Source of the DNA: Candidatus Dormiibacterota bacterium
GTDB taxonomy: Bacteria > Chloroflexota > Dormibacteria > Aeolococcales > Aeolococcaceae
Reading direction: 5' to 3'
Assembly (NCBI GenBank): GCA_035552595.1
Contig: DASZKZ010000032.1
Location: 15,456 to 79,455 of the forward strand
DNA: 64,000 nt
This document shows positions 1 to 64,000 of the stretch, one piece after another; position 1 is the stretch's first letter, and each line of letters opens with the position of its first letter. A program made the translations under genes and the position numbers. The notes beneath the pieces were generated by a model. That model ran no database searches and was not told the DNA's origin. It saw nothing but the letters and a program-made list of their open reading frames with translations.

Positions 1-249
1 CCGCGCCTGCACCCCCATCTCGGTGGCGATGATCTGGGCCAGGGTGGTCTTGCCGAGACCGGGCGGTCCGTAGAGGAGGATGTGATCGATGGGCTCGCCG
101 CGCCCGCGTGCTGCTTCGACGAGCACATGCACCTGCTCGTGGATCCCCGCCTGGCCGACGAAGTCCTCGAGCCGCTGAGGGCGCAGCGCCACCTCGGCGG
201 CGTGCTCCTCGTCGATCTCGAACGGCGTCACGTCCCGGGGCTCGTCCAT
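1..249 (-). CDS. ruvB: Holliday junction branch migration helicase RuvB (5' part only; runs off the window edge)
   Basis: Hand translation gives [33 protein letters not shown]...[20 protein letters not shown], with the Walker A and LRP motifs. The ATG overlaps the ruvA stop. Not in the ORF track. Confidence 0.95.
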
Positions 250-863
250 CAGCCCGCCGCCACCATGTCGAGGCGGCGCAGAGCCGAGGCCACCAGGGCG
301 GCGACATCGAGCGGCTCGGCGCCGTCGCGGAGTGCCGCCTTGACCGCGTCGCGCGCCGTGGCCTCGCGGAATCCCATGGTGGCGAGCCCGTCGACCGCTG
401 CCCGCACGGCCTGCTCGGCCGCCGCCTCTGTCGGGGTGGCGCTGTCGCCGGGGAGGGCCAGGCCGTCGAGCTTGTCGCGGAGTTCGAGCACCACGCGCTC
501 CGCCGTCTTGAGGCCGATCCCCGGGACGGTGGCGACCATGGCCGCGTCGCCGCTGCGCAGCGCCCGAACCATGGTGGTGAGGTCGGCGCGCCCGAGGATC
601 CCCAGTGCCGCCTTGGGCCCGATCCGCTCCACCGCGATGAGCAGCCGGAAGAGGCGCAGCTCCTCGGCGCTGGCGAAACCGTAGAGGCGGATGGCGTCGG
701 CGCTGACCGAGGTGTGGACGTGGAGCGTCACTTCGCCGGCGGTCCCGTGCAGACTCACCGCGGTGCGGAGGTGGCACTGCACCGCGTAGCCCACACCGTT
801 GACGTCAAGAGTGACCAGATCATCGTCGACGGCGGCAACCCGTCCGCGCAGGAGCGCGATCAC
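249..863 (-). CDS. ruvA: Holliday junction branch migration protein RuvA
   Basis: MIALLRG...VNGVGY, LYGF, HhH motifs IGPKAAL and [10 protein letters not shown]; lies between ruvC and ruvB. Confidence 0.95.
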
Positions 864-1429
864 GGGGCGCCCGCCGCCAGGCGCGCTCGGGCCGCGGCGA
901 CGGCGGTGTCGAGAGCGCGCACCGCCGGAGCGGCGCGGCCGCGCCCGACGCGCAGCGTGAGACCGGCGCGGTGGTGATGGCAGACAGCGATGGCGCAGGC
1001 ATCAGCGACGTCATCGGGTCCGTCGATGCGGTCCACGGAGAGCAGCTGCATGGTCATGCGCAGCACCTGCGGCTTGCGCGCCGCCCCGTAGCCGGCCACC
1101 GACTCCTTGACCTCGTTGGGGGTGTACTCGCTGACCGGGACTCCCGCTCCGGCGAGGGCGCAGAGCAGCACCCCTCGCGCCTCGCTGACCCGCATCGCGG
1201 TGCTGCGGTTGGTGGAGAAGAAGAGCCGCTCCACAGCGGCGAAAGCCGGCCGGTGAGCGGCCACCACGGTGGTGATCAGGCCCGAGAGCAGGAAGAGACG
1301 CTCGGCGTCGTCCACCCCGGCCGGGGTGCTCAGGCATTCGCTGTGTACCAGGGTGAGCGCTCCGGGCCGGCCGTCCACGACGGCGACGCCGGTGCGACCC
1401 AGCCCCGGATCGACGCCCAGGACGCGCAC
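860..1429 (-). CDS. ruvC: Crossover junction endodeoxyribonuclease RuvC
   Basis: MRVLGVDPGLGRTG, VERLFF, EYTPNEVK and DDVADACAIA catalytic motifs. Confidence 0.95.
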   Translation of the reverse strand: MRVLGVDPGLGRTGVAVVDGRPGALTLVHSECLSTPAGVDDAERLFLLSGLITTVVAAHRPAFAAVERLFFSTNRSTAMRVSEARGVLLCALAGAGVPVSEYTPNEVKESVAGYGAARKPQVLRMTMQLLSVDRIDGPDDVADACAIAVCHHHRAGLTLRVGRGRAAPAVRALDTAVAAARARLAAGAP

Positions 1430-1433
1430 CCGG

Positions 1434-2192
1434 TCAGCCGACCGACTCGAGGACGTTGTCGGGGATCTCGGCGTTGGCGTACACCTGCTGCACGTCGTCG
1501 TCCTCCTCGAGCGCGTCGAGGAGCCGGAGCACGGCGACGGCCTGCTTGGCGTCGAGAGGCACCGACGTGCTCGGGTTCATGGTCACCTCACCGGAGTCGA
1601 CGGTGTGACCGGCAGCCTCGATGGCGGCGCGTGCCGCCTCGAAGTCGCTGGGGCTGACGGTGACCACGACGCTGTCACCGTCGAGTCCGACGTCCCCCTC
1701 TGCACCGACGTCGACCACCTCGAGCAGCTCGAGCGCGAGCTCCTCGGGGTCGTATTTCCCTGCCGGCACTCGGAGCACCCCCTGCTGGGTGAACATCCAG
1801 CCCACGCTGTTGGTCTCCCCGAGCGACCCGCCGGCGCGGGTGAAGAGGTTGCGGATGGCGGCCACGGTGCGGTTGCGGTTGTCGGAGAGGACGTCGACCA
1901 TCACGGCCACACCGTGCGGACCGTATCCCTCGTAGCGGATCTCCTCGAGCTGGACGCCCTCCTTGCCTCCGGCCCCACGCTGCACGGCGCGCTCGACGTT
2001 GTCGGCGGGCATGTTGACCTCGCGCGCCTTCTGCATGGCCAGGCGCAGCCTGAAGTTCGAGGTGGGGTCGGGCCCACCCTCACGGGCGGCCACCGACAGC
2101 TCGCGGGTGACCTTGGTGAAGGTCTGGCCACGCTTGGCGTCGACGATCGCCTTCTTGTGCTTGATCCCCGCCCACTTGCTGTGACCGGACAT
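1434..2192 (-). CDS. yebC: YebC/PmpR family protein
   Basis: MSGHSKWAGIKHKK start with a GGAGG RBS; YEGYGPHGVAV and DNRNRT motifs. The ORF-track start (2333) is too far upstream. Confidence 0.93.
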   Translation of the reverse strand: MSGHSKWAGIKHKKAIVDAKRGQTFTKVTRELSVAAREGGPDPTSNFRLRLAMQKAREVNMPADNVERAVQRGAGGKEGVQLEEIRYEGYGPHGVAVMVDVLSDNRNRTVAAIRNLFTRAGGSLGETNSVGWMFTQQGVLRVPAGKYDPEELALELLEVVDVGAEGDVGLDGDSVVVTVSPSDFEAARAAIEAAGHTVDSGEVTMNPSTSVPLDAKQAVAVLRLLDALEEDDDVQQVYANAEIPDNVLESVG

Positions 2193-2336
2193 GGGTCCTC
2201 CGTTGCCGAACAGGCGTTTGCCATTGTATTCGCGCCGCCCCACCCAGTCTATGAGTCGGCGCCGGGTTGCCGAGCCGGCACGAGAGGGGCCGACCACCCC
2301 GCTTCGGACATCGGCGTGACGGATCGGCGGCACCCC

Positions 2337-2364
2337 TTGACTAGCCGCCGGAGAGGGCTATCCT
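2337..2364 (+). promoter_or_regulatory. Sigma70-type promoter
   Basis: TTGACT (2337-2342), 16-nt spacer, TATCCT (2359-2364). It points at a region with no long CDS that ends in a terminator. Confidence 0.65.
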
Positions 2365-2370
2365 GAAGGT

Positions 2371-2697
2371 ACGGAACCGACTGCATACGGAGGAACCCTT
2401 CACGATGCGTACGGTCTTCGAGCTTCTCCGGCACACTCGAGCCGAGATTTAGGGCCCGACTCTCGGGTCGTCCTCGCCGCGGTCCTCGGCGCCACCGTTT
2501 GATACCCGGGCACGTTGCCCGAAGGGTTCCGGTGACTGGTTGGAAAGAGCGCAGAAGGGCGGCGGAGGCGACGAGGTCGGGCTGGCCAGCCGGCACCAGC
2601 AATGGTGCCCACAACAATCAGCCCGGCTCATCCGCCGGGCGGCCGACTCAGTTCGGCAGAGTTTCGGGGACCGGCCACAGCGCCGGTCCCTTTCTTT
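2371..2697 (+). ncRNA. Candidate structured ncRNA of about 330 nt, family unassigned (6S/Ms1-like rod possible)
   Basis: Flanked by a promoter and an intrinsic terminator. Nested helices 2428-2432/2634-2638, 2439-2444/2624-2629 and 2454-2460/2576-2582, plus a GCAA-tetraloop hairpin at 2592-2609. Confidence 0.55.
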
Positions 2698-3251
2698 GTG
2701 CCCAGGCCTTGCCGGGCCGACACCGCCGCATGGCCCGTCCACCAGAAGCGCAGCGGCAGCTCGGCCGCGCGGCTGATGCCCACTCGCGGGCCGCTCGACA
2801 GGGGGGCAGGCCGGGGGGCGGCCTCGAGGCGCAGCCGTCCCGGCCGGCAGAGATCGACGCCGTTGTCGGCGCCGCCGATGTGGAGGCCGCGGCAGAGGTT
2901 TCCGGGCCCGCTGAGCAGCTGCGAGGCTGCCACGGTCTCACCGCGGCGAGCACGGACGACGCGCTCGCCCCTCTCCACCGCGGCGGCGCGCAGCAGCACC
3001 GCCGCCGCCGTCCCATCCGGGCCGCAGATGACGTTGGCGCAGTGATGCACGCCGTAGCTGAAGTACACGTAGAGGTGCCCGGGCGGGCCGAACATGATCG
3101 CCGAGCGCGGGGTGGGGCCCCGGTGGGCGTGAGAGGCGGGGTCGTCCTCTCCGAGGTAGGCCTCCACCTCGACGATGCGGGCGCGGACCGCGTCCGGTGT
3201 CCCGGTGTCGACGGCCAGAACGGCGCCGACGAGGTCGCGGGCCACCTCCAC
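2628..3251 (-). CDS. mpg: DNA-3-methyladenine glycosylase (MPG/AAG family); true start may lie about 30-40 nt upstream
   Basis: RIVEVEAYLGEDDPASH, MFGPPGHLYVYFSYGVHHCANV, AVLLRA, GPGNLC and GPRVGIS motifs. Confidence 0.9.
   Translation of the reverse strand: MEVARDLVGAVLAVDTGTPDAVRARIVEVEAYLGEDDPASHAHRGPTPRSAIMFGPPGHLYVYFSYGVHHCANVICGPDGTAAAVLLRAAAVERGERVVRARRGETVAASQLLSGPGNLCRGLHIGGADNGVDLCRPGRLRLEAAPRPAPLSSGPRVGISRAAELPLRFWWTGHAAVSARQGLGTKKGTGAVAGPRNSAELSRPPGG
2667..2697 (+). terminator. Rho-independent terminator
   Basis: GGGACCGGC-cacagc-GCCGGTCCC 9-bp stem followed by TTTCTTT. Confidence 0.75.
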
Positions 3252-3289
3252 CGCGCTCCTGCCCAGGCGCGCCCGGGACAGCTGCCGGG

Positions 3290-5746
3290 CTACCGCCGCA
3301 CCTCGGCTCCGCAGCGAGCCCGCAGGCCGGCGGCGATCGCCTCCTGCACCTGCTGCGCCTCCTCGGAGGTGAGCGTGCGGTCGGGGGCACGGTAGGCAAG
3401 GCGGAAGGTCCAGCCCTTGCGCCCCGGCCCCAGGCTCGCGCTTCGGTACTCGTCGTAGAGGACGGCGCTGTCGAGCAGCGCACCCCCCGCCTCGCGGACG
3501 GCCCGCAGCGCATCGCCGGCGCGCGCGTCGTCCGGCACCGTCACGGCGAGGTCCTGGACCACCGCGGGATGGCGCGGGGGTGGATGGTAGCTCCGCGGCG
3601 CGGGACTCCTGGGGGTGAGCAGATCGATATCGACCTCGGCGACCACAACCCTGCCACGCAGATCGAACCGTGCCGCCGTGGCCGGGTCGAGCTCGCCGAC
3701 CAGCCCGACGTCGGTCCCGCCGCAGACCAGCCGTCCAGCGCGGCCCGGGCGCAGGCCGGGCACGTCGGCGGGCTCGGTCTCCACACCACCCGCTCCGAGG
3801 TCGGCGGCGAGCCGGATGATCACCGCTTGGAGGTGGCGGATTCGGGCTGCCGCGGCGCTCCCGTCGGAGGCCGAGACGGCCGCCCCCAGGAGGAGCGGTT
3901 CGGCCGGAAGCGGGGTGAGGCGGTCATCGCCACCGTCGTCGGTCGAACCCGGCACTGGGCCGGCGCGCTCCCCCTCCCAAAAGGCGCGGCCGAGCTCGAA
4001 GAGGCCGACCTCCTCGACACCGCGGCGGAGGTTGCCGGCGACCGCGTCCACCACCCCGGGCAGCAGGCTGGTGCGGAGCACGCTCCAGCTCTCGCTCAGC
4101 GGGTTGCGCAGCGGGATCGGCACGCGCTCGCCGCCGACCCCTCGGAGCGCAGCCGCCCGACCTGTGGAGATGAAGGACCAGGTGATGGCCTCGTCGAACC
4201 CGGCGCCGATGAGGACGTCCTTGACGTGATCCTCCAGGGGAGCTCCGGCGGCCAGGGTGCTGACGGCGGTCCGGCGTCCCGGGAGGGTGCTGGGGACGCG
4301 ATCGTAGCCGAGCAACCTCCCCACCTCCTCGACGACGTCCTCGATGAGCGTGACGTCACGGCGGAAGTGCGGGACGGTCACGGTCAGCTCGTCCCCGTTC
4401 TGCTCGACGCCGAAGTCGAGCCGGGCCAGCACGGTGGCGGCTTCGGTGGCGTCCACCGGGTAGCCGAGCTGGGCGGAGATGACGGCTCCGCTCACCTCGA
4501 TGGGGGGGATGGCCGGCAGCGGGCGAGGCCGAACGTCGACGCTGTCCTTGAGGACGTGGCCGGCGCCGAGCTCGGCCAGGAGCGCCGCTGCCCGGTCCAG
4601 CGCGATCGGGGGCAGGGTGTCGCTGAGCCCTTTCTCGAACAGGGTCGACGCATCGGTGCGGACCCCGAGGCGCTTGGACGTGGCCCGAATCGTGGGGCCG
4701 TCCCAGCTGGCGGCCTCGAGCAGCACGTTGCGGGTGGTCTCGTCGACCGCGGTCGCGGCCCCTCCGATCACCCCGGCGATGCTGGCCGGGGTGTCACCGG
4801 CGCACACCGCCACGTCGTCCGGCCCCACGGTCCGCTCGGCGCCATCAAGACAGAGGATCGGCTCTCCTCGGCCGCGGCGCACCACCACTCGTGCCGGCCC
4901 CCCGTCGGCGCCCTGGACGGCGAGGAAGCGGTCGAGGTCGAAGGCGTGCAGCGGCTGGCCCAGCTCGCGGGCCACATAGTTGGTGACGTCGACGACGTTG
5001 TTGATGGGCCGCAGCCCGACCGCCCGGAGCCGGCGCTGGACCCAGTCGGGCGATGGGGCCACTGCGACGTTCTCGATGATGCGCACGGCAAAACGGGGGC
5101 AGCCGTCGGGGTCCTCCACGACCACCTCGGCGCGGCGCGCCATGCTGGCGGCGCTGAGAAGGCCGTCCGCGATGGCGGGATCGGGTTCGCGCACCGTCTC
5201 CCCCACCGCCGCCGCCATCTCGCGCGCGATCCCGACGTGGCAGAGGCAGTCGGGCCGGTTGGTGGTGACCTCCACCTCGAGAACGGTGTCGAGGGCCAGC
5301 ACCTCGTGCAGCGGCTGCCCGGGCACTCCGTGGTCGAGATGGAAGATGCCGTCCGAGTCCTCCCCGACGCCGAGCTCCGCGGCCGAGCAGAGCATTCCCG
5401 GCGAGTGATACCTGCCCTCGAACATCGACCGGACCCCGAGCGGCGTGTCTCGCCCCGGGAGCAGGGTGCCCACGGGCGCGTAGGGCACCAGGTCGCCGAC
5501 GCTGAGGTTGGGAGCGGCGGTGAGAACGCGGATCGGTTCCGCCCCGGTGTCGAGGTCGGCAAAGCGCACTCCTCGTGTCGATTCGGGCACCGGTTCCAAA
5601 CCGGCCACCCGGGCGACGATGACCCCGGTGGGTCCGCGCTCCACACGGTCCACCTCGGTGCCGGTGTCGACCAGGCCCTGCACCAGGATGTCGAGCGGCG
5701 CATCGAGGACCGCGTACTCGCGCAGCCAGTCGAGCGAGACCCTCAT
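3290..5746 (-). CDS. pheT: Phenylalanine--tRNA ligase beta subunit
   Basis: MRVSLDWLREY start coupled to the pheS stop; SPGMLCSAAELG, NRPDC, INNVVDVTNY, DLIEDVVEEVGRLLGY-like and LRNPLS motifs, plus a C-terminal FDX-ACB domain. Confidence 0.95.
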   Translation of the reverse strand: MRVSLDWLREYAVLDAPLDILVQGLVDTGTEVDRVERGPTGVIVARVAGLEPVPESTRGVRFADLDTGAEPIRVLTAAPNLSVGDLVPYAPVGTLLPGRDTPLGVRSMFEGRYHSPGMLCSAAELGVGEDSDGIFHLDHGVPGQPLHEVLALDTVLEVEVTTNRPDCLCHVGIAREMAAAVGETVREPDPAIADGLLSAASMARRAEVVVEDPDGCPRFAVRIIENVAVAPSPDWVQRRLRAVGLRPINNVVDVTNYVARELGQPLHAFDLDRFLAVQGADGGPARVVVRRGRGEPILCLDGAERTVGPDDVAVCAGDTPASIAGVIGGAATAVDETTRNVLLEAASWDGPTIRATSKRLGVRTDASTLFEKGLSDTLPPIALDRAAALLAELGAGHVLKDSVDVRPRPLPAIPPIEVSGAVISAQLGYPVDATEAATVLARLDFGVEQNGDELTVTVPHFRRDVTLIEDVVEEVGRLLGYDRVPSTLPGRRTAVSTLAAGAPLEDHVKDVLIGAGFDEAITWSFISTGRAAALRGVGGERVPIPLRNPLSESWSVLRTSLLPGVVDAVAGNLRRGVEEVGLFELGRAFWEGERAGPVPGSTDDGGDDRLTPLPAEPLLLGAAVSASDGSAAAARIRHLQAVIIRLAADLGAGGVETEPADVPGLRPGRAGRLVCGGTDVGLVGELDPATAARFDLRGRVVVAEVDIDLLTPRSPAPRSYHPPPRHPAVVQDLAVTVPDDARAGDALRAVREAGGALLDSAVLYDEYRSASLGPGRKGWTFRLAYRAPDRTLTSEEAQQVQEAIAAGLRARCGAEVRR

Positions 5747-6750
5747 GCCTGGCTCACGAAGCGCACGTCGTTCTCGTACAGGAGGCGGCCGTCCTCGATG
5801 CCGTAGGCCAGCATGGCGATCCTCTCCACCCCCATGCCGAAGGCGAATCCGCTGTACCGGGCGGGATCCACCCTGCCATTGCGCAGGACGTTGGGGTGGA
5901 TCATGCCGGCGCCGAGGATCTCCAGCCAGCCGCTCCCCTTGCACAGCCGGCACCCCTCGCCGCCGCACATCGCGCAGGAGACGTCGAGCTCGACGGAGGG
6001 TTCGGTGAACTCGAAGTGGTGAGGGCGGAGCCGGGTCGCTCGGTCCACGCCGAAGATGGAGCGGGCGAAGAAGTCCAGGGTGCCCTTGAGGTCGCTGAGC
6101 GCGATGCCCTCGTCGATGCACATCCCCTCGACCTGGAAGAACATGGGGAAGTGAGTGGCGTCGTAGTCGCGCCGGAACGCCTTGCCGGGCACGATCACCC
6201 GCTGGGGCGCGCCGCGGCTGAGCATGCTGCGGATCTGCACCGGCGAGGTGTGGGTGCGGAGGAGGCGGTCCTCGTCGATGAAGAAGGTGTCCTGGGTGTC
6301 GCGGGAGGGGTGCCCCGGGGGCATGTTGACCAGCGTGAAGTTGTAGCGGTCGTACTCGACCTCCGGACCGGCGACCGCGATGTAGCCGAGCTGGGCGAAG
6401 ATCCGCCGCACGTCCTGGAAGACGCGGGTCACCGGATGAAGGTGGCCGCGGGGCAGTGGCGGTGGTGGCCAGGTCAGGTCGAGTGCCACGGACGTTCCAT
6501 CCCGCGTCGCCGCAGCGCCCAGGGCGGCCCGGCGCTCCTCGATCGCCTCGTCCACCCGCGCCACGACGGCGTTGACCACCTGGCCCATGACGCGCCGCCC
6601 CTCGGCGTCGGCGATGGCGCCGATCTGCTTGCGGAACACCGTCAGCAGGCCGTCTCCACGTCCCAGGTAGCGCGCCCTCAGCCCGTCGAGGGCAGTGGCA
6701 TCGGGCGCCGCCGTGATCTCATCCAGGGCGGCGGCCGCGACGGCATGCAC
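5743..6750 (-). CDS. pheS: Phenylalanine--tRNA ligase alpha subunit
   Basis: GHLHP, HPSRDTQDTF, LRTHTSPVQIR, HFPMFFQVEG, FEFTEPS and GFAFGMGVERIAM. GTG at 6750 has GGAGG upstream (ORF track starts at 6810). Confidence 0.95.
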   Translation of the reverse strand: MHAVAAAALDEITAAPDATALDGLRARYLGRGDGLLTVFRKQIGAIADAEGRRVMGQVVNAVVARVDEAIEERRAALGAAATRDGTSVALDLTWPPPPLPRGHLHPVTRVFQDVRRIFAQLGYIAVAGPEVEYDRYNFTLVNMPPGHPSRDTQDTFFIDEDRLLRTHTSPVQIRSMLSRGAPQRVIVPGKAFRRDYDATHFPMFFQVEGMCIDEGIALSDLKGTLDFFARSIFGVDRATRLRPHHFEFTEPSVELDVSCAMCGGEGCRLCKGSGWLEILGAGMIHPNVLRNGRVDPARYSGFAFGMGVERIAMLAYGIEDGRLLYENDVRFVSQA

Positions 6751-6806
6751 GTCGGTGCCTCCCGGGCCGCCGTCGGAACCTGGCGGTGGCGCTCCACGCT
6801 GGCTGG

Positions 6807-7169
6807 TCACGCCGACGTCAGAGCGCCTCGGGCCACCTCGACGAGCTGGGTGAAGGATGCCGAGTCCTCGACCGCCAGGTCGGCAAGCATCTTGCGGTTG
6901 ATATCGAGCCCGGCGTTCTTGAGGCCGTGCATGAACTGGCTGTAGGCGAGACCGTTCTGGCGCGCCGCCGCGTTGATGCGCGTGATCCAGAGCGCCCGCA
7001 TGTCGCCCTTGCGCAGCTTGCGATCACGGTATTGGTAGGCGAGCGAGTGCATGACCGCCTCGTTGGCGGCCTTGAAGAGCAGCCGCCGGTCCCCCTGCAT
7101 GCCCTCCGCCAGCTCGAGGATCTTCTTGTGGCGGGCACGTGCTGTCACGCCCCTCTTGACTCTCGCCAT
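6807..7169 (-). CDS. rplT: 50S ribosomal protein L20
   Basis: [32 protein letters not shown]. Confidence 0.97.
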
Positions 7170-7184
7170 GGTGCCTCCTCCGGC

Positions 7185-7382
7185 CTACAGGTATGGCGCC
7201 AGGCGGCGGACGGTCTTCACGTCTGCCGGCGACACCCGGTGTTGCTTGTTCATGACCCGCTTGCGCTTGCTGCTCTTGTGTTCGAGCATGTGCGACTTGA
7301 ACGCCTTGCGGCGCATCACCTTGCCTGTGCTGGTGATACGAAAACGCTTCTGGGTTGCTTTATGCGTCCGAATCTTTGGCAT
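7185..7382 (-). CDS. rpmI: 50S ribosomal protein L35
   Basis: MPKIRTHKATQKRFRIT; sits between infC and rplT. Confidence 0.95.
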   Translation of the reverse strand: MPKIRTHKATQKRFRITSTGKVMRRKAFKSHMLEHKSSKRKRVMNKQHRVSPADVKTVRRLAPYL

Positions 7383-8274
7383 TGGCTCCTCCCCGCGTGT
7401 CAGCGGCTGGTGTCGTGGTATCGGTGGACGCCGGCTCGGCGGCGGCCCTCGTGGTGGCGGCGGAGCGCTTCGCCGGGCTCTTGACTGACGCCGTCGCCGG
7501 GGCTTTCGCTGCGCTCTTCGTCACACTCTTCGTGGGACTCGCGGCCGGGCTCTTGGTCGAGGTCGTTGTCGAACTCCTGGGCGCTGCCTTGGCGGCAGCG
7601 GGTGCGGTCGCCGCCGGCTCGGTGCCGGTCTGCTTCGGTTCGGTGCTCTCCGAGTCGGTGCGCGCAGAGGGCGGCGAGACCGGCGCGGCCGCCGCGGTGG
7701 CGCCGTTGCCCTGCGCGGGGTGGCCATCGCTGTGGGGCCGGTCCCCGCGGGCCTGCTTCTTGGTGGTGGGGCTGAGGATCATGATCATGTTCCGGCCTTC
7801 CACGAGCGGGGATCGTTCGATGATGGCGAGCTCGCTGAGCTCCTCGGTCATGCGATCGAGCAGCTTCCGACCGAATTCCTGGTGCACCATCTCCCGGCCG
7901 CGGAACATGATGGTGAGCTTCACCTTGTCACCCTCTCCCAGGAACTGCTTGACCTTGGCCAGCTTGGTGCGGAAGTCGTGATCCGAGATCTTCGGGCGCA
8001 GCTTCTGCTCTTTCAGCTGGACGACGTTGTGGTCTCTGCGGCTGTCCTTCTCCCGCTTCAGCGCTTCGAACTTGAACCGCCCGTAATCCATGAGCCGGCA
8101 GACCGGAGGCTGAGCCAGCGGGGCCACCTCGACCAGGTCGAGGCCGCGCTCCACGGCGAGCTGCCGGGCCGTTTCAACGGGGACGATGCCGAGCGCTTCG
8201 TCGGTGGTGTCGTCAAAAAGACGCACCTGCGGGATGCGGATCTGCTCGTTGATCCTCAGCTCTCGAAATGCGAT
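7360..8274 (-). CDS. infC: Translation initiation factor IF-3 with a predicted ATC start and an approximately 135-aa low-complexity C-terminal tail
   Basis: In-frame (I)AFRELRINEQIRIPQVRL upstream of the ORF-track GTG, with GGAGG 9 nt before ATC at 8274. DLVEVAP...PPVCRLMDYG, RPKISDHD, KVKLTIMFRGRE motifs. Confidence 0.92.
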   Translation of the reverse strand: MAFRELRINEQIRIPQVRLFDDTTDEALGIVPVETARQLAVERGLDLVEVAPLAQPPVCRLMDYGRFKFEALKREKDSRRDHNVVQLKEQKLRPKISDHDFRTKLAKVKQFLGEGDKVKLTIMFRGREMVHQEFGRKLLDRMTEELSELAIIERSPLVEGRNMIMILSPTTKKQARGDRPHSDGHPAQGNGATAAAAPVSPPSARTDSESTEPKQTGTEPAATAPAAAKAAPRSSTTTSTKSPAASPTKSVTKSAAKAPATASVKSPAKRSAATTRAAAEPASTDTTTPAADTRGGANAKDSDA

Positions 8275-8413
8275 GGGTGGAAACCTCCAAACACAAAAAA
8301 CCTGGACAGCGATCCGCTATCCAGGCCTGGGCCGATCTGGACCTCCAAGGCGAGCCCGGAAGGTGGGGTCCGCAGCGCACGGGCCCTCTTTGCGGCGCCA
8401 CGGTGGCGTCCGA
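8275..8413 (-). promoter_or_regulatory. infC 5' leader with attenuator (L20-leader-like)
   Basis: Leader of about 140 nt between an extended -10 and the infC RBS, containing a terminator and an alternative GUCCAG/CUGGAU pairing. Its position upstream of infC-rpmI-rplT matches known L20 leaders. Confidence 0.55.
8295..8325 (-). terminator. Intrinsic terminator/attenuator upstream of infC
   Basis: CCTGGATAGCG-gat-CGCTGTCCAGG 11-bp stem plus T6 on the minus strand, ending just before the RBS. Confidence 0.8.
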
Positions 8414-8419
8414 CAACTC

Positions 8420-8428
8420 AGCATATCA
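8420..8428 (-). promoter_or_regulatory. Extended -10 promoter for the infC operon
   Basis: TG-A-TATGCT on the minus strand. Confidence 0.5.
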
Positions 8429-8447
8429 CGCTCGCGGCGCGTCTTCC

Positions 8448-9158
8448 TCACGGGCGCACCGCGTGGAGGAACAGCTCCGCGGCGCCACGGCTGCCGGTCA
8501 CCGGCGAATCGATCGATCCCCTGACCACCCACCCGGCGGCGGTGACGCCCGACGCCGCAGCCGCCAGCGCGGCGTCGAGGCTGGCGCGGTCCGTCGGCGC
8601 CGCGGCCGCACGGAGCTCGAACATCGGCTTGACGAGAGCCACCAGGCATGCTCGAGGGGCAAGGGCGACGCGGGTCAGCTGAGCTGCCGCGGCGCGCACG
8701 CTGAGGTACGAGACGTCGATCGTGACCACCTCGACGGTCTCGGGAACGCGTTCCATGTCGAGGTCGGCGATGTTGACGGACTCGAGGTTGACCACCCGTG
8801 GATGCTGGCGCAGCGACCCCAGCAGCTGACCGTGGCCGGCGTCGACCGCGTACACCACTCGGGCGCCCGCCTCCAAGAGAACCGTCGTGAAGCCGCCCGC
8901 CGCCGCCCCCACGTCCAGCGCCACCCGCCCGCTGACGTCGACGTCGAAGGCATCGATCGCGGCGCGCAGCTTGAGCGATCCGCGCAGGGTTGTGGCCGGT
9001 CGCCTGGTGACGTGCGCCTGGGCTCGCAGACGGCTTCGCGGGTTGGTCACCGGGACGCCGTCGACGAGCACCTCGCCGGCGGCGATCAGCCGCTCCGCGT
9101 CGTCGCCAGGGAAGAGCTCGGCGACAGCGCGGGCGAGTGTGCGACCGTCGCGTGCCAC
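8448..9158 (-). CDS. TlyA-family RNA 2'-O-methyltransferase (second paralog; S4 plus FtsJ-type domain)
   Basis: S4-like LIAAGEVLVDG, RGSLKL, ALDVGAAAGGFTTVLL, VYAVDAGHGQL, TIDVSYLS, LVKPMFE. Confidence 0.85.
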   Translation of the reverse strand: MARDGRTLARAVAELFPGDDAERLIAAGEVLVDGVPVTNPRSRLRAQAHVTRRPATTLRGSLKLRAAIDAFDVDVSGRVALDVGAAAGGFTTVLLEAGARVVYAVDAGHGQLLGSLRQHPRVVNLESVNIADLDMERVPETVEVVTIDVSYLSVRAAAAQLTRVALAPRACLVALVKPMFELRAAAAPTDRASLDAALAAAASGVTAAGWVVRGSIDSPVTGSRGAAELFLHAVRP

Positions 9159-10970
9159 TCAGCCGTTCGAGCGGGAGGCGGCCTCGCTGACCAGCCGGGT
9201 CACCAGATCCCCGGCGGCCACGTTCTCCTGCGTGCCCGTCCGGGCGGAGCGCACGTTGACGACGCCGTCTCCTCGCTCCACGTCGCGGCGCCCGACCACC
9301 GCGATGTAGGGGACCTTGCGCAGCTCAGCGTCCCTGATGCGGGCCTGCATACGCTCGCCGGGCTTGTCGTTGACCTCAGCGCGCAGCCCCGCCCCGCGCA
9401 TCGAGTCGCGCAGCTCGGTGACGTACCGGATCACCTCGGGTGCGTCGTCCTGCACCGGCACGATCTCGCACTGCACGGGGGCCAGCCAGAGGGGGAAATG
9501 GCCCGCATAATGCTCGGTGAGGATGCCGATGAACCTCTCCAACGACCCCAGCAACGCGCGGTGGATCACCACCGGGGTGTGATCCTGTCCATCGCCTCCG
9601 ACATAGCTCAGACCGAACCGAGCAGGCATCTGGTAGTCGAGCTGGATCGTGCCCATCTGCCATGACCGGCCGATCGAGTCGGTCATGTGCAGGTCGATCT
9701 TGGGCCCGTAGAAGGTTCCCTCCCCCGGCGAGATGACATAGTCCATCCCGTGGCGCTTGAGCGCCTCCTCCAGCGCGGACTCCGCCTGGTCCCACTGGGC
9801 CTCGCTTCCCAGCCGCTTCTCCGGCCGTGTCGAGAGCTCCGCACGCGGTTCCACCCCGAGCATCGCGTAGAGGTGGTTGGCGTAGTCCACGATGCCGTGG
9901 ATCTCGTCCTGGATCTGCTCGGGGGCGCAGAAGATGTGCGCATCATCCTGGGTGATGTGGCGCACCCGGAGCAGGCCGTGCAGCGTGCCGCTGCGCTCGT
10001 CACGGTGGAGGGTGGACGACTCCGCGTACCGAATCGGGAGCTCGCGGTAGCTGCGCATTCCCGTTCCGAAGAGGATCATGTGCCCGGGACAGTTCATGGG
10101 CTTGAGGGCGAGCTGCCTGCCTTCGTCTCGTGACGATACGAAGAAGATGTTCTCGGCGTAGTTGTCGTAGTGGCCCGATGTCTTGTACGTCTCGACATCG
10201 AAGAGCAGCGGCGTCTTGACCTCGACGTACCCCCGCTTGCGGTTCTCGTCGCGGCGCAGGTCCTCGAGCGTGTTCCAGATGATCATCCCCTTGGGATGCC
10301 AGAAGGGTGACCCCGGGGAGTGCTCCGAGACATGGAAGAGGTCGAGCTCGGCGCCGAGCCGGCGGTGATCGCGGCGGCGGGCCTCCTCACGCTGGGCGAT
10401 GAAGGCGTCGAGCTGCTCCCGGTCGAAGAAGGCGGTCCCGTAGACCCGCTGCAGCTGCTCGTTGCGCTCGTCGCCGCGCCAGTAGACCCCGGCGACACGG
10501 AGCAGGCGCAGCGCGCGCAGGTGACCGGTGTGGGGGACGTGCGGGCCGCGGCAGAGGTCGACGAAGTCGCCGGTGCGATAGACGCCGACACTATCGACCT
10601 CCTCCGCCATCCTGTCGATGAGGGCCACCTTGAAGGGCTGGTCGATGTCGGTGAACAGCTGCCGTGCGGCCTCGCGCGCGATCACCTCGCGCTCGAACGG
10701 GATGCGTCGCTTGGCCAGCTGTCGCATCCGGGCCTCGATGGTGGTCAGGTCCTCCTCGCTGAAGTGGTCGCCGCCGGCGAGGCGGAAGTTGTAGAAGAAG
10801 CCCTCCTCGGTGGCCGGGCCGACGTCGTATTTGGCACCGGGAAAGAGCTCGACCACGGCGGCGGCCATGAGGTGTGCTGCGCTGTGGCGGAGGATCTCCA
10901 GGGTCAGCTCGGCGGGAGCCTCCAGGGGCGGACCCGCCTCGGCGGAGTCGTCGACGATGTCCTCAGCCAT
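9159..10970 (-). CDS. thrS: Threonine--tRNA ligase (no TGS domain)
   Basis: LRHSAAHL and DLCRGPH editing motifs, KPMNCPGH, GLLRVR, FYGPKID, HRALLGSLERF. Confidence 0.97.
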   Translation of the reverse strand: MAEDIVDDSAEAGPPLEAPAELTLEILRHSAAHLMAAAVVELFPGAKYDVGPATEEGFFYNFRLAGGDHFSEEDLTTIEARMRQLAKRRIPFEREVIAREAARQLFTDIDQPFKVALIDRMAEEVDSVGVYRTGDFVDLCRGPHVPHTGHLRALRLLRVAGVYWRGDERNEQLQRVYGTAFFDREQLDAFIAQREEARRRDHRRLGAELDLFHVSEHSPGSPFWHPKGMIIWNTLEDLRRDENRKRGYVEVKTPLLFDVETYKTSGHYDNYAENIFFVSSRDEGRQLALKPMNCPGHMILFGTGMRSYRELPIRYAESSTLHRDERSGTLHGLLRVRHITQDDAHIFCAPEQIQDEIHGIVDYANHLYAMLGVEPRAELSTRPEKRLGSEAQWDQAESALEEALKRHGMDYVISPGEGTFYGPKIDLHMTDSIGRSWQMGTIQLDYQMPARFGLSYVGGDGQDHTPVVIHRALLGSLERFIGILTEHYAGHFPLWLAPVQCEIVPVQDDAPEVIRYVTELRDSMRGAGLRAEVNDKPGERMQARIRDAELRKVPYIAVVGRRDVERGDGVVNVRSARTGTQENVAAGDLVTRLVSEAASRSNG

Positions 10971-11026
10971 AGCGGCGAATTGTAGATGCTGTCAGGCGCC
11001 TCCCCGCCCCACCGCCAGGCTGTGCG

Positions 11027-11338
11027 TCAACTGCAGAGTCGGGACATCCCCTGCGGAACGTCCTCGCGGGCCTCGGCGATGCGCGAGATGGCCGCCTCGG
11101 GGTTGTTCGCGAGGTTGAGCCCGAGTGTGAGCTGCCGTGTCATCGGGAGCACGCGCCGGCTGGAGCGCTGCGCCGAGACGCGAAGGCGGGCATGCCGCTC
11201 GGGGTCGATGGCGCAGCAGCGGACGCTGCAGTACTTGGCGATCCGCTTCTTCACCGGATTCGAGCAACCGCCGCGAATGCAGATGCGGCACGTCACCCGC
11301 TGGGAGGCGGGGTCATCGGAGTCGCGTCCGCCATGCAC
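11027..11338 (-). CDS. Small Cys-rich putative zinc-finger protein, function unknown
   Basis: CRIC-x4-C...YCSVRCC cluster. A TTGACA-N18-GACACT promoter-like element ends 7 nt before the GTG. Confidence 0.6.
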   Translation of the reverse strand: MHGGRDSDDPASQRVTCRICIRGGCSNPVKKRIAKYCSVRCCAIDPERHARLRVSAQRSSRRVLPMTRQLTLGLNLANNPEAAISRIAEAREDVPQGMSRLCS

Positions 11339-11345
11339 GGGCCGC

Positions 11346-11375
11346 AGTGTCTGCCGACCTCTCGTCGGTTGTCAA
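11346..11375 (-). promoter_or_regulatory. Sigma70-type promoter with an inverted repeat in the spacer
   Basis: Perfect TTGACA, 18-nt spacer, GACACT. CCGAC-N5-GTCGG lies inside the spacer. Confidence 0.45.
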
Positions 11376-11440
11376 CGCCTCCAGCGACGAGTCAGCGCGC
11401 TCCGCGGTGCACAACTCAGCTCGAGGCTGCCGTCCGGGCC

Positions 11441-11492
11441 TGTGCATAGTGTGGACAACCCCTCGTGACGATCGCGGGTGACCTGTGGGCAA
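11441..11492 (-). promoter_or_regulatory. Cluster of three DnaA-box-like 9-mers
   Basis: Minus-strand CTATGCACA (11441-11449), TTGTCCACA (11450-11458) and TTGCCCACA (11484-11492). Confidence 0.45.
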
Positions 11493-11545
11493 GGTGTGCG
11501 TAGGAAACCGCAGATCAAGAATTCTTAAGATTCGTACCAGCTCAC

Positions 11546-13024
11546 ATGCGCAGGGTGCCACGCGACCACACCACCACCGTCATCGCCGCCTCTGCCCTCA
11601 TGGCGGCGGGCGTCACCCTGTATCAGTTGAGCCGCCCCGGCTCTCTGTTCGGCGCCACCGCTGACATCGCCGTGTACCTGGGGGGCTCGATCCGGCTGGT
11701 CCACGGGGCTCTTCCCTACCGCGACTTCGTGTACGTCGAACCTCCGGGCTTCGTTCTGCTGGCAACCCCGTTCGCGTTTCTCTCCGAGGTCCTGGGCAGC
11801 AGAGACGCGCTTGCCATCCTCCGTCTCTGCACGCCGCTTGTCGCGGTGCTGAGCGTGGTCCTGGTGGGCCGTCTGGTGCGCCACCGTGGAGCCGCCGCAA
11901 CGCTCGTCGCCTGCGGCGTCATGGCCCTGTTCCCGGCGGAGCTCTACGCACTCCACAGCGTGCTGCTCGAGCCCGTGCTCGAGCTGTGCTGTCTGGGCGG
12001 CGCCTGCCTCGTCTTCGACGGCGACAGCTTCGCGGCACCTCGACGTCTGGCCGTCGGTGGGGCGGTGTTCGGATTGGCGGTGAGCGTCAAGCTGTCCGCG
12101 CTCATCCCCATGCTGATCGTGCTGGCGCTGTGCCTGCCCCAGCTTCGCCGTCGCGCCCTCCCCTTCGCGTGTGGAGCGGTGGCCGGTTGCGCGCTCCCTG
12201 CGCTCCCGTTCCTGCTGGTGGCTCCGGCGGCCATGTATCGCGACGTGGTCGCCACCCAGCTGGGCCGGATCCCAGCCAGCGGACGGGTGCCGCTGCTCAC
12301 CCGGCTCGGTGACATCACCGGCGCGTCCGCGTTCGGCGGCGGGACCACCGCGGCCATCATCGTGGCAATGGTTCTGTGCGGCCTCGTGGCCGGGGCGTTT
12401 GTCCTGTCACGGCGACGGCCCGCACCCCTGGAATGGTTCGCTCTCGGCTCGGTGGCGGCGCTCACCGCGGCCCAGCTGGTGCCGGCGCAGTACTACACCC
12501 ACTACGCCGCTGTCATCGCCCCCTTCCTGTCCATCCTCCTGGCGGTTGCGCTGGCACGGCTCCGCCTCGCTCGTTCACCGAAGCTCTCGCTGGCGATCGC
12601 CGCGGGCGCGGTGGCGCTCCTGCTCATCGATCAGGTCGCCTACGTACGCGGCCAGTCGACCCCGGATGTGCAGGCGGCGGTCGACTCGGTCATCCCGCCG
12701 GGAGGCTGCGCCGTGTCCGACGCACCGAGGATTCTGGTCACCACCGATCGGTTTGTGGCCGCCACTCGGGGGTGCACGACCATGGCCGATCCCGGCGGCA
12801 CCGTGCTTGCCCTCGACAGCAGCGCGGAGGCATCACGGGTGTGGAGCGCTGTCGTCCACCACGTCGACTATGTGGTCACCGCCACCCCGATCGGGGCGTG
12901 GGCCGTGCCCGCCGCTGCCTCCCTGTACGTGGAACAGCACTTCACGGTGGTGCGGTCAGGGAGCCTGCTCATCTACGTGCGCCGGGGCCGGCCCGCGGGA
13001 CCGGGGCAGCCGGTGGCTCCGTAG
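11546..13024 (+). CDS. Polytopic GT-C-fold glycosyltransferase (GT87/ArnT-like)
   Basis: DIAVY...GALPYRDFVYVEPPG first-loop motif, many TM segments, LAVSVKL. The only large plus-strand CDS in the window. Confidence 0.75.
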   Translation: MRRVPRDHTTTVIAASALMAAGVTLYQLSRPGSLFGATADIAVYLGGSIRLVHGALPYRDFVYVEPPGFVLLATPFAFLSEVLGSRDALAILRLCTPLVAVLSVVLVGRLVRHRGAAATLVACGVMALFPAELYALHSVLLEPVLELCCLGGACLVFDGDSFAAPRRLAVGGAVFGLAVSVKLSALIPMLIVLALCLPQLRRRALPFACGAVAGCALPALPFLLVAPAAMYRDVVATQLGRIPASGRVPLLTRLGDITGASAFGGGTTAAIIVAMVLCGLVAGAFVLSRRRPAPLEWFALGSVAALTAAQLVPAQYYTHYAAVIAPFLSILLAVALARLRLARSPKLSLAIAAGAVALLLIDQVAYVRGQSTPDVQAAVDSVIPPGGCAVSDAPRILVTTDRFVAATRGCTTMADPGGTVLALDSSAEASRVWSAVVHHVDYVVTATPIGAWAVPAAASLYVEQHFTVVRSGSLLIYVRRGRPAGPGQPVAP

Positions 13025-13053
13025 AGCCGGCCCGGGGCACGTCAGAAGGGCGG

Positions 13054-13130
13054 TGGTGGGCGCAATTGGATTCGAACCAATGACCTCTGCGATGTCAACG
13101 CAGCGCTCGTACCAGCTGAGCTATGCGCCC
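13054..13130 (-). tRNA. tRNA-Val(GAC), CCA encoded
   Basis: GGGCGCA/TGCGCCC acceptor stem, CTGCG-TTGACAT-CGCAG anticodon arm, GGTTCGAATCC T-loop, ACCA end. Confidence 0.97.
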
Positions 13131-13206
13131 GCACGCGCGGCGATGGCGGGTTCCCCGGCGACGCGATGATACCAGCCGCGCTCTCCGCTCCCCAGCCCGA
13201 TCCGGG

Positions 13207-13392
13207 CTAGACGCGAGCCTTGCGCGACCGGCCCACGCTCTTCCGCGCGATGCTGAGGTCATCCGCGGTCACCTCGACTCGCAGCACGCCCTCACATTCG
13301 TGGCAGACGACGTGAAAGGCCTCCGGCCGCGCGATCGGCCGTGCCACCGCCTGGCGATGACCGCAGCACTCACACGTGACGATGGCCCGCAT
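13207..13392 (-). CDS. 61-aa zinc-ribbon-like hypothetical protein
   Basis: TCECCGH...VCHECEG; GGGAG RBS 5 nt before the ATG. Confidence 0.65.
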   Translation of the reverse strand: MRAIVTCECCGHRQAVARPIARPEAFHVVCHECEGVLRVEVTADDLSIARKSVGRSRKARV

Positions 13393-13513
13393 GTCGTCTC
13401 CCGCATCTCCGCTATCGACCCTTCTGAGGTGGGCGAGAGCTTTGCACCGGGTGATGCGTCGCGGCTGAAGATGACGAATCCGCGACGGGTCCGTTGCAAG
13501 CTCGCGACCTCGC

Positions 13514-14902
13514 TCAGCCGGGCGGTGTGATCACGGTGTCGAGCACGGCCAGCCGGTGCCAGAAGGCGAGCCGGACGACGACGGCGCCGGCCAGGATGAT
13601 CACGCCAAGTCCGGCCACAACGGCGGCGACCCCCACCGCGTCGGCGATGACCCCGGCGACCAGCAGTGGGATGGCGACCGCGGCGTTGATGACGGCGAAG
13701 ATGCCCCCGAAGATGCGCCCCCGGCTCTCTTCGTCGGTGCGCTCCTGGAGGATGGTGAACGCCGGGATGAGCAGGGCGCCCAGCGCGCAGCCGAAGATCG
13801 CGCTGAGCACCATCAGGATGGGGATCACCCCCGCTTCGGCATCGAAGCCGCGGAGAAGCGGCGGCGTGGCCCCGATGGCGGCGAGCGAGGCCCCGCCGAC
13901 TGCCAGCGCCGCGACCAGCGTGGAGGCCTTGGAGAGGTGATTGCCGGCACGCTGGGCCAGCACGGCGGCCATCGCCACCAGGCCCAGGGTCGCCGGGATC
14001 AGCACCAGGTAGGTGTCCTGATCGGAACGATGCAGCTCACGCACCATGAACACCGGGCCCAGCGCGAACACGGTGAAGACGACGATGAGGGCCACAGCGA
14101 GCTGGTAGAGGCCAAGGCGGATCGCCGCGTTGCCGGCGATCAGGCGGATGCCCTCGCGGAGCTCGCGGCCCAGGCTGGCGGCGCGCTCAGGAACGGTGCG
14201 CACCCGCAGAGGGGTGGCAATGCGCCAGATGGCCACGGCGGCCAGCGCGAAGAGCGCCGTGGCGATGTAGAAGGGAGCGCGCTCCCCGACCAGGCGGATG
14301 GCCAGCGTCGCCGCGGGTACGCCGATGACCAGGGTGACGATCACCGTGGTCATGAACATCGAGGTCGCTCCCATGATCTGGTCACGCCTGACCAGGGAGG
14401 GGATGCTCGCCGCCTCCGCGGGGGCGAAGAGCTGTCCGATCGAGCTGAACAGGAACGTGATGACGATCAGCGGCCACGCCTGGTCGCCGACCACGGGGAG
14501 CACCTCGACGAGGGGGATGAGCAGGATCAGCCCGCCGCGGATGGCGTTGGTCGCGATCATCAGCGTGCGCTTGTCATGGCGATCCGCGTACACGCCCGCC
14601 GGCGCGCTCAGAAAGACCGAGGGCAGCGTGTACGCGATCATCAGCGCCGACTGGATCGAGGCCTTGTGACTGAGGTCGAAGACCACGATGAGCAGCGTGA
14701 ACATGAGGAACTTGTCGGCCAGCTGGCTGGCCGCCTGGGCCAGCCAGAGCAGGCGAAAGTCGCGGTGCGCCAGGACCGCGCCAAAGCCCTGCCGGCCGTC
14801 CTGCAGCGGGGGCACCGCCGGACGCACCTGGTGGAGCTGGCGCCGGGAGGCGGGCGGCGCGATCTCGTCGTCGGGCGGGAACGCGGTCCTCGGTTCGTTC
14901 AC
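13514..14902 (-). CDS. MFS transporter (H+ antiporter/MFS_3-like)
   Basis: HRDFRLLWLAQAASQLAD, AGVYADRHDKR motif A, about 12 TM segments, RGRIFG. Confidence 0.88.
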   Translation of the reverse strand: MNEPRTAFPPDDEIAPPASRRQLHQVRPAVPPLQDGRQGFGAVLAHRDFRLLWLAQAASQLADKFLMFTLLIVVFDLSHKASIQSALMIAYTLPSVFLSAPAGVYADRHDKRTLMIATNAIRGGLILLIPLVEVLPVVGDQAWPLIVITFLFSSIGQLFAPAEAASIPSLVRRDQIMGATSMFMTTVIVTLVIGVPAATLAIRLVGERAPFYIATALFALAAVAIWRIATPLRVRTVPERAASLGRELREGIRLIAGNAAIRLGLYQLAVALIVVFTVFALGPVFMVRELHRSDQDTYLVLIPATLGLVAMAAVLAQRAGNHLSKASTLVAALAVGGASLAAIGATPPLLRGFDAEAGVIPILMVLSAIFGCALGALLIPAFTILQERTDEESRGRIFGGIFAVINAAVAIPLLVAGVIADAVGVAAVVAGLGVIILAGAVVVRLAFWHRLAVLDTVITPPG

Positions 14903-15768
14903 GGCTGTCCGTCAAGGGTACGGGCCGCCTCGGCGACCCTGTGCCACTCGGCGACATCCAGGGTGCCGGGACGACGGCCGGGGTCGATGCCCGCGGCCGC
15001 CAGCCAGGCCATGCCGCGGCGCTCCTCCCCGCCGGCCGCATGGGTGATGCCGTGGCGGAGCGTCTTGCGGCGCATCTGAAAGGCGAGGCGGGCGACATCG
15101 AGGGCCGCCTGCCGCGCGGGAGCGTCCAGCTGCCGCGCGGGACGGAGGCGCACCACGCTGGAGTGCACGGCGGGGGGGGGATCGAAGCTCGAGGGCGCCA
15201 CGTCGCGCACCCGTTCGACCGTGGCCACGCTGCGCACCGCAACGGTGGCCAGGCTCCACGCTCCCGGGGCGGCGGCGAGCCTCGCCGCCACCTCGCGCTG
15301 GACCATGAACACGGCGCGCTGCGGGGGGACCGCAAGCTCGAAGAGACGGCTGAGCAGCGGCGTGGTGATGCTGTACGGGATGTTGCCGGCGGCCAGCCAG
15401 CCCTCCGCCAGCCCGAGGCTCGAGGGGTCGACGCGCAGCGCGTCACCGTGCACCACCTCGACGTTGTCCCGGTCGCGCTGCGTGATCCGGGTCGCCGCCA
15501 CGCAGCGTTCGTCGATGTCGAGCGCGATCACCCGCCTGACCCGTCTCGCGAGCTCGCCCGTCAGAGTGCCGATCCCAGGCCCGATCTCGAACACCTGGTC
15601 GTCCGCGGTGGGCTCGAGCGCGCTGACGATGTCGTCGAGGACGGCCCTGTCGACCAGGAAGTTCTGCCCCAGATCCCGGTTGGCCACCAGGCCCACCCGG
15701 CGCGCCACGGCGTACAGCGTCTCGGGGTCGCAGAGGTCGGCCCGAGGCGGCGCCCGATGCTCGGTCAC
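14899..15768 (-). CDS. rsmA: 16S rRNA dimethyladenosine transferase RsmA/KsgA
   Basis: LGQNFLVD, EIGPGIGTLT, GNIPYSIT, MVQREVAARL. Confidence 0.95.
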   Translation of the reverse strand: MTEHRAPPRADLCDPETLYAVARRVGLVANRDLGQNFLVDRAVLDDIVSALEPTADDQVFEIGPGIGTLTGELARRVRRVIALDIDERCVAATRITQRDRDNVEVVHGDALRVDPSSLGLAEGWLAAGNIPYSITTPLLSRLFELAVPPQRAVFMVQREVAARLAAAPGAWSLATVAVRSVATVERVRDVAPSSFDPPPAVHSSVVRLRPARQLDAPARQAALDVARLAFQMRRKTLRHGITHAAGGEERRGMAWLAAAGIDPGRRPGTLDVAEWHRVAEAARTLDGQP

Positions 15769-16574
15769 ATCTCTGGCCCCGGCAGGCCGAAGAGACGGCG
15801 CGCGCTGGCGGTGGACTGCGCTCGCACCAGCTCCGGGTCGGCACAGCGGAGCGCAGCCACCGCCGCCGCCGTGGCGGCCACGTACCCGGGGAGGTTGGGC
15901 CGGCCGCGATGCGGAACCGGCGCCAGGAAGGGCGAATCCGTCTCGACCACGTAGTCGCCGGAGCCGACGGCGCGAACCGCGTCCTGCTGAGGCTCGCTGC
16001 GCGGGAAGGTGATGATCCCCGAGAACGAGATCATGAACCCGGCGGCGATGCAGCGCCGGGCGAACCCCGCGTCACCGCTGAAGCAGTGCATCACTCCGCC
16101 CACATCGGGGTGGCGGCGTAGCGCGGAGAGCACCTCCGCGTGGGCGTCGCGGTCGTGGACGACCACCGGTTTGCGGTGGCCGGCGGCGAGGTCGAGCATG
16201 CTGTGGATGGCGCGCTCCTGAACATCGAGAGGCGTGTCGTGGTAGCCGGGACGAAAGTAGAGGTCGATGCCGATCTCGCCCACCGCCACGGCCCGGGGAT
16301 GATCGAGCAGCTCCCCGAGCGCGCTCAGCTGCGCGCTGTCGGGAGCCCGGGGCTCATGAGGATGCCAGCCCACCGTGAACCAGACGTTGTGGTGCGTCTC
16401 GGCGAGGAGCCGGTTGCGATCCGAGTCCTCGACGTTGAGGCCGACGGTGACCATCTGCTCCACCCCCGCCTCGTCTGCGCTCTCCAGCGCCGCTTCGAGG
16501 AGGCCGCGTTCCTGAAGGAGGACGAGATGGCAGTGGCTGTCGACCAGAGGCGAGAGCTGTGCCGTGTCGCTCAT
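15765..16574 (-). CDS. tatD: TatD family DNase
   Basis: VDSHCHL, GWHPHE, VGEIGIDLY, VVHDRDA, MHCFSG, VETDSPFLAP. The ATG overlaps the metG stop. Confidence 0.93.
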   Translation of the reverse strand: MSDTAQLSPLVDSHCHLVLLQERGLLEAALESADEAGVEQMVTVGLNVEDSDRNRLLAETHHNVWFTVGWHPHEPRAPDSAQLSALGELLDHPRAVAVGEIGIDLYFRPGYHDTPLDVQERAIHSMLDLAAGHRKPVVVHDRDAHAEVLSALRRHPDVGGVMHCFSGDAGFARRCIAAGFMISFSGIITFPRSEPQQDAVRAVGSGDYVVETDSPFLAPVPHRGRPNLPGYVAATAAAVAALRCADPELVRAQSTASARRLFGLPGPEM

Positions 16575-18115
16575 TCGGAGGCGAGCACGGCCTCGCGGTC
16601 GATCCGGGGGAAGAGGATCTCCCCCACCCTGATGGCGGCGCCCGCGACCAGCCGCGGCCAGGAGCCCAGCTCGCCGGTGAGGTCGCCGGACAGGTCCAGC
16701 CCCATCTCCTCCGCCACGCGCGCCGTGGCGCGCGGGATCACCGGATGGAGGAGCATGGTCGACACTCGAACCGCCTCGAGAAGCTCGGCGCACACCGTCC
16801 CGAGGCGCGCGTCGCCCTCGCGGTGGAGCACCCAGGGGGCCGTCTCCTCGATGTACTTGTTGGCCCTGCCGACCAGCTGACGGGCCGCTGCCAGCCCCTC
16901 GCTGAACTCGAGCCGGTCGAGGGCGGCGTCGTAGACAGGGACGATGCGCGCCGCGGTCTCGCGCAGCTCGTCGTCGATGGGCAGGCGCGCGGCCATCTCG
17001 GGCACCACCCCACCGAAGTAGCGCTGCACCATCTTGGTGGTTCGCGACACCAGGTTGCCGTAGTCGTTGGCGAGGTCGGCGTTGTAGCGGTCGACGAGGT
17101 TGGCGATCGAGAAATCGCCGTCACGGTCGAACGGGATCTCGCTGAGCAGCACCCAGCGCACCGCGTCGCTGCCGAACTGGTCGACCAGCTGCATGGGCTC
17201 GACGAAGATGCCGCGGCTCTTGCTCATCTTCTCGCCCGCGAGGGTGATGAAGCCATGGGCGTGCACCGTGCGGGGCAGGGGCAGGTCCGCCGCCATGAGG
17301 ATGGCCGGCCAGGTGATGGCGTGGAACCGCGTGATGTCCTTGCCGATGACGTGGACGTCGGCCGGCCAGAAGCGCGCGAACTCCTCTCCGTCGGGGTACC
17401 CGACCCCTGTCATGTACGCCGGGAGCGCGTCCAGCCACACCCAGATCACCTGGGAGCTGTCCCCGGGAACCGGGATGCCCCATCGGGAGAATCCGCGCGA
17501 GATGCTGATGTCGGTGAGCCCGCCGCGGATCACGTTGAGCATCTCGTTGCGACGCGATGCCGGGACCAGGAACTCCGGACGGCGTTCGTAGAGATCGAGA
17601 AGAGGCTCCGCGAAGTCGCTGAGGCGGAAGAACCAGTTCTGCTCCTCCACCCACTCCACCGGGCTGCCGTGCACCGGACACATCCCGGCGACGATCTCCT
17701 TGTCGGTGTAGAACTGCTCGCACGATGGGCAGAACCAGGCGCGATACCAATCCTTGTAGATCTGCCCGGCGTCGGCGAGCGCTCCCCACAGCGTCTCGGC
17801 AGTCCGGCGATTGGCGTCGCTGCTGGTGCGCACAAAGGCGGTGGGCTGCACGTCGAACGCCCGCATCATGGCGGTGAATGCCGCCACCTGGCGGGTGGTG
17901 AAATCTGCGGGCTCCTCTCCGCGGGCGCGGGCGGCGCGCTCGACGGACTGGCTGTGCTCATCGCTGCCGACCGTGAAGCGGACGTCGGCGCCGCGCAGCC
18001 GGCGGTGGCGGGCGAGCACGTCGCAGCCGATCTTCTCGTACGCGTGACCGAGGTGCGGATCGCCGTTGACGTAATCGATTGCCGCGGTCACGTAGAAGTG
18101 CTCAGGTCGGCTCAC
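16571..18115 (-). CDS. metG: Methionine--tRNA ligase (short form, no C-terminal tRNA-binding domain)
   Basis: FYVTAAIDYVNGDPHLGHAY, DEHSQ, CPSCE/CPVH knuckle, GKDITRFH, KMSKS. Confidence 0.96.
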   Translation of the reverse strand: MSRPEHFYVTAAIDYVNGDPHLGHAYEKIGCDVLARHRRLRGADVRFTVGSDEHSQSVERAARARGEEPADFTTRQVAAFTAMMRAFDVQPTAFVRTSSDANRRTAETLWGALADAGQIYKDWYRAWFCPSCEQFYTDKEIVAGMCPVHGSPVEWVEEQNWFFRLSDFAEPLLDLYERRPEFLVPASRRNEMLNVIRGGLTDISISRGFSRWGIPVPGDSSQVIWVWLDALPAYMTGVGYPDGEEFARFWPADVHVIGKDITRFHAITWPAILMAADLPLPRTVHAHGFITLAGEKMSKSRGIFVEPMQLVDQFGSDAVRWVLLSEIPFDRDGDFSIANLVDRYNADLANDYGNLVSRTTKMVQRYFGGVVPEMAARLPIDDELRETAARIVPVYDAALDRLEFSEGLAAARQLVGRANKYIEETAPWVLHREGDARLGTVCAELLEAVRVSTMLLHPVIPRATARVAEEMGLDLSGDLTGELGSWPRLVAGAAIRVGEILFPRIDREAVLASE

Positions 18116-18117
18116 GT

Positions 18118-18801
18118 TCAGCTGGCTCCGATGAGAACTGTGCACTCGCCCCGTGGCGGATGCGCGGCGAAGGACTCCGCCAGCGATGCCGCGGTGCCGG
18201 TGTGGAAGGTCTCGTGGACTTTAGTCAATTCGCGGGCAACCACCACCGGTCGCTCGCCGCAGCTGGGGGCGATCAGGGTCAGGGTCCGGGCCAGGCGCAC
18301 CGGGGATTCGAAGAACGCCACGGTGGCATCGCTGAGCAGTCCCGTCTCCACGGAGCGGCGCAGCTTGCCGGGGCTTCGCGGCAGAAAACCCAGGAAGCAC
18401 ACCCTGTCCCCGCGCAGTCCGCTCGCCGCCAGAGCAGCGGTGAGCGCGGAGGGGCCGGGGACGGGCACCACGCCGATTCCGGCCTGGCGGGCGGCCCGCA
18501 CCAGCATGGCGCCAGGGTCACTGACCACCGGCGTGCCGGCATCGGTGCAGAGCGCCAGCGTCTCCCCCGCCAGGAGCCGGTCGACGAGGGCAGGCACACG
18601 ACGCGTCTCGGCATGCGCCGGCAGCGAGAGCAGTTCCCGGGCGAGGCCGTGCGCGGTGAGCAGCCGGCGGGTGCGCCGGGTGTCCTCCGCCACCACCGCG
18701 TCGCACTCGCGCAGCACGCGCAGCGCCCGCAGCGTGATGTCCTCGAGGTTGCCGATGGGCGTGGCCACGACGTGGAGGACTCCCGTCCGCCCGGTGCTCA
18801 A
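18118..18801 (-). CDS. rsmI: 16S rRNA (C1402-2'-O)-methyltransferase RsmI
   Basis: [49 protein letters not shown]. Confidence 0.95.
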
Positions 18802-19664
18802 GTACCCCAGTCCCGGGGGTAGCGGAACTCGCGATCGACGGTGCGCGCCGAGAGCTTGGCGATGATCGGCGGACGGCGCTTGTACTGGCTGCCACGCATG
18901 CGCATGCCCACATCGTCGATGAACGCGTCAGCGAATCCCAGAGCACGCAGCTCGGCGCGCGTCCGCCGCTCGTCGACCATGTGATGGAGGAGGGAATCGA
19001 CGCTGGCGTACCCGAAGCCGAGCTCCTGCTCGTCGGACTGGCCCTCCCAGAGGTCGGCGCTGGGAGCCTTGCTGATCACCGAGCCGGGAAGGTCGATGCT
19101 CTGCGCCAAGGCGAACACCTGGGTCTTGTAGAGGTCACCGAGCGGGTTGAGGGCGCTGGCCATGTCGCCGAACAGGGTGCCGTAGCCGAGCAGCAGCTCC
19201 GTCTTGTTGGTGGTTCCGATCACCAGGGCGTGATGGGCCCAGGACAGGTCATAGAGGACGGTCATGCGCTCCCGCGCCATCTTGTTGCCGCGCCGGCCTC
19301 GGTCCGCCTCCGGGAAACGCTCGAAGTAGGCGTCGACCTGGGTGGAGATGTCGACCACGGTGGGTCTCATCCCCAGGTGCTGGCAGACCAGCCGCGCGTC
19401 GGCCTCCGAGGCGGACGACGAGGTGCGGTAGGGCATGAGGATGGGCAGCACGTTCTCCGCCCCCAGCGCCAGGCAGGCGATGGCGGCGCTCAGCGCTGAG
19501 TCGATGCCACCGGAGAGACCGATGACGACGCGCTCGAAGCCCACCTTGCGCACCTCGTTGCGCACGAAGCCCACCAGGATGTCGCGGACGACCGCGCTGT
19601 CAATCGCGAGCGCGTCGGGCTCGGAGGCGCTCGGTCTCGGCGTCACTGATGTCATGTCGTTCAT
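18798..19664 (-). CDS. nadE: NAD+ synthetase, synthetase domain only (start uncertain, 19646-19664)
   Basis: [27 protein letters not shown]...[28 protein letters not shown]. Confidence 0.93.
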
Positions 19665-20571
19665 CCCGAAGCAGTGGATTGGCGATGCGGGCGCGTCGCA
19701 CCGCCGCCAGGTCGATGCGGTGGAGGACGAGGCACTCGTCACTCCCGGCGGGGTCGCCGAGCAGGCGCCCGTCCGGTCCGACCGCCCGCGAGCCTCCCCA
19801 GAACCCCACCCCGTCCTCGAAGCCGACGCGGTTGCAGTAGAGAAGGTACGAGGTGAACAGCTGCGCGTAGGTACGGGTCATGGCGTCGTAGCTGCGCGCG
19901 GTGCCCAGCGCATGACCGCGGACCACCCCGCGACCCGGCGACGCCGACGGACAGACGAACAGCTCGATGCCCTGGCGGGCAAGCAGAGCGGCCGCCGTGG
20001 GATGCCACATGTCCTCGCAGATGAGCAGGCCCGCCTGCCACTCCCGGGGGGGATGGGCCGCAGCCAGAGGGGCCGCGAAGGTGCGGAAGCGATCCCCCTG
20101 GGCCAGGTAGCGGGCCTCGTCGAAGAGCCCGTAGGTGGGCAGGTAGACCTTGCGATGGATGTGGTGCAGGCGTCCGTTCGAGAGGTAGAGCGAGGCGTTG
20201 TGGAAGCGGGCGTCCTCGCTCTCCAGGACGCAGCCCGCGACCACGTCGATGCCCTGGCTGGCGTCGCTGAGCCGCTCCAGCTCGGGGGAGCGCTCGCGCA
20301 GGGCCACGTCCGGCACCAGGTCCTTGAGGAAGTAGCCCGTCAGCGACAGCTCCGGGAAGACGACCAGGGCGGCGCCGCCCTGCCGGGCCTGGTCGATGAG
20401 CTCGAGGTGGCGGTCGAGGTTGGCGGCGCCGTCCCCGAGCCGTGGCGCCATCTGGGCGAGCGCGACCACGATGTCGGTGTGCCCCCCCGCCGGCCTCACC
20501 GTGGTCGGCTGGGGCGCCGCGCTGGGTGGCGCGGCCGGATCAGGGGCCGGCGGCGCCTCGGTCAGGGTCAT
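19600..20571 (-). CDS. Nitrilase/carbon-nitrogen hydrolase, probable glutaminase partner of NadE
   Basis: E-K-C triad in [27 protein letters not shown] and LICEDMWH; overlaps nadE. Confidence 0.85.
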
Positions 20572-23342
20572 GCGGGCTCCTCGTCCATCTGCTGATCCTG
20601 CACCGATTGTCGGCGCGACGGGCTCGTCCGTGTCGCTTCCGGAACGCGGTGGTGGAGCACGAAGCCGGCCACCGCCTCGCCGACGTCCTCCACCGCGACG
20701 GAGGCCAGCGCCGAGGGGGGCAGCGCGGCCAGGAACCGCTCGCCGTATTCGCGGGAGCGCAGGCGCTCGTCACAGAGCACCACCGCGCCCCGGTCGGTGC
20801 CGCGCCGGATCAGCCGCCCGAAGCCCTGGCGGAGGCGCAGCACAGCCTGGGGAAGGACGTACTGGCCGAAGGGGTCGCTGAGGGCGGCGGTGCGCGCGCG
20901 CACCAGGGGATCGGTGGGCACGGCGAAGGGGAGCTTGGCGATGACCACGCAGCGGAGCGCGTCACCGGGGACGTCGATCCCCTCCCAGAAGCTGCTGGTG
21001 CCGAGCAGGACGCTGCGACGGTTGGCCAGGAAGCTGGCCAGGATCTGGCGGCGCGTGCCGTCGAGGCCCTGGCCGAGCAGGGCGATCCCGGTCGCCTCCA
21101 TCCGCGAGCTCAGGAGCGCGTGGACGCGTCGCAGCGGGCCGTACCCGGTGAACAGCGCCAGGGTGCTGCCCCCGAGAAGCTCGGCGGCGTCGCCGATCAG
21201 CCTGGCCATGGCGCGATCGTGGTCGGGATCGTCGTAGGGGGGCACATCCGACGGCAGCACGCAGAGCGCCTGCTCGAGGAAGTCGTAGGGGGAGCTGAGC
21301 AGGAGCTCGTCCGCCCCCTCGAGGCCGAGCCGGCTGCGGGTGAAGTCGAAGTCTCCACCGACCGCCAGCGTCGCCGAGGTGGCGATCACGGTGTCGGGGC
21401 GGGCGAAGACCGAGTCACGCAGGGTCGCGGCCACAGCGATGGGCGCCTCGTGGAGCTCGCCCTGCTCGGCGCGCACCGCCAGCCAGGCGACGTGGTCGTC
21501 GGCCGGATGGAGGAGCACCCGCTCCACCGCCCCGGCCAGGTCCTCGAGGGCCGCCGCGGCCAGCAGCCGCTCCTGGTCGGCGCGCTCCGGCTGGGGGAGC
21601 AGGTCGAGCTGGAGGGAGCCGGCATGCTCGGTCTGGCGAAGTCGTGAGGCGGCGTGGCGCCAGCGCTCCAGGGCGAGCTCCGCGGAGCGGAGCAGCACGG
21701 CGTGCCCGCGTCCCCCTCGGATCTCGGGGGTGAGTCCCACGGTGGCGTTGCCTGAGTGGTCCGCGCCCAGGATCTCCCCGATCCGCCCCTTGACGTCGCC
21801 GAAGAGACGCACGGTGGCCTCCCGAGCTGCGCCGAGCGCGACCCCTAGCTCGCCCTCGGCGGGGCCGAGCCGGTCCAGGACCACGGTGACGTCGAAGGCG
21901 CGCAGGCTGATCCCGAACTGCTCGGTGGCCGCTGCCTCGAGGTGATGTGCCTCGTCGACCACGAGGGCGTCGTGCGGGCCGAGAGCCTGCCCACCGCTGC
22001 CGGCGTCGGCGAGGAGCAGAGCGTGGTTGGTGACCACGATCGACGCGGCCTCCGCGGTGCGCCGCGCCGCCACCATGAAGCAGCGGTTGTCCTGCCAGTT
22101 GGCGCAGGCGGCGCCGAGGCAGTCGCCACCGTCGGACTCGACGTGCCGCCAGAGCGTCTCGTCCGTCGAGGTGAGCCGCAGCTCCCCGCGGTCACCGCTC
22201 TCGGTGTCGGCCAGCCAGGCCAGCAGCTTGAGCTTGAACCGGATCCGATCGAGGTCAGCCCCGTGCGGGCCGATGTCCGGCGAGCGCAGGAACCGCTGCC
22301 AGCGCCGCAGGCTGAGCTGATGGTTGCGCCCCTTGAGGAGCGCCGCCGGGACCGGCCTGCCCAGGATGCTCTCGACCATGGGCAGGTCGCGTTCCATGAG
22401 CTGCTCCTGGAGGGTGACGGTGCGGGTGGCGACCACCGCGCGGCGACCGTTGCGAGCGTGCAGGGCCAGGGGCAGGAGGTAGGCGAGCGACTTGCCCACC
22501 CCGGTCCCCGCCTCGACGATGAGGCGGCGGCGTCGCTCCAGGGTCTGCGCGACCGCCCGGGTCATCTCCACCTGGGCCTCGCGCAGCTCGTACCCGTGAT
22601 CGGAGCGACCCAGCGGCCCCGCCGGCCCGAGCATCGCGGTGGCCGTGCCGACGAGGTCGGCGGGCGGGGGGCCGGTGGCCGGCGGCGGTGGCGGCGCCCC
22701 GGGCTGCGCGCCCGCCCACGCCCGGCGGCGGGGATCGCCGTCGCCGCGGACCACGCCCGCGAAGAAGAGGCCGAGCTCGGCGCCGGCCTCGGTGGCCACA
22801 CTCCGCATGGTGCTGAGCACGGTGGCCGGAAGTGCCTCGGCGGCATCGCGCAACCGCGAGAAGAGCAGGTGGGTCGCGGACGCGTCGCTGAGGGCGCGGT
22901 GGGGCCGGCGATGTTCGATGCCCAGCGCCGCGCTGAGCAGAGGCAGGCTGTGCGACTCCGCGGTGGGCAGCAGGATGCGAGCAAGCTCGAGCGTGTCGAG
23001 AACCCGGCGATGGGCGAAGGCGTCGGGGACCAGGCCGGCGCAGAAGGTGACGTCGAACCCGGCGCCGTGGGCGATCAGCTCGGCGCCCGCGCAGAAGTCG
23101 GCGAGCTGGGCGACGCCCTCCGCGGGAGCCGGCGCACCCACGATGTCGGCCGCGGTCAGCCCGCAGAGGCGCTGCACCGCCAGGGGAATGGGCACCCCCG
23201 GATCGACGACGATCTCCAGCTCGCCGATGCGCCGCATCTCGGTGTCGAGGCGGACCGCGCCGATCTCCAGGACCCGATCGGCCTTCGGCGACAGTCCCGT
23301 GGTCTCGAGGTCGAACGCCACGAATTCACGCGGAGCGGGCAC
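20568..23342 (-). CDS. dinG: DnaQ-like 3'-5' exonuclease fused to a DinG-family helicase
   Basis: AFDLETTG, AHGAGFD and HRALSDA exonuclease motifs; REAQ, AGTGVGKS, DEAHH, FWEGIDVPG and QGFGRLIR helicase motifs. Confidence 0.92.
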   Translation of the reverse strand: MPAPREFVAFDLETTGLSPKADRVLEIGAVRLDTEMRRIGELEIVVDPGVPIPLAVQRLCGLTAADIVGAPAPAEGVAQLADFCAGAELIAHGAGFDVTFCAGLVPDAFAHRRVLDTLELARILLPTAESHSLPLLSAALGIEHRRPHRALSDASATHLLFSRLRDAAEALPATVLSTMRSVATEAGAELGLFFAGVVRGDGDPRRRAWAGAQPGAPPPPPATGPPPADLVGTATAMLGPAGPLGRSDHGYELREAQVEMTRAVAQTLERRRRLIVEAGTGVGKSLAYLLPLALHARNGRRAVVATRTVTLQEQLMERDLPMVESILGRPVPAALLKGRNHQLSLRRWQRFLRSPDIGPHGADLDRIRFKLKLLAWLADTESGDRGELRLTSTDETLWRHVESDGGDCLGAACANWQDNRCFMVAARRTAEAASIVVTNHALLLADAGSGGQALGPHDALVVDEAHHLEAAATEQFGISLRAFDVTVVLDRLGPAEGELGVALGAAREATVRLFGDVKGRIGEILGADHSGNATVGLTPEIRGGRGHAVLLRSAELALERWRHAASRLRQTEHAGSLQLDLLPQPERADQERLLAAAALEDLAGAVERVLLHPADDHVAWLAVRAEQGELHEAPIAVAATLRDSVFARPDTVIATSATLAVGGDFDFTRSRLGLEGADELLLSSPYDFLEQALCVLPSDVPPYDDPDHDRAMARLIGDAAELLGGSTLALFTGYGPLRRVHALLSSRMEATGIALLGQGLDGTRRQILASFLANRRSVLLGTSSFWEGIDVPGDALRCVVIAKLPFAVPTDPLVRARTAALSDPFGQYVLPQAVLRLRQGFGRLIRRGTDRGAVVLCDERLRSREYGERFLAALPPSALASVAVEDVGEAVAGFVLHHRVPEATRTSPSRRQSVQDQQMDEEPA

Positions 23343-23399
23343 CGTCCGATTGTAGGGAGGGTCCGGCGCCGGGACGCCCCGCCCCCGGTGCCCGTTCGG

Positions 23400-24062
23400 C
23401 TACGCGGCTGGGGTGTTCGCCGCTGCGTCTCTGTCCGCGGCGGCGCGATGACGCGGTGGGAGCATCTCGGCGATGGCTGCCATGATGGTCGCGGCCACAG
23501 CGCGGTTGTCGCCGTGCGCCGTGGCACCGCCGGGGGGCAGGGTCACCGGCGGGCCGTAGTGGACGTGCACCGCCGCACGGTGGATCCGGGTGGTGCCTCG
23601 CGGCAGCACCCGCTCCGTGCCCCACACCGCCACCGGGATGACCGGAACGCCCCCATGGCGGGCGAGAAAACCGACACCTGCCTGGGGCTCGCGCAGCCGC
23701 GCGTCCGGCGAGCGGGACCCCTCGGGGTAGACGAGCACGATGTGGCCGGCGTGGAGCAGCTCGAGCGTGTGGCGCAGCGCGGCCCTGTCGGCGCTGCCCC
23801 GCACCACCGGGAAGGCGTGGAAGCCGCGGAAGAGCCAGCGCACCCAGGTCCGCGAGAAGGGCTCGCTCTTGGCGAGGTAGTACACGTCAAGGCGCGGCAC
23901 CAGCGCCCCGGTCAGCGGTGGGTCGATGGCGCCGACATGATTGCCCACCAGCAGGGCGCCGCCACGGCGGGGGACCTGGTCGAGGCCGTCCACGTGGACG
24001 AGGTCGCCGAGGATCGAGGCCACGAGCAGGCGCATGATGCCGCGGAGCAACCAGTACATCAC
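23400..24062 (-). CDS. plsC: 1-acyl-sn-glycerol-3-phosphate acyltransferase
   Basis: NHVGAID (HxxxxD), LAKSEPF, YPEGSRS, VIPVAV. Confidence 0.88.
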   Translation of the reverse strand: MMYWLLRGIMRLLVASILGDLVHVDGLDQVPRRGGALLVGNHVGAIDPPLTGALVPRLDVYYLAKSEPFSRTWVRWLFRGFHAFPVVRGSADRAALRHTLELLHAGHIVLVYPEGSRSPDARLREPQAGVGFLARHGGVPVIPVAVWGTERVLPRGTTRIHRAAVHVHYGPPVTLPPGGATAHGDNRAVAATIMAAIAEMLPPRHRAAADRDAAANTPAA

Positions 24063-24754
24063 TCCCTCGATGGTGGGGCGAAGCCGGCGTCGCGACAGAT
24101 GCGCAGCGCGTGCGCGACCATGGCGGCGACGTCCATCGCTGCGGTGTCGATGAGGTGGGCGTCCTCCGCCGGCCGCAGCGGGGACTCGGTGCGGTCGGTG
24201 TCGGCGCGGTCTCGATCGCCGACCTCGGCGCGCAGCATGCGGTCATCGGCGAGCGAGCCTCCGGCACGCAGCTGATCCAGGCGTCGCTGCTGCCGCACGG
24301 ACTCGGGTGCCTGGAGGTAGAACTTGACCGCAGCGTGGGGAAAGACCACCGTGCCGCAGTCGCGGCCCACCGCCACCGCCCCGTCGACGGCGAGCGCTCG
24401 CTGGGGATCGAGGACGGCGGCGCGCACCGCGGAGTTGCTGGAGATGGCCGCCAGCAGCGGCGCATGCCGAGGATCGCGCAGCATCGCCCCGGCGGGGACG
24501 CCGTCGACGGCGACACCGCCGTCGTGCGAGTCCGGATCGGTGGGCACGTCGATCACGGTCGCCTGGGCGAGGCGCGCGAGAGCGTCGGCGTCGCGGCCAT
24601 CGACCCCCGCCCGCACCGCGGCGACCATCATGCCGCGGTAGAAGAGCCCGGTGTCGATGAGGGGGAGCGCGAACTCCAGCGCCAGCGCTCGCCCCAACGT
24701 CGACTTGCCGCTGCCGGCGGTGCCATCGACGGTGACGATGCGGCGCCCGCTCAT
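24059..24754 (-). CDS. cmk: (d)CMP kinase
   Basis: VDGTAGSGKST, DTGLFYR, GRDCGTVVFP, DRDRAD. Confidence 0.93.
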   Translation of the reverse strand: MSGRRIVTVDGTAGSGKSTLGRALALEFALPLIDTGLFYRGMMVAAVRAGVDGRDADALARLAQATVIDVPTDPDSHDGGVAVDGVPAGAMLRDPRHAPLLAAISSNSAVRAAVLDPQRALAVDGAVAVGRDCGTVVFPHAAVKFYLQAPESVRQQRRLDQLRAGGSLADDRMLRAEVGDRDRADTDRTESPLRPAEDAHLIDTAAMDVAAMVAHALRICRDAGFAPPSRE

Positions 24755-25497
24755 GGCGCGCCGCCGAGGGCGGGGCGCACCGCCGCGTGCAGGCTCTCCA
24801 CCTCGGAAGCGTCGAGGCTGCGACTGGCGCCCTCGGCGAGGTCGCCGAGCGTGATCGGTCCGACCTCGGTGCGGCAGAGATCGACCACGCCGCTCCCCAC
24901 CGCGGCGAAGAGCCGGCGCACCAGGCGCTTGCGCCCCTCACCCATGACCACGTCGACGGCAGCGCGGCCGACGCGACGCACCTCGAGGGCCCTGGCGGGC
25001 CCGTCGTCGAGGAGCACGCCGCCGAGCATCTCGGTGACCTGGCTGTCGGACAGGGGCGCGGTGGGGATGACTCGATAGGTCTTGTGAACGCCGTGCCGGG
25101 GATGGGCGATGCGATGGGCGAGCTCACCGTCGGTGCTGAGCAGCAGCAGTCCACGGCTGTCCGCGTCGAGCCGGCCGATGGGCACCAGACCGGGGAGCGG
25201 CGTCACCAGGTCGCGCACCGTGGGGCGGCCACGCGGATCCCGCATGGTGGTGACCACACCGACCGGCTTGTTGAGGGCCACGGTCACAGCGGTGGGCAGC
25301 CGAGCGCTGATCGGCCCCCCGTCCACCTCCACCGAATCACTCCCGCTGTCCACCCTGTCGCCGAGCCGGGCGGTCCTCCCGTTGAGGCGCACCCGTCCGG
25401 TGGAGATGAGCTCGTCGGCGGTGCGACGTGAGGCCACGCCGCGGCGGGCGAGGAATCGATTGAGCCGCTCACCGCCCCCGTCGACGGCGGAGCTCAC
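24751..25497 (-). CDS. rluB: RsuA/RluB-family pseudouridine synthase
   Basis: ERLNRFLARRGVASRR S4 domain, NKPVGV, GRLDADSRGLLLLS, EGRKRLVRR; follows scpB. Confidence 0.85.
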   Translation of the reverse strand: MSSAVDGGGERLNRFLARRGVASRRTADELISTGRVRLNGRTARLGDRVDSGSDSVEVDGGPISARLPTAVTVALNKPVGVVTTMRDPRGRPTVRDLVTPLPGLVPIGRLDADSRGLLLLSTDGELAHRIAHPRHGVHKTYRVIPTAPLSDSQVTEMLGGVLLDDGPARALEVRRVGRAAVDVVMGEGRKRLVRRLFAAVGSGVVDLCRTEVGPITLGDLAEGASRSLDASEVESLHAAVRPALGGAP

Positions 25498-26165
25498 CCC
25501 GAGTCCGCCGCAGCCGGTGCCGCTCCCCCGGTGCTTCTGAGGGCGTCGACCGCGGCCGCCTCGCCGAGCGGGGGCAGGTCGTCGATGCGCTCCAGGCCGA
25601 CGATCTGCAGGAACCGCAGCGTGGTCCCGAACAGGCGGGGACGGCCGGGTGTGTCCTGACGGTCCACCTCGGCGATCAGCCCTCGGCGTTCCAGGCTGTC
25701 GAGCACCGCCTCGCAGTTGACCCCGCGGATCGACTCGATGCCGGCGCGCGTCAATGGCTGGCGGTAGGCCACGATGGCCAGGGTCTCAAGGGCGGGGCGG
25801 CTCAGCCGGGTGGGGCGCTCGGGCTGCAGAGCGCGATGCACCGCCCACGCCGTCTGCGGGCGGGTCACCAGCTGGAGCTCGTCGCCGTGGCGCTGGAGCA
25901 TGAGGCCGCGGCTGCGGAGCTGGCCGGCCAGTGCATCGGCGGCGGACGACACCGCGGTCGCGGAGCGGCCCAGGATGGCGGCGACCTCGGAGAGGGTGAC
26001 CGGTCGGTTCAGCGAGAAGCAGACCGCCTCGAGCGCGGTGGCCAGATCCTCGGGCTCGGCACCGGCGATCCCCTCGGGGACGACCGCGCGCCCGAAGACA
26101 TCGAGAGCGAGCTCGAGGATTTCATCCTCCTCCTCGGTCTGGCCGTCGAGCTCCGGCTCAGCCAC
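25494..26165 (-). CDS. scpB: SMC-Scp complex subunit ScpB
   Basis: LSRPALETLAIVAYRQPLTRAGIESIRGV, GRPRLFGTT. Confidence 0.93.
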   Translation of the reverse strand: MAEPELDGQTEEEDEILELALDVFGRAVVPEGIAGAEPEDLATALEAVCFSLNRPVTLSEVAAILGRSATAVSSAADALAGQLRSRGLMLQRHGDELQLVTRPQTAWAVHRALQPERPTRLSRPALETLAIVAYRQPLTRAGIESIRGVNCEAVLDSLERRGLIAEVDRQDTPGRPRLFGTTLRFLQIVGLERIDDLPPLGEAAAVDALRSTGGAAPAAADSG

Positions 26166-26922
26166 TGGCGCGCACCGAGATCGGTCCGTAGGGCTCGTCC
26201 TGTTCCACGATGGCCTCGCCACGGCGCAGCAGCTCGAGGAGGGCCAGGAAGCACGCGACCGCCTCGAGCCGGGTCGCCACCGCCGCGAAGAGCTCCTCGA
26301 AGGCCAGGCCGCCTCCCTGGAGACGCCGGCGCAGCTCCTCGATCTTCTCCTCCACCGAGAACGTGACCGCCTCGAGCGGCAGAGGCTCCGCCTCGCTGAG
26401 CCGGGTCAGGACGTCGCGGAACGCCGCCGCCAGGCGCTCGGGGGCGATCCTCAGCCGCTCCACGGGGATCACGTCGGGCGCCACCAGGCCGAGGAAGCTG
26501 CGCGCCCCCTCCTCCGCCGCCTCGGCGAGCAGCGCGTCCGCGGCCGCCTTGAAGAGCCGGTATTCGGTGAGGCGGCGTCCGGCATCGTCGACCTCGCTCT
26601 CGTCGGAGTCCTCGAGCCCGGCGGTCTCCACGGGGTTGAGACGCGCCGCCTTGAGCGCCACCAACCGGGCCGCCAGGGAGAGGAAATCCGCCATCTCCTG
26701 GAGGTCCACCTGGTCACCCGAGGCGTCGACCCGGGCTCGAAAGGCGCCGGTGATCTCGGCCACGGCGATGCTGTCGAGGTCCACCTCCCCGCGCTGGGCC
26801 CTGACCACCAGCTGCTCGAGGCCGCCGCTGAAACCCTCGACGTCGACGGGAAAGCGCACCCCGGGGTCGTCGGACCCCACGTCGGTCGCCTGGGACTGTG
26901 CCCCGCCTCGCTCCTCGGTCAT
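26158..26922 (-). CDS. scpA: Segregation and condensation protein ScpA (kleisin)
   Basis: FSGGLEQL...LDSIAVAEIT, LAARLVALKA, VACFLALLEL, QDEPYGPI. Confidence 0.88.
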   Translation of the reverse strand: MTEERGGAQSQATDVGSDDPGVRFPVDVEGFSGGLEQLVVRAQRGEVDLDSIAVAEITGAFRARVDASGDQVDLQEMADFLSLAARLVALKAARLNPVETAGLEDSDESEVDDAGRRLTEYRLFKAAADALLAEAAEEGARSFLGLVAPDVIPVERLRIAPERLAAAFRDVLTRLSEAEPLPLEAVTFSVEEKIEELRRRLQGGGLAFEELFAAVATRLEAVACFLALLELLRRGEAIVEQDEPYGPISVRASG

Positions 26923-26960
26923 CTGCCCCGCATGGTAGGCATCCGAGCGCGGTCGATCCA

Positions 26961-28712
26961 TCAGCGGATCGCGCGTCGCGGGCGGCGGGCGGGGTGCCCG
27001 GACCCGGCCGCCACCGTGGCGATCGCCTCCCCACGCAGCTCCACGGCGCGTGCTCGGGCGGCGTCGGTGACCAGCCCCGACATCAGCCGGGCGATCTCCT
27101 CGACGCGGCCCTCCGCGTCGACGGGCTCGATGGCCGCGACGCTGCCTCGTCCGTTGTCCCGCTTGCGCACCACCAGGTGGCGCGCGGCCCGCGAGGCGAT
27201 CTCGGCTCGGTGGGTCACCGCCACCACCTGGCGCTGCTCGCCCGCTGCGGCGAGCAGGTCGCCGACGCGCGCCGCCGTCTCCCCACCGATGCCCGAATCC
27301 ACCTCATCGAGCACCAGAAGGGGCGATCCGGTCTCGGTGACGCAGGCCGACAGCGCCAGCACCAGGCGGGACAGCTCGCCCCCGGAGGGACCCTGATCGA
27401 GCGGCGCCGGCGCGGTGCCGCGGTTGGTGCTGAGGCGGATCTCCACCTCATCGATGCCGCCCGGCCCGCACCGGACCAGGGCGCCGCCGACCTCGACGCC
27501 GGCGGGGTCGGCGCGGCGCTCGAGGGCGATGCGGAGCCGGGCGTGGGGCAGCTCGAGGAGCCGGAGGGCGCTCTCCACCTCGCGCTCCAGCCGGCGAGCC
27601 GCCTGGCGCCGCCGCTCGGAGAGCTGGACGGCGAGCTCCCCGGCGCGATCGCGAGCAGCCGCCACCTCCGCCTCCGCCGCGCCCAGGCGGGCGCCGCCGT
27701 CCTCGCCGGCAGCGAGGAGCTGGCGCGCCGCTTCCAGCGCCTCGGCAGCCTGCTCGATGGAGCCGTGACGGCGGCGTACCCGGGAGAGCATGTCGAGGCG
27801 CTCCTCGACCTCGGCGAGCCGGGCCTGGTCGAGGCCGATGCCGCCGGCGTGGCCCCGGGCCGATGCGCCCAGCTCACGGAGCCGGTCGACCAGGGCAGCC
27901 GCCTCCCCGGCCAGCGTGTCGAGGGCCGGGTCCACCCCCTCGAGGGCCAGCGACGCGTCCAGGGCTCCGGCCAGGAGATCGGCCGCGCCGGACGACTCCT
28001 CGTCCCCGGCGGCGGCACGGCGCAGCGCTTCCGATGCAGCCAGCAGAGCGGCCGCGTTGCGCAGCCGCAGCCGCTCCGCAGCCAGGTGGTCGTCCTCGCC
28101 GGGAACCAGGGCCAACGCGCTGAGGTCGGCGACCGTCTGCCGCGCCGCGTCCACCTCCGCGGTCCCCGCCGCCTGGCGGCGGCGCACGTCCTCGAGGGAG
28201 GCCTGCGCGGAGCGCCAGGATCCCACCCCTTGGCGGACCTGGTCGCGGAGATCGAGGGCTGAGGCCGCCAGGTCGAGGAGATCCCGCTGCCGGCCGCGTT
28301 CCAGCAGACGCTGGCTGGCACCCTGGAGGGTGATCTCGGCCAGGGCCTCCCCGACCTCGCGGAGGACCGCCTGGGACACCAGCGCCCCGTTGATCCGGCA
28401 CGAGCCCCGCCCCACCCGGGTGATCTCGCGGGACAGGGTGGTCAGCTCGTCGGGCGGCACCCCGATGTCGCTGAGACGGGGGTGCAGGGAGGGCGGCAGG
28501 TGGTCGAAGACGGCGCTGACCCGGGCGGCGACGGCGCCGGAGCGGATGGGGTCGCCATCGGCCCGCCCGCCGAGGGCGAGGCGCAGGGCCGTGATGCACA
28601 CCGATTTGCCCGCTCCGGTCTCGCCCGTGAGGGCGGTGAATCCCTCCCCGAAGGGCACCACCGCCTCCTCGAAGACGGCGAGGTCGCGGATGCGGACCTC
28701 GACCAGGCTCAC
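26961..28712 (-). CDS. recN: DNA repair protein RecN
   Basis: TGETGAGKS, long coiled coil, SGGELSRLVL signature, LDEVDSGIGG, RVEEIARLMSG. Confidence 0.93.
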   Translation of the reverse strand: MSLVEVRIRDLAVFEEAVVPFGEGFTALTGETGAGKSVCITALRLALGGRADGDPIRSGAVAARVSAVFDHLPPSLHPRLSDIGVPPDELTTLSREITRVGRGSCRINGALVSQAVLREVGEALAEITLQGASQRLLERGRQRDLLDLAASALDLRDQVRQGVGSWRSAQASLEDVRRRQAAGTAEVDAARQTVADLSALALVPGEDDHLAAERLRLRNAAALLAASEALRRAAAGDEESSGAADLLAGALDASLALEGVDPALDTLAGEAAALVDRLRELGASARGHAGGIGLDQARLAEVEERLDMLSRVRRRHGSIEQAAEALEAARQLLAAGEDGGARLGAAEAEVAAARDRAGELAVQLSERRRQAARRLEREVESALRLLELPHARLRIALERRADPAGVEVGGALVRCGPGGIDEVEIRLSTNRGTAPAPLDQGPSGGELSRLVLALSACVTETGSPLLVLDEVDSGIGGETAARVGDLLAAAGEQRQVVAVTHRAEIASRAARHLVVRKRDNGRGSVAAIEPVDAEGRVEEIARLMSGLVTDAARARAVELRGEAIATVAAGSGHPARRPRRAIR

Positions 28713-29608
28713 CGCCAGGCCTCGATCACCGGCGGAGCCTCGTCAGAGTCGCTGGGGCGGAGCAGGTCCGGCCGCTCCAGGCCCTTGAGGGGCAGCCCGA
28801 AGCGGACCTTCTCGCGGAGGCGACGCAGGAAGGACGGCGAATCGTCGAAGCGCACGAAGGCCAGCTCCGGCCCCGGCCGGATGATCATCGCCGCGGCATG
28901 GCGGAGCCGGATCTCCGAGATGCCGTCGGCGGCGACGTTGACCCGGCCGCGCTCGACGGTGACGCGCAGGGTGACCACCTCAGGCAGGACGATCGCCCTG
29001 GTGATCACCGCGTGGGGCGCCAGCGGCACCACCACGATGGCCCGAACCCGGGGATCGATGGGCGGCCCGCCGGCGCTGAGCGCGTACGCCGTGGAGCCGG
29101 TGGCGGTGGCGACCACCACACCGTCGGCGTCGAAGTCGCCGAGCAGCTCGCCGTCCTGCTCGACGCGGATCCGGGCCACGGCGACCCCGCTCGACTTCAC
29201 CGCCACCTCGTTGAGGGCCAGAGTCTGCCAGGGAGGGTTGTCGCCGTCGCCGGGCACGGTGGCCTCGAGCATCGAGCGGCGCTGGGTGTGGTAGCGGCCC
29301 GCCGCGAAGGCCTCGAGCGCGCGGGGCAGGTCGGCCACCTCGACGTCGGTGAGGAAGCCGAGACGGCCGCGATTGACACCGAGCACGGGGATCCCGCGCG
29401 GCGCCGCCAGGCGGGCGCCGTAGAGGAAGGTGCCGTCGCCCCCGATGGTGACCAGCAGCTCGGTGGCACCGGCGTGCTCGGCCAGGACCGCCTCAGGCTC
29501 GCGGACCTCGATCCAGACCCCGAAGCCGAGCTCCCGGGCTCGGACGGCGGCGGCTTCGGCGGCGTGCTGCTCGCCGGGATGGAGCAGGAACCCGATCTCG
29601 CGGGTCAC
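28709..29608 (-). CDS. nadK: NAD kinase
   Basis: GGDGTFL, GVNRGRLGFL, LNEV, ADGVVVATATGSTAYALSAGGP. The GTG overlaps the tlyA stop. Confidence 0.93.
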   Translation of the reverse strand: MTREIGFLLHPGEQHAAEAAAVRARELGFGVWIEVREPEAVLAEHAGATELLVTIGGDGTFLYGARLAAPRGIPVLGVNRGRLGFLTDVEVADLPRALEAFAAGRYHTQRRSMLEATVPGDGDNPPWQTLALNEVAVKSSGVAVARIRVEQDGELLGDFDADGVVVATATGSTAYALSAGGPPIDPRVRAIVVVPLAPHAVITRAIVLPEVVTLRVTVERGRVNVAADGISEIRLRHAAAMIIRPGPELAFVRFDDSPSFLRRLREKVRFGLPLKGLERPDLLRPSDSDEAPPVIEAWR

Positions 29609-30357
29609 GCGGTGGCCTCGGGGAGGCGGAGGTGGACCAGCCATTCCTGGTTGCCCTTGGTGCCGCGCACACCGGCCGGGACGGCATCGTCCACGACCAC
29701 CGCCATGGTGGCGGCGGCCCAATCCCGGAACGCGGCCAGCGCCGCGGCGGTCACCTCCGGATCGCGGACCACTCCGCCGCGGGCGACCCCGCCTCGGGGA
29801 GCCTCGAACTGAGGTTTGAAGAGGGCCACCACCTCGGCGCCGGGAGCCAGCAGCGCCAGGTTGGGGAGCACCGCGCGCAGCGAGATGAACGAGAGGTCGA
29901 GCGTGACCAGCGAGGGCGACGGTCCCTCCAGCGCCGCCAGGGTGCGCACGTTGGTGCGATCCATGACGCGGACACGCGGGTCCGCGGCGAGCCGCGGGTC
30001 GAGCTGGCCGCGACCCACGTCGACGGCATAGACGAGGGTCGCGCCGCGGCGCAGGAGGACGTCGGTGAACCCCCCGGTGCTGGCGCCGGCGTCGAGGCAG
30101 ACCCGGCCCGAGCACTCCACCCCGAAGTGATCGAGGGCGGAGTCGAGCTTCAGCCCTCCCCGTCCGGCCCAGGGGTGATCCCGATCGGTTAGCCGCACCT
30201 GGGCGGCGCTGGCGACGGCGAGCGCGGCGCTGTCCGCCGTCACCCCGTCCACCTCCACCAGGCCGGCGGCGATCAGCGCCTGGGCCCGCCGGCGGGTGTC
30301 GGCCAGGCCGCGCTCCACGAGCAGATCGTCGAGTCGGGACCGCGACAGGGTGGCCAC
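29605..30357 (-). CDS. tlyA: TlyA family rRNA 2'-O-methyltransferase
   Basis: RLDDLLVERGLA, RGGLKL, LDAGASTGGFTDVLL, DLSFISL, KPQFEA, GNQEW; canonical tlyA-nadK-recN order. Confidence 0.92.
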   Translation of the reverse strand: MATLSRSRLDDLLVERGLADTRRRAQALIAAGLVEVDGVTADSAALAVASAAQVRLTDRDHPWAGRGGLKLDSALDHFGVECSGRVCLDAGASTGGFTDVLLRRGATLVYAVDVGRGQLDPRLAADPRVRVMDRTNVRTLAALEGPSPSLVTLDLSFISLRAVLPNLALLAPGAEVVALFKPQFEAPRGGVARGGVVRDPEVTAAALAAFRDWAAATMAVVVDDAVPAGVRGTKGNQEWLVHLRLPEATA

Positions 30358-30391
30358 GCCGCTCATCCTACACAGATCAGCGTATGTGCGC

Positions 30392-30757
30392 TCAAAAGGG
30401 GATGTCGTCGGGGTCGACGGGGCGGCCGTGCGGGATGGCTGCCGGCGCGGCCTCGCCGAAGAGCTGCTGCTCGGCGGTGCGGGCTCCCTCAGCGAGGGCT
30501 GCCGGCGCCTGCTCAGAACGGCCCGTGGGAGGTTGGAAGGGCCTCTCCACCTCCCCCGCCGCACGCACCACCAGCTGGCTGATCTTCTGCTCGGTTCGGT
30601 CGAGCAGCTGGGCGCAGTGCCGGGTGAGAGCGGCGCCGCGCTCGTACGCGCTGATCGCGGCCTCCAGCTCGACGTCGCCCCGCTCCAGGCGGGCGATGAT
30701 CAGGTCGAGCTCGGCGAGGGCCGCCTCGTAGCTCATGGTGGTGAGGTCGTCAGCCAT
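30392..30757 (-). CDS. xseB: Exodeoxyribonuclease VII small subunit with an extended C-terminal tail ending DDIPF
   Basis: SYEAALAELDLIIARLERGDVELEAAISAYERG...C...L...EQKI; immediately downstream of xseA. Confidence 0.92.
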   Translation of the reverse strand: MADDLTTMSYEAALAELDLIIARLERGDVELEAAISAYERGAALTRHCAQLLDRTEQKISQLVVRAAGEVERPFQPPTGRSEQAPAALAEGARTAEQQLFGEAAPAAIPHGRPVDPDDIPF

Positions 30758-32168
30758 GGTCGTCCCCGTTGCTGGCTCGCTGTCCCGGCTGATCATCGTA
30801 CATTCGTTCGCGATCCGCCCCAACCGCCACGCCGTCGGGCAGGACCCGGCTGACCAGGCTGCCGCTGGCCAGGCGGGTGCGCAGCACGGCTCCGGGGGCG
30901 ACCTCCGCGGCGCTGGTGATGACGCCGCCGCTGGCGGCGTCGACGGTGATCGAGTAGCCGCGATCGATGACGCGCAGCGGCGAGAGGGCGTCGAGCCGGC
31001 CGCGCAGGCCCTCGAGGTGGCGGCGGCGCCCGTTGATGGCGCGCGCCACCTCTCCGTCGAGGCGGGTGGCTCGGCCGGCCAGCCGCTCGCGCTGCAGAGG
31101 CAGCGAGCGCAGCGGCGAGTGCACCGCCAGCGAGCCCCGGAGGCGCTCGAGGTGACGCTGCCTGCCGCTGACGCCGGCGAGGAGCGCGCCCCGAAGGCGG
31201 ACCTCCCGTGCGGCCACATCCTGGCGCATCCGGGAGAGGCGCAGGGCCGGGGAGAGCTGGTCGAGGCGGCGCAACCTGCTCTGCGCGCCCTCGCGCTTGT
31301 GGGCCAGCTCGCCCCGCAGCGCCTCGCGAAGGCGGCGCTCGCGGGTCGCGAGTTCCCCGCGAAGCTGTCCACAACTGGGAACCGCCGTCTCCGCCGCCGC
31401 CGACGGTGTGGCGGCGCGGTGGTCGGCGGCGAGGTCGGCGATGGTGATGTCGGTCTCGTGGCCGACGCCGGAGACCACGGGCACCGGGCAGGCGCGGATG
31501 GCCCGCGCCACCGCCTCGTCGTTGAACGCCATGAGGTCCTCTAGCGACCCCCCGCCGCGAACCAGGAGGACGACCTCGACGCCGCGGGCGCGTCCGGCGC
31601 GGCGCAGCGCGGCGACGATGGTCTCGGCCGCTCCCTCCCCCTGCACTGTCGCTGAGGAGAACACCACCTCGACACACGGAGCGCGGCGGCTCATCACTGT
31701 GATGACGTCGTGCAGCGCCGCCCCGGTGCGCGATGTCACCACGGCGACGCGTGCCGGGAGGAGCGGCAGAGGCCTCTTGAGACGCTCGTCGAAGAGACCC
31801 TCCGCGAGGAGAGCTCGTTTGCGCTGCTCCACGGCGAGCGCCAGCGCCCCCACCCCGCTCGGCTCCAGACGGTCGACGATGAGCTGGTAACGCCCCTGCA
31901 GCGCGTACACGGTCACCTGCCCATGGGCGACCACGGTCATGCCGTTCTCGGGCGCAAAAGGGACGCGCAGAGCATTGGTCCGAAAGCAGACCGACCCCAG
32001 CGCCGAGGAGCCGTCCTTGAGGGTGAAGTAGAGGTGACCGGAGGCGGGCCGGGTGAGGTTGCTGATCTCCCCCTCCACGAGGACATCCTCCAGGTCCGGT
32101 TGGGCTGCCAGGGCGTTGCCGACCAGCGCCGTCAGCTCGGTCACGGTGTAGGGACCGCGCCCGCTCAC
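30750..32168 (-). CDS. xseA: Exodeoxyribonuclease VII large subunit
   Basis: VEGEISN, SGHLYFTLKD, VTSRTGAALHD, RGGGSLEDL, SGVGHETD, AATPSAAAE. Confidence 0.95.
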   Translation of the reverse strand: MSGRGPYTVTELTALVGNALAAQPDLEDVLVEGEISNLTRPASGHLYFTLKDGSSALGSVCFRTNALRVPFAPENGMTVVAHGQVTVYALQGRYQLIVDRLEPSGVGALALAVEQRKRALLAEGLFDERLKRPLPLLPARVAVVTSRTGAALHDVITVMSRRAPCVEVVFSSATVQGEGAAETIVAALRRAGRARGVEVVLLVRGGGSLEDLMAFNDEAVARAIRACPVPVVSGVGHETDITIADLAADHRAATPSAAAETAVPSCGQLRGELATRERRLREALRGELAHKREGAQSRLRRLDQLSPALRLSRMRQDVAAREVRLRGALLAGVSGRQRHLERLRGSLAVHSPLRSLPLQRERLAGRATRLDGEVARAINGRRRHLEGLRGRLDALSPLRVIDRGYSITVDAASGGVITSAAEVAPGAVLRTRLASGSLVSRVLPDGVAVGADRERMYDDQPGQRASNGDDHG

Positions 32169-32584
32169 ACCCGCTCCCGCGCGATCTGTCCGAGGACGCC
32201 GTTGACATAGTTCACGGCGTCGTCGCCGGCGTAGGCGCGAGCCAGCTCCAGCGATTCGTCGACGATCACCGCGACCGGGGTGCCGTCGCTCTCCAGCAGC
32301 TCGCAGGTGCCGAGCCGGAGGACGGCGCGCTCCACCTTGCCGACGTCGGCGAGCGACCAGCGGCTGGCCGCGGTCACCGCCGCGTCGATGCGCTCCCGGT
32401 TCTCCAGGCAGCCGAGCACGAGGCGCTGCGCGAACGCGCGGACGTCGGCGGTGGCACCGACCTCCTCCGCCTGATAGGCCAGCGACGTGCTCGCGTCCTT
32501 GTCGGTTCCCTCCAGCTCGAAGAGCACTCGCAGGGCGAGCTCACGGCCGCGTCGCCGGCGCCCGCCGCCGCCCGGGGTGGTCAC
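32165..32584 (-). CDS. nusB: Transcription antitermination factor NusB
   Basis: RRRGRELALRVLF, VERAVLRLG, VIVDESLELA, YVNGVL. Confidence 0.9.
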   Translation of the reverse strand: MTTPGGGGRRRRGRELALRVLFELEGTDKDASTSLAYQAEEVGATADVRAFAQRLVLGCLENRERIDAAVTAASRWSLADVGKVERAVLRLGTCELLESDGTPVAVIVDESLELARAYAGDDAVNYVNGVLGQIARERV

Positions 32585-32967
32585 GAGAAGACCACCTCGC
32601 TGACGAACACGTTGACGGCGGCCAGGGGGAGCCCGAGCATGCGGCGGATGGCGTCGCCCACGGCGCGCTGCACCTGCGCTCCCACCGCGGCCACATTGGC
32701 ACCCGCTTCCATGACGATCCAGAGGTCGATGAGCAGGCCGTCGTCACGAAGCTCGACGCGCGCCCCGCGATGAGCCACGCGGCGGCGAAGGATGCGTTCG
32801 ATGGACTGCCCGCCCGGCCGGTACATGGCGTGGACACCGTCGACCTGCAGCGCGGTCAGCGCCGCGATCCAGGCCACCACGTCGTTGGCGACCCTGGTGA
32901 CGCCCAGGCCGTCACGCCCGTCGCCGCCGCCGCCGCCGATCTCCATGGTGGATGCTGCCTCGGTCAC
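32581..32967 (-). CDS. Asp23/Gls24 family envelope stress protein
   Basis: VANDVVAWIAALTALQVDGV, IDLWIV...VQRAV, VNVFV; canonical efp-asp23-nusB context. Confidence 0.8.
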   Translation of the reverse strand: MTEAASTMEIGGGGGDGRDGLGVTRVANDVVAWIAALTALQVDGVHAMYRPGGQSIERILRRRVAHRGARVELRDDGLLIDLWIVMEAGANVAAVGAQVQRAVGDAIRRMLGLPLAAVNVFVSEVVFS

Positions 32968-33524
32968 GACACCCGCTCCACGTACCTTCCGGTGCGCGTG
33001 TCGACCCGGATGCGCTCTCCCTCGTTGACGAAGAGGGGGACGTCCACGACCAGGCCGGTCTCCACCGTCGCCGGTTTGAAGGCCGCGTTGGCGGTGTCAC
33101 CCTTGAATCCCGGGTCGGTCTGCGCCACCGTCAGCTCGACCGACGTGGGTAGATCGATGCCCAGCACCTTGCCGTCATAGGTGAGCAGGAAGAGGTTGTC
33201 GTTCTCCTTGAGGTACTGGCGCGCCTCGCCGAGCTGAGAGGGCGTGAGCGGGAACTGGTCGTAGGTGGCGGTGTCCATGACCACGTAGTCGTCGCCGTCC
33301 TGATAGAGGTACTGCGCCTCGCTCCGTTCGATACGGGCGCGGCCGAACTTCTCCTCGGGCCGGAACGTCTCCTCGGTGACGGCTCCCGTCTGCAGGTTCT
33401 TGAACTTGGCGCGGACGATGGCGGTGCCCCGCCCCTGCTTGTTGTGGGCGAACTCGAGCACCTGGAGGAGCTCACCCTGGTGCTCCACCGTGGTTCCCGC
33501 TCTCAGGTCGCCCGCGCTGATCAT
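32964..33524 (-). CDS. efp: Elongation factor P
   Basis: DLRAGTT, HNKQGRG tip loop, QYLYQDG, GFKGDT, VPLFVNEG, VDTRTGRYVER. Confidence 0.95.
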   Translation of the reverse strand: MISAGDLRAGTTVEHQGELLQVLEFAHNKQGRGTAIVRAKFKNLQTGAVTEETFRPEEKFGRARIERSEAQYLYQDGDDYVVMDTATYDQFPLTPSQLGEARQYLKENDNLFLLTYDGKVLGIDLPTSVELTVAQTDPGFKGDTANAAFKPATVETGLVVDVPLFVNEGERIRVDTRTGRYVERVS

Positions 33525-33976
33525 GGGGAGGTCTCCGTTGTGTCCGGCCCGGCCAGCCGGACGGCGGTCTGCAGCGCCATCACATAGCCGTCGGGGCCGG
33601 CGCCGGTGATGACCGCGCTCGCCGCCGCCGCCACGTGCGAGGTACGACGGTACTCCTCGCGGCTGAGAATGTTGCTGAGGTGCACCTCGACGACAGGTCC
33701 CCCGAACCCGCGCAGGGCGTCGGCGAGGACCACGCTGGTGTGGGCCAGGCCGCCGGGATTGATGACGATGGCGTCGGCCTGCCCGTTCTCCTCCTCGATG
33801 AGATCGATGAGCGCGCCCTCGTGGTTGCTCAGCTCCCAGCGCAGATCGACCTCGAGGGCGTCCGCCTCGCGGCGCAGCCTGTCGTGAATCTCGGCGAGCG
33901 TCGTCCGCCCGTAGACCTCCGGCTCACGACGCCCGATGGTGCCGAGATTGGGCCCGTTGAGCACCAGGATCCTCAT
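33521..33976 (-). CDS. aroQ: Type II 3-dehydroquinate dehydratase
   Basis: LNGPNLGTIGRREPEVYG, SNHEG, INPGG, EVHLSN...REEYR. Confidence 0.95.
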   Translation of the reverse strand: MRILVLNGPNLGTIGRREPEVYGRTTLAEIHDRLRREADALEVDLRWELSNHEGALIDLIEEENGQADAIVINPGGLAHTSVVLADALRGFGGPVVEVHLSNILSREEYRRTSHVAAAASAVITGAGPDGYVMALQTAVRLAGPDTTETSP

Positions 33977-35556
33977 GCCGCCAGCGCCTCCGACAGAGCC
34001 TGCAGGACGGCGCCGGGTTCGACCACGACGCCGGTGACCGGGTCGCCCCGGCGGCGCAGCAGCACCCACCGTGCCACCCCGTCTCGCGCCTTCTTGTCGG
34101 CCCCCAGCTGGCCCGCGACGTCGTCAGCCAGCAGCCGGGGCCGCTGGCTGAGGCCGCACCGGTCCAGGAGCTCGTCCTGGCGGGCGATGTCGGTGGCTGG
34201 ACATCCCGATTCGACGACGCTGAGCGCACCCGCCACACGCATCCCGAAGGCCACCGCCTCACCATGGTCGAGCCCGCTGCCCAGCCCCGTCAGTGCCTCC
34301 ACCGCATGACCCACCGTGTGTCCATAGTTGAGAATCGCCCGCCGGCCTGATTCGCGCTCGTCGCCCGCCACCACGCCCGCCTTGAGCTCGCAGCATGCGC
34401 GCACCAGCTCGGCGAGAGCGTCGCGGTCGCGGCCGAGCGCCGGCTCGAGGCTGCGCTCGACCAGCTCGGCCAGCTCGCCGCCGCCGACCATAGACGATTT
34501 GACGATCTCGGCGAAGGCGGAGCGGAAGCTGCGGTCACCGAGCGGTCCGAGGACGGCGGGGTCGCAGAGCACGGCGCGCGGCTGCCAGAACACACCGGCG
34601 AGATTCTTGCCGCGGCGCAGGTTGACGGCAGTCTTGCCCCCGACGGCGCTGTCGACCATGGCCAGCAGGGTGGTGGGGACCACCACCCAGGCGATGCCGC
34701 GCAGGTAGGTGGCTGCGACCAGCCCGGCGACGTCGCCGACGCTGCCGCCGCCCACCGCCACGAGACAGTCGTCGCGCTCGAGGCCCGCGTCGCTGCACCG
34801 TTCCAGCAGGCTGCCGGCAACGCTCCACCGCTTGGCGTCCTCGCCGCCGCCGATCGCGAAGACCGTGGCCGCGACATGGTGGCGGCGGAGCCGCTCCGCA
34901 AGCGTCTCGGCAAGGCGGGCCACCGCCTCGTCGGCGATCAACACCACCCGCCGCGCCGGCGACGGGATCTGCTCGGCGATGGCCTCGAGCACCCCGCCGC
35001 CGACTCGCACCAGGTAGGCACGGCCGGTCGCCACGCGCACCGCTCCGCGCAATGACGCGGCCACCCTCTCGGCCACGGCGGCGGGCGTCTGCTGATCGGT
35101 TCGGATGTGCATGTGAGCGCGGGCGTGCGCACCGCTGCGAGCGGCGCGCAGGTGGCGCAGCGTCTCCAATGGTGAGCCGGCCAGCAGGGGACGCCCATGT
35201 CCGTCCGCCCCCAGCCTGGTGGTCAGCTCCGCATCGGGCGCGTCGAGGCAGATCACGGTGGCGTGCCGCTCCAGAGTGTCGACGGCACCGTGCTGGGCGA
35301 TGAGGCCGCCGCCGGCGGCGATCACCAGCGGCTCCGGCGACGCCATCGCCTGTTCCGCGGCTCGCCGTTCCTCGGCGCGAAACCGGGCCTCGCCGAGGTC
35401 GGAGAAGACTCGAGCGACGCTCATCCCCAGACGGTTCTCGACGTCGGCGTCGATGTCGACCCACCCGCGTCCCAGCCGCGCCGCCAGCAGCGGCGCAACC
35501 GTGCTCTTGCCGCTGCCGGGCAGGCCGACGAGGACGACGTGGCCGATGCCGCTCAC
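33973..35556 (-). CDS. aroKB: Shikimate kinase / 3-dehydroquinate synthase fusion
   Basis: N-terminal GLPGSGKST, GEARFR, AGGG and RPLL; C-terminal GGEDAK, GGGSVGD, RGIAWVVVPTTLLAMVDSAVGGKTA and LNYGHTVGHA. Confidence 0.9.
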   Translation of the reverse strand: MSGIGHVVLVGLPGSGKSTVAPLLAARLGRGWVDIDADVENRLGMSVARVFSDLGEARFRAEERRAAEQAMASPEPLVIAAGGGLIAQHGAVDTLERHATVICLDAPDAELTTRLGADGHGRPLLAGSPLETLRHLRAARSGAHARAHMHIRTDQQTPAAVAERVAASLRGAVRVATGRAYLVRVGGGVLEAIAEQIPSPARRVVLIADEAVARLAETLAERLRRHHVAATVFAIGGGEDAKRWSVAGSLLERCSDAGLERDDCLVAVGGGSVGDVAGLVAATYLRGIAWVVVPTTLLAMVDSAVGGKTAVNLRRGKNLAGVFWQPRAVLCDPAVLGPLGDRSFRSAFAEIVKSSMVGGGELAELVERSLEPALGRDRDALAELVRACCELKAGVVAGDERESGRRAILNYGHTVGHAVEALTGLGSGLDHGEAVAFGMRVAGALSVVESGCPATDIARQDELLDRCGLSQRPRLLADDVAGQLGADKKARDGVARWVLLRRRGDPVTGVVVEPGAVLQALSEALAA

Positions 35557-36701
35557 CGCAACCGACCCAGCGTGGCCCTGTAGGCATCGAGGTTGCGACA
35601 GAGCTCGCCGATGGAATCGCCACCGAACTTCTCGAGCACGGCCTCGGCGAGGACCAGGGCGAGCATGGCCTCTGCCACCACCGCTCCCGCCGGCACCACG
35701 CAGATGTCGCTGCGTTCGTAGTGGGCGTTGGTCTCCTCGCCGGTGTGGACGTCGACGCTGCGCAGCGGCGAGAGCAGCGTCGAGATCGGTTTGAAGTGCA
35801 CCCGTGTCCAGATGTCCTCGCCGTTGCTGACGCCCCCCGAGAGGCCTCCCTGGCGGTTGCTGAGGTGATGGAAGCCACGCTCCGGCGTGTACGCGGGCCG
35901 GTCGTGAACGGCCGACCCGGGGCTGGCGGCGGCGGCGAGCGCATCGCCGAGCTCGACTCCCTTGACCGAGGGGATGCTGCACATGGCCTGTGCGATGCGG
36001 CCGTCGAGGCGCCTGTCCCATTGCGCGTACGTGCCAAGGCCGGCCACAACGTGGTGGCCGGCGATGACAGCGGTGCCGCCGAGCGTGTCGCCCGCAGCGC
36101 GCGCCGCATCGATGGCCTCGACCATGCGCGCCCCCGCCACGGGATCGGCGCAGCGCACCGGCGATCCCTCCACATCCTCCCCGTCCGCGCCCGGCTCGGC
36201 GACGACGTCACCGATCCGCACCACACGCGAGCTGACCGACGTGCCGATGGCGGCGAGCAGGGCCCTGGCGACAGCGCCGGCGGCGACGCGTGCCGCCGTC
36301 TCTCGCGCCGAGGCGCGCTCCAGGACGTCGCGAGCGTCGTCGAGGTCGTACTTGAGCATGCCCGCCAGATCGGCGTGGCCGGGACGGACGCGGGTGACCG
36401 CCTTCTTGGTGAAACCCTCGGCGTCGATCTGCATGGGACCCTGCCAGTTGTCCCAGTCTCGGTTGACGACGGTGAGGGCGATCGGGGAGCCCAGGGTGCG
36501 TCCTCCGCGCACCCCGGCGCTGATGGTGGCCCGGTCGGTCTCGATCTGCTGCCGCTTGCCGCGTCCGTGGCCGCCCTGGCGGCGGCGCAGGTCCGGGTCG
36601 AGGTCGCGGGCGGCGTCGAGCTGCAGACCGGCCGGGATCCCGTCCACGATCACAGTCAGCTGCGGCCCGTGCGATTCACCCGCCGTCAGGAATCTCAGCA
36701 T
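35553..36701 (-). CDS. aroC: Chorismate synthase
   Basis: MLRFLTAGESHG, RRRQGGHGRG, RPGHADL, ERASARETAAR, HFKPIST, ERSD. Confidence 0.96.
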   Translation of the reverse strand: MLRFLTAGESHGPQLTVIVDGIPAGLQLDAARDLDPDLRRRQGGHGRGKRQQIETDRATISAGVRGGRTLGSPIALTVVNRDWDNWQGPMQIDAEGFTKKAVTRVRPGHADLAGMLKYDLDDARDVLERASARETAARVAAGAVARALLAAIGTSVSSRVVRIGDVVAEPGADGEDVEGSPVRCADPVAGARMVEAIDAARAAGDTLGGTAVIAGHHVVAGLGTYAQWDRRLDGRIAQAMCSIPSVKGVELGDALAAAASPGSAVHDRPAYTPERGFHHLSNRQGGLSGGVSNGEDIWTRVHFKPISTLLSPLRSVDVHTGEETNAHYERSDICVVPAGAVVAEAMLALVLAEAVLEKFGGDSIGELCRNLDAYRATLGRLR

Positions 36702-36749
36702 GCGCCGATTCTAGGAGGGCCCCGGAATTCCGCCTCCCGACGGTGCGCC

Positions 36750-37502
36750 TCAGAGACCACGGAAGAGGATCAGGGTGGCCCCGATGCAGAGGAAGGGCCC
36801 GAAGGGGATGGGGTCCTTGAGACCGCGCAGGCGCAGGACCAGGAGCACCAGGGCCACCAGCCCGCCCAGGAAGATGCCGTAGATCACGGCGTACAGGGCG
36901 GCGAGGTGGTTGAGATCGAACCCGATCCCACAGACCGTCCCCACCAAGGCGCCCAGCTTGGCATCACCGAGTCCGATGCCCCCGCGCGACACCACGTTCA
37001 TGATCAGGAAGAAGCCGCCGATGGCGACGCCCCCGACCAGAGCCATCTCGATGGTGAGCCCGGGCGATACCAGGGAGAGGACCACCGCCAGCACCAGCGC
37101 CGGGTAGGTGACCCGGTTGAGGATGAGCCGGTGCTTGAGATCGAATCCGACGATCTGTACGAAGACCGCCACCCAGACGAGGTGGATGATCAGCCCGGAG
37201 CCGAAGGGGTCGTGAGACGCGAAGGCTGCGAATCCGATGGCTCCGAGCAGAGGACACAACACCCGTTCCAGCCAGGTCCACCCGTAGCGCTCCTCCGGCC
37301 ACGACTCGGCTGCCACCGGCGGCCCGCCTGCCTCGGCAGCCGCCGTCGTGGCCTCGGCCAGCTCCCGCTCGTACGCCTCGCGGTCCTCACGATCCTCGGC
37401 CTCGAGCCCCTCGACGCGCTCGAGCACGGTCGACAGCCAGCCCGCGGCGAGGCCCACCGCGGCGCCCACCGGCGCGGCGGCGACGGCGGCGATCGCGCTC
37501 AC
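36750..37502 (-). CDS. A24-family prepilin peptidase-like protein
   Basis: Catalytic Asp motifs FDLKHRLILN and GGIGLGDAKL, C-terminal IPFGPFL. Confidence 0.8.
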   Translation of the reverse strand: MSAIAAVAAAPVGAAVGLAAGWLSTVLERVEGLEAEDREDREAYERELAEATTAAAEAGGPPVAAESWPEERYGWTWLERVLCPLLGAIGFAAFASHDPFGSGLIIHLVWVAVFVQIVGFDLKHRLILNRVTYPALVLAVVLSLVSPGLTIEMALVGGVAIGGFFLIMNVVSRGGIGLGDAKLGALVGTVCGIGFDLNHLAALYAVIYGIFLGGLVALVLLVLRLRGLKDPIPFGPFLCIGATLILFRGL

Positions 37503-38344
37503 GGTCCCAGCGCCTCGGCCAGGGCGCGCCGCGCCTCCGCGTACGGCGCTCGCTGACCGGTCCAGCGCTGGAAGCTGAGCATCCCCTGGTGGAGGAGCAT
37601 GCCGGCGCCGTCGCAGCCACGCAGGCCCACCGCCCCGGACGCCGCCACCAGGTCGACGGGGCGGGGGCGGTAGCGCACGTCCGCGACCGTACACGACGCC
37701 TGGAGCTGCGCGGGAGAGAAGGGCAGGTCGGCGAGGCCCGCCGAGGTGGCGTTGACGACGATGTCAGCGCCGGCCACAAGCCGCTCCAGATAGTCGTTGT
37801 CCCAGAGCCCGATGGCGATGTCGCCCTCGACGCCACCGCTCGCCAGCCGGTCGGTGAGCGAGCGCACCGCGTTGATGCGGCGCCCCACCACGGTGGTGCG
37901 CTGCGCCGGCACCCGGGTGAGGGCGAGCACCACAGCCGCGCTCGCTCCGCCGGCGCCGAACACCAGCGCCCGGCTCTCGGGAACCGGCCAGAGGCTGCGC
38001 GCGCTCAGAGCCATCTCGAAACCGAGCGCGTCCGTGTTGTCGCCGAGCAGTCCGCCGTCGGCGCTCACCGTGATGGTGTTGACGGCGCCGGTACAGATGG
38101 CGTCGCCGGCCAGCTGGTCGCAGGCCGCGGCCAGCGCGAACTTGTAGGGAGTGGTGACGTTGGCACCACGCCAGCGCCCCGCCCGGAGGTCGCGGAGCAC
38201 GCCGGGGAGCTGCTCCGCGCCGACGTTGAGGATCTCGTAGCTGCCGCGCAGCCCCCGGGCCCGCAGCGCGGCCTCCTGCATGGCGCGGCTCGGCGACGAG
38301 TCGATGCCCTGGCCGATCAGGCAGAGAGAGAGGGCGTCGTCCAC
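37499..38344 (-). CDS. aroE: Shikimate dehydrogenase
   Basis: SSPSRAMQ, GANVTTPYK, GAVNTI, DNTD, GAGGAS, VNATSAG, MLLHQG. Confidence 0.9.
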   Translation of the reverse strand: MDDALSLCLIGQGIDSSPSRAMQEAALRARGLRGSYEILNVGAEQLPGVLRDLRAGRWRGANVTTPYKFALAAACDQLAGDAICTGAVNTITVSADGGLLGDNTDALGFEMALSARSLWPVPESRALVFGAGGASAAVVLALTRVPAQRTTVVGRRINAVRSLTDRLASGGVEGDIAIGLWDNDYLERLVAGADIVVNATSAGLADLPFSPAQLQASCTVADVRYRPRPVDLVAASGAVGLRGCDGAGMLLHQGMLSFQRWTGQRAPYAEARRALAEALGP

Positions 38345-38345
38345 C

Positions 38346-39386
38346 TCATGAACCGCACGGCTTGCCGAGGTACTGCGCGATCTGCTGCTCGTGCTGCTGC
38401 TCGGTGACGCTGTAGTGGTTGTGGCCGCTGCAGTCAGAGATGAAGAAGTAGTCGGGGGTGGTCGCCGGGTGGGCGGCAGCGCTGATGCTGCTGGCGCCCG
38501 GGTTGGAGATCGGCGTGGGTGGCAGACCGGGGTGGATGTAGCTGTTGTACGGCGTGTCCGTCGCCAGCTGCTGAGCGGTGAGCGTGCCACCGCTGATGCC
38601 CAGGCCGTAGATCACGGTGGAGTCCAGCTGCAGGAGCTGACCGGCGCGAAGCCGGTTGTCGACCACGCCGGCGACCAGCGGGCGATCTGTGTCGAACTTG
38701 GCCTCGCGCTCCGCGATCGACGCCACCGTCAGCGTGGAGTACAGCTGCTGGGGGCTCAGGCCCCGGAGCATGGGCATCGCCTTGTTGGCGAAGTCGGCGA
38801 GCTGCATCTGCACCACGTCGTGGGCCGTGGAATGATCAGGGATGTCGTAGGTGTCGGGGAACAGGAAACCCTCCAGGGAGGCGCCCGGGGGGCGGGCCGC
38901 CAGGAAGGGCTCGTTGAAGCTTCCGCTGCGCACCTCGGCGAGGTACTGATCAGCGGTGATGCCCAGGCCCGCGGCGGCGATCCTGGTGGCCATCTGACCG
39001 GCGGTCAGCCCTTCGGTGAGCAGGACGTGGTGGGTGTTGACCTGGGGTGGCCCCTCCAGGCGTTGCACGATGAAGCTGGCGCTCATGGCGTTGTCGAGCA
39101 CGAAGTTGCCGGCCACCAGCTTGGCGCCCAGGCCCTGGAGCCGCGCATACCAGCCGAACCAGAATGTGCTGCGCACCAGGCCGTGGGAGGCGAGGTCGCT
39201 GACCAGGGTGTCCATCGATTCGCCGTCGCGCACCGTGATGGTGACCGGCGAGCCCGCGCCACTCGACGGAGGATCGAGCTGAGCGCGTCCGTAGACGAGC
39301 GTGGCGCCGGCGAGGACGAGCACCACCATGACGACGCCGACGATCGCGAAGATGACGCCGGAGCGTCGACGCCGCCCCCGTCTCAC
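38346..39386 (-). CDS. mltG: Endolytic transglycosylase MltG
   Basis: N-terminal TM, LEGFLFPDTY, ASIAEREA, LQLDSTV, PYNSY...GLPPTPISNPG. Confidence 0.93.
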   Translation of the reverse strand: MRRGRRRRSGVIFAIVGVVMVVLVLAGATLVYGRAQLDPPSSGAGSPVTITVRDGESMDTLVSDLASHGLVRSTFWFGWYARLQGLGAKLVAGNFVLDNAMSASFIVQRLEGPPQVNTHHVLLTEGLTAGQMATRIAAAGLGITADQYLAEVRSGSFNEPFLAARPPGASLEGFLFPDTYDIPDHSTAHDVVQMQLADFANKAMPMLRGLSPQQLYSTLTVASIAEREAKFDTDRPLVAGVVDNRLRAGQLLQLDSTVIYGLGISGGTLTAQQLATDTPYNSYIHPGLPPTPISNPGASSISAAAHPATTPDYFFISDCSGHNHYSVTEQQHEQQIAQYLGKPCGS

Positions 39387-39817
39387 CGGGGCATGCTTGC
39401 GATGGCGCGGGCGTCGAGCCAGCTCTGCAGGAGCAGGCTGGCGGCGACGGCGTCGACGGACCGGCGGCGCTCGGCGCGGCGGCGCCCGGCGGCGATCAGG
39501 CTGCGCTCTGCCGCGGCGGTGGTGAAACGCTCGTCCCACATCTCCACCGGCAGGCCGGTGCGGACGTGAAGCTGGTCGGCGACCAGGCGGGCGTCGGCCG
39601 CGGACTCGCCCTCGCTGCCGTCGAGGCGGCGCGGCAGGCCCACCACGATGCGCTCCGGGAGCCGCTCGTCGACGACCTCTTTGAGCTCGCGCCAGAGGCG
39701 GGCGACGGGGCGTCGCGGCACGGTCCGCAGCGGTGTCGCCAGGCTTCCCGTCTCGTCGCTGCCGGCCAGGCCCACACGCACCGTGCCCACGTCGACACCC
39801 AGGGCGGGCGTGGTCAC
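39383..39817 (-). CDS. ruvX: Holliday junction resolvase-like RuvX/YqgF
   Basis: GVDVGTVRVGLA, VVGLP, WDERFTT, VDAVAA. Confidence 0.92.
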   Translation of the reverse strand: MTTPALGVDVGTVRVGLAGSDETGSLATPLRTVPRRPVARLWRELKEVVDERLPERIVVGLPRRLDGSEGESAADARLVADQLHVRTGLPVEMWDERFTTAAAERSLIAAGRRRAERRRSVDAVAASLLLQSWLDARAIASMPR

Positions 39818-41502
39818 GGGCCCGCCTGGGTCACGAAGGCCTCGTCGATCTCGATCCTGCTGGAGAAGAACGGCAGCCAGAAGAACGGGATGGGCGATTG
39901 CTTCACGACCACGCTCTGGACCCGATTGAGACGGTGCTCGATGATGTTCTTGGCGTCACCAGGGCTGTGCCCGGTGAGCTGACCCTTGAGCGCCGTGACG
40001 TCGATCGACTCGCGTGAGAAGCTGGTGCACTGCACGCTCAGCACCACGGTGCCGTCGTCGGCCGCCTGGGTCACCGACGGCTTGGTGCAGTTGATCGCGC
40101 TGGTCGCCAGGGTGTCGCCCTGGGCGACCTGCTTCTGGAGATCGGCCGCGACGACGGTTTCGACGTCCCCGGGGTTGTAGGTGGCAGCCTTGCCGTGGCA
40201 GGCGACGGTGATCTGCGCGGTCGCGACGACGGCGTTGACCGCCGGCAGCGGGGGGGTGACGGTGCAGGCCACGCTGACGCCATTGCCCCCCGGGTCCTTG
40301 GCCATCACCTTGCCGGCGGCCTTGGTCTGCATGTCCTGGTTGGCCTGGGTGGTCAGCGCCTGCTGGCTCTGGGTGGCCTGGGCGGTCCAGCCGCTCAGGT
40401 CGGTCTGGCTGGCGACCGTGTTGGTCTTGGCGTCCGCTCCGCCGGTGGCGGCGGCGGGATTGGTCTCGGTGAGCTCGCCGGCCGTGCATCCGGGGAACGG
40501 TGGATTGGGCGGGGCGGGACACGGATCCTGCGGCCATTTGGTGATCGTGTTGGCGGCGACGTTTCCCTTGGCCTCGGGCGTCCCGTCCGCCACCGCGACG
40601 GAGCTGCCCGCGCCCGGCGGGCAGTTCGACGGAGGGGTGCCGTTGGGTCCGACGCACACCGGAGTGTCCTGGGTGGCGTAGAACCGGATCGGGGGGTTGT
40701 CCTGGGTGTCGAACTCGCTCCCTTTGGTCACCGTGAACTGGGCGCCGATGGGGATCGTGGTGGAGAACACGATGGTCGCTGTCGCCGCCGCCGCCGGCAC
40801 GGGCTGCTTCCCCGTCGGGGTGGCGGTGAACTGCGCCGACTGGTCGCTGGTCACCACCGTGGTGACGATGTGGTCCGGCTGGCCGGCGCTGCCGGGGTCG
40901 GTGCTGCCCTGGATGGTGGGGTTGGCGCTGAGCGGAGTTCCCGCCAGCGTGATCGTCACCTTCGCCGAGGGTGCCACCACCAGGAAGAGGAGGATCCCGA
41001 GCACGGCCAGGCCGGCAGCGATGAAGTAGAGAGGACGGCGACGCCCGGCCAGGCGGTTGGCGGCGCCGCCGGCAGAGGTGCCTGCCCCGGTCGCGCGCGG
41101 CGGCGGGGGCGGCGGGGGGGGCGACCCGAATGGCCCCACGCCTGCCGCCCCGGCTCCCGCTCCCGCTCCCGCGAACGCTGCGGCGGCACCGGCCACCGGG
41201 GCGCCCTCGTCGGAGTGGGGCCGCACCGTCTGGATACCGCGCTCGAACGCGGGCACCGAGGCGTAGGTGGGCAGCCCGCCGACGCGTGAGAGACCCTGGA
41301 TGTGGGGATCGCCGCTGATCACCGACACCCGCTTGCCCGCCTGGGTCCCCAGCTGGCGGAGCAGCCGGACGTTGAGGGGGGTCTGCAGGCCCATGGTGCC
41401 GGCGCCGAGGACCAGGGCCACGTCCGACTCCGCCGACTTGCGGACCTTGTCGACCAGATCGACGATCTCGTCGCTGGGCTCGGTGTAGATGACCTGGGGC
41501 AC
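39814..41502 (-). CDS. Uncharacterised bitopic membrane protein with a baseplate-J-like extracytoplasmic region
   Basis: Cytoplasmic N-domain of about 85 aa, Pro/Gly/Ala linker, one TM (LYFIAAGLAVLGILLFLVV), then a Thr/Pro/Cys-rich region with GNVAANTI and TNPAAATGGAD motifs resembling baseplate J/gp47. Coupled to both neighbours. Confidence 0.7.
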   Translation of the reverse strand: MPQVIYTEPSDEIVDLVDKVRKSAESDVALVLGAGTMGLQTPLNVRLLRQLGTQAGKRVSVISGDPHIQGLSRVGGLPTYASVPAFERGIQTVRPHSDEGAPVAGAAAAFAGAGAGAGAAGVGPFGSPPPPPPPPRATGAGTSAGGAANRLAGRRRPLYFIAAGLAVLGILLFLVVAPSAKVTITLAGTPLSANPTIQGSTDPGSAGQPDHIVTTVVTSDQSAQFTATPTGKQPVPAAAATATIVFSTTIPIGAQFTVTKGSEFDTQDNPPIRFYATQDTPVCVGPNGTPPSNCPPGAGSSVAVADGTPEAKGNVAANTITKWPQDPCPAPPNPPFPGCTAGELTETNPAAATGGADAKTNTVASQTDLSGWTAQATQSQQALTTQANQDMQTKAAGKVMAKDPGGNGVSVACTVTPPLPAVNAVVATAQITVACHGKAATYNPGDVETVVAADLQKQVAQGDTLATSAINCTKPSVTQAADDGTVVLSVQCTSFSRESIDVTALKGQLTGHSPGDAKNIIEHRLNRVQSVVVKQSPIPFFWLPFFSSRIEIDEAFVTQAGP

Positions 41503-41504
41503 GC

Positions 41505-42770
41505 CTAGACCTTCATCGTCTTGAGGACCCGGCGCATGAGCCCTCCGAGTGGCTGATCGGCCTCGTCCTCCAGGGAGATGGCGTGGTGCGCCAGTCCCAT
41601 CGGCGTGACGTCCTGGCTGCCCACGAGCAGGCCGGTGCTGTCGAACACACGGTGGACATCCTCGGGGCCGAGGACGCGCACCGAGGGCGGATGAGCCATG
41701 GGGAGGGCGTCCGCCCAGTCCAGGGCGCTGAGCTGTTCGGCCACCTCCGGCAGCGCGGCCCCGCCTCCCGCCAGGTAGATGCTGGCGGGCAGCGCCTCTC
41801 CGCCGGCCAGCTCCTCGAGCGTCAGCGCAACCCCCTGGGCGAGCACTTCGGCCGTCGGGGTCAGAGCCTGCCGGGCCAGCGCGCGCTGCTCGGCGGCGAG
41901 GCGGCCCTGCCCGTGGGAGAGCTTGTACCGCTCCGCCTCGCCCATGGAGATCTGCAGCTCGCCGGCCAGCCGCTTGGTGAACGACCGCCCGCCGAGGGCG
42001 AACATTCGCGTCGCCTCGATGCCCCCGTTGCGCACCAGGGCGACGTCGGTGGTGCCGCCGCCGACATCGATGAAGACGGCGCCGCGCTCCTCGATGTCGT
42101 CGGTGTTGCAGCCGCGCGCCAGCGCGTAGGGTTCGGCGACGGTCGCCACCACCTCGAGGTCGAGCTCCTGGGCGATCGTCTGCAGGGCCCCGATGTGGTG
42201 CAGCGGGGCGAAGGTGTTGAAGACGGTGATGTCGACGACGTTGCCCTGGAAGTCGACGGGATTGCTGACCGCGTACCCGTCGATGCGCACCGAGGTGATG
42301 GTGCTGTGCACCAGCTTGACGTTGACCTCGGCGACCCCGAGCTCGTGCGACATCTGCCGCACCGCCTCCTTGAGGGCACGACGCTGGACCGCCTGCAGCG
42401 CCGCGGCGAGGTCGGCCTGGGTGATCCGTGCCTGGGGCTGGGGGCGCGGCATGGTCATGGTGGTGCTGAAGCCCCGCACCTGCTCACCGGCGATGCCCAT
42501 GACCGCCTGGCCGGGGACGATCTCGCACATGTCCTCGGCCTCGGTGAGGGCGCGATCGCAATTGTCGATCACCGACTGGATGTCGGCCACAGCTCCCCCG
42601 TGCATGTCGGTGAGCTGCTGGCGGATGCGCGACGCGCCGATGACGATACCCTTGTCCTCCTCGCGCTTGACCACCAGCGCCTTGACGAACTCGGTGCCGA
42701 TGTCGAGGACTGTGTAGTGCGTGTTGAACTCGGCGCGGCGGCGCAGCAGCGAGAACTTGCGCTTGCTCAC
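41505..42770 (-). CDS. FtsA-like actin-family ATPase, outside a dcw context
   Basis: LDIGTEFVK, HGGAVADI, 1C-type IDG..SNP...G, EPYALA, IDVGGGTTD, GGRSFT, YLAGGGA, and an amphipathic C-terminus. Confidence 0.85.
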   Translation of the reverse strand: MSKRKFSLLRRRAEFNTHYTVLDIGTEFVKALVVKREEDKGIVIGASRIRQQLTDMHGGAVADIQSVIDNCDRALTEAEDMCEIVPGQAVMGIAGEQVRGFSTTMTMPRPQPQARITQADLAAALQAVQRRALKEAVRQMSHELGVAEVNVKLVHSTITSVRIDGYAVSNPVDFQGNVVDITVFNTFAPLHHIGALQTIAQELDLEVVATVAEPYALARGCNTDDIEERGAVFIDVGGGTTDVALVRNGGIEATRMFALGGRSFTKRLAGELQISMGEAERYKLSHGQGRLAAEQRALARQALTPTAEVLAQGVALTLEELAGGEALPASIYLAGGGAALPEVAEQLSALDWADALPMAHPPSVRVLGPEDVHRVFDSTGLLVGSQDVTPMGLAHHAISLEDEADQPLGGLMRRVLKTMKV

Positions 42771-45379
42771 GCCCCGCTCCCGCCGGCGCGGCCGACCGCC
42801 TCGCGGATCACGGCGATCCCGTGCTCTCTCGTGGCCGGGTCCTTGATCCCGCCTCGGCCGAAGTCCGGACGACCACCGCCCCGGCCCCCCATCAGCTGGG
42901 CCGCGCTGGCGGCGAGCGCGCCGGCGTCGACGCCGCGCTCCCGTGCCGCGGCGCCCACCTTGATGGCGAAGCTGGCGGTGCCGACCACCACCGCGACGCC
43001 GTCACCGCCGAGCGTCTCCGCGTAGATGCGGTCGGTGGCCTCGATGACGGCGTCACCGTCCCCATCGACAGGGAGCTGGGCGTACCTGAGGCCGCCGAGT
43101 TGCTCGACTGCGATGTCGGTGAGCAGGCTGCCCTGTCCGGCCACACCGGCCGTGAGCGGCCTGGCACGCCTCGCCCGCTCGAGCTCTCGTCGCGTGGCAC
43201 GAAGCTGCTCCTGCAGGGCGGAGACGCGCTCCGGGACCTCGACCGGGCGAGCCTTGAGGCCGCGCGCGGTCTGCTGGAGCACGTCGCCTGTCTCCCGCCA
43301 GCGCTGCTCGGCGGACTCGCCGACGACCATCTCGATGCGCCGCACGCCCTGGCCGATGCTGCTCTCCGCCACGATCATGGCGGCCCCCATGTCACCGGCG
43401 CGGCCGACGTGGGTTCCACCGCAGAGCTCGCGCGACCAGCCGCCGAAGTCGACCACCCGGACCTGCTCGCCGTACCTCTCGTCGATGAGGGCGATGGCCC
43501 CGCTGGCCTTGGCCTCGGGAAGTGTCATGACGTCGACGGCACGCGGCGGGTTGGCACGGATGTGCTGGTTGACACGCGCCTCGATGTCGTGCAGCTCCGC
43601 CGGGCTCAGCGCGCGCGCAAAGGAGAAGTCGAAGGTGGCGTGGTCGGGACCCACCAGAGACCCGCGTTGCACGATGGCGCCGCCCAGCACCTCGCGCAGA
43701 GCCTGGTTGAGGAAGTGGGTGGCGCTGTGATGTCGGGCCACCTGGGCGCGGCGCTGGCCGTCGACCACCGCCCGCACCTCGGAGCCGCGGGCCAGCGTGC
43801 CCTGCTCCACGCGCACGCTGTGGATGCGAGCGCCGCCGGCGTAGGTGGTGTCCAGGACTCGCGCCCTGCCGCCGTCGAAGACCAGGTCGCCGGTGTCCCC
43901 CACCTGGCCGCCCGCCTCGGCGTAGAAGGGGCTGGTGTCGAGGATCACGCCGTCCTCGGCACCGGCGGGGAGAAGGTCGCGGGAGTCGGCGCCGCCGATG
44001 CGCAGCACGGTCGCCGGGCTCTCCAGCACGTCGTAACCCACGAACACGGTGCTGGGCAGCTGCGGCGCTGCGTCGAATCCGATCGGCACGCGTGCCGCCT
44101 TGCTCCGCGCCCGCTGCTCGGCCATGGCGGCGTCGAATCCGGCGCGGTCGACGGCGACGCCTCGCTCGCGGGCCATCTCCACAGTCATCTCGATGGGCAG
44201 ACCATAGGTGTCATGGAGCCGGAACGCCTCCTCGCCGGCGATGGTTCCGGCTCCGGAGTCGAGCAGGGCGGTGAGGCGATCGGCGCCCGCGTCGAGCGTG
44301 CGGGCGAACCCGGCCTCCTCCGCCTCGAGGGTGCGCTCGACGAGCTGGCGGTTCTCGACGATCTCAGGGTAGGCCTCGCCCATGGCGTCGACCACGGCCG
44401 CCACGGACGGGGCCAGGCCTCCTGACAGCCCGATGCGGCGTCCGTGTATGGCGGCTCTACGGATCACCCGGCGGAGCACGTAGCCGCGCGCCTCGTTCCC
44501 GGGGAGGACGCCGTCAGCGATGAGGAAGGTGGCCGCCCGGGTGTGGTCGGCGAGGACGTGCAGGCTGGGGGTGCGCCCTGGGGTCTCGGGCGCGGCGTCC
44601 GCCCGGCTGGCGAACGAGGAGACGATGCCGGCGAAGTGGTCCGTCTCGTAGTCGCTGCGGACTCCCTGCACCACCGCGGCGAGACGGTCGAGGCCCATGC
44701 CGGTGTCGACCGTCTTCTTGGGCAGTGGATTGCGGTTGCCCGCCTGGTCCTGGTTGAACTCCATGAAGACGAGGTTCCAGAGCTCCACCCAGCGGTTGCC
44801 GCCACACTCGTCCTCGGGCAGGCAGTCCTCGCGGCCGCAGGAGCAGGGGGCGCCCCAATCCCAGTGGATCTCGCTGTCGTACCCGCACGGCCCGGTCGGT
44901 CCCGCCTCCCACCAGTTGTCCGGCATCCGCGAGATGCCCTCTGGACCAACCCCGATGACCGCCTGCCAGAGGCGCTCGGATTCGGTGTCGTCGGGAAAGA
45001 CGCTCGGGCGCAGGCGCTTGGGGTCGAGTCCGTAGCCAGCGGTGAGCAGGTCCCAGGCGAGGCCGATCGCCTCCTTCTTGAAGTAGCCGCCGATCGACCA
45101 GTTGCCGAGCATCTCGAAGAAGGTGTGATGGGTGTCATCGCCGACCTCGGCGATGTCGTCGAGCAGGCCCTGCCCCCGGAAACATTTCTGGCAGGAGACC
45201 AGGAGCGGCGAGGGAGGCTCCACCTCTCCGGTGATGTAGGGCTTGAGCGGGACCATCCCGGCCACGTTGAAGAGCAGGGACGGATCGTCGTGGGTGATCA
45301 GCGATGCGCTCGCCAGACGATGGTGTCCGTGGTCTTCGAAGTAGCGGAGAAAGCGTTCCCGGATCTCGTGGGTGCGCAA
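42767..45379 (-). CDS. alaS: Alanine--tRNA ligase
   Basis: TTG start giving MRTHEIRERFL; LFNVAGMVP, HHTFFEMLGNWS, DTGMGLDR, HSATH, ELCGGTH, GVRRIE, GGGRPD. Confidence 0.96.
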   Translation of the reverse strand: MRTHEIRERFLRYFEDHGHHRLASASLITHDDPSLLFNVAGMVPLKPYITGEVEPPSPLLVSCQKCFRGQGLLDDIAEVGDDTHHTFFEMLGNWSIGGYFKKEAIGLAWDLLTAGYGLDPKRLRPSVFPDDTESERLWQAVIGVGPEGISRMPDNWWEAGPTGPCGYDSEIHWDWGAPCSCGREDCLPEDECGGNRWVELWNLVFMEFNQDQAGNRNPLPKKTVDTGMGLDRLAAVVQGVRSDYETDHFAGIVSSFASRADAAPETPGRTPSLHVLADHTRAATFLIADGVLPGNEARGYVLRRVIRRAAIHGRRIGLSGGLAPSVAAVVDAMGEAYPEIVENRQLVERTLEAEEAGFARTLDAGADRLTALLDSGAGTIAGEEAFRLHDTYGLPIEMTVEMARERGVAVDRAGFDAAMAEQRARSKAARVPIGFDAAPQLPSTVFVGYDVLESPATVLRIGGADSRDLLPAGAEDGVILDTSPFYAEAGGQVGDTGDLVFDGGRARVLDTTYAGGARIHSVRVEQGTLARGSEVRAVVDGQRRAQVARHHSATHFLNQALREVLGGAIVQRGSLVGPDHATFDFSFARALSPAELHDIEARVNQHIRANPPRAVDVMTLPEAKASGAIALIDERYGEQVRVVDFGGWSRELCGGTHVGRAGDMGAAMIVAESSIGQGVRRIEMVVGESAEQRWRETGDVLQQTARGLKARPVEVPERVSALQEQLRATRRELERARRARPLTAGVAGQGSLLTDIAVEQLGGLRYAQLPVDGDGDAVIEATDRIYAETLGGDGVAVVVGTASFAIKVGAAARERGVDAGALAASAAQLMGGRGGGRPDFGRGGIKDPATREHGIAVIREAVGRAGGSGA

Positions 45380-45478
45380 ACGCCCGTCCCATGTGTGGGG
45401 CCCGCGGGCGCGAGCCGATGATGTGGGGGAATCGGCGCAATTGTAGCCGGTCACCGGCGTAGCGCCCGCCGCGCGAGC

Positions 45479-46303
45479 TCAAACCGCGGCGCCGTCCCCC
45501 ATCTCGCGGCGAAGATGGTCGACGGCTGCCCGCTGCAGTCGCGACACGTGCATCTGGGAGATCCCCAGGCGCTTGGCGACCTCTGTCTGGGGGAGCTCCT
45601 CGACGAAGCGCAGCGCCATGATCTCGCGCTCGCGCGGATTGAGGTGCGCCATGGCCTGCTCGAGGAGGGAGCGCATCTCGACGCGATCCAGGTTGCTGTC
45701 CTCGGAGCCGAGCCGCTCGCCGAGGGTGAGGGCCTCGTCCGTCCGCCCCGCCGGGGCCGCCTCCAGAGACACGGTGTGCTGGGCCGGGGACACCTCGAGC
45801 GCGGCCAGCACGTCCTCCGGCTCGAGCCCGAGGCGCTCGCCGATCTCGCTGATGCTCGGCGCCCGACCCAGCTCGCCGGTCAGCTGCTGGGCGGCCGCAT
45901 TGACCCGGAGCAGGTTCTCCTGGAGCCGCCGCGGCACCCGTACCGCCCAGGACCGATCGCGGAAATACCGGCGGATCTCACCCATGATCGTCGGGGTGGC
46001 GAACGTGCTGAACTCGTTCTCCAGAGAGGGATCGAAGCGCTCGATGGCATGGATCAGGCCCAGGAAGCCCACCTGTTCGATGTCCTCGAGCGGCTCGCCC
46101 CGGTTGGCGAAGCGCCGAGCGATGTAGTGGACCAGATCCGAGTTCAGGTCCACCAGCTGGTCGCGAACCGCCGGATCGCGGGTCTCGGCATAGGTCCGGA
46201 GGAGGCGGCGCACCGCGTCGCGGCGCACGCTCGGCGCCGGCTTGGGGATGGTTCGCGCTCTCTCGGTGCTCGCCGCCCCGTCGTCACGGGGCACGGGGCT
46301 CAC
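45479..46303 (-). CDS. SigB/SigF/SigG-family alternative sigma factor
   Basis: DIEQVGFLGLIHAIERFD, FATPTIMGEIRRYFRD, VRVPRR, region 4 EVAKRLGISQMHVSRL. The GTG overlaps the anti-sigma stop. Confidence 0.9.
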   Translation of the reverse strand: MSPVPRDDGAASTERARTIPKPAPSVRRDAVRRLLRTYAETRDPAVRDQLVDLNSDLVHYIARRFANRGEPLEDIEQVGFLGLIHAIERFDPSLENEFSTFATPTIMGEIRRYFRDRSWAVRVPRRLQENLLRVNAAAQQLTGELGRAPSISEIGERLGLEPEDVLAALEVSPAQHTVSLEAAPAGRTDEALTLGERLGSEDSNLDRVEMRSLLEQAMAHLNPREREIMALRFVEELPQTEVAKRLGISQMHVSRLQRAAVDHLRREMGDGAAV

Positions 46304-46758
46304 GAAGCTTTGTACTTCGTCAGCCGGACGCGCAGACCACCGGTGCGCTCGTCGACCCTGTAACTGTGGTCGTCGACGAACAGCCCCATGAGCCGCAGCG
46401 CCAGATCGGTGGCGGCGGCCACCTCCTCGCGCTCCCGCTCGACCGCCTGGGCTACTGCCTGCGCCCTCACCGCAGCCGCCCTGGCGACCACCTCGCGGGC
46501 ACAGCTGCTGTGCACCTGCACCTCGAGGCGCGTTCCCTCGACGGTGAACGCCAGGCGGATCTGACCGGCGCCCACGCCACCCACCCGCAGGGCGCAGGCG
46601 ATGGCGTTCTCGCACGCCTGGGCGACGGCGATGGTCAGGTCGTGCACCGCTTCGACGTCGAAGCCCGCCACCGCGGCAAATGCCGAGGCGGCCCGCTTGG
46701 CGACGACGATGTACGCCGGGTCGGCCGGCAGACGGAGCTCAGATGTGGTCCGTGTCAT
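46300..46758 (-). CDS. RsbW-like anti-sigma factor (HATPase_c-like, degenerate ATP-binding boxes)
   Basis: LRLPADPAYIVVAKR...GFDVEAVHDLTIAVAQACENAI...GLRVRLTKY; directly upstream of the sigma gene. Confidence 0.8.
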   Translation of the reverse strand: MTRTTSELRLPADPAYIVVAKRAASAFAAVAGFDVEAVHDLTIAVAQACENAIACALRVGGVGAGQIRLAFTVEGTRLEVQVHSSCAREVVARAAAVRAQAVAQAVEREREEVAAATDLALRLMGLFVDDHSYRVDERTGGLRVRLTKYKAS

Positions 46759-46770
46759 CCTGGTTGAGAA

Positions 46771-46796
46771 GTACCCCCTGTCAGCGTTGGTCAAAC
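46771..46796 (-). promoter_or_regulatory. SigB/SigF-type promoter for the anti-sigma/sigma operon
   Basis: GTTT-N16-GGGTAC on the minus strand, 12 nt before the ATG. Confidence 0.6.
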
Positions 46797-46981
46797 GGTC
46801 GCCTGTCCACCTCGGGGCCCCCCAACGCCGCTTCGGCAGCATCCCGGCCCTGGGCGACGGCCAGATCGATCTCATCGGCCCGCTGCTGTGAGCGCTGGCG
46901 CTCGCCGGCGCGCCAGTAGACGATCACTCCCGCCACGGTGGCGGCGGCGATGAGACCCGAACGGCCGAAGGGAAAACGCAG
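46781..46981 (-). CDS. Putative small single-TM protein (CTG start inferred)
   Basis: LRFPFGRSGLIAAATVAGVIVYWRAGERQRSQQRADEIDLAV; GGAG 7 nt before CTG, with GATAAT upstream. Confidence 0.35.
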   Translation of the reverse strand: MRFPFGRSGLIAAATVAGVIVYWRAGERQRSQQRADEIDLAVAQGRDAAEAALGGPEVDRRPFDQR

Positions 46982-47010
46982 GGCGATGCTCCAGGTGGGC
47001 GGTGGCGGGA

Positions 47011-47274
47011 TTATCGACCACCCAGCCGTCGCGGGGCGGTGAGAGCCAGGCCGACCGCCTCGGCGAGCCCGATCCCGACCACGTCCGCCGCCGGGTGGAC
47101 GGTTCCCAGCACGGGGCCGCCGTGCCCGCTCAGAGCCACCAGCTCGGCCGCCAGCAAGCCCAGCGCCGCGCAGACCAGGGCCACCAGGTAGTTGCCGCGA
47201 CGCGGCACCAGGAGGCGGGTGAGCTGGGCCGCGATGGCCACGATCAGGACGGCGAGGACGATGCCGGGGCTCAC
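47011..47274 (-). CDS. Small hydrophobic membrane protein (about 3 TM)
   Basis: 87 aa, strongly hydrophobic; TAGGCT 6 nt upstream of the GTG. Confidence 0.65.
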   Translation of the reverse strand: MSPGIVLAVLIVAIAAQLTRLLVPRRGNYLVALVCAALGLLAAELVALSGHGGPVLGTVHPAADVVGIGLAEAVGLALTAPRRLGGR

Positions 47275-47332
47275 CGGCCCAGCCTAAGCGAGCCGGTGGA
47301 GAGCCGGCCTCGACGGGGTGGTCGGAACGACT

Positions 47333-47513
47333 AGCACCCGGCGGCCACGCCGTCCCGGGCTGAGCCCGAGTAACCAGGTGGGATCCCGCACGACGCCTTT
47401 CCCCATCCACGCGCACCGTGCGGAGGCCCGGGGTTGAGCGGACGAATATGAGGTTCCCGATGCGTTTGATGTTGGTCCAGCCGCGTATGGATGGCTGCGA
47501 CCAGCCGGGTGCC
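47333..47513 (-). ncRNA. ssrS: 6S RNA
   Basis: 181-nt rod with a GGCACCCGGC/GCCGGGUGCU closing stem, GGCUG/CAGCC and GGGAACC/GGAUCCC helices around a central bubble, and the 6S-like 3' motif GAUCCCACCUG...CGGGCUCA. TAGGAT lies 7 nt upstream. Located downstream of aspS. Confidence 0.82.
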
Positions 47514-47543
47514 GACGACGATCCTACCGCACCGTCCCCCGAT

Positions 47544-49337
47544 TCAACCCTCGCCGCGCGGCGCCCCGGGAGCGGCGCGCAGAGCCAGGCCGAGTTCGGC
47601 GAGCTGGGCCTCCTCCACGGGTGCGGGCGCCCCGGTCATGGGCTCCTGTGCCTGCTGGTTCTTGGGGAAGGCGATGACGTCGCGGATGTTGTCCTCGCCG
47701 AGCCCCTCCATGACCAGCCGCTCGACCCCGGCGGCGAACCCGCCGTGGGGCGGAACACCGTACTCGAACGCCTCAAGGAGAAAGCCGAACTTGCGCTGCG
47801 CCGCCTCGGCGTCGATCCCCATGGCGGCGAACACGCGCTCCTGCACCACGGGGTCGGTGATCCGGATGCTGCCGCTGCCGATCTCGCGGCCGTTGAGCAC
47901 GATGTCGTAGGCACGAGACCGGACGCGCAGGGGATCGCTTTCGAGCAGGTCGATGTCGTCGCGGTGGAGCATGGTGAAGGGATGGTGCAGAGGTGTCACC
48001 GCACCCGTCTGCTCATCGAGCTCGAACATGGGAAATTCGGTCACCCAGACCATCGCCAGCCGGTCGGGATCGGCGAGCGACCGCTCCCTGGCGAGGTGGG
48101 AGCGCAGCGCTCCCAGGGCCGCGGCCACCACCGCAGGCCGGTCGGCCACCATCAGCACGGCGTCACCGACATCCGCGCCGGTGCGGCTGCCGATGGCCTC
48201 GAGCTCGTGGGGGCTGAAGAACTTGGCGATGCCCCCCTCCCAGCCGTGGTCACGGCGCCACAGGTACGCCAGCCCGCGCGCCTTGAAGGTGCGCACCACG
48301 TCGGTGAGCCGTCCCTCGATGTCGCCCCGGGTGAGGTCGCCTCCGCCGGGGACGGCGATGCCCTTGACCACTCCGCCGGCGGAGACGGCGTCGGCGAAGA
48401 CGCGAAAGCCGCTGGAACGGACCGTTTCGGTGAGGTCGCGCAGCTCGACGCCGAAGCGCACGTCCGGCTTGTCGACCCCGTAGCGGTCCATGGCCTCGCG
48501 CCAGCTGAGGCGCGGGAATGGCGTGACGATCGTCCCGCGAAATCCGCTCGCCGACCATGCTGAGGAGATGGCCCGCTCGAGAACCGCGAAGACATCCTCC
48601 TCGTCGACGAACGACATCTCGAGGTCCAGCTGGGTGAACTCCGGCTGGCGGTCGGCGCGGAGGTCCTCATCACGCATGCAGCGTGCGATCTGGAAGTAGC
48701 GGTCGAGACCCGCGACCATGCAGAGCTGCTTGTAGAGCTGCGGTGACTGGGGCAGCGCGTAGAAGCTGCCGTGCTGGAGGCGGCTGGGCACCAGGTAGTC
48801 CCGCGCCCCCTCGGGTGTGGCCCGGATCATCATCGGAGTCTCGATCTCCATGAAGCCCATCTCCCCCATCACGCTGCGCAGGTGCGCGATGAACGTGGCC
48901 CGGGCTCGGAGGTTGCCCTGCAGGCGGGGGCGCCGCAAGTCGAGATAGCGGTGGCGCAGACGCAGCGACTCGTCGACATCCGCCTCCTCGTTGACCGGGA
49001 ACGGCGGCGTCCTGGCCACCGACAGCACTTCGCACTCGTCCGCATGCAGCTCCACCTCACCGGTGGCGAGACGGGGGTTGACGTTGTGCTCCTCCCGAGG
49101 GCGCAGGGCGCCGCGGACGCGCATCACATACTCGAGCCGCACGCCCTGGGTCGCGGCGTGGGCGGGCGGCGCTGCCTCGGGGTTGATGACCACCTGGAGC
49201 ACGCCACTGTGGTCGCGGAGGTCGAGAAAGATCAGCCCACCATGATCGCGACGGCGGTCCACCCATCCGTAGACAGTCATGACGGCGCCGGCGTCGGCGA
49301 CCCGCGGAGCTCCGCAGGGCGTCCGCTGGGTGCTCAA
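47544..49337 (-). CDS. aspS: Aspartate--tRNA ligase
   Basis: TTG start overlapping the hisS stop; GWVDRRRDHGG, TPEGARDYLVPSR, ALPQSPQLYKQ, RDEDLRADRQPEFTQ, PPHGG. Confidence 0.96.
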   Translation of the reverse strand: MSTQRTPCGAPRVADAGAVMTVYGWVDRRRDHGGLIFLDLRDHSGVLQVVINPEAAPPAHAATQGVRLEYVMRVRGALRPREEHNVNPRLATGEVELHADECEVLSVARTPPFPVNEEADVDESLRLRHRYLDLRRPRLQGNLRARATFIAHLRSVMGEMGFMEIETPMMIRATPEGARDYLVPSRLQHGSFYALPQSPQLYKQLCMVAGLDRYFQIARCMRDEDLRADRQPEFTQLDLEMSFVDEEDVFAVLERAISSAWSASGFRGTIVTPFPRLSWREAMDRYGVDKPDVRFGVELRDLTETVRSSGFRVFADAVSAGGVVKGIAVPGGGDLTRGDIEGRLTDVVRTFKARGLAYLWRRDHGWEGGIAKFFSPHELEAIGSRTGADVGDAVLMVADRPAVVAAALGALRSHLARERSLADPDRLAMVWVTEFPMFELDEQTGAVTPLHHPFTMLHRDDIDLLESDPLRVRSRAYDIVLNGREIGSGSIRITDPVVQERVFAAMGIDAEAAQRKFGFLLEAFEYGVPPHGGFAAGVERLVMEGLGEDNIRDVIAFPKNQQAQEPMTGAPAPVEEAQLAELGLALRAAPGAPRGEG

Positions 49338-50605
49338 CCGGCCGGCTCCTGCAGCGCGGCTCGCAGCTCCTGGGCCACCGCGTCGAGGGCGCTCTCGTCG
49401 TCGATCGTCTGCTGCACGCGTTTCTGAAGGTTGCGCAGCACCAGCCCGCCGTCGAGACCGACGATCAGGACCAGCAGCGCCCCGAGCCTGCCGGCGTCGC
49501 GCAGCTTCTTGTCGAGCTTGCGGTCGGTGAGGTCGGTGATCACCGAGGTGCGCTGGCGCAGCTCCCGGGCCAGTCCGCGCGCGCGCTCGGCTGCGTCCGG
49601 CCCCACTGTGCAGATCACCAGCTGCGCCTGCGGCTGGGGCGGCGGCGCCACGCCCTGGTCGGTGGCGATGCGGAGCAGCCGCTCGACTCCGAGCGCATAT
49701 CCCACGCCGGGCGTCGGCGGAAATCCCAGCTCCTCGGCCAGGCCGTCGTAGCGGCCGCCCCCTCCGAGCGCGTTCTGGGCACCCGCGAGCGATGTGTGCC
49801 AGAACTCGAACGCGGTGTCCGCGTAGTAGTCGAGGCCGCGCACCAGGCGCTGGTTGCGGGTGTGGGGCACGCCGGCTCCGTCCAGGTACGCGGTGACGGC
49901 CGCGAAGTACGCGCGGCTGAGCTCGCTGAGGTGGTCTCCCAGCAGAGGCGCGTCCTCGACGTACTGGATGTCCTTCTTGCAATCGAGCAGGCGCAGGGGA
50001 TTGACGTCGAGACGGCGCCGGCAGTCGGCGCACAGCGAGTCGCGAAGTGGCGTGTAGTAAGCGCGGAGCGCGTCACGGTAGCGGAGACGGTCGTCCCGGT
50101 CGCCCAGGCTGTTGATCTGCAGGACGACACCCTCGATGCGCAGCTCCGTCATGAATCGCCAGGCCAGCTCGATGACCTCGGCGTCGTAGCACGGGTCTCG
50201 CTCGCCGATGCACTCCACCCCGACCTGGTGGAACTGGCGACGCCGGAGGTCCTGAGGACGGTCGTAGCGGAACATCGCCATGGCGTAACGCACCCGCACC
50301 GGGCGGACCCGTTGATCGAGGTGCGCGCCCAGCACCGCGCGCAGCACCGGGGCGGTGCCCTCGGGGCGCAGGGTCAGCGATCGCCCCTTGTGGTCGCTGA
50401 AGGTGTACATCTCCTTGTCGACGATGTCGGTACCGCTGCCGACACCGCGGGCGAACAGCTCCGTGGACTCGAAGACAGGTGTGTCGATCAGCTGGTAGCC
50501 GTAGCCGCCGGCCATGGTGGCGTGCCCCTCGTGGAGCCATCGCCAGGCGGGCGCCTCGTCAGGCAGGAGGTCGTGGGTTCCCCGCGGCGGTGCGATCGGG
50601 CTCAT
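49334..50605 (-). CDS. hisS: Histidine--tRNA ligase
   Basis: PRGTHDLLP, KEMYTF, LRPEGTA, QFHQVGVE, LVRGLDYY, GGGRYDGL. Confidence 0.96.
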   Translation of the reverse strand: MSPIAPPRGTHDLLPDEAPAWRWLHEGHATMAGGYGYQLIDTPVFESTELFARGVGSGTDIVDKEMYTFSDHKGRSLTLRPEGTAPVLRAVLGAHLDQRVRPVRVRYAMAMFRYDRPQDLRRRQFHQVGVECIGERDPCYDAEVIELAWRFMTELRIEGVVLQINSLGDRDDRLRYRDALRAYYTPLRDSLCADCRRRLDVNPLRLLDCKKDIQYVEDAPLLGDHLSELSRAYFAAVTAYLDGAGVPHTRNQRLVRGLDYYADTAFEFWHTSLAGAQNALGGGGRYDGLAEELGFPPTPGVGYALGVERLLRIATDQGVAPPPQPQAQLVICTVGPDAAERARGLARELRQRTSVITDLTDRKLDKKLRDAGRLGALLVLIVGLDGGLVLRNLQKRVQQTIDDESALDAVAQELRAALQEPAG

Positions 50606-50718
50606 GGCCGACCGAGTGTACCGGCGCCCCGGCAACGACCGATCGACGGCCGTCGAGCCCAGAGCGGGGAGCACCGCCGAGAAGGAGGGCCTGGCCCTCT
50701 ACGCAGCCCTCTCCGTGG

Positions 50719-52860
50719 TCAGACCGCCTCTCGAGCGACCGTGTGCACGTCGCGCACGCCCTCGAGCCGTTCGAGCAGCCGGCTCAGCTGGGTGAGGTTG
50801 GCGATCTCGACGATGGTGGAGATCACGGCGGTGCGGTCGTCATAGACCTGGACGTCGGCCCCGGAGAGATTGATCTTGGATTCCGCGATCACGGCCGCGA
50901 TGTCGCGGAGCAGGCCGGTCCGGTCCCAGCCCTCGATCTTGATGCTGACCGGGTACACCTGGTCAATGCCGCGTTCCCACTCGACCTCGACGATGCGGTC
51001 GGGGTCGGCGGCGTTGCGGACGTTGACGCAGTCGGCACGGTGGACGGTGACGCCCTTGCCCCGCGTGATGTAGCCGCGGATCGCGTCTCCGGCCAGCGGC
51101 TTGCAGCATTGCGCGAGCGTGGTGAGCATGGCGGTCATGCCATGGACACGGACGTGCCCGTTGCTGGCCGGGGCGGCGCTGGTGAGGGGGATCCCCAGCA
51201 CGGTGGTCTCGCTGCTCTGGTCCGGGGATTCGCGGTCGCTGTAGCGCAGCACCACGCCACGCGCGCTGACGTCGCCGTAGCCGACCGCGGCCAGGAAGTC
51301 GTCGATGGTGTGGAACTTGAAGTCCTCGGCGAGCTCGAGGAGGCGATCGTCCTTGAGCGATCCGAGAGCCTGCTGACGGAGCCGCCGGAACTCCTTGTCG
51401 AGCTGCTCGCGCCCCTTCTGGACATTCTCCTCGCGACGCTCCTTCTTGAACCAGCTGCGGATCTTCTCCCGTGCGCTGCTGGTCTTGACGAAGCTCAGCC
51501 AGTCGCGGCTCGGTGCATGCGCGCCCTTGGTGGTCAGCACCTCCACGATGTCGCCGTTCTGGAGGCGATAGTCGAGCGGCACCATGCGGCTGTTGACCTT
51601 GGCGCCGATACAGTGGTGGCCCACGTCGGTGTGGACGCGGTAGGCGAAGTCCACAGGGGTGCTCCCCATGGGCAGCGAGCGCACGTCGCCCTTGGGGGTG
51701 AAGACGAAGACCTCGTCCTGGAAGATGTCGACCTTGACGGTGTCGACGAAGGCCTCGGCGTCGAGCACCTCCTTCTGCCAATCCATGAGCAGCCGCAACC
51801 ATCCGTAGCGCTCGTCGAAGCGGGTCTGCTGGGCCCCCTCCTTGTAATGCCAGTGGGCGGCTATGCCGTACTCGGCGGTGGTGTGCATCTCCTGGGTGCG
51901 GATCTGCACCTCCATGGGCTCGCCGGTGTGCGACACCACCGTGGTGTGCAGGGACTGATAGCCATTTCCCTTGGGCATGGCGATGTAGTCCTTGAAGCGA
52001 CCCGGGATCGGCTTCCACAGCGAGTGCACGGTGCCCAGCGCGCCATAGCAGTCCTTGATGGTCTCGACCAGGATGCGCAGGGCGATGAGGTCGTAGATCT
52101 CCTCGAAATCCTTGTGGGTCCGCTCCATCTTGTCGTGGATGCTGAAGATGTGCTTGGGCCGTCCGGAGATCTCCGCTGTGATCCCCAGCCGCTCGAACTC
52201 GCGGCGGAGGATCTCGGTGATGTCGCTGATGAAGCTGCCCCGCTCCTCGGCGGCCTTGCTCACCTTGGCGGCGACCGCCCGGTAGTTGTCGGGGTCGAGC
52301 TGCGCGAAGGCGAGATCCTCGAGCTCTCCCTTGACCTGCCAGATCCCCAGGCGATGGGCCAGCGGCGCATAGATGTCGAGCGTTTCGCGGGAGATGCGCA
52401 GGCGGCGCTCCTCGGTGTGGGCCTCGACGGTGCGCATGTTGTGGAGCCGGTCGCCGAGCTTGATGAGCACCACCCTGATGTCCTCGGCCATGGCCACCAG
52501 CATCTTGCGGATGTTCTCGGCCTGGGCCTGTTCGCGAGTGTGGACGTGGATCTTGCCCAGCTTGGTGACGCCGTCGACCAGCTTGGCGACGTGGTCGCCG
52601 AACTCCTCGCGGAGCTGCTCGCGGGTGACATCGGTGTCCTCGACGGTGTCGTGCAGGACGGCGGCGACCAGGGTGTCGGCGTCGAGGCGGAGGTCGGCGA
52701 GGATCCCGGCGACGGCCACGGGGTGGCTGACGTAGGGCTCGCCGCTGAGGCGCGACTGTCCCTGGTGGGCGCGCTCGGCCACCGTGTAGGCGCGCTGCAG
52801 CACCTCTCGCTCCTCCTCGCGGAGGTACGAGGCTTTGGAGAGGAGCTCGCTGATCACCAT
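50719..52860 (-). CDS. rel: Bifunctional (p)ppGpp synthetase/hydrolase Rel (long RSH)
   Basis: GEPYVSHP, LHDTVED (HD), RFKDYIAMPK, YQSLHT, EVQIRT, TGS (GAKVN) and ACT (DRTGLLRDI) domains. Confidence 0.95.
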   Translation of the reverse strand: MVISELLSKASYLREEEREVLQRAYTVAERAHQGQSRLSGEPYVSHPVAVAGILADLRLDADTLVAAVLHDTVEDTDVTREQLREEFGDHVAKLVDGVTKLGKIHVHTREQAQAENIRKMLVAMAEDIRVVLIKLGDRLHNMRTVEAHTEERRLRISRETLDIYAPLAHRLGIWQVKGELEDLAFAQLDPDNYRAVAAKVSKAAEERGSFISDITEILRREFERLGITAEISGRPKHIFSIHDKMERTHKDFEEIYDLIALRILVETIKDCYGALGTVHSLWKPIPGRFKDYIAMPKGNGYQSLHTTVVSHTGEPMEVQIRTQEMHTTAEYGIAAHWHYKEGAQQTRFDERYGWLRLLMDWQKEVLDAEAFVDTVKVDIFQDEVFVFTPKGDVRSLPMGSTPVDFAYRVHTDVGHHCIGAKVNSRMVPLDYRLQNGDIVEVLTTKGAHAPSRDWLSFVKTSSAREKIRSWFKKERREENVQKGREQLDKEFRRLRQQALGSLKDDRLLELAEDFKFHTIDDFLAAVGYGDVSARGVVLRYSDRESPDQSSETTVLGIPLTSAAPASNGHVRVHGMTAMLTTLAQCCKPLAGDAIRGYITRGKGVTVHRADCVNVRNAADPDRIVEVEWERGIDQVYPVSIKIEGWDRTGLLRDIAAVIAESKINLSGADVQVYDDRTAVISTIVEIANLTQLSRLLERLEGVRDVHTVAREAV

Positions 52861-52918
52861 CTCCCTGATCATGGTACCCGCGTCAGGGCGAGATCGAACT
52901 CGGTCCCGCACCAGGGTG

Positions 52919-54943
52919 TCAGCGGTGTGTCGACCTCGCGCGAAGGCTGGCCCGGCGCGGCCGGAGCCCGCTGAGGGCGGCACGGCCCGCCAGGGCGGCG
53001 CCGACATCCTCCAGCCCGGCGGCCACGGTCGGCTTGCCCAACCCGAAACCCTGCCCGAACTGGATGCCCGCCTCCTTCATGAGATCGGCGACGAACTCGT
53101 TCTCGACCCCCTCGGCGATGACCACCGCTCCGCTGGTGCGAGCGAAGGCCATGGTGGCCTCCATGGCGGCGTGTGACCCCATCCGGCTCGAGGTCATGGT
53201 CAGGCTTCGCCCCAGCTTGAGATATTCGCTTCCCGAGGAGGCGAGCAGCTCCAGGGTGGAGTGGCCCTCGCCGACGTCATCGAGCGCGAAACGGACTCGC
53301 TCCGCGCGGTATGACGCCAGGACGCGACGGAGCGCCGCGTAGTCGCGAATGCGCTCGTGCTCGGTGATCTCGATGACCACACTGCGCGGCGTCCGATCCA
53401 CCGATCTCAAGAGCAGCAGCAGCTGATCGACCCCATGGATGGGATCGAGGAGAGCGGCCGCGCTCATGTTGAGGAACAGGGCGGTCCCCATCGGCAGGGT
53501 CCTGGCGTCCTCGACCGCCCGTCGCCGGCAGACCCAGTCGAGATCGCGAATCTGGCCACCGACGCGGGCTGCTTCGAAGACGTCCTCCACGCTGTCCATG
53601 GCCGCAAACCCCTCTGGGCGCGCCAGGGCTTCGTAGCCCATCACCGTCCCGTCGACGAGGTTGACGATGGGTTGGAACATGGTGATGAGCGGGCCGCCGT
53701 CGAGGATTCGCATGACCACGTCGGAGTAGGACCTGTCCGCGATGTCGCCGGCCTCTCCGCGCTCGTAGGAGCAGCCCTCGACCCGATCGCCTCCGCCATG
53801 CTTGGCCTTATACAGGCTCTCATCGGCCCGCTGCCACACCGACACGGGGTCGGCGCCGGTGGGCGCAGCACTCCATCCGGCGGCGATGCGCACCGGCCCG
53901 CTGGGCAGCACCAGCGCGTGCACCGCCAGGCGCATGCGCTCGGCCACGAGCGCAGCACCGAACACGCCCACCCCGGGAAGCAGCGCCGCGAACTCGTCGC
54001 CGCCGACGCGCGCCAGCACGTCCCAACCACGCACCACCAGCCCCAGCGTGTTGCCAACCGTGCGCAGCAGCGCATCCCCGGCGGGGTGGCCGTAGGTGTC
54101 GTTGGTCTCCTTGAGACGGTCGACATCGATGGACAGCACAGCGAACGGCTCGCGCGGGATGGTGCGCAGGGCACGGTCGAACTCCCGGCGGTTCTTCAGG
54201 CCGGTGAGCGAGTCGGTCGAGGCCAGCGCGGAGAGCTCCCTGGCGGCTTCGTGGATGGCGCCTTCGGCGCGCACCCGCTCGAAGAAACGCCCGATGTGAT
54301 GGCAGGCGATGGGGATGGCGTCGAGCACGTCGCGGGCCGCGCGGTCCAGGCTCTCGCTGAAGACGACGAGCGCCCCCACCACTCCGATGCTGGTTCGGAT
54401 CGGGAAGGCCAGGCTCGTCCGCAGACCCAGGGCGTCGGCCTCGGCGCCGCGCTCTCCACCCGTGTTGGGGTCGCTCAGGGCGGTGCTGGATCCCCTTCCC
54501 GTGCGCACCACCCGTCCCACGAACGCCGGCGCGGCATCTCCGCTCAGGGGCCTGCCGGCAGCGTGGAAGGTCCGGGACTGGTGCGACCCATCGGACGATG
54601 AGTAGCGCAGCTCGACGTCACGAGCCTCACCCATGACCAGCCAGATCTCCCCAACGCGTCCGCCGAGCGCGGTCGTGACCATGTCGAGGCTCTGCTGGAT
54701 CGCGTCGTCCATGTCGGCTGACTCGTTGAAGAGGGTCAGCATGGCCAGCAACAGCGAATCGCCGCTGGCCATCGCCATGAGGTGAAGCTGCGGGTCGGCC
54801 CCGCCCGCGGTGAGGCGAACCCGGCTGTAGCCCCCGGTCCGAGCGAATCGCTCGGGAGCTGCGCGCACGTCCAATCGGTCGGGCCGGGGCATGGGCACAG
54901 GTGGTGGCCTCGTAGGGGGTGTTGGGGCAACGCCGTCGCTCAT
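52919..54943 (-). CDS. GAF-GGDEF-EAL c-di-GMP signalling protein
   Basis: GAF-like region; DVDRLKETNDTYGHPAGD, RxxD (RGWD), GGDEF; EAL, EITE, DDVGEG, AEGVE, QGF. Confidence 0.9.
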   Translation of the reverse strand: MSDGVAPTPPTRPPPVPMPRPDRLDVRAAPERFARTGGYSRVRLTAGGADPQLHLMAMASGDSLLLAMLTLFNESADMDDAIQQSLDMVTTALGGRVGEIWLVMGEARDVELRYSSSDGSHQSRTFHAAGRPLSGDAAPAFVGRVVRTGRGSSTALSDPNTGGERGAEADALGLRTSLAFPIRTSIGVVGALVVFSESLDRAARDVLDAIPIACHHIGRFFERVRAEGAIHEAARELSALASTDSLTGLKNRREFDRALRTIPREPFAVLSIDVDRLKETNDTYGHPAGDALLRTVGNTLGLVVRGWDVLARVGGDEFAALLPGVGVFGAALVAERMRLAVHALVLPSGPVRIAAGWSAAPTGADPVSVWQRADESLYKAKHGGGDRVEGCSYERGEAGDIADRSYSDVVMRILDGGPLITMFQPIVNLVDGTVMGYEALARPEGFAAMDSVEDVFEAARVGGQIRDLDWVCRRRAVEDARTLPMGTALFLNMSAAALLDPIHGVDQLLLLLRSVDRTPRSVVIEITEHERIRDYAALRRVLASYRAERVRFALDDVGEGHSTLELLASSGSEYLKLGRSLTMTSSRMGSHAAMEATMAFARTSGAVVIAEGVENEFVADLMKEAGIQFGQGFGLGKPTVAAGLEDVGAALAGRAALSGLRPRRASLRARSTHR

Positions 54944-55024
54944 GCCACGATGGCGCGCTCGGCGTTTTGCCGTCTGTTCGCAGCCGTACTCAGCGATCGG
55001 CTCGATACACGATCGTGTCAGGGC

Positions 55025-56479
55025 TCAGTAGGCGCGGGCGATCAGCGCGACGTCGTCAGCTGGCTGACCACAGGCCAGGCAGGGCGCTCCGTCGGCACTG
55101 CGATCGGCGCGCAGGATGCGGACGGTGGCCGCGTGCACCGCCGCCTTGATCGCGACCTCGCACTCGGGTCGGTTGCAGAACGGTCCGCTGGCGAACACCG
55201 GTTGCTCGGCGAACGCCCCCACCAGCTCGCCGATCGAGGTGACCTCGACGCTGCGCTCGTCGAGGAGCTTCTGGGCGCGGGAGCGGATCGCCGACTGCGC
55301 CTCCTCGAGCAGGGCTGGGAGGCGCGCCCCCAGCCCGTCCACAGGGACCACCGCCTGCTCGCCGTCGACCCGCCGCACCAGGGTGACGCTGCCGCCGGCC
55401 AGGTCCTTGGCGCCCACCGTGATGCGCAGCGGCACTCCGCGCAGCTCCCAGTGAGCGAACTTCTCACCGGGGCGCATGCCCTCACGGCGATCCACTCGCA
55501 GGCGCACGTCCGCGGCGGCCTCGCGCTCGATGCGCGCGCAGGCATCCTCGACCAGGCCGGCGGCTGCCTCGTCGTTGCTGCGCGTGATCGGCACCACCAC
55601 CACCTGGATGGGAGCCACGCGCGGAGGGATGATCAGCCCGACCTCGTCGCCGTGGGCCATGATCAACCCGCCGATGATCCGTGTGGAGAGGCCCCACGAC
55701 GTCTGAAACGGGTGCTGCTCCTGGTTCTGCCGGTCCGTGTACCTGATCCCGTACGCGGTGGTGAAGTTCTGCGCGAGGTGATGCGACGTCCCCGCCTGCA
55801 GCGCCCAGCCGTCGGACATCATGGCCTCGATGCTCAGGGTGTAGCGGGCGCCGGCGAACTTCTCCGACTCGGTCTTGCGACCCTTGATCACCGGGATCGC
55901 CAGCCAGTCCTCGGCCAGCTCCCGATAGCACTCCAGCATCGTGTCGACCTCGGCGGCGGCCTCCTCGTCGGTGACGTGGAAGGTGTGCCCCTCCTGCCAG
56001 AGAAACTCGGTGGTGCGCAGGAACAGCCGGGTGCGCTTCTCCCAGCGGCACACGTTGACCCACTGGTTGATGAGCACGGGCAGGTCGCGCCAGGAGTGGA
56101 TCCAGTCCGCGTACATGGAGCAGATGATCGTCTCGCTGGTCGGCCGGATCGCCAGCCGCTCCTCGAGCTCCTTGTCGCCGCCGTGGGTCACCCAGGCAAC
56201 CTCGGGCGCGAAGCCCTCGACGTGCTGTGCCTCCTTGGCGAGGTAGCTCTCCGGGATGAAAAGCGGGAAGTACATGTTCTCGTGCCCGGTGCGCTTGATC
56301 ATCCCGTCCAGCGCATCGCGGGTGCGCTCCCAGAGGGCATAGCCATAGGGGCGGATCACCATGCAGCCCCGCACCGGCGTGTAGTCGGCGAGCTCGGCGC
56401 GACGCACCACGTCGACGTACCAGCGGTCGAAGTCCTCGCTCTTGGAGGCGATCTGACGGGAGCTGCGCTCAGTGGCCAT
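55025..56479 (-). CDS. proS: Proline--tRNA ligase, archaeal/eukaryote-like type (no INS editing domain)
   Basis: VRGCMVIRPYGY, RPTSET, FLRTTEFLWQEGHT, QAGTSHHLAQNF, SWGLSTR, C-terminal CLACG...ARAY. Confidence 0.95.
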   Translation of the reverse strand: MATERSSRQIASKSEDFDRWYVDVVRRAELADYTPVRGCMVIRPYGYALWERTRDALDGMIKRTGHENMYFPLFIPESYLAKEAQHVEGFAPEVAWVTHGGDKELEERLAIRPTSETIICSMYADWIHSWRDLPVLINQWVNVCRWEKRTRLFLRTTEFLWQEGHTFHVTDEEAAAEVDTMLECYRELAEDWLAIPVIKGRKTESEKFAGARYTLSIEAMMSDGWALQAGTSHHLAQNFTTAYGIRYTDRQNQEQHPFQTSWGLSTRIIGGLIMAHGDEVGLIIPPRVAPIQVVVVPITRSNDEAAAGLVEDACARIEREAAADVRLRVDRREGMRPGEKFAHWELRGVPLRITVGAKDLAGGSVTLVRRVDGEQAVVPVDGLGARLPALLEEAQSAIRSRAQKLLDERSVEVTSIGELVGAFAEQPVFASGPFCNRPECEVAIKAAVHAATVRILRADRSADGAPCLACGQPADDVALIARAY

Positions 56480-56551
56480 GGCGGCCGAGTATAGGGACGC
56501 CCCGGTGACGGTCAGTCGACCGGGGCGTCCAGGCCGTGGTGGCGGTGGCGG

Positions 56552-57568
56552 CTAGTGCGCTGCCAGGTAGCTCCCGAAGGAGGAGAGCGTGTCGCCGAAG
56601 GTGCCGCGGTCGGCCGTCTTGATGGCGATGCCGTTGGTGTCGGTGAACTTGGTCTCGGAGGTCCAGCAGACGCCGCTGGGCGCGTCCTTCTGGGCCACGA
56701 AGTTGAACGCGGCGTCCAGCCCCGTGGGGAACGATCCCGTGGTCAGGCCCAGGTAGTCGGTCAGCTCGGTGCCTGTGTACTGCCAGAGCATGTCGATGGT
56801 GCCGCTGGTGAGCGCCTGGCCGATGGCCTTGTCCTTGGCCTGGAACGTGTAGTCGACGGTGAAGCCGTGAGCCTGCAGGACCAGCTGGGTCATGGTGGCG
56901 AGCAGCTGCTCCTCGGCGAAGCCCTTGCTGCCGATCTTGACGTGCGCTCCGTTGCCGCTCGACCCCGAGGGGGCCGCGCAGCCTGTGCCGCTGCCGTTGG
57001 TCCCCCCGCCGCCGCTGTAGCTGGCCGAGAGGAACCCGTTTTGCGAGAGCCAGGCCTGGGCCACGTCGGACACCTTCTGGTTCTGGATCTCGACCTTGGC
57101 GTTGAGCGAGACCATGGTGGCCGTATCCAGCTTGGCGGCCACGGGAGCCATCAGGTTGGCGATGGCGGGGTACTGCTGGAGCACGCTCTGGCGCACCACC
57201 AGGCCCGCGTTGTCCGGCGGGAAGAGGTTCTTGTCGTCCTTGAGGACATAGAGGTTGTTGGCCTGGATCGCCGAGTCGGTGGTGAACACCTCACCGGCCG
57301 TGCACTGCCCGTTGGCGATGGTCTTCTCGGCGGTGTTGCCGATGTCGGTGTAGGTTGCCTTGCTGAAGGCGGAGTTGTAGGTCTTCTCCAGCCCGGGCAG
57401 CCCGTCCGGCCTGGTGCGGAACTCGGACAGGATGCAGATCTTGATCGACGACGCGCTGGGCCCTCCGCCTCCCCCGCTGCTTGTCGTGGTGTTGTTGTTG
57501 CTGCTGCCACAGGACGCCACCGTCCCGGAGATGGCGAGCGCCATCGCTGCTATGGCCTTTCGATTCAT
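56552..57568 (-). CDS. OpuAC/OsmF-family ABC substrate-binding lipoprotein, circularly permuted
   Basis: Lipobox VASC. EFRTRPDGLPGL, DDKNLFPP and LNAKV come before KIGSKGFAEEQLL and QYTGT. AGGAG RBS. Confidence 0.85.
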   Translation of the reverse strand: MNRKAIAAMALAISGTVASCGSSNNNTTTSSGGGGGPSASSIKICILSEFRTRPDGLPGLEKTYNSAFSKATYTDIGNTAEKTIANGQCTAGEVFTTDSAIQANNLYVLKDDKNLFPPDNAGLVVRQSVLQQYPAIANLMAPVAAKLDTATMVSLNAKVEIQNQKVSDVAQAWLSQNGFLSASYSGGGGTNGSGTGCAAPSGSSGNGAHVKIGSKGFAEEQLLATMTQLVLQAHGFTVDYTFQAKDKAIGQALTSGTIDMLWQYTGTELTDYLGLTTGSFPTGLDAAFNFVAQKDAPSGVCWTSETKFTDTNGIAIKTADRGTFGDTLSSFGSYLAAH

Positions 57569-57584
57569 CGTGGTCTCCTCTCCT

Positions 57585-58343
57585 TCACGCTGTGATGTGT
57601 CGCGGAACCGTGATGCGCTCCACCAATGAGAGCGCCCAATCTGCAAGCAATGCCAGGGTGGCGACCATGACGGCCCCCACGAAGATGATGCGGTTGGAGA
57701 TGTTGATGCCGGATGCGATCACCACCCCGAGGCCTCCCCCTCCGATGAAGCTGCCGAGTGTAGCCGTCCCGATGATGAGCACGAGGGAGGTGCGCAGCCC
57801 TGCAAAGATCAGCTGCGACGCCAGCGGCAGCTGGACACGGAAGAGCGCCTGCCCGCTGGTCATTCCCATGCCCCGCGCAGCCTCCACGGCCGCGGGGTCC
57901 ACGCTCTGGATGCCGGCGACGGTGTTGCGCAGCACAGGCAGCGCGCCGTAGGCGACCAGCGCGATGATGGTCGGCTCCTGGCCGAGGCCGAGAAAGGCGT
58001 AGAGGAGCACCAGGATGCCGATGCCCGGGACCGCCTGGCCGACGTTGGCGAGAAGGAAGACGAGCAGGCGGAGGGCGCGGCCCGCGCCGGCGATGAGGAT
58101 TCCCAGCGGGACGAAGAGGGCGGCCACCACCGCGAAGGACACCGCCGAGAGCAAGACGTGCTCGACCAGCCGGGCCTGAAGGAAGTCGAGGTTGAGCACC
58201 TGATCGTCGGCGATCGATCCGCTGATCGTCTGGTAGAGGCCGAAGGAGATGGCCAGCCCCACCAGGATGACGATGGGTGTGGCCAGCACCCTGACCCGGG
58301 CAACGGCGAGGCGGCGCGGGTGGCGCGCCGGGGTCGCGCTCAT
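57585..58343 (-). CDS. Opu/ProW-type ABC permease
   Basis: NVGQAVPGI, LPVLRNTVAGI, EAA motif EAARGMGMT...VQLPLA. Confidence 0.9.
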   Translation of the reverse strand: MSATPARHPRRLAVARVRVLATPIVILVGLAISFGLYQTISGSIADDQVLNLDFLQARLVEHVLLSAVSFAVVAALFVPLGILIAGAGRALRLLVFLLANVGQAVPGIGILVLLYAFLGLGQEPTIIALVAYGALPVLRNTVAGIQSVDPAAVEAARGMGMTSGQALFRVQLPLASQLIFAGLRTSLVLIIGTATLGSFIGGGGLGVVIASGINISNRIIFVGAVMVATLALLADWALSLVERITVPRHITA

Positions 58344-59278
58344 CGCGACGCCTTGCGGATGACGTCGGCGTCGACGATCCCCAGCGTGGCCCCCGCATCC
58401 ATCACCTGCACCCGCCCATCGCTGGCGCGCAGCACGGCGTCGAGCGCATCCCGGAGCGTGGCACTCGCGTCGACGGTCTCGACCGGCGGCTGCTTGCCGT
58501 CGACCGGGGCGAGCGGGGCGTCGCGAACCTTGATGAGCGAGAGGCGGCGAACCATCCGTCCCTCCCCGAGGAAGTCCTTGACGAAATCGGAGGCGGGACG
58601 GGCGAGCAGCTCGGCCGGGGTGGCGTACTGCTGGAGCACGCCTCCCTGAGAGAAGAGCGCCACCCGGTCGCCGAGCCGGATCGCCTCGTCGATGTCGTGG
58701 GTGACGAAGACGATCGTCTTGCGCACCACCTGCTGGAGGCGGAGGAGCTCGTTCTGGAGGCGCTCGCGCGCGATCGGGTCGATGGCCCCGAAGGGCTCGT
58801 CCATGAGGAGGATGTTGGGATCGACCCCGAGAGCTCGCGCCACCCCGACACGCTGCCGCTCACCGCCGCTGAGCTCAGCGGGAAGGCGCTTGGCGTAGTG
58901 CGCCGCCGGCAGCCCCACCAGCTCGAGAAGCTCGTCGACACGTGCGCTGATGCGCTGCTTGTCCCAACCGGCAAGGCGGGGAACGGTGGCGACGTTCTCG
59001 GCGACCGTGTAGTGCGGGAAGAGACCGATCTGCTGGATCACGTAGCCGATGGAGCGGCGCAGGACGTTGACGTCGACCGTGGCGGTGTCGCTGCCGTCGA
59101 TGCTGATCGTCCCGGAGGTGGGCTCGATGAGACGGTTGATCATCTTCAGCGACGTGGTCTTGCCGCAGCCGGAAGGGCCGACGAAGATGACGATGTTGCC
59201 CGAGGGTATCTCCAGAGACAGCTCGTGCACGGCGTCGACATCCGCATAACGCTTGGTGACACGCTGGAAGGTGATCAC
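58340..59278 (-). CDS. Opu/ProV-type ABC ATP-binding protein
   Basis: GPSGCGKTT, LSGGERQRVG, LMDEPFGAIDP, FVTHDIDEA, CBS-like tail. Confidence 0.92.
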   Translation of the reverse strand: MITFQRVTKRYADVDAVHELSLEIPSGNIVIFVGPSGCGKTTSLKMINRLIEPTSGTISIDGSDTATVDVNVLRRSIGYVIQQIGLFPHYTVAENVATVPRLAGWDKQRISARVDELLELVGLPAAHYAKRLPAELSGGERQRVGVARALGVDPNILLMDEPFGAIDPIARERLQNELLRLQQVVRKTIVFVTHDIDEAIRLGDRVALFSQGGVLQQYATPAELLARPASDFVKDFLGEGRMVRRLSLIKVRDAPLAPVDGKQPPVETVDASATLRDALDAVLRASDGRVQVMDAGATLGIVDADVIRKASR

Positions 59279-59925
59279 GTCGCCGCCACCGTGACGCGCC
59301 CCCGTGAGAGAGCCCGCTGCACAGCGGCCAGCACGAGGTCGGCGATGATCCCGATCAGGGCCACGGGGATGATCCCGGCGAGGACCTGCTCGAGGGTGCC
59401 GGTGTCGCGGGTGAGGGCGGCGAAGATGGGCTGGCCGAGGTCGTTCGCCCCCACCGCCGCCCCGACGGTGGCGATGGCCACGATCATCACCGTCGCCTGG
59501 CGCAGCCCGGCGAGGATCACCGGCACCGCCAGCGGCAGCTCGACGCGGGTGAGCTGCTGTACCGCGCTCATCCCCATGCCGCGCGCCGCCTCGGTCACGG
59601 CGGGATCGACGGCCATGATGCCCGCGCGCGTGTTGCGCACGATGGGCAGCAGCGCGTAGAGGATGAGCCCGATGATGACGGGCGGGTTGCCCAGCCCGAA
59701 CCAGATGGAGAGGAGCCCGAAGAGGGCGAAGCTGGGGACCGTCAGAATGGTGCTGGTGACGGCGAGGATGAAGGTCGCGAAGCGCTCTGAACGCGATGCC
59801 AGGACGCCGAGGCCCAGCCCGAGGACCCCAGCGACGGCCATGCAGATGGCGACGATCTCGAGGTGAGTGACCACCTGGGGCCCGAGGGTGTCCCAGTTGT
59901 CCAGGATGTACCGCAGGGTGCTCAC
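59275..59925 (-). CDS. Opu/ProW-type ABC permease
   Basis: TVPSFALFG, LPIVRNTRAGI, EAARGMGMS...VELPLA. Confidence 0.9.
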   Translation of the reverse strand: MSTLRYILDNWDTLGPQVVTHLEIVAICMAVAGVLGLGLGVLASRSERFATFILAVTSTILTVPSFALFGLLSIWFGLGNPPVIIGLILYALLPIVRNTRAGIMAVDPAVTEAARGMGMSAVQQLTRVELPLAVPVILAGLRQATVMIVAIATVGAAVGANDLGQPIFAALTRDTGTLEQVLAGIIPVALIGIIADLVLAAVQRALSRGRVTVAAT

Positions 59926-60021
59926 TGAGAGTCGTCTCGCTGCGGCGGCAAGTCCTGAGCCCGCGGGAACCCGCCTGTCCCCACTGGGTCACATCTTATC
60001 GTTCGGGGTGGGGGCTTGCCC

Positions 60022-61197
60022 CTAGCCGACCGCCAGCGGCAGCGACCGCAGAGGCGCCTGGCCATCACCGAGGCCGGTGGGGAGCGGCTCCCCGGCGGCG
60101 AGCAGGCGGGCGTCCTCGGCGGCGATCGCCTTCAGCTCGGTGACCAGAGAGTCGATGAGCTGCTCCTGGGGGAGCGAGGCGATCACCTTGCCGCCCCGGT
60201 AGAGAATCCCCTTCTGGCGGCCGCCGGCGATGCCGATGTCGGCGTGCATGCCCTCGCCCGGCCCGTTGACGACGCAGCCCATCACCGAGACGTTGATGGT
60301 GCGGCGGACCTCACGGAGGGCCTCCTCGACGCGCGCCACCATGGGGAACATGTCGATCTCGAGGCGGCCGCAGGTGGGACAGGCGATCAGGTTGGGACCG
60401 CTGCCCGTCTCACTGAGGTTCTGGAGGATCTGCCGGCCCACCCTGACCTCGTCCTCGGGCTCCCCCACCAGCGAGACGCGGATGGTGTCGCCGATCCCCT
60501 CGGCGAGCAGGATGCCGATGCCCATGGCGCTCTTGACGCTGCCCGATTCGACGGGACCCGCCTCGGTGAGGCCGAGGTGGAGCGGGTAGCGGTTGCCCAG
60601 GGCCGCGAACTTGCGGTTGACGGCGATGTTGGTGAGCACGTCGCTGGCCTTGAGGGACACCTTGATGTTGCGGAAGTCGAGCTCTTCGAGGATGCGGATG
60701 TGGCCCAGCGCTGCTTCGACCATGTGCTCGGCCGTCTCCTCGATGCTGGCCCCACGGCCACGTTCCAGCTCCTTGCGCTGGGGGATGCTGCCGCTGTTGA
60801 CGCCGATGCGGATGGGCACGTCGCGGGCCGCCGCCTCGGCGGCGATGTCTCGCACCTTGGTGGCGTCGGTGATGTTGCCCGGATTGAGTCGCAGGCAGGC
60901 GATGCCGGCTTCGAGCGCACGCAGCGCCAGGGGCGCGTCGTAGTGCACATCGGCGATCACCGGGATGGGCGAGCCCTTGACGATCTCGCGCATGGCCACT
61001 CCGGCCTCGGGCGTGTCACAGGTGACCCGGATGATGTCGGCGCCGGCCTTGGCGGCCCTCTCGATCTGGGCGAGCGTCGCCCTCACGTCCTCGGTCTGCG
61101 TCTTGGTCATGGTCTGCACCGGGATCGGTGCAGCACCGCCGACGATGACGCCGCCGACGTTGACGGGGATGGTGGCGCGTCTGCTGATGGTGCTCAT
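60022..61197 (-). CDS. ispG: 4-hydroxy-3-methylbut-2-en-1-yl diphosphate synthase
   Basis: IPVQTMT, ADVHY, RLNPGN, IRIGVNSGS, YPLHLGLTEAG, GDTIRVSL, CPTCGR, MGCVVNGPGE. Confidence 0.96.
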   Translation of the reverse strand: MSTISRRATIPVNVGGVIVGGAAPIPVQTMTKTQTEDVRATLAQIERAAKAGADIIRVTCDTPEAGVAMREIVKGSPIPVIADVHYDAPLALRALEAGIACLRLNPGNITDATKVRDIAAEAAARDVPIRIGVNSGSIPQRKELERGRGASIEETAEHMVEAALGHIRILEELDFRNIKVSLKASDVLTNIAVNRKFAALGNRYPLHLGLTEAGPVESGSVKSAMGIGILLAEGIGDTIRVSLVGEPEDEVRVGRQILQNLSETGSGPNLIACPTCGRLEIDMFPMVARVEEALREVRRTINVSVMGCVVNGPGEGMHADIGIAGGRQKGILYRGGKVIASLPQEQLIDSLVTELKAIAAEDARLLAAGEPLPTGLGDGQAPLRSLPLAVG

Positions 61198-62534
61198 TGG
61201 GGTCTGCTGACATCTCCGATGGTGACATAGATGGCGAAGAGGACAACCGCCGCCAGGCCGACCGCGTAGATGAGGGCCTCCCGCCGGGGATCGAGGCGGC
61301 GCCGGCGCACCGCCTCGAGCAGGATCAGGAATGCCTTGCCCCCGTCGAGGAATGGGATGGGGAGCACGTTGACGAGCCCCAGGTTCATGCTCACGAAGGC
61401 GATCCAATAGGCGAGCGACCTGCCTCCCTGGTGGGTGGCCGTCACGGTCTCGCGCACGATGCCCACCGGCCCCGACAGACCCTGCGGGCCGGTGATGCCG
61501 CCGCTCTTGGGGTTGGTGACCAGGTTGGAGAGGTCGCTGAAGGTGGTGGTGACGAAGGTGGGGATCTGGCCGAACCCGTCGGCGAGCGCCTGGCCCACCG
61601 GCTCCCCGTCGTAGTTGGGCGACACCCCCAGCCGCCACGCTGCCTGGACGGCGCCGGCCGCGCCACTGCCATCCCCGATGGCCGAGGCGGTCAGGTCGGA
61701 GTAGCTCGCGCCTCGGGTGCCGTCGGCGTTGATCAGGAAGCCCGTGACCCGGACCGCGTGGCCGCTTCCCAGGACCTGGGCGGGATCACCGGTCGACACC
61801 GGCTGATCGTTGACCGCGGTGACCACGAACTCGGCGCCAACCGGGAGCTCGGCCACGGTCTGGACCGGCGCGGAGCCCGGCGACGGTGACGGCGCTCCCG
61901 GGCTCGGCGTGGCCGTGGCGGGGGCCTGGACCCCGTTGACGATGATCAGCGAGGGCCGGATCGTGACCGTGTGGGTGGAGCCACCGCTGGCGTAGACCAC
62001 CGTCATCGGCCGCCCCGCCGCCGCCGCTGTCGCCGCATGGAGGTCGGTGGCGACATCTGTCGCGGTGTCGTGGCGGATGGCCCGGCCGTCGACGCTGAGG
62101 ATCACGTCGCCGTCATGGAGGCCCGCCTGCTGGGCGGCCGCGCCGGGCTGGATGTGTGAGGCGTTGGGCAGGGTGAGCAGGATGGTGAAGAGGAGGCCCG
62201 CGAAGACCATGTTGGTGACGATGCCGGCCAGGATGGTGGCCATCCGCTTGGGGATGGAGGCCCGGTAGAAGTTGCGCTCCCCGGCGTCCGCCTCCCCCTC
62301 CAGGCCGAGCATGCCGGCCATGCGCACGAACCCGCCGGCGGGGATGACGCGCAGGGAGTAGGTGGTCTCACCGACGCGCTTGGACGCGATCCGGGGACCG
62401 AATCCGACCGAGAACTCGTCGACCCGGACCCCGCAGAGCTTGCCCACGAGAAAGTGGCCGCCCTCGTGGACCAGCACGACGGTGAGCAGGACCAGGATGA
62501 CCGCACCGACCACGGTGAGAACGTCGAGGATCAC
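61194..62534 (-). CDS. rseP: RseP-like M50 intramembrane zinc metalloprotease with PDZ domain
   Basis: HEGGH, FSVGFGP, PAGGFVRMAG, PDZ, NVLPIPFLDGG. Confidence 0.92.
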   Translation of the reverse strand: MILDVLTVVGAVILVLLTVVLVHEGGHFLVGKLCGVRVDEFSVGFGPRIASKRVGETTYSLRVIPAGGFVRMAGMLGLEGEADAGERNFYRASIPKRMATILAGIVTNMVFAGLLFTILLTLPNASHIQPGAAAQQAGLHDGDVILSVDGRAIRHDTATDVATDLHAATAAAAGRPMTVVYASGGSTHTVTIRPSLIIVNGVQAPATATPSPGAPSPSPGSAPVQTVAELPVGAEFVVTAVNDQPVSTGDPAQVLGSGHAVRVTGFLINADGTRGASYSDLTASAIGDGSGAAGAVQAAWRLGVSPNYDGEPVGQALADGFGQIPTFVTTTFSDLSNLVTNPKSGGITGPQGLSGPVGIVRETVTATHQGGRSLAYWIAFVSMNLGLVNVLPIPFLDGGKAFLILLEAVRRRRLDPRREALIYAVGLAAVVLFAIYVTIGDVSRPQ

Positions 62535-63706
62535 GCCGTGCTCACCGCCCCGGCGATGTGGTCGGAGGCGAAGGTCCGCGCCCAGGCGTCGGCGTCGAGG
62601 ATGTCGGCGAGTGACGGGGCCGTCACCGCCGGGGCTGCCGAGACGGTCTCCGCCACCAGGGGGACGATCCGGTCGTAGCCGATCCGGGACTCGAGGAACG
62701 CGGCCACCGCCACCTCGTTGGCGGCGTTGAGCACCGCCGGTGACACGCCGCCCGCCTCGCCGGCGGCACGCGCCAGCGCCACCGCTGGAAAGCGGGCGGA
62801 GTCGACCTCGAAGAACTCGAGGGCGGTGCCGGTCAGCTGAACCGCCGCCGCGATCCCGGGCAGGCGTTCGCCGTCGGCGAGGGCGAGGGCGATGGGAACG
62901 CGCATGTCGGGGACGCCGAGCTGGGCCATGACAGCGCCGTCGATGAACTCGACGAAAGAGTGGACGATGCTGCGCGGGTGGATGACCACGCCGATGTCCG
63001 GGTAGGCGACGTCGAAGAGGAAGTGGGCCTCGATGATCTCGAGCCCCTTGTTCATCATCGTCGCCGAATCGATGGTCACCTTGGGACCCATCGTCCAGGT
63101 GGGGTGGCGGAGGGCCTCGGCCACCGTCACGGCCGGGAAGCTGGCGGGGTCGCGCTCCCGGAACGGGCCGCCGCTGGCGGTGAGGACGAGGCGGCGCACG
63201 GCGTCGGCCCGCTCGCCGCGGAGGCACTGCCAGAGGGCGCTGTGCTCGCTGTCGACCGGGAGGATCCTGGCGGCGGCGGCCGCGGCCCGGGATTTGACCA
63301 GCTCGCCGGCCATGACCAGGACCTCCTTGGTGGCCGTGGCGACGGTTCGCCCCGCGTCCAGCGCCGCCAGCGTGGGCCGCAGGGCGGCGGCGCCGGGGAT
63401 GGCCACACAGACCACGTCGGAATCCATCGCGGCCAGCTCGCACGCCGCCTCCAGGCCGGCGTCCATGCCGGCGACCAGCTCCTGCCCGGGCGGCGGAGCC
63501 ACCACCACCGCCCGGGCCACCCCGAAGCGCGCGGCCACCTCGGCGAGGCCCTGGACGTCGCTGCCCGCGGCCACGCCGACCAGCTCGAAGCGGTCGGGAA
63601 AGCGGGCGACCACGTCGCAGCACTGGCGGCCGATGGAGCCGGTGGCACCGAGGAGCACGACGCGCCGTGGCGGGGAGGCGGCGCTGGCGGAGGGGGTGGC
63701 GGTCAT
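62531..63706 (-). CDS. dxr: 1-deoxy-D-xylulose-5-phosphate reductoisomerase
   Basis: LGATGSIG, ATKEVLV, PVDSEHSALWQ, TASGGPFR, HPTWTMG.KVTIDSAT, NAANE. Start may be 63724. Confidence 0.95.
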   Translation of the reverse strand: MTATPSASAASPPRRVVLLGATGSIGRQCCDVVARFPDRFELVGVAAGSDVQGLAEVAARFGVARAVVVAPPPGQELVAGMDAGLEAACELAAMDSDVVCVAIPGAAALRPTLAALDAGRTVATATKEVLVMAGELVKSRAAAAAARILPVDSEHSALWQCLRGERADAVRRLVLTASGGPFRERDPASFPAVTVAEALRHPTWTMGPKVTIDSATMMNKGLEIIEAHFLFDVAYPDIGVVIHPRSIVHSFVEFIDGAVMAQLGVPDMRVPIALALADGERLPGIAAAVQLTGTALEFFEVDSARFPAVALARAAGEAGGVSPAVLNAANEVAVAAFLESRIGYDRIVPLVAETVSAAPAVTAPSLADILDADAWARTFASDHIAGAVSTA

Positions 63707-63743
63707 CGCTCCATTCTCCGCCAAGGCCCGGGCAGAGAACCCC

Positions 63744-64000
63744 TCACGTGAGCGAGATGAGCCGGTAGAAGCAGTACACCGCCGGCGCCACCAGCACCAG
63801 GCTGTCGAGGCGATCGAGGAGCCCGCCGTGGCCGGGGATCAGGGTGCTGGAGTTCTTGGCGCCGCCCTGTCGTTTGAGTGCCGACTCGGCCAGGTCTCCC
63901 GCCTGGGCCACGATCGCCACAAGCACCCCCTCCAGGGCGCCCAGCCAGGGCGCGATGCCGAGCAGCAGGCGGCCGAGGATCGCGGCGGCGATCACGGCCG
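63744..64000 (-). CDS. cdsA: Phosphatidate cytidylyltransferase (3' part only)
   Basis: GDLAESALKR..GAKNS..LIPGHGGLLDRLDS; canonical cdsA-dxr-rseP-ispG order. Confidence 0.88.
   Translation of the reverse strand, partial: AVIAAAILGRLLLGIAPWLGALEGVLVAIVAQAGDLAESALKRQGGAKNSSTLIPGHGGLLDRLDSLVLVAPAVYCFYRLISLT

Follow-up and report, generated by a model that had tools for sequence, protein, structure and literature searches.

The window analysed here is a stretch of 64,000 nt from a genome of the Dormibacteria. Near its left end, the genes yebC (1434–2192, minus strand) and mpg (2628–3251, minus strand; both named from Pfam assignments) flank a region that carries transcription signals on the opposite strand. 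A consensus scan places a sigma-70-type promoter at 2337–2364 (plus strand), with a −35 element TTGACT at 2337–2342, a 16-nt spacer and a −10 element TATCCT at 2359–2364. An intrinsic terminator detected by a similar scan (2666–2697, plus strand) consists of a 10-bp stem spanning 2666–2691, GGGGACCGGC/GCCGGTCCCT, which encloses the loop CACAGC and is followed by the T-rich tail TTCTTTGT. Between positions 2100 and 2900 there are two promoter-like sites compared to 0.0 expected from shuffled sequences, and two terminator-like sites compared to 0.4 expected. Transcription would start at about position 2371. An earlier, sequence-only reading of this DNA had described the promoter, a terminator with a U-tract and an orientation opposite to both neighbours, and had proposed an unannotated structured RNA gene with its own promoter and terminator. 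All of these are borne out, the last by a promoter at 50 of 57 homologous loci, by the terminators and by covarying helices. The comparative data confirm that the yebC–mpg spacer holds a real, independent and unannotated gene, whose predicted product is a structured RNA of approximately 327 nt (about 2371–2697, plus strand).

The same reading correctly stated that the transcript contains no long ORF, but overlooked a conserved short one. A perfect Shine–Dalgarno (SD) sequence, GGAGG (2389–2393, plus strand), is located 11 nt before the ATG of a 15-codon ORF (2405–2452, plus strand), which encodes MRTVFELLRHTRAEI and ends with TAG at 2450–2452. The segment GAGCCGAGATTT, previously likened to the entry of the 6S RNA bubble, is the last four codons of this ORF, A-E-I-stop. 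Across genera, a TTGAC-like −35 element and a TAnnnT −10 element occur at the same upstream distance in the 50 of 57 homologous loci mentioned above and in none of the control regions, and in almost all homologues a terminator lies 150–290 nt 3' of the ORF, with a total RNA length of 220–345 nt. Taken together, the comparative and consensus evidence describes a short, independent transcript with a dedicated promoter and terminator, as expected for a small-protein mRNA or a dual-function sRNA.

Across 18 genomes of the window's genus, the 361-nt region from the promoter to the terminator shows 73–92% nucleotide identity; the part comprising the SD and the ORF is recognisable in two further genera. 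The ORF is retained in 18 of 18 same-genus genomes and across two families, with the family consensus M-R-T-V-W-Q-x-L-R-H-[GT]-R-A-E-x. Its length is usually 14–16 codons, reaching 20 codons in genera g3 and g5. Among 36 distinct ORF sequences seven residues are invariant, five of them encoded by synonymous codons (Arg9, for example, is encoded by CGG, AGG, CGA or CGT). The summed entropy of third codon positions (13.0) is about twice that of first (6.9) or second (6.7) positions, and pN/pS is 0.445 in frame versus 1.10 and 1.43 off frame, the in-frame value of 0.45 being only moderately low. Most homologues start with ATG, three genomes of family f2 with GTG and one genome of family f5 with TTG, while TAG, TAA and TGA all occur as stop codons. 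The SD is almost invariant; its distance from the AUG is long (11–15 nt). The substitution pattern of the predicted ORF is that of a translated sequence, and the ORF is very probably translated. The case for coding is weakened slightly by a few exceptions: genus g17 lacks a canonical start where its homologues have one and offers only a GTG that is fused to the SD; the start position is occupied by ATA in one f5 genome; and the frame of one f5 genome extends by read-through to 31 codons. Pairing with the leader may also account for part of the conservation of codons (ACC/ACG GUC).

Two other coding interpretations were rejected. Minus-strand ORFs across it (122, 97 and 70 aa) have no Pfam matches and contain indels of lengths other than multiples of three in the alignment of the genus. 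A likeness of the peptide to ribosomal protein L34 (MKRTYQP...HGFR) is superficial, and the genome's own rpmH is located elsewhere. In genus g18 the ORF has 33 codons and an internally duplicated RTVW motif; at the g18 locus L162 (about 150–262) the N-terminal motif occurs twice, MRTVWGT...GRTIWQLLRHGRAER, which suggests that this longer ORF may have arisen with a partial tandem duplication inside the ORF.

The distribution of the ORF was surveyed with sequence patterns and a peptide profile. A degenerate SD-plus-ORF pattern has exactly one match per genome in 44 of the 161 genomes of the order, compared with none for a reversed control pattern. Over GTDB, with one genome per species, the ORF pattern yields 46 loci, almost all recorded as Candidatus Dormibacterota or Dormibacteria, among them Ca. 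Aeolococcus gillhamiae, Ca. Amunia macphersoniae and Ca. Dormibacter sp. A 15-column peptide profile detects matches in 114 of the order's 124 listed genomes, in families f1 and f2, mostly as one copy; the window's genome likewise has a single copy, and genomes of genus g14 have two or three copies of the unit. In an even sample of the phylum, searched with the same profile at E ≤ 0.001, all 22 members of the order match and none of about 379 phylum genomes outside the order does. Weaker matches in family f5 look genuine, as they combine an SD, a TTG or ATG start, a reading frame ending in ...IWQRLRRGRAE-stop, hairpins and a terminator, and the unit is probably present in this further family beyond the two. 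As judged by these searches, almost all genomes of one Dormibacteria order contain the predicted unit. Within genus g14, the loci L167/L178 (G052:C1) represent a second, diverged copy of the whole unit, with MMRTCWQRLRRGRAES, hairpins and a terminator. This copy is convergent with a gene for an FAD-dependent oxidoreductase and lies near genes for a UbiE-type methyltransferase, a thiolase and an inositol monophosphatase, a neighbourhood that gives no functional hint.

The predicted folding energy of the 327-nt region 2371–2697 (plus strand) is −160 kcal/mol (z = −3.07). The reverse strand gives z = −3.69, and with similar values on both strands the folding energy has no power to choose between them; the plus strand was chosen because of the promoter, the T-tract, the G-U pairs in covarying helices and the ORF. 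At the 5' end, both the minimum free energy structure and the partition function predict a hairpin (2372–2420, plus strand) formed by the leader on one side and by the spacer, the start codon and codons 2–5 on the other; this hairpin encloses both the SD (GGAGG, 2389–2393) and the AUG (2405–2407). Both are predicted to be almost fully paired in the window, with unpaired probabilities of 0.02 (SD) and 0.01 (AUG). The 5' hairpin has z = −2.45 in the window compared to a mean of −1.06 over 25 representatives, and clearly exceeds shuffled sequences only in some genera, being strong in the genus of the window and modest elsewhere. In other genera a CAGACGG/CCGUCUG helix links the leader to codons 3–5, and the Thr codon, which reads ACG in the window's genus and ACC elsewhere, has a third base that covaries with its partner in the leader.

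Directly after the stop codon begins the H1 domain (2453–2583, plus strand), whose basal helix is formed by GGCCCGAC (2453–2460) and GTCGGGCT (2576–2583). This helix is predicted in nearly every homologue, and the stop codon abuts H1 or lies within it; in the 20-codon forms of the ORF the stop codon is inside the H1 loop. Compensatory changes at the base of H1 include GCCCGAC/GUCGGGC, GCCCGAA/UUCGGGC and GCCCGGA/UCCGGGC. The part of H1 above its base is far more variable: the insert is about 30 nt long in genera g3, g5, g13 and g17 and about 110–170 nt elsewhere, with unrelated sequences in different groups of genera. In the window's genus it forms a branched domain and not a simple rod, and compensation is limited to the ACCG/CGGU helix and the base of H1. 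These observations divide the pairings listed in the sequence-only reading. The nested complementary segments are present in the sequence; covariation supports GCCCGAC/GTCGGGC (2454–2460/2576–2582), and CACCG/CGGTG shows one compensatory change within the genus. The rod fold assembled from them does not hold, with an H1 insert of about 30–170 nt that is essentially missing in several genera. A 10-bp pairing between 2392–2401 and 2521–2530 is perfect in the window, but its partners drift without compensation in other genomes of the genus. A pairing of 2412–2422 with 2663–2673 can form in the window with three G-U pairs, but is absent outside the genus.

Between H1 and the terminator there are three small hairpins. 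H2 (2592–2609, plus strand; GGCACC-AGCAAT-GGTGCC) is supported by covariation, with changes on both sides in 6 of 6 pairs and 93.4% of cells paired among 43 sequences; it corresponds to the GCAA hairpin of the sequence-only reading. H3 (2621–2640, plus strand; GCCCGGC-TCATCC-GCCGGGC) has a conserved stem sequence in which 4 of 7 pairs change on both sides; its loop is often AUYCC-like in other genera, and family f2 has a relative, UCCGGC-UUAUCC-GCCGGA. H4 (2642–2657, plus strand; GCCGA-CTCAGT-TCGGC) is also supported by covariation, with 97.2% of cells paired and an innermost pair that alternates between A-U and U-A (8 sequences). In the terminator, 8 of 10 pairs change on both sides. Using a covariance model built from 42 sequences, to which 43 were realigned, we found that 93.7% of cells in H2–H4 and the terminator are paired and that 19 of 28 pairs change on both sides. 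The observed values are reached by none of 500 shuffles, and sliding the pairing partners lowers the covariation score from 0.331 to 0.05–0.10, these figures being somewhat inflated by an alignment that was fitted to the covariance model and leans towards the tested structure. Covariation among homologues had been named as a check on the existence of the gene, and the alignment shows that the predicted H2, H3, H4 and terminator helices covary across genera, and the 3' hairpins are conserved and covary to a greater extent than a terminator alone would require. The same plan of SD, ORF, H1 at the stop codon, an H3-like hairpin, one additional hairpin and a terminator recurs in family f2 and in the g14 paralogue. 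The comparison shows that the predicted promoter, SD, ORF, H1 base, H2–H4 and terminator are kept as one unit in at least two families and in paralogues. A strand exchange between H1 and H3, which have identical GCCCGG/CCGGGC stems, was considered and rejected, as it is not kept in genus g4 or in family f2.

In the common arrangement the RNA gene points right between left-pointing yebC and mpg genes. Genus g14 has the order RNA, tyrS, yebC, all on the same strand, and the f5 copies and the g14 paralogue are surrounded by unrelated genes, with neither yebC nor mpg in the inspected neighbourhoods of the f5 copies. The unit is often, but not always, found beside yebC and mpg. In the window, the 3' end of the RNA and the mpg ORF share 70 nt. 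Conservation of the Mpg domain and homology between genera both stop near residue 178 (about 2717), past which the mpg ORF continues for about 28 codons, antisense through the RNA terminator and H4 and into H3 (2621–2730, minus strand). Read on the minus strand, H3 together with TGATTGTTGT scores as terminator-like and resembles a terminator of mpg, and the convergent transcripts of the RNA gene and mpg would overlap by about 75 nt. The position between yebC and mpg in most genera and the terminator-like appearance of minus-strand H3 are what one would expect if the region were not a gene but conserved intergenic regulatory DNA, for example the control region of yebC joined to the terminator region of mpg. 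We regard this explanation as very improbable: the unit persists in g14 and f5 where both neighbours are missing, it occurs elsewhere as a paralogue, and the T-tract, the G-U pairs and the ORF are specific to one strand.

The sequence-only reading had gone on to suggest an RNA polymerase-binding RNA resembling 6S RNA or the actinobacterial Ms1 RNA. There is some outward likeness, as the RNA is GC-rich, stable, structured and abundant-looking and has a rod-like element in this genus. However, no Rfam family matches the region 2150–2850 even at E ≤ 10, which also means that no unrelated known family claims it, and no match to the 6S model (RF00013) was found in the 64-kb window at the gathering score or at E ≤ 0.5. 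A 6S RNA is about 180–200 nt long and has a conserved shape with a closing stem and a large central bubble. No closing stem between the 5' and 3' ends was found here, where the 5' end forms a local hairpin and the 3' end the terminator hairpin; the rod insert measures anything between 30 and 170 nt, the rod being missing in genera g3, g5, g13 and g17, and an SD and an ORF are present. Ms1 is an actinobacterial RNA, whereas the host here belongs to the Dormibacteria, and matches to Rfam models of any kind are absent. By sequence, structure and host, the RNA is not a 6S or Ms1 RNA, and a GC-rich rod is not enough for a 6S-like assignment.

A canonical 6S RNA had also been reported elsewhere in the window, but Rfam gives no support for calling it canonical. 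The segment 47332–47513 (minus strand) is presumably the one meant; it gives a full-length match to RF00013 of 22.1 bits, well below the gathering score of 46.4 (E = 0.029 in an 800-nt search). This candidate is syntenic with weak 6S matches in two relatives of the same genus. Searches of relatives gave only sub-threshold 6S matches, at a locus different from that of the RNA gene, and no genome of the clade reaches the cut-off; judging from these scores, the 6S RNA of the clade is probably divergent. A tRNA is the single Rfam match in the whole window at the gathering score. ARAGORN additionally calls a 91-nt tRNA-Val(gac) at 59035–59125 (plus strand), for which the Rfam tRNA model is silent both at the gathering score and at E ≤ 0.5; this call may be false or may represent an unusual tRNA. 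A tmRNA has a tRNA-like domain and a tag reading frame that lacks an SD and an AUG. ARAGORN finds none in the window, canonical tmRNA genes lie elsewhere in 18 of 21 relatives, and the ORF described here has both an SD and an AUG, which argues against a tmRNA. Hfq is not encoded in any of the 21 relatives, which makes an Hfq-type sRNA mechanism unlikely, and we rejected the model of an Hfq-dependent sRNA on this basis.

A purely non-coding structured RNA, whether 6S/Ms1-like or binding some other protein, could still produce an ORF by accident through constraints at the RNA level. The stable fold and the covarying hairpins agree with such an explanation, as do the predicted pairing of SD and AUG in the window and the few lineages that lack a canonical start codon. 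Against it stand the maintained length and frame of the ORF, the exchange of start and stop codons among homologues, the preferential variation at third positions and an SD that is almost invariant. For the 6S/Ms1 version in particular, the absence of an Rfam match, the variable or absent rod, the separate weak 6S candidate at 47332–47513 and the non-actinobacterial host all count against it. We therefore consider a purely non-coding RNA quite unlikely.

These results lead us to propose that the structured transcript is probably a small-protein mRNA or a dual-function RNA of the kind represented by Spot 42, which encodes the 15-aa protein SpfP (PMC8916003). The likeness lies in a short, independent transcription unit that has a promoter and an intrinsic terminator to itself, and in a 15-codon ORF within a conserved RNA structure. 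The RNA would be translated into a cationic, amphipathic, arginine-rich peptide of 14–16 residues, which could act in trans as a small-protein regulator or a nucleic-acid binder, like SpfP of Spot 42. In the window's genus the 5' hairpin would sequester the SD and the AUG and in this way gate initiation. A terminating ribosome would have to melt the base of H1, which begins at the stop codon, and translation and RNA folding would thus be coupled. The 3' hairpin array would stabilise the RNA and may add a second function at the RNA level. SgrS/SgrT, SR1/SR1P and RNAIII/delta-haemolysin are other dual-function sRNAs that encode very small proteins. The RNA described here differs from the known dual-function sRNAs in its larger size (220–345 nt), in the lack of any sequence relationship, in a clade that does not encode Hfq, and in the location of the ORF at the 5' end with a long helix at the stop codon; its function is, moreover, a prediction from sequence.

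The abutment of the stop codon and H1 invites comparison with TnaC and the fungal arginine attenuator peptide, regulatory nascent peptides that act at termination and control a downstream gene on the same transcript. These systems share with the present one a very short conserved ORF whose stop codon lies against a structural or regulatory element. In contrast, the transcript here ends at a terminator and in most genera has no downstream ORF. A leader-peptide attenuator was rejected on the grounds that the next gene, mpg, is convergent in most genera and that no conserved alternative pairing with the terminator exists. A cis-acting alternative, in which the nascent 15-mer stalls the ribosome at or near the stop codon, holds the base of H1 open and switches the downstream fold without any function in trans, could have as its output the stability of the RNA, read-through antisense to mpg or the exposure of a regulatory loop. 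It would account for a stop codon that abuts or lies inside H1 in nearly all homologues and for the conserved R-A-E near the C-terminus; the whole peptide would be inside the exit tunnel at termination, and the 70-nt overlap with the mpg ORF in the window also speaks for it. Several observations nevertheless make this cis-acting mechanism rather unlikely in our view. In most genera no gene follows on the same strand, and in g14 and f5 the unit occurs without mpg or yebC. No conserved anti-terminator pairing was found, the pairing of 2412–2422 with 2663–2673 being specific to the genus, and the N-terminal residues are conserved as much as the C-terminal ones.

The very short ORF, the strong folding of the mRNA and the predicted sequestration of its SD and AUG also recall type I toxin–antitoxin modules, in which a stable, translationally silenced mRNA encodes a small toxic peptide. 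Such toxins are hydrophobic and insert into membranes, whereas the peptide described here is charged, with three to five Arg, one His and one Glu, and has no hydrophobic stretch and no transmembrane segment. The unit is, furthermore, single-copy and vertically conserved with stable synteny, and the scan of 2100–2900 detected no antisense promoter–terminator unit besides the 3' end of mpg. We regard a toxin–antitoxin module as very improbable.

Returning to the small-protein or dual-function RNA that we favour, its peptide has some resemblance to the N proteins of phages lambda and P22, arginine-rich-motif RNA-binding peptides that bind boxB hairpins: it is short and cationic, has several Arg and one aromatic residue, and is encoded beside small conserved GC hairpins. 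The likeness is one of resemblance only, with no homology, and binding of the peptide to H2–H4 is pure speculation by analogy. We consider it unlikely that the unit is a translation-coupled RNP switch, in which the 15-mer binds one of the hairpins H2–H4 of its own transcript or the terminating ribosome remodels H1. If it were, the unit would be a lineage-specific housekeeping RNP or a sensor peculiar to the Dormibacteria and not a simple small-protein mRNA.

Dormibacteria are uncultured bacteria abundant in cold, nutrient-poor soils. We know of nothing reported on their regulatory RNAs or small proteins, and a literature search found no paper pairing Dormibacterota with small RNAs. Judging from its sequence, a 15-codon ORF in a structured RNA of this kind constitutes an apparently new and undescribed gene family restricted to the Dormibacteria. 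The predicted gene is near-universal, lineage-specific and single-copy in one order, and has been missed by annotation pipelines; its peptide is a further candidate for the very small set of bacterial proteins that are conserved at a length of about 15 residues. Its layout is unusual, with the stop codon of the ORF set against a long helix that is followed by a covarying hairpin array, and the unit could serve as a compact system for studying the coupling of translation and RNA folding. One further element is located in the H1 insert, where a G/U-rich and apparently unpaired sequence, CCGGUGAYUGGUUGGAA (2531–2549), is kept across four genera with a long insert, with homologues in genera g11, g15 and g24; it could be a base-pairing seed or a protein-binding site.
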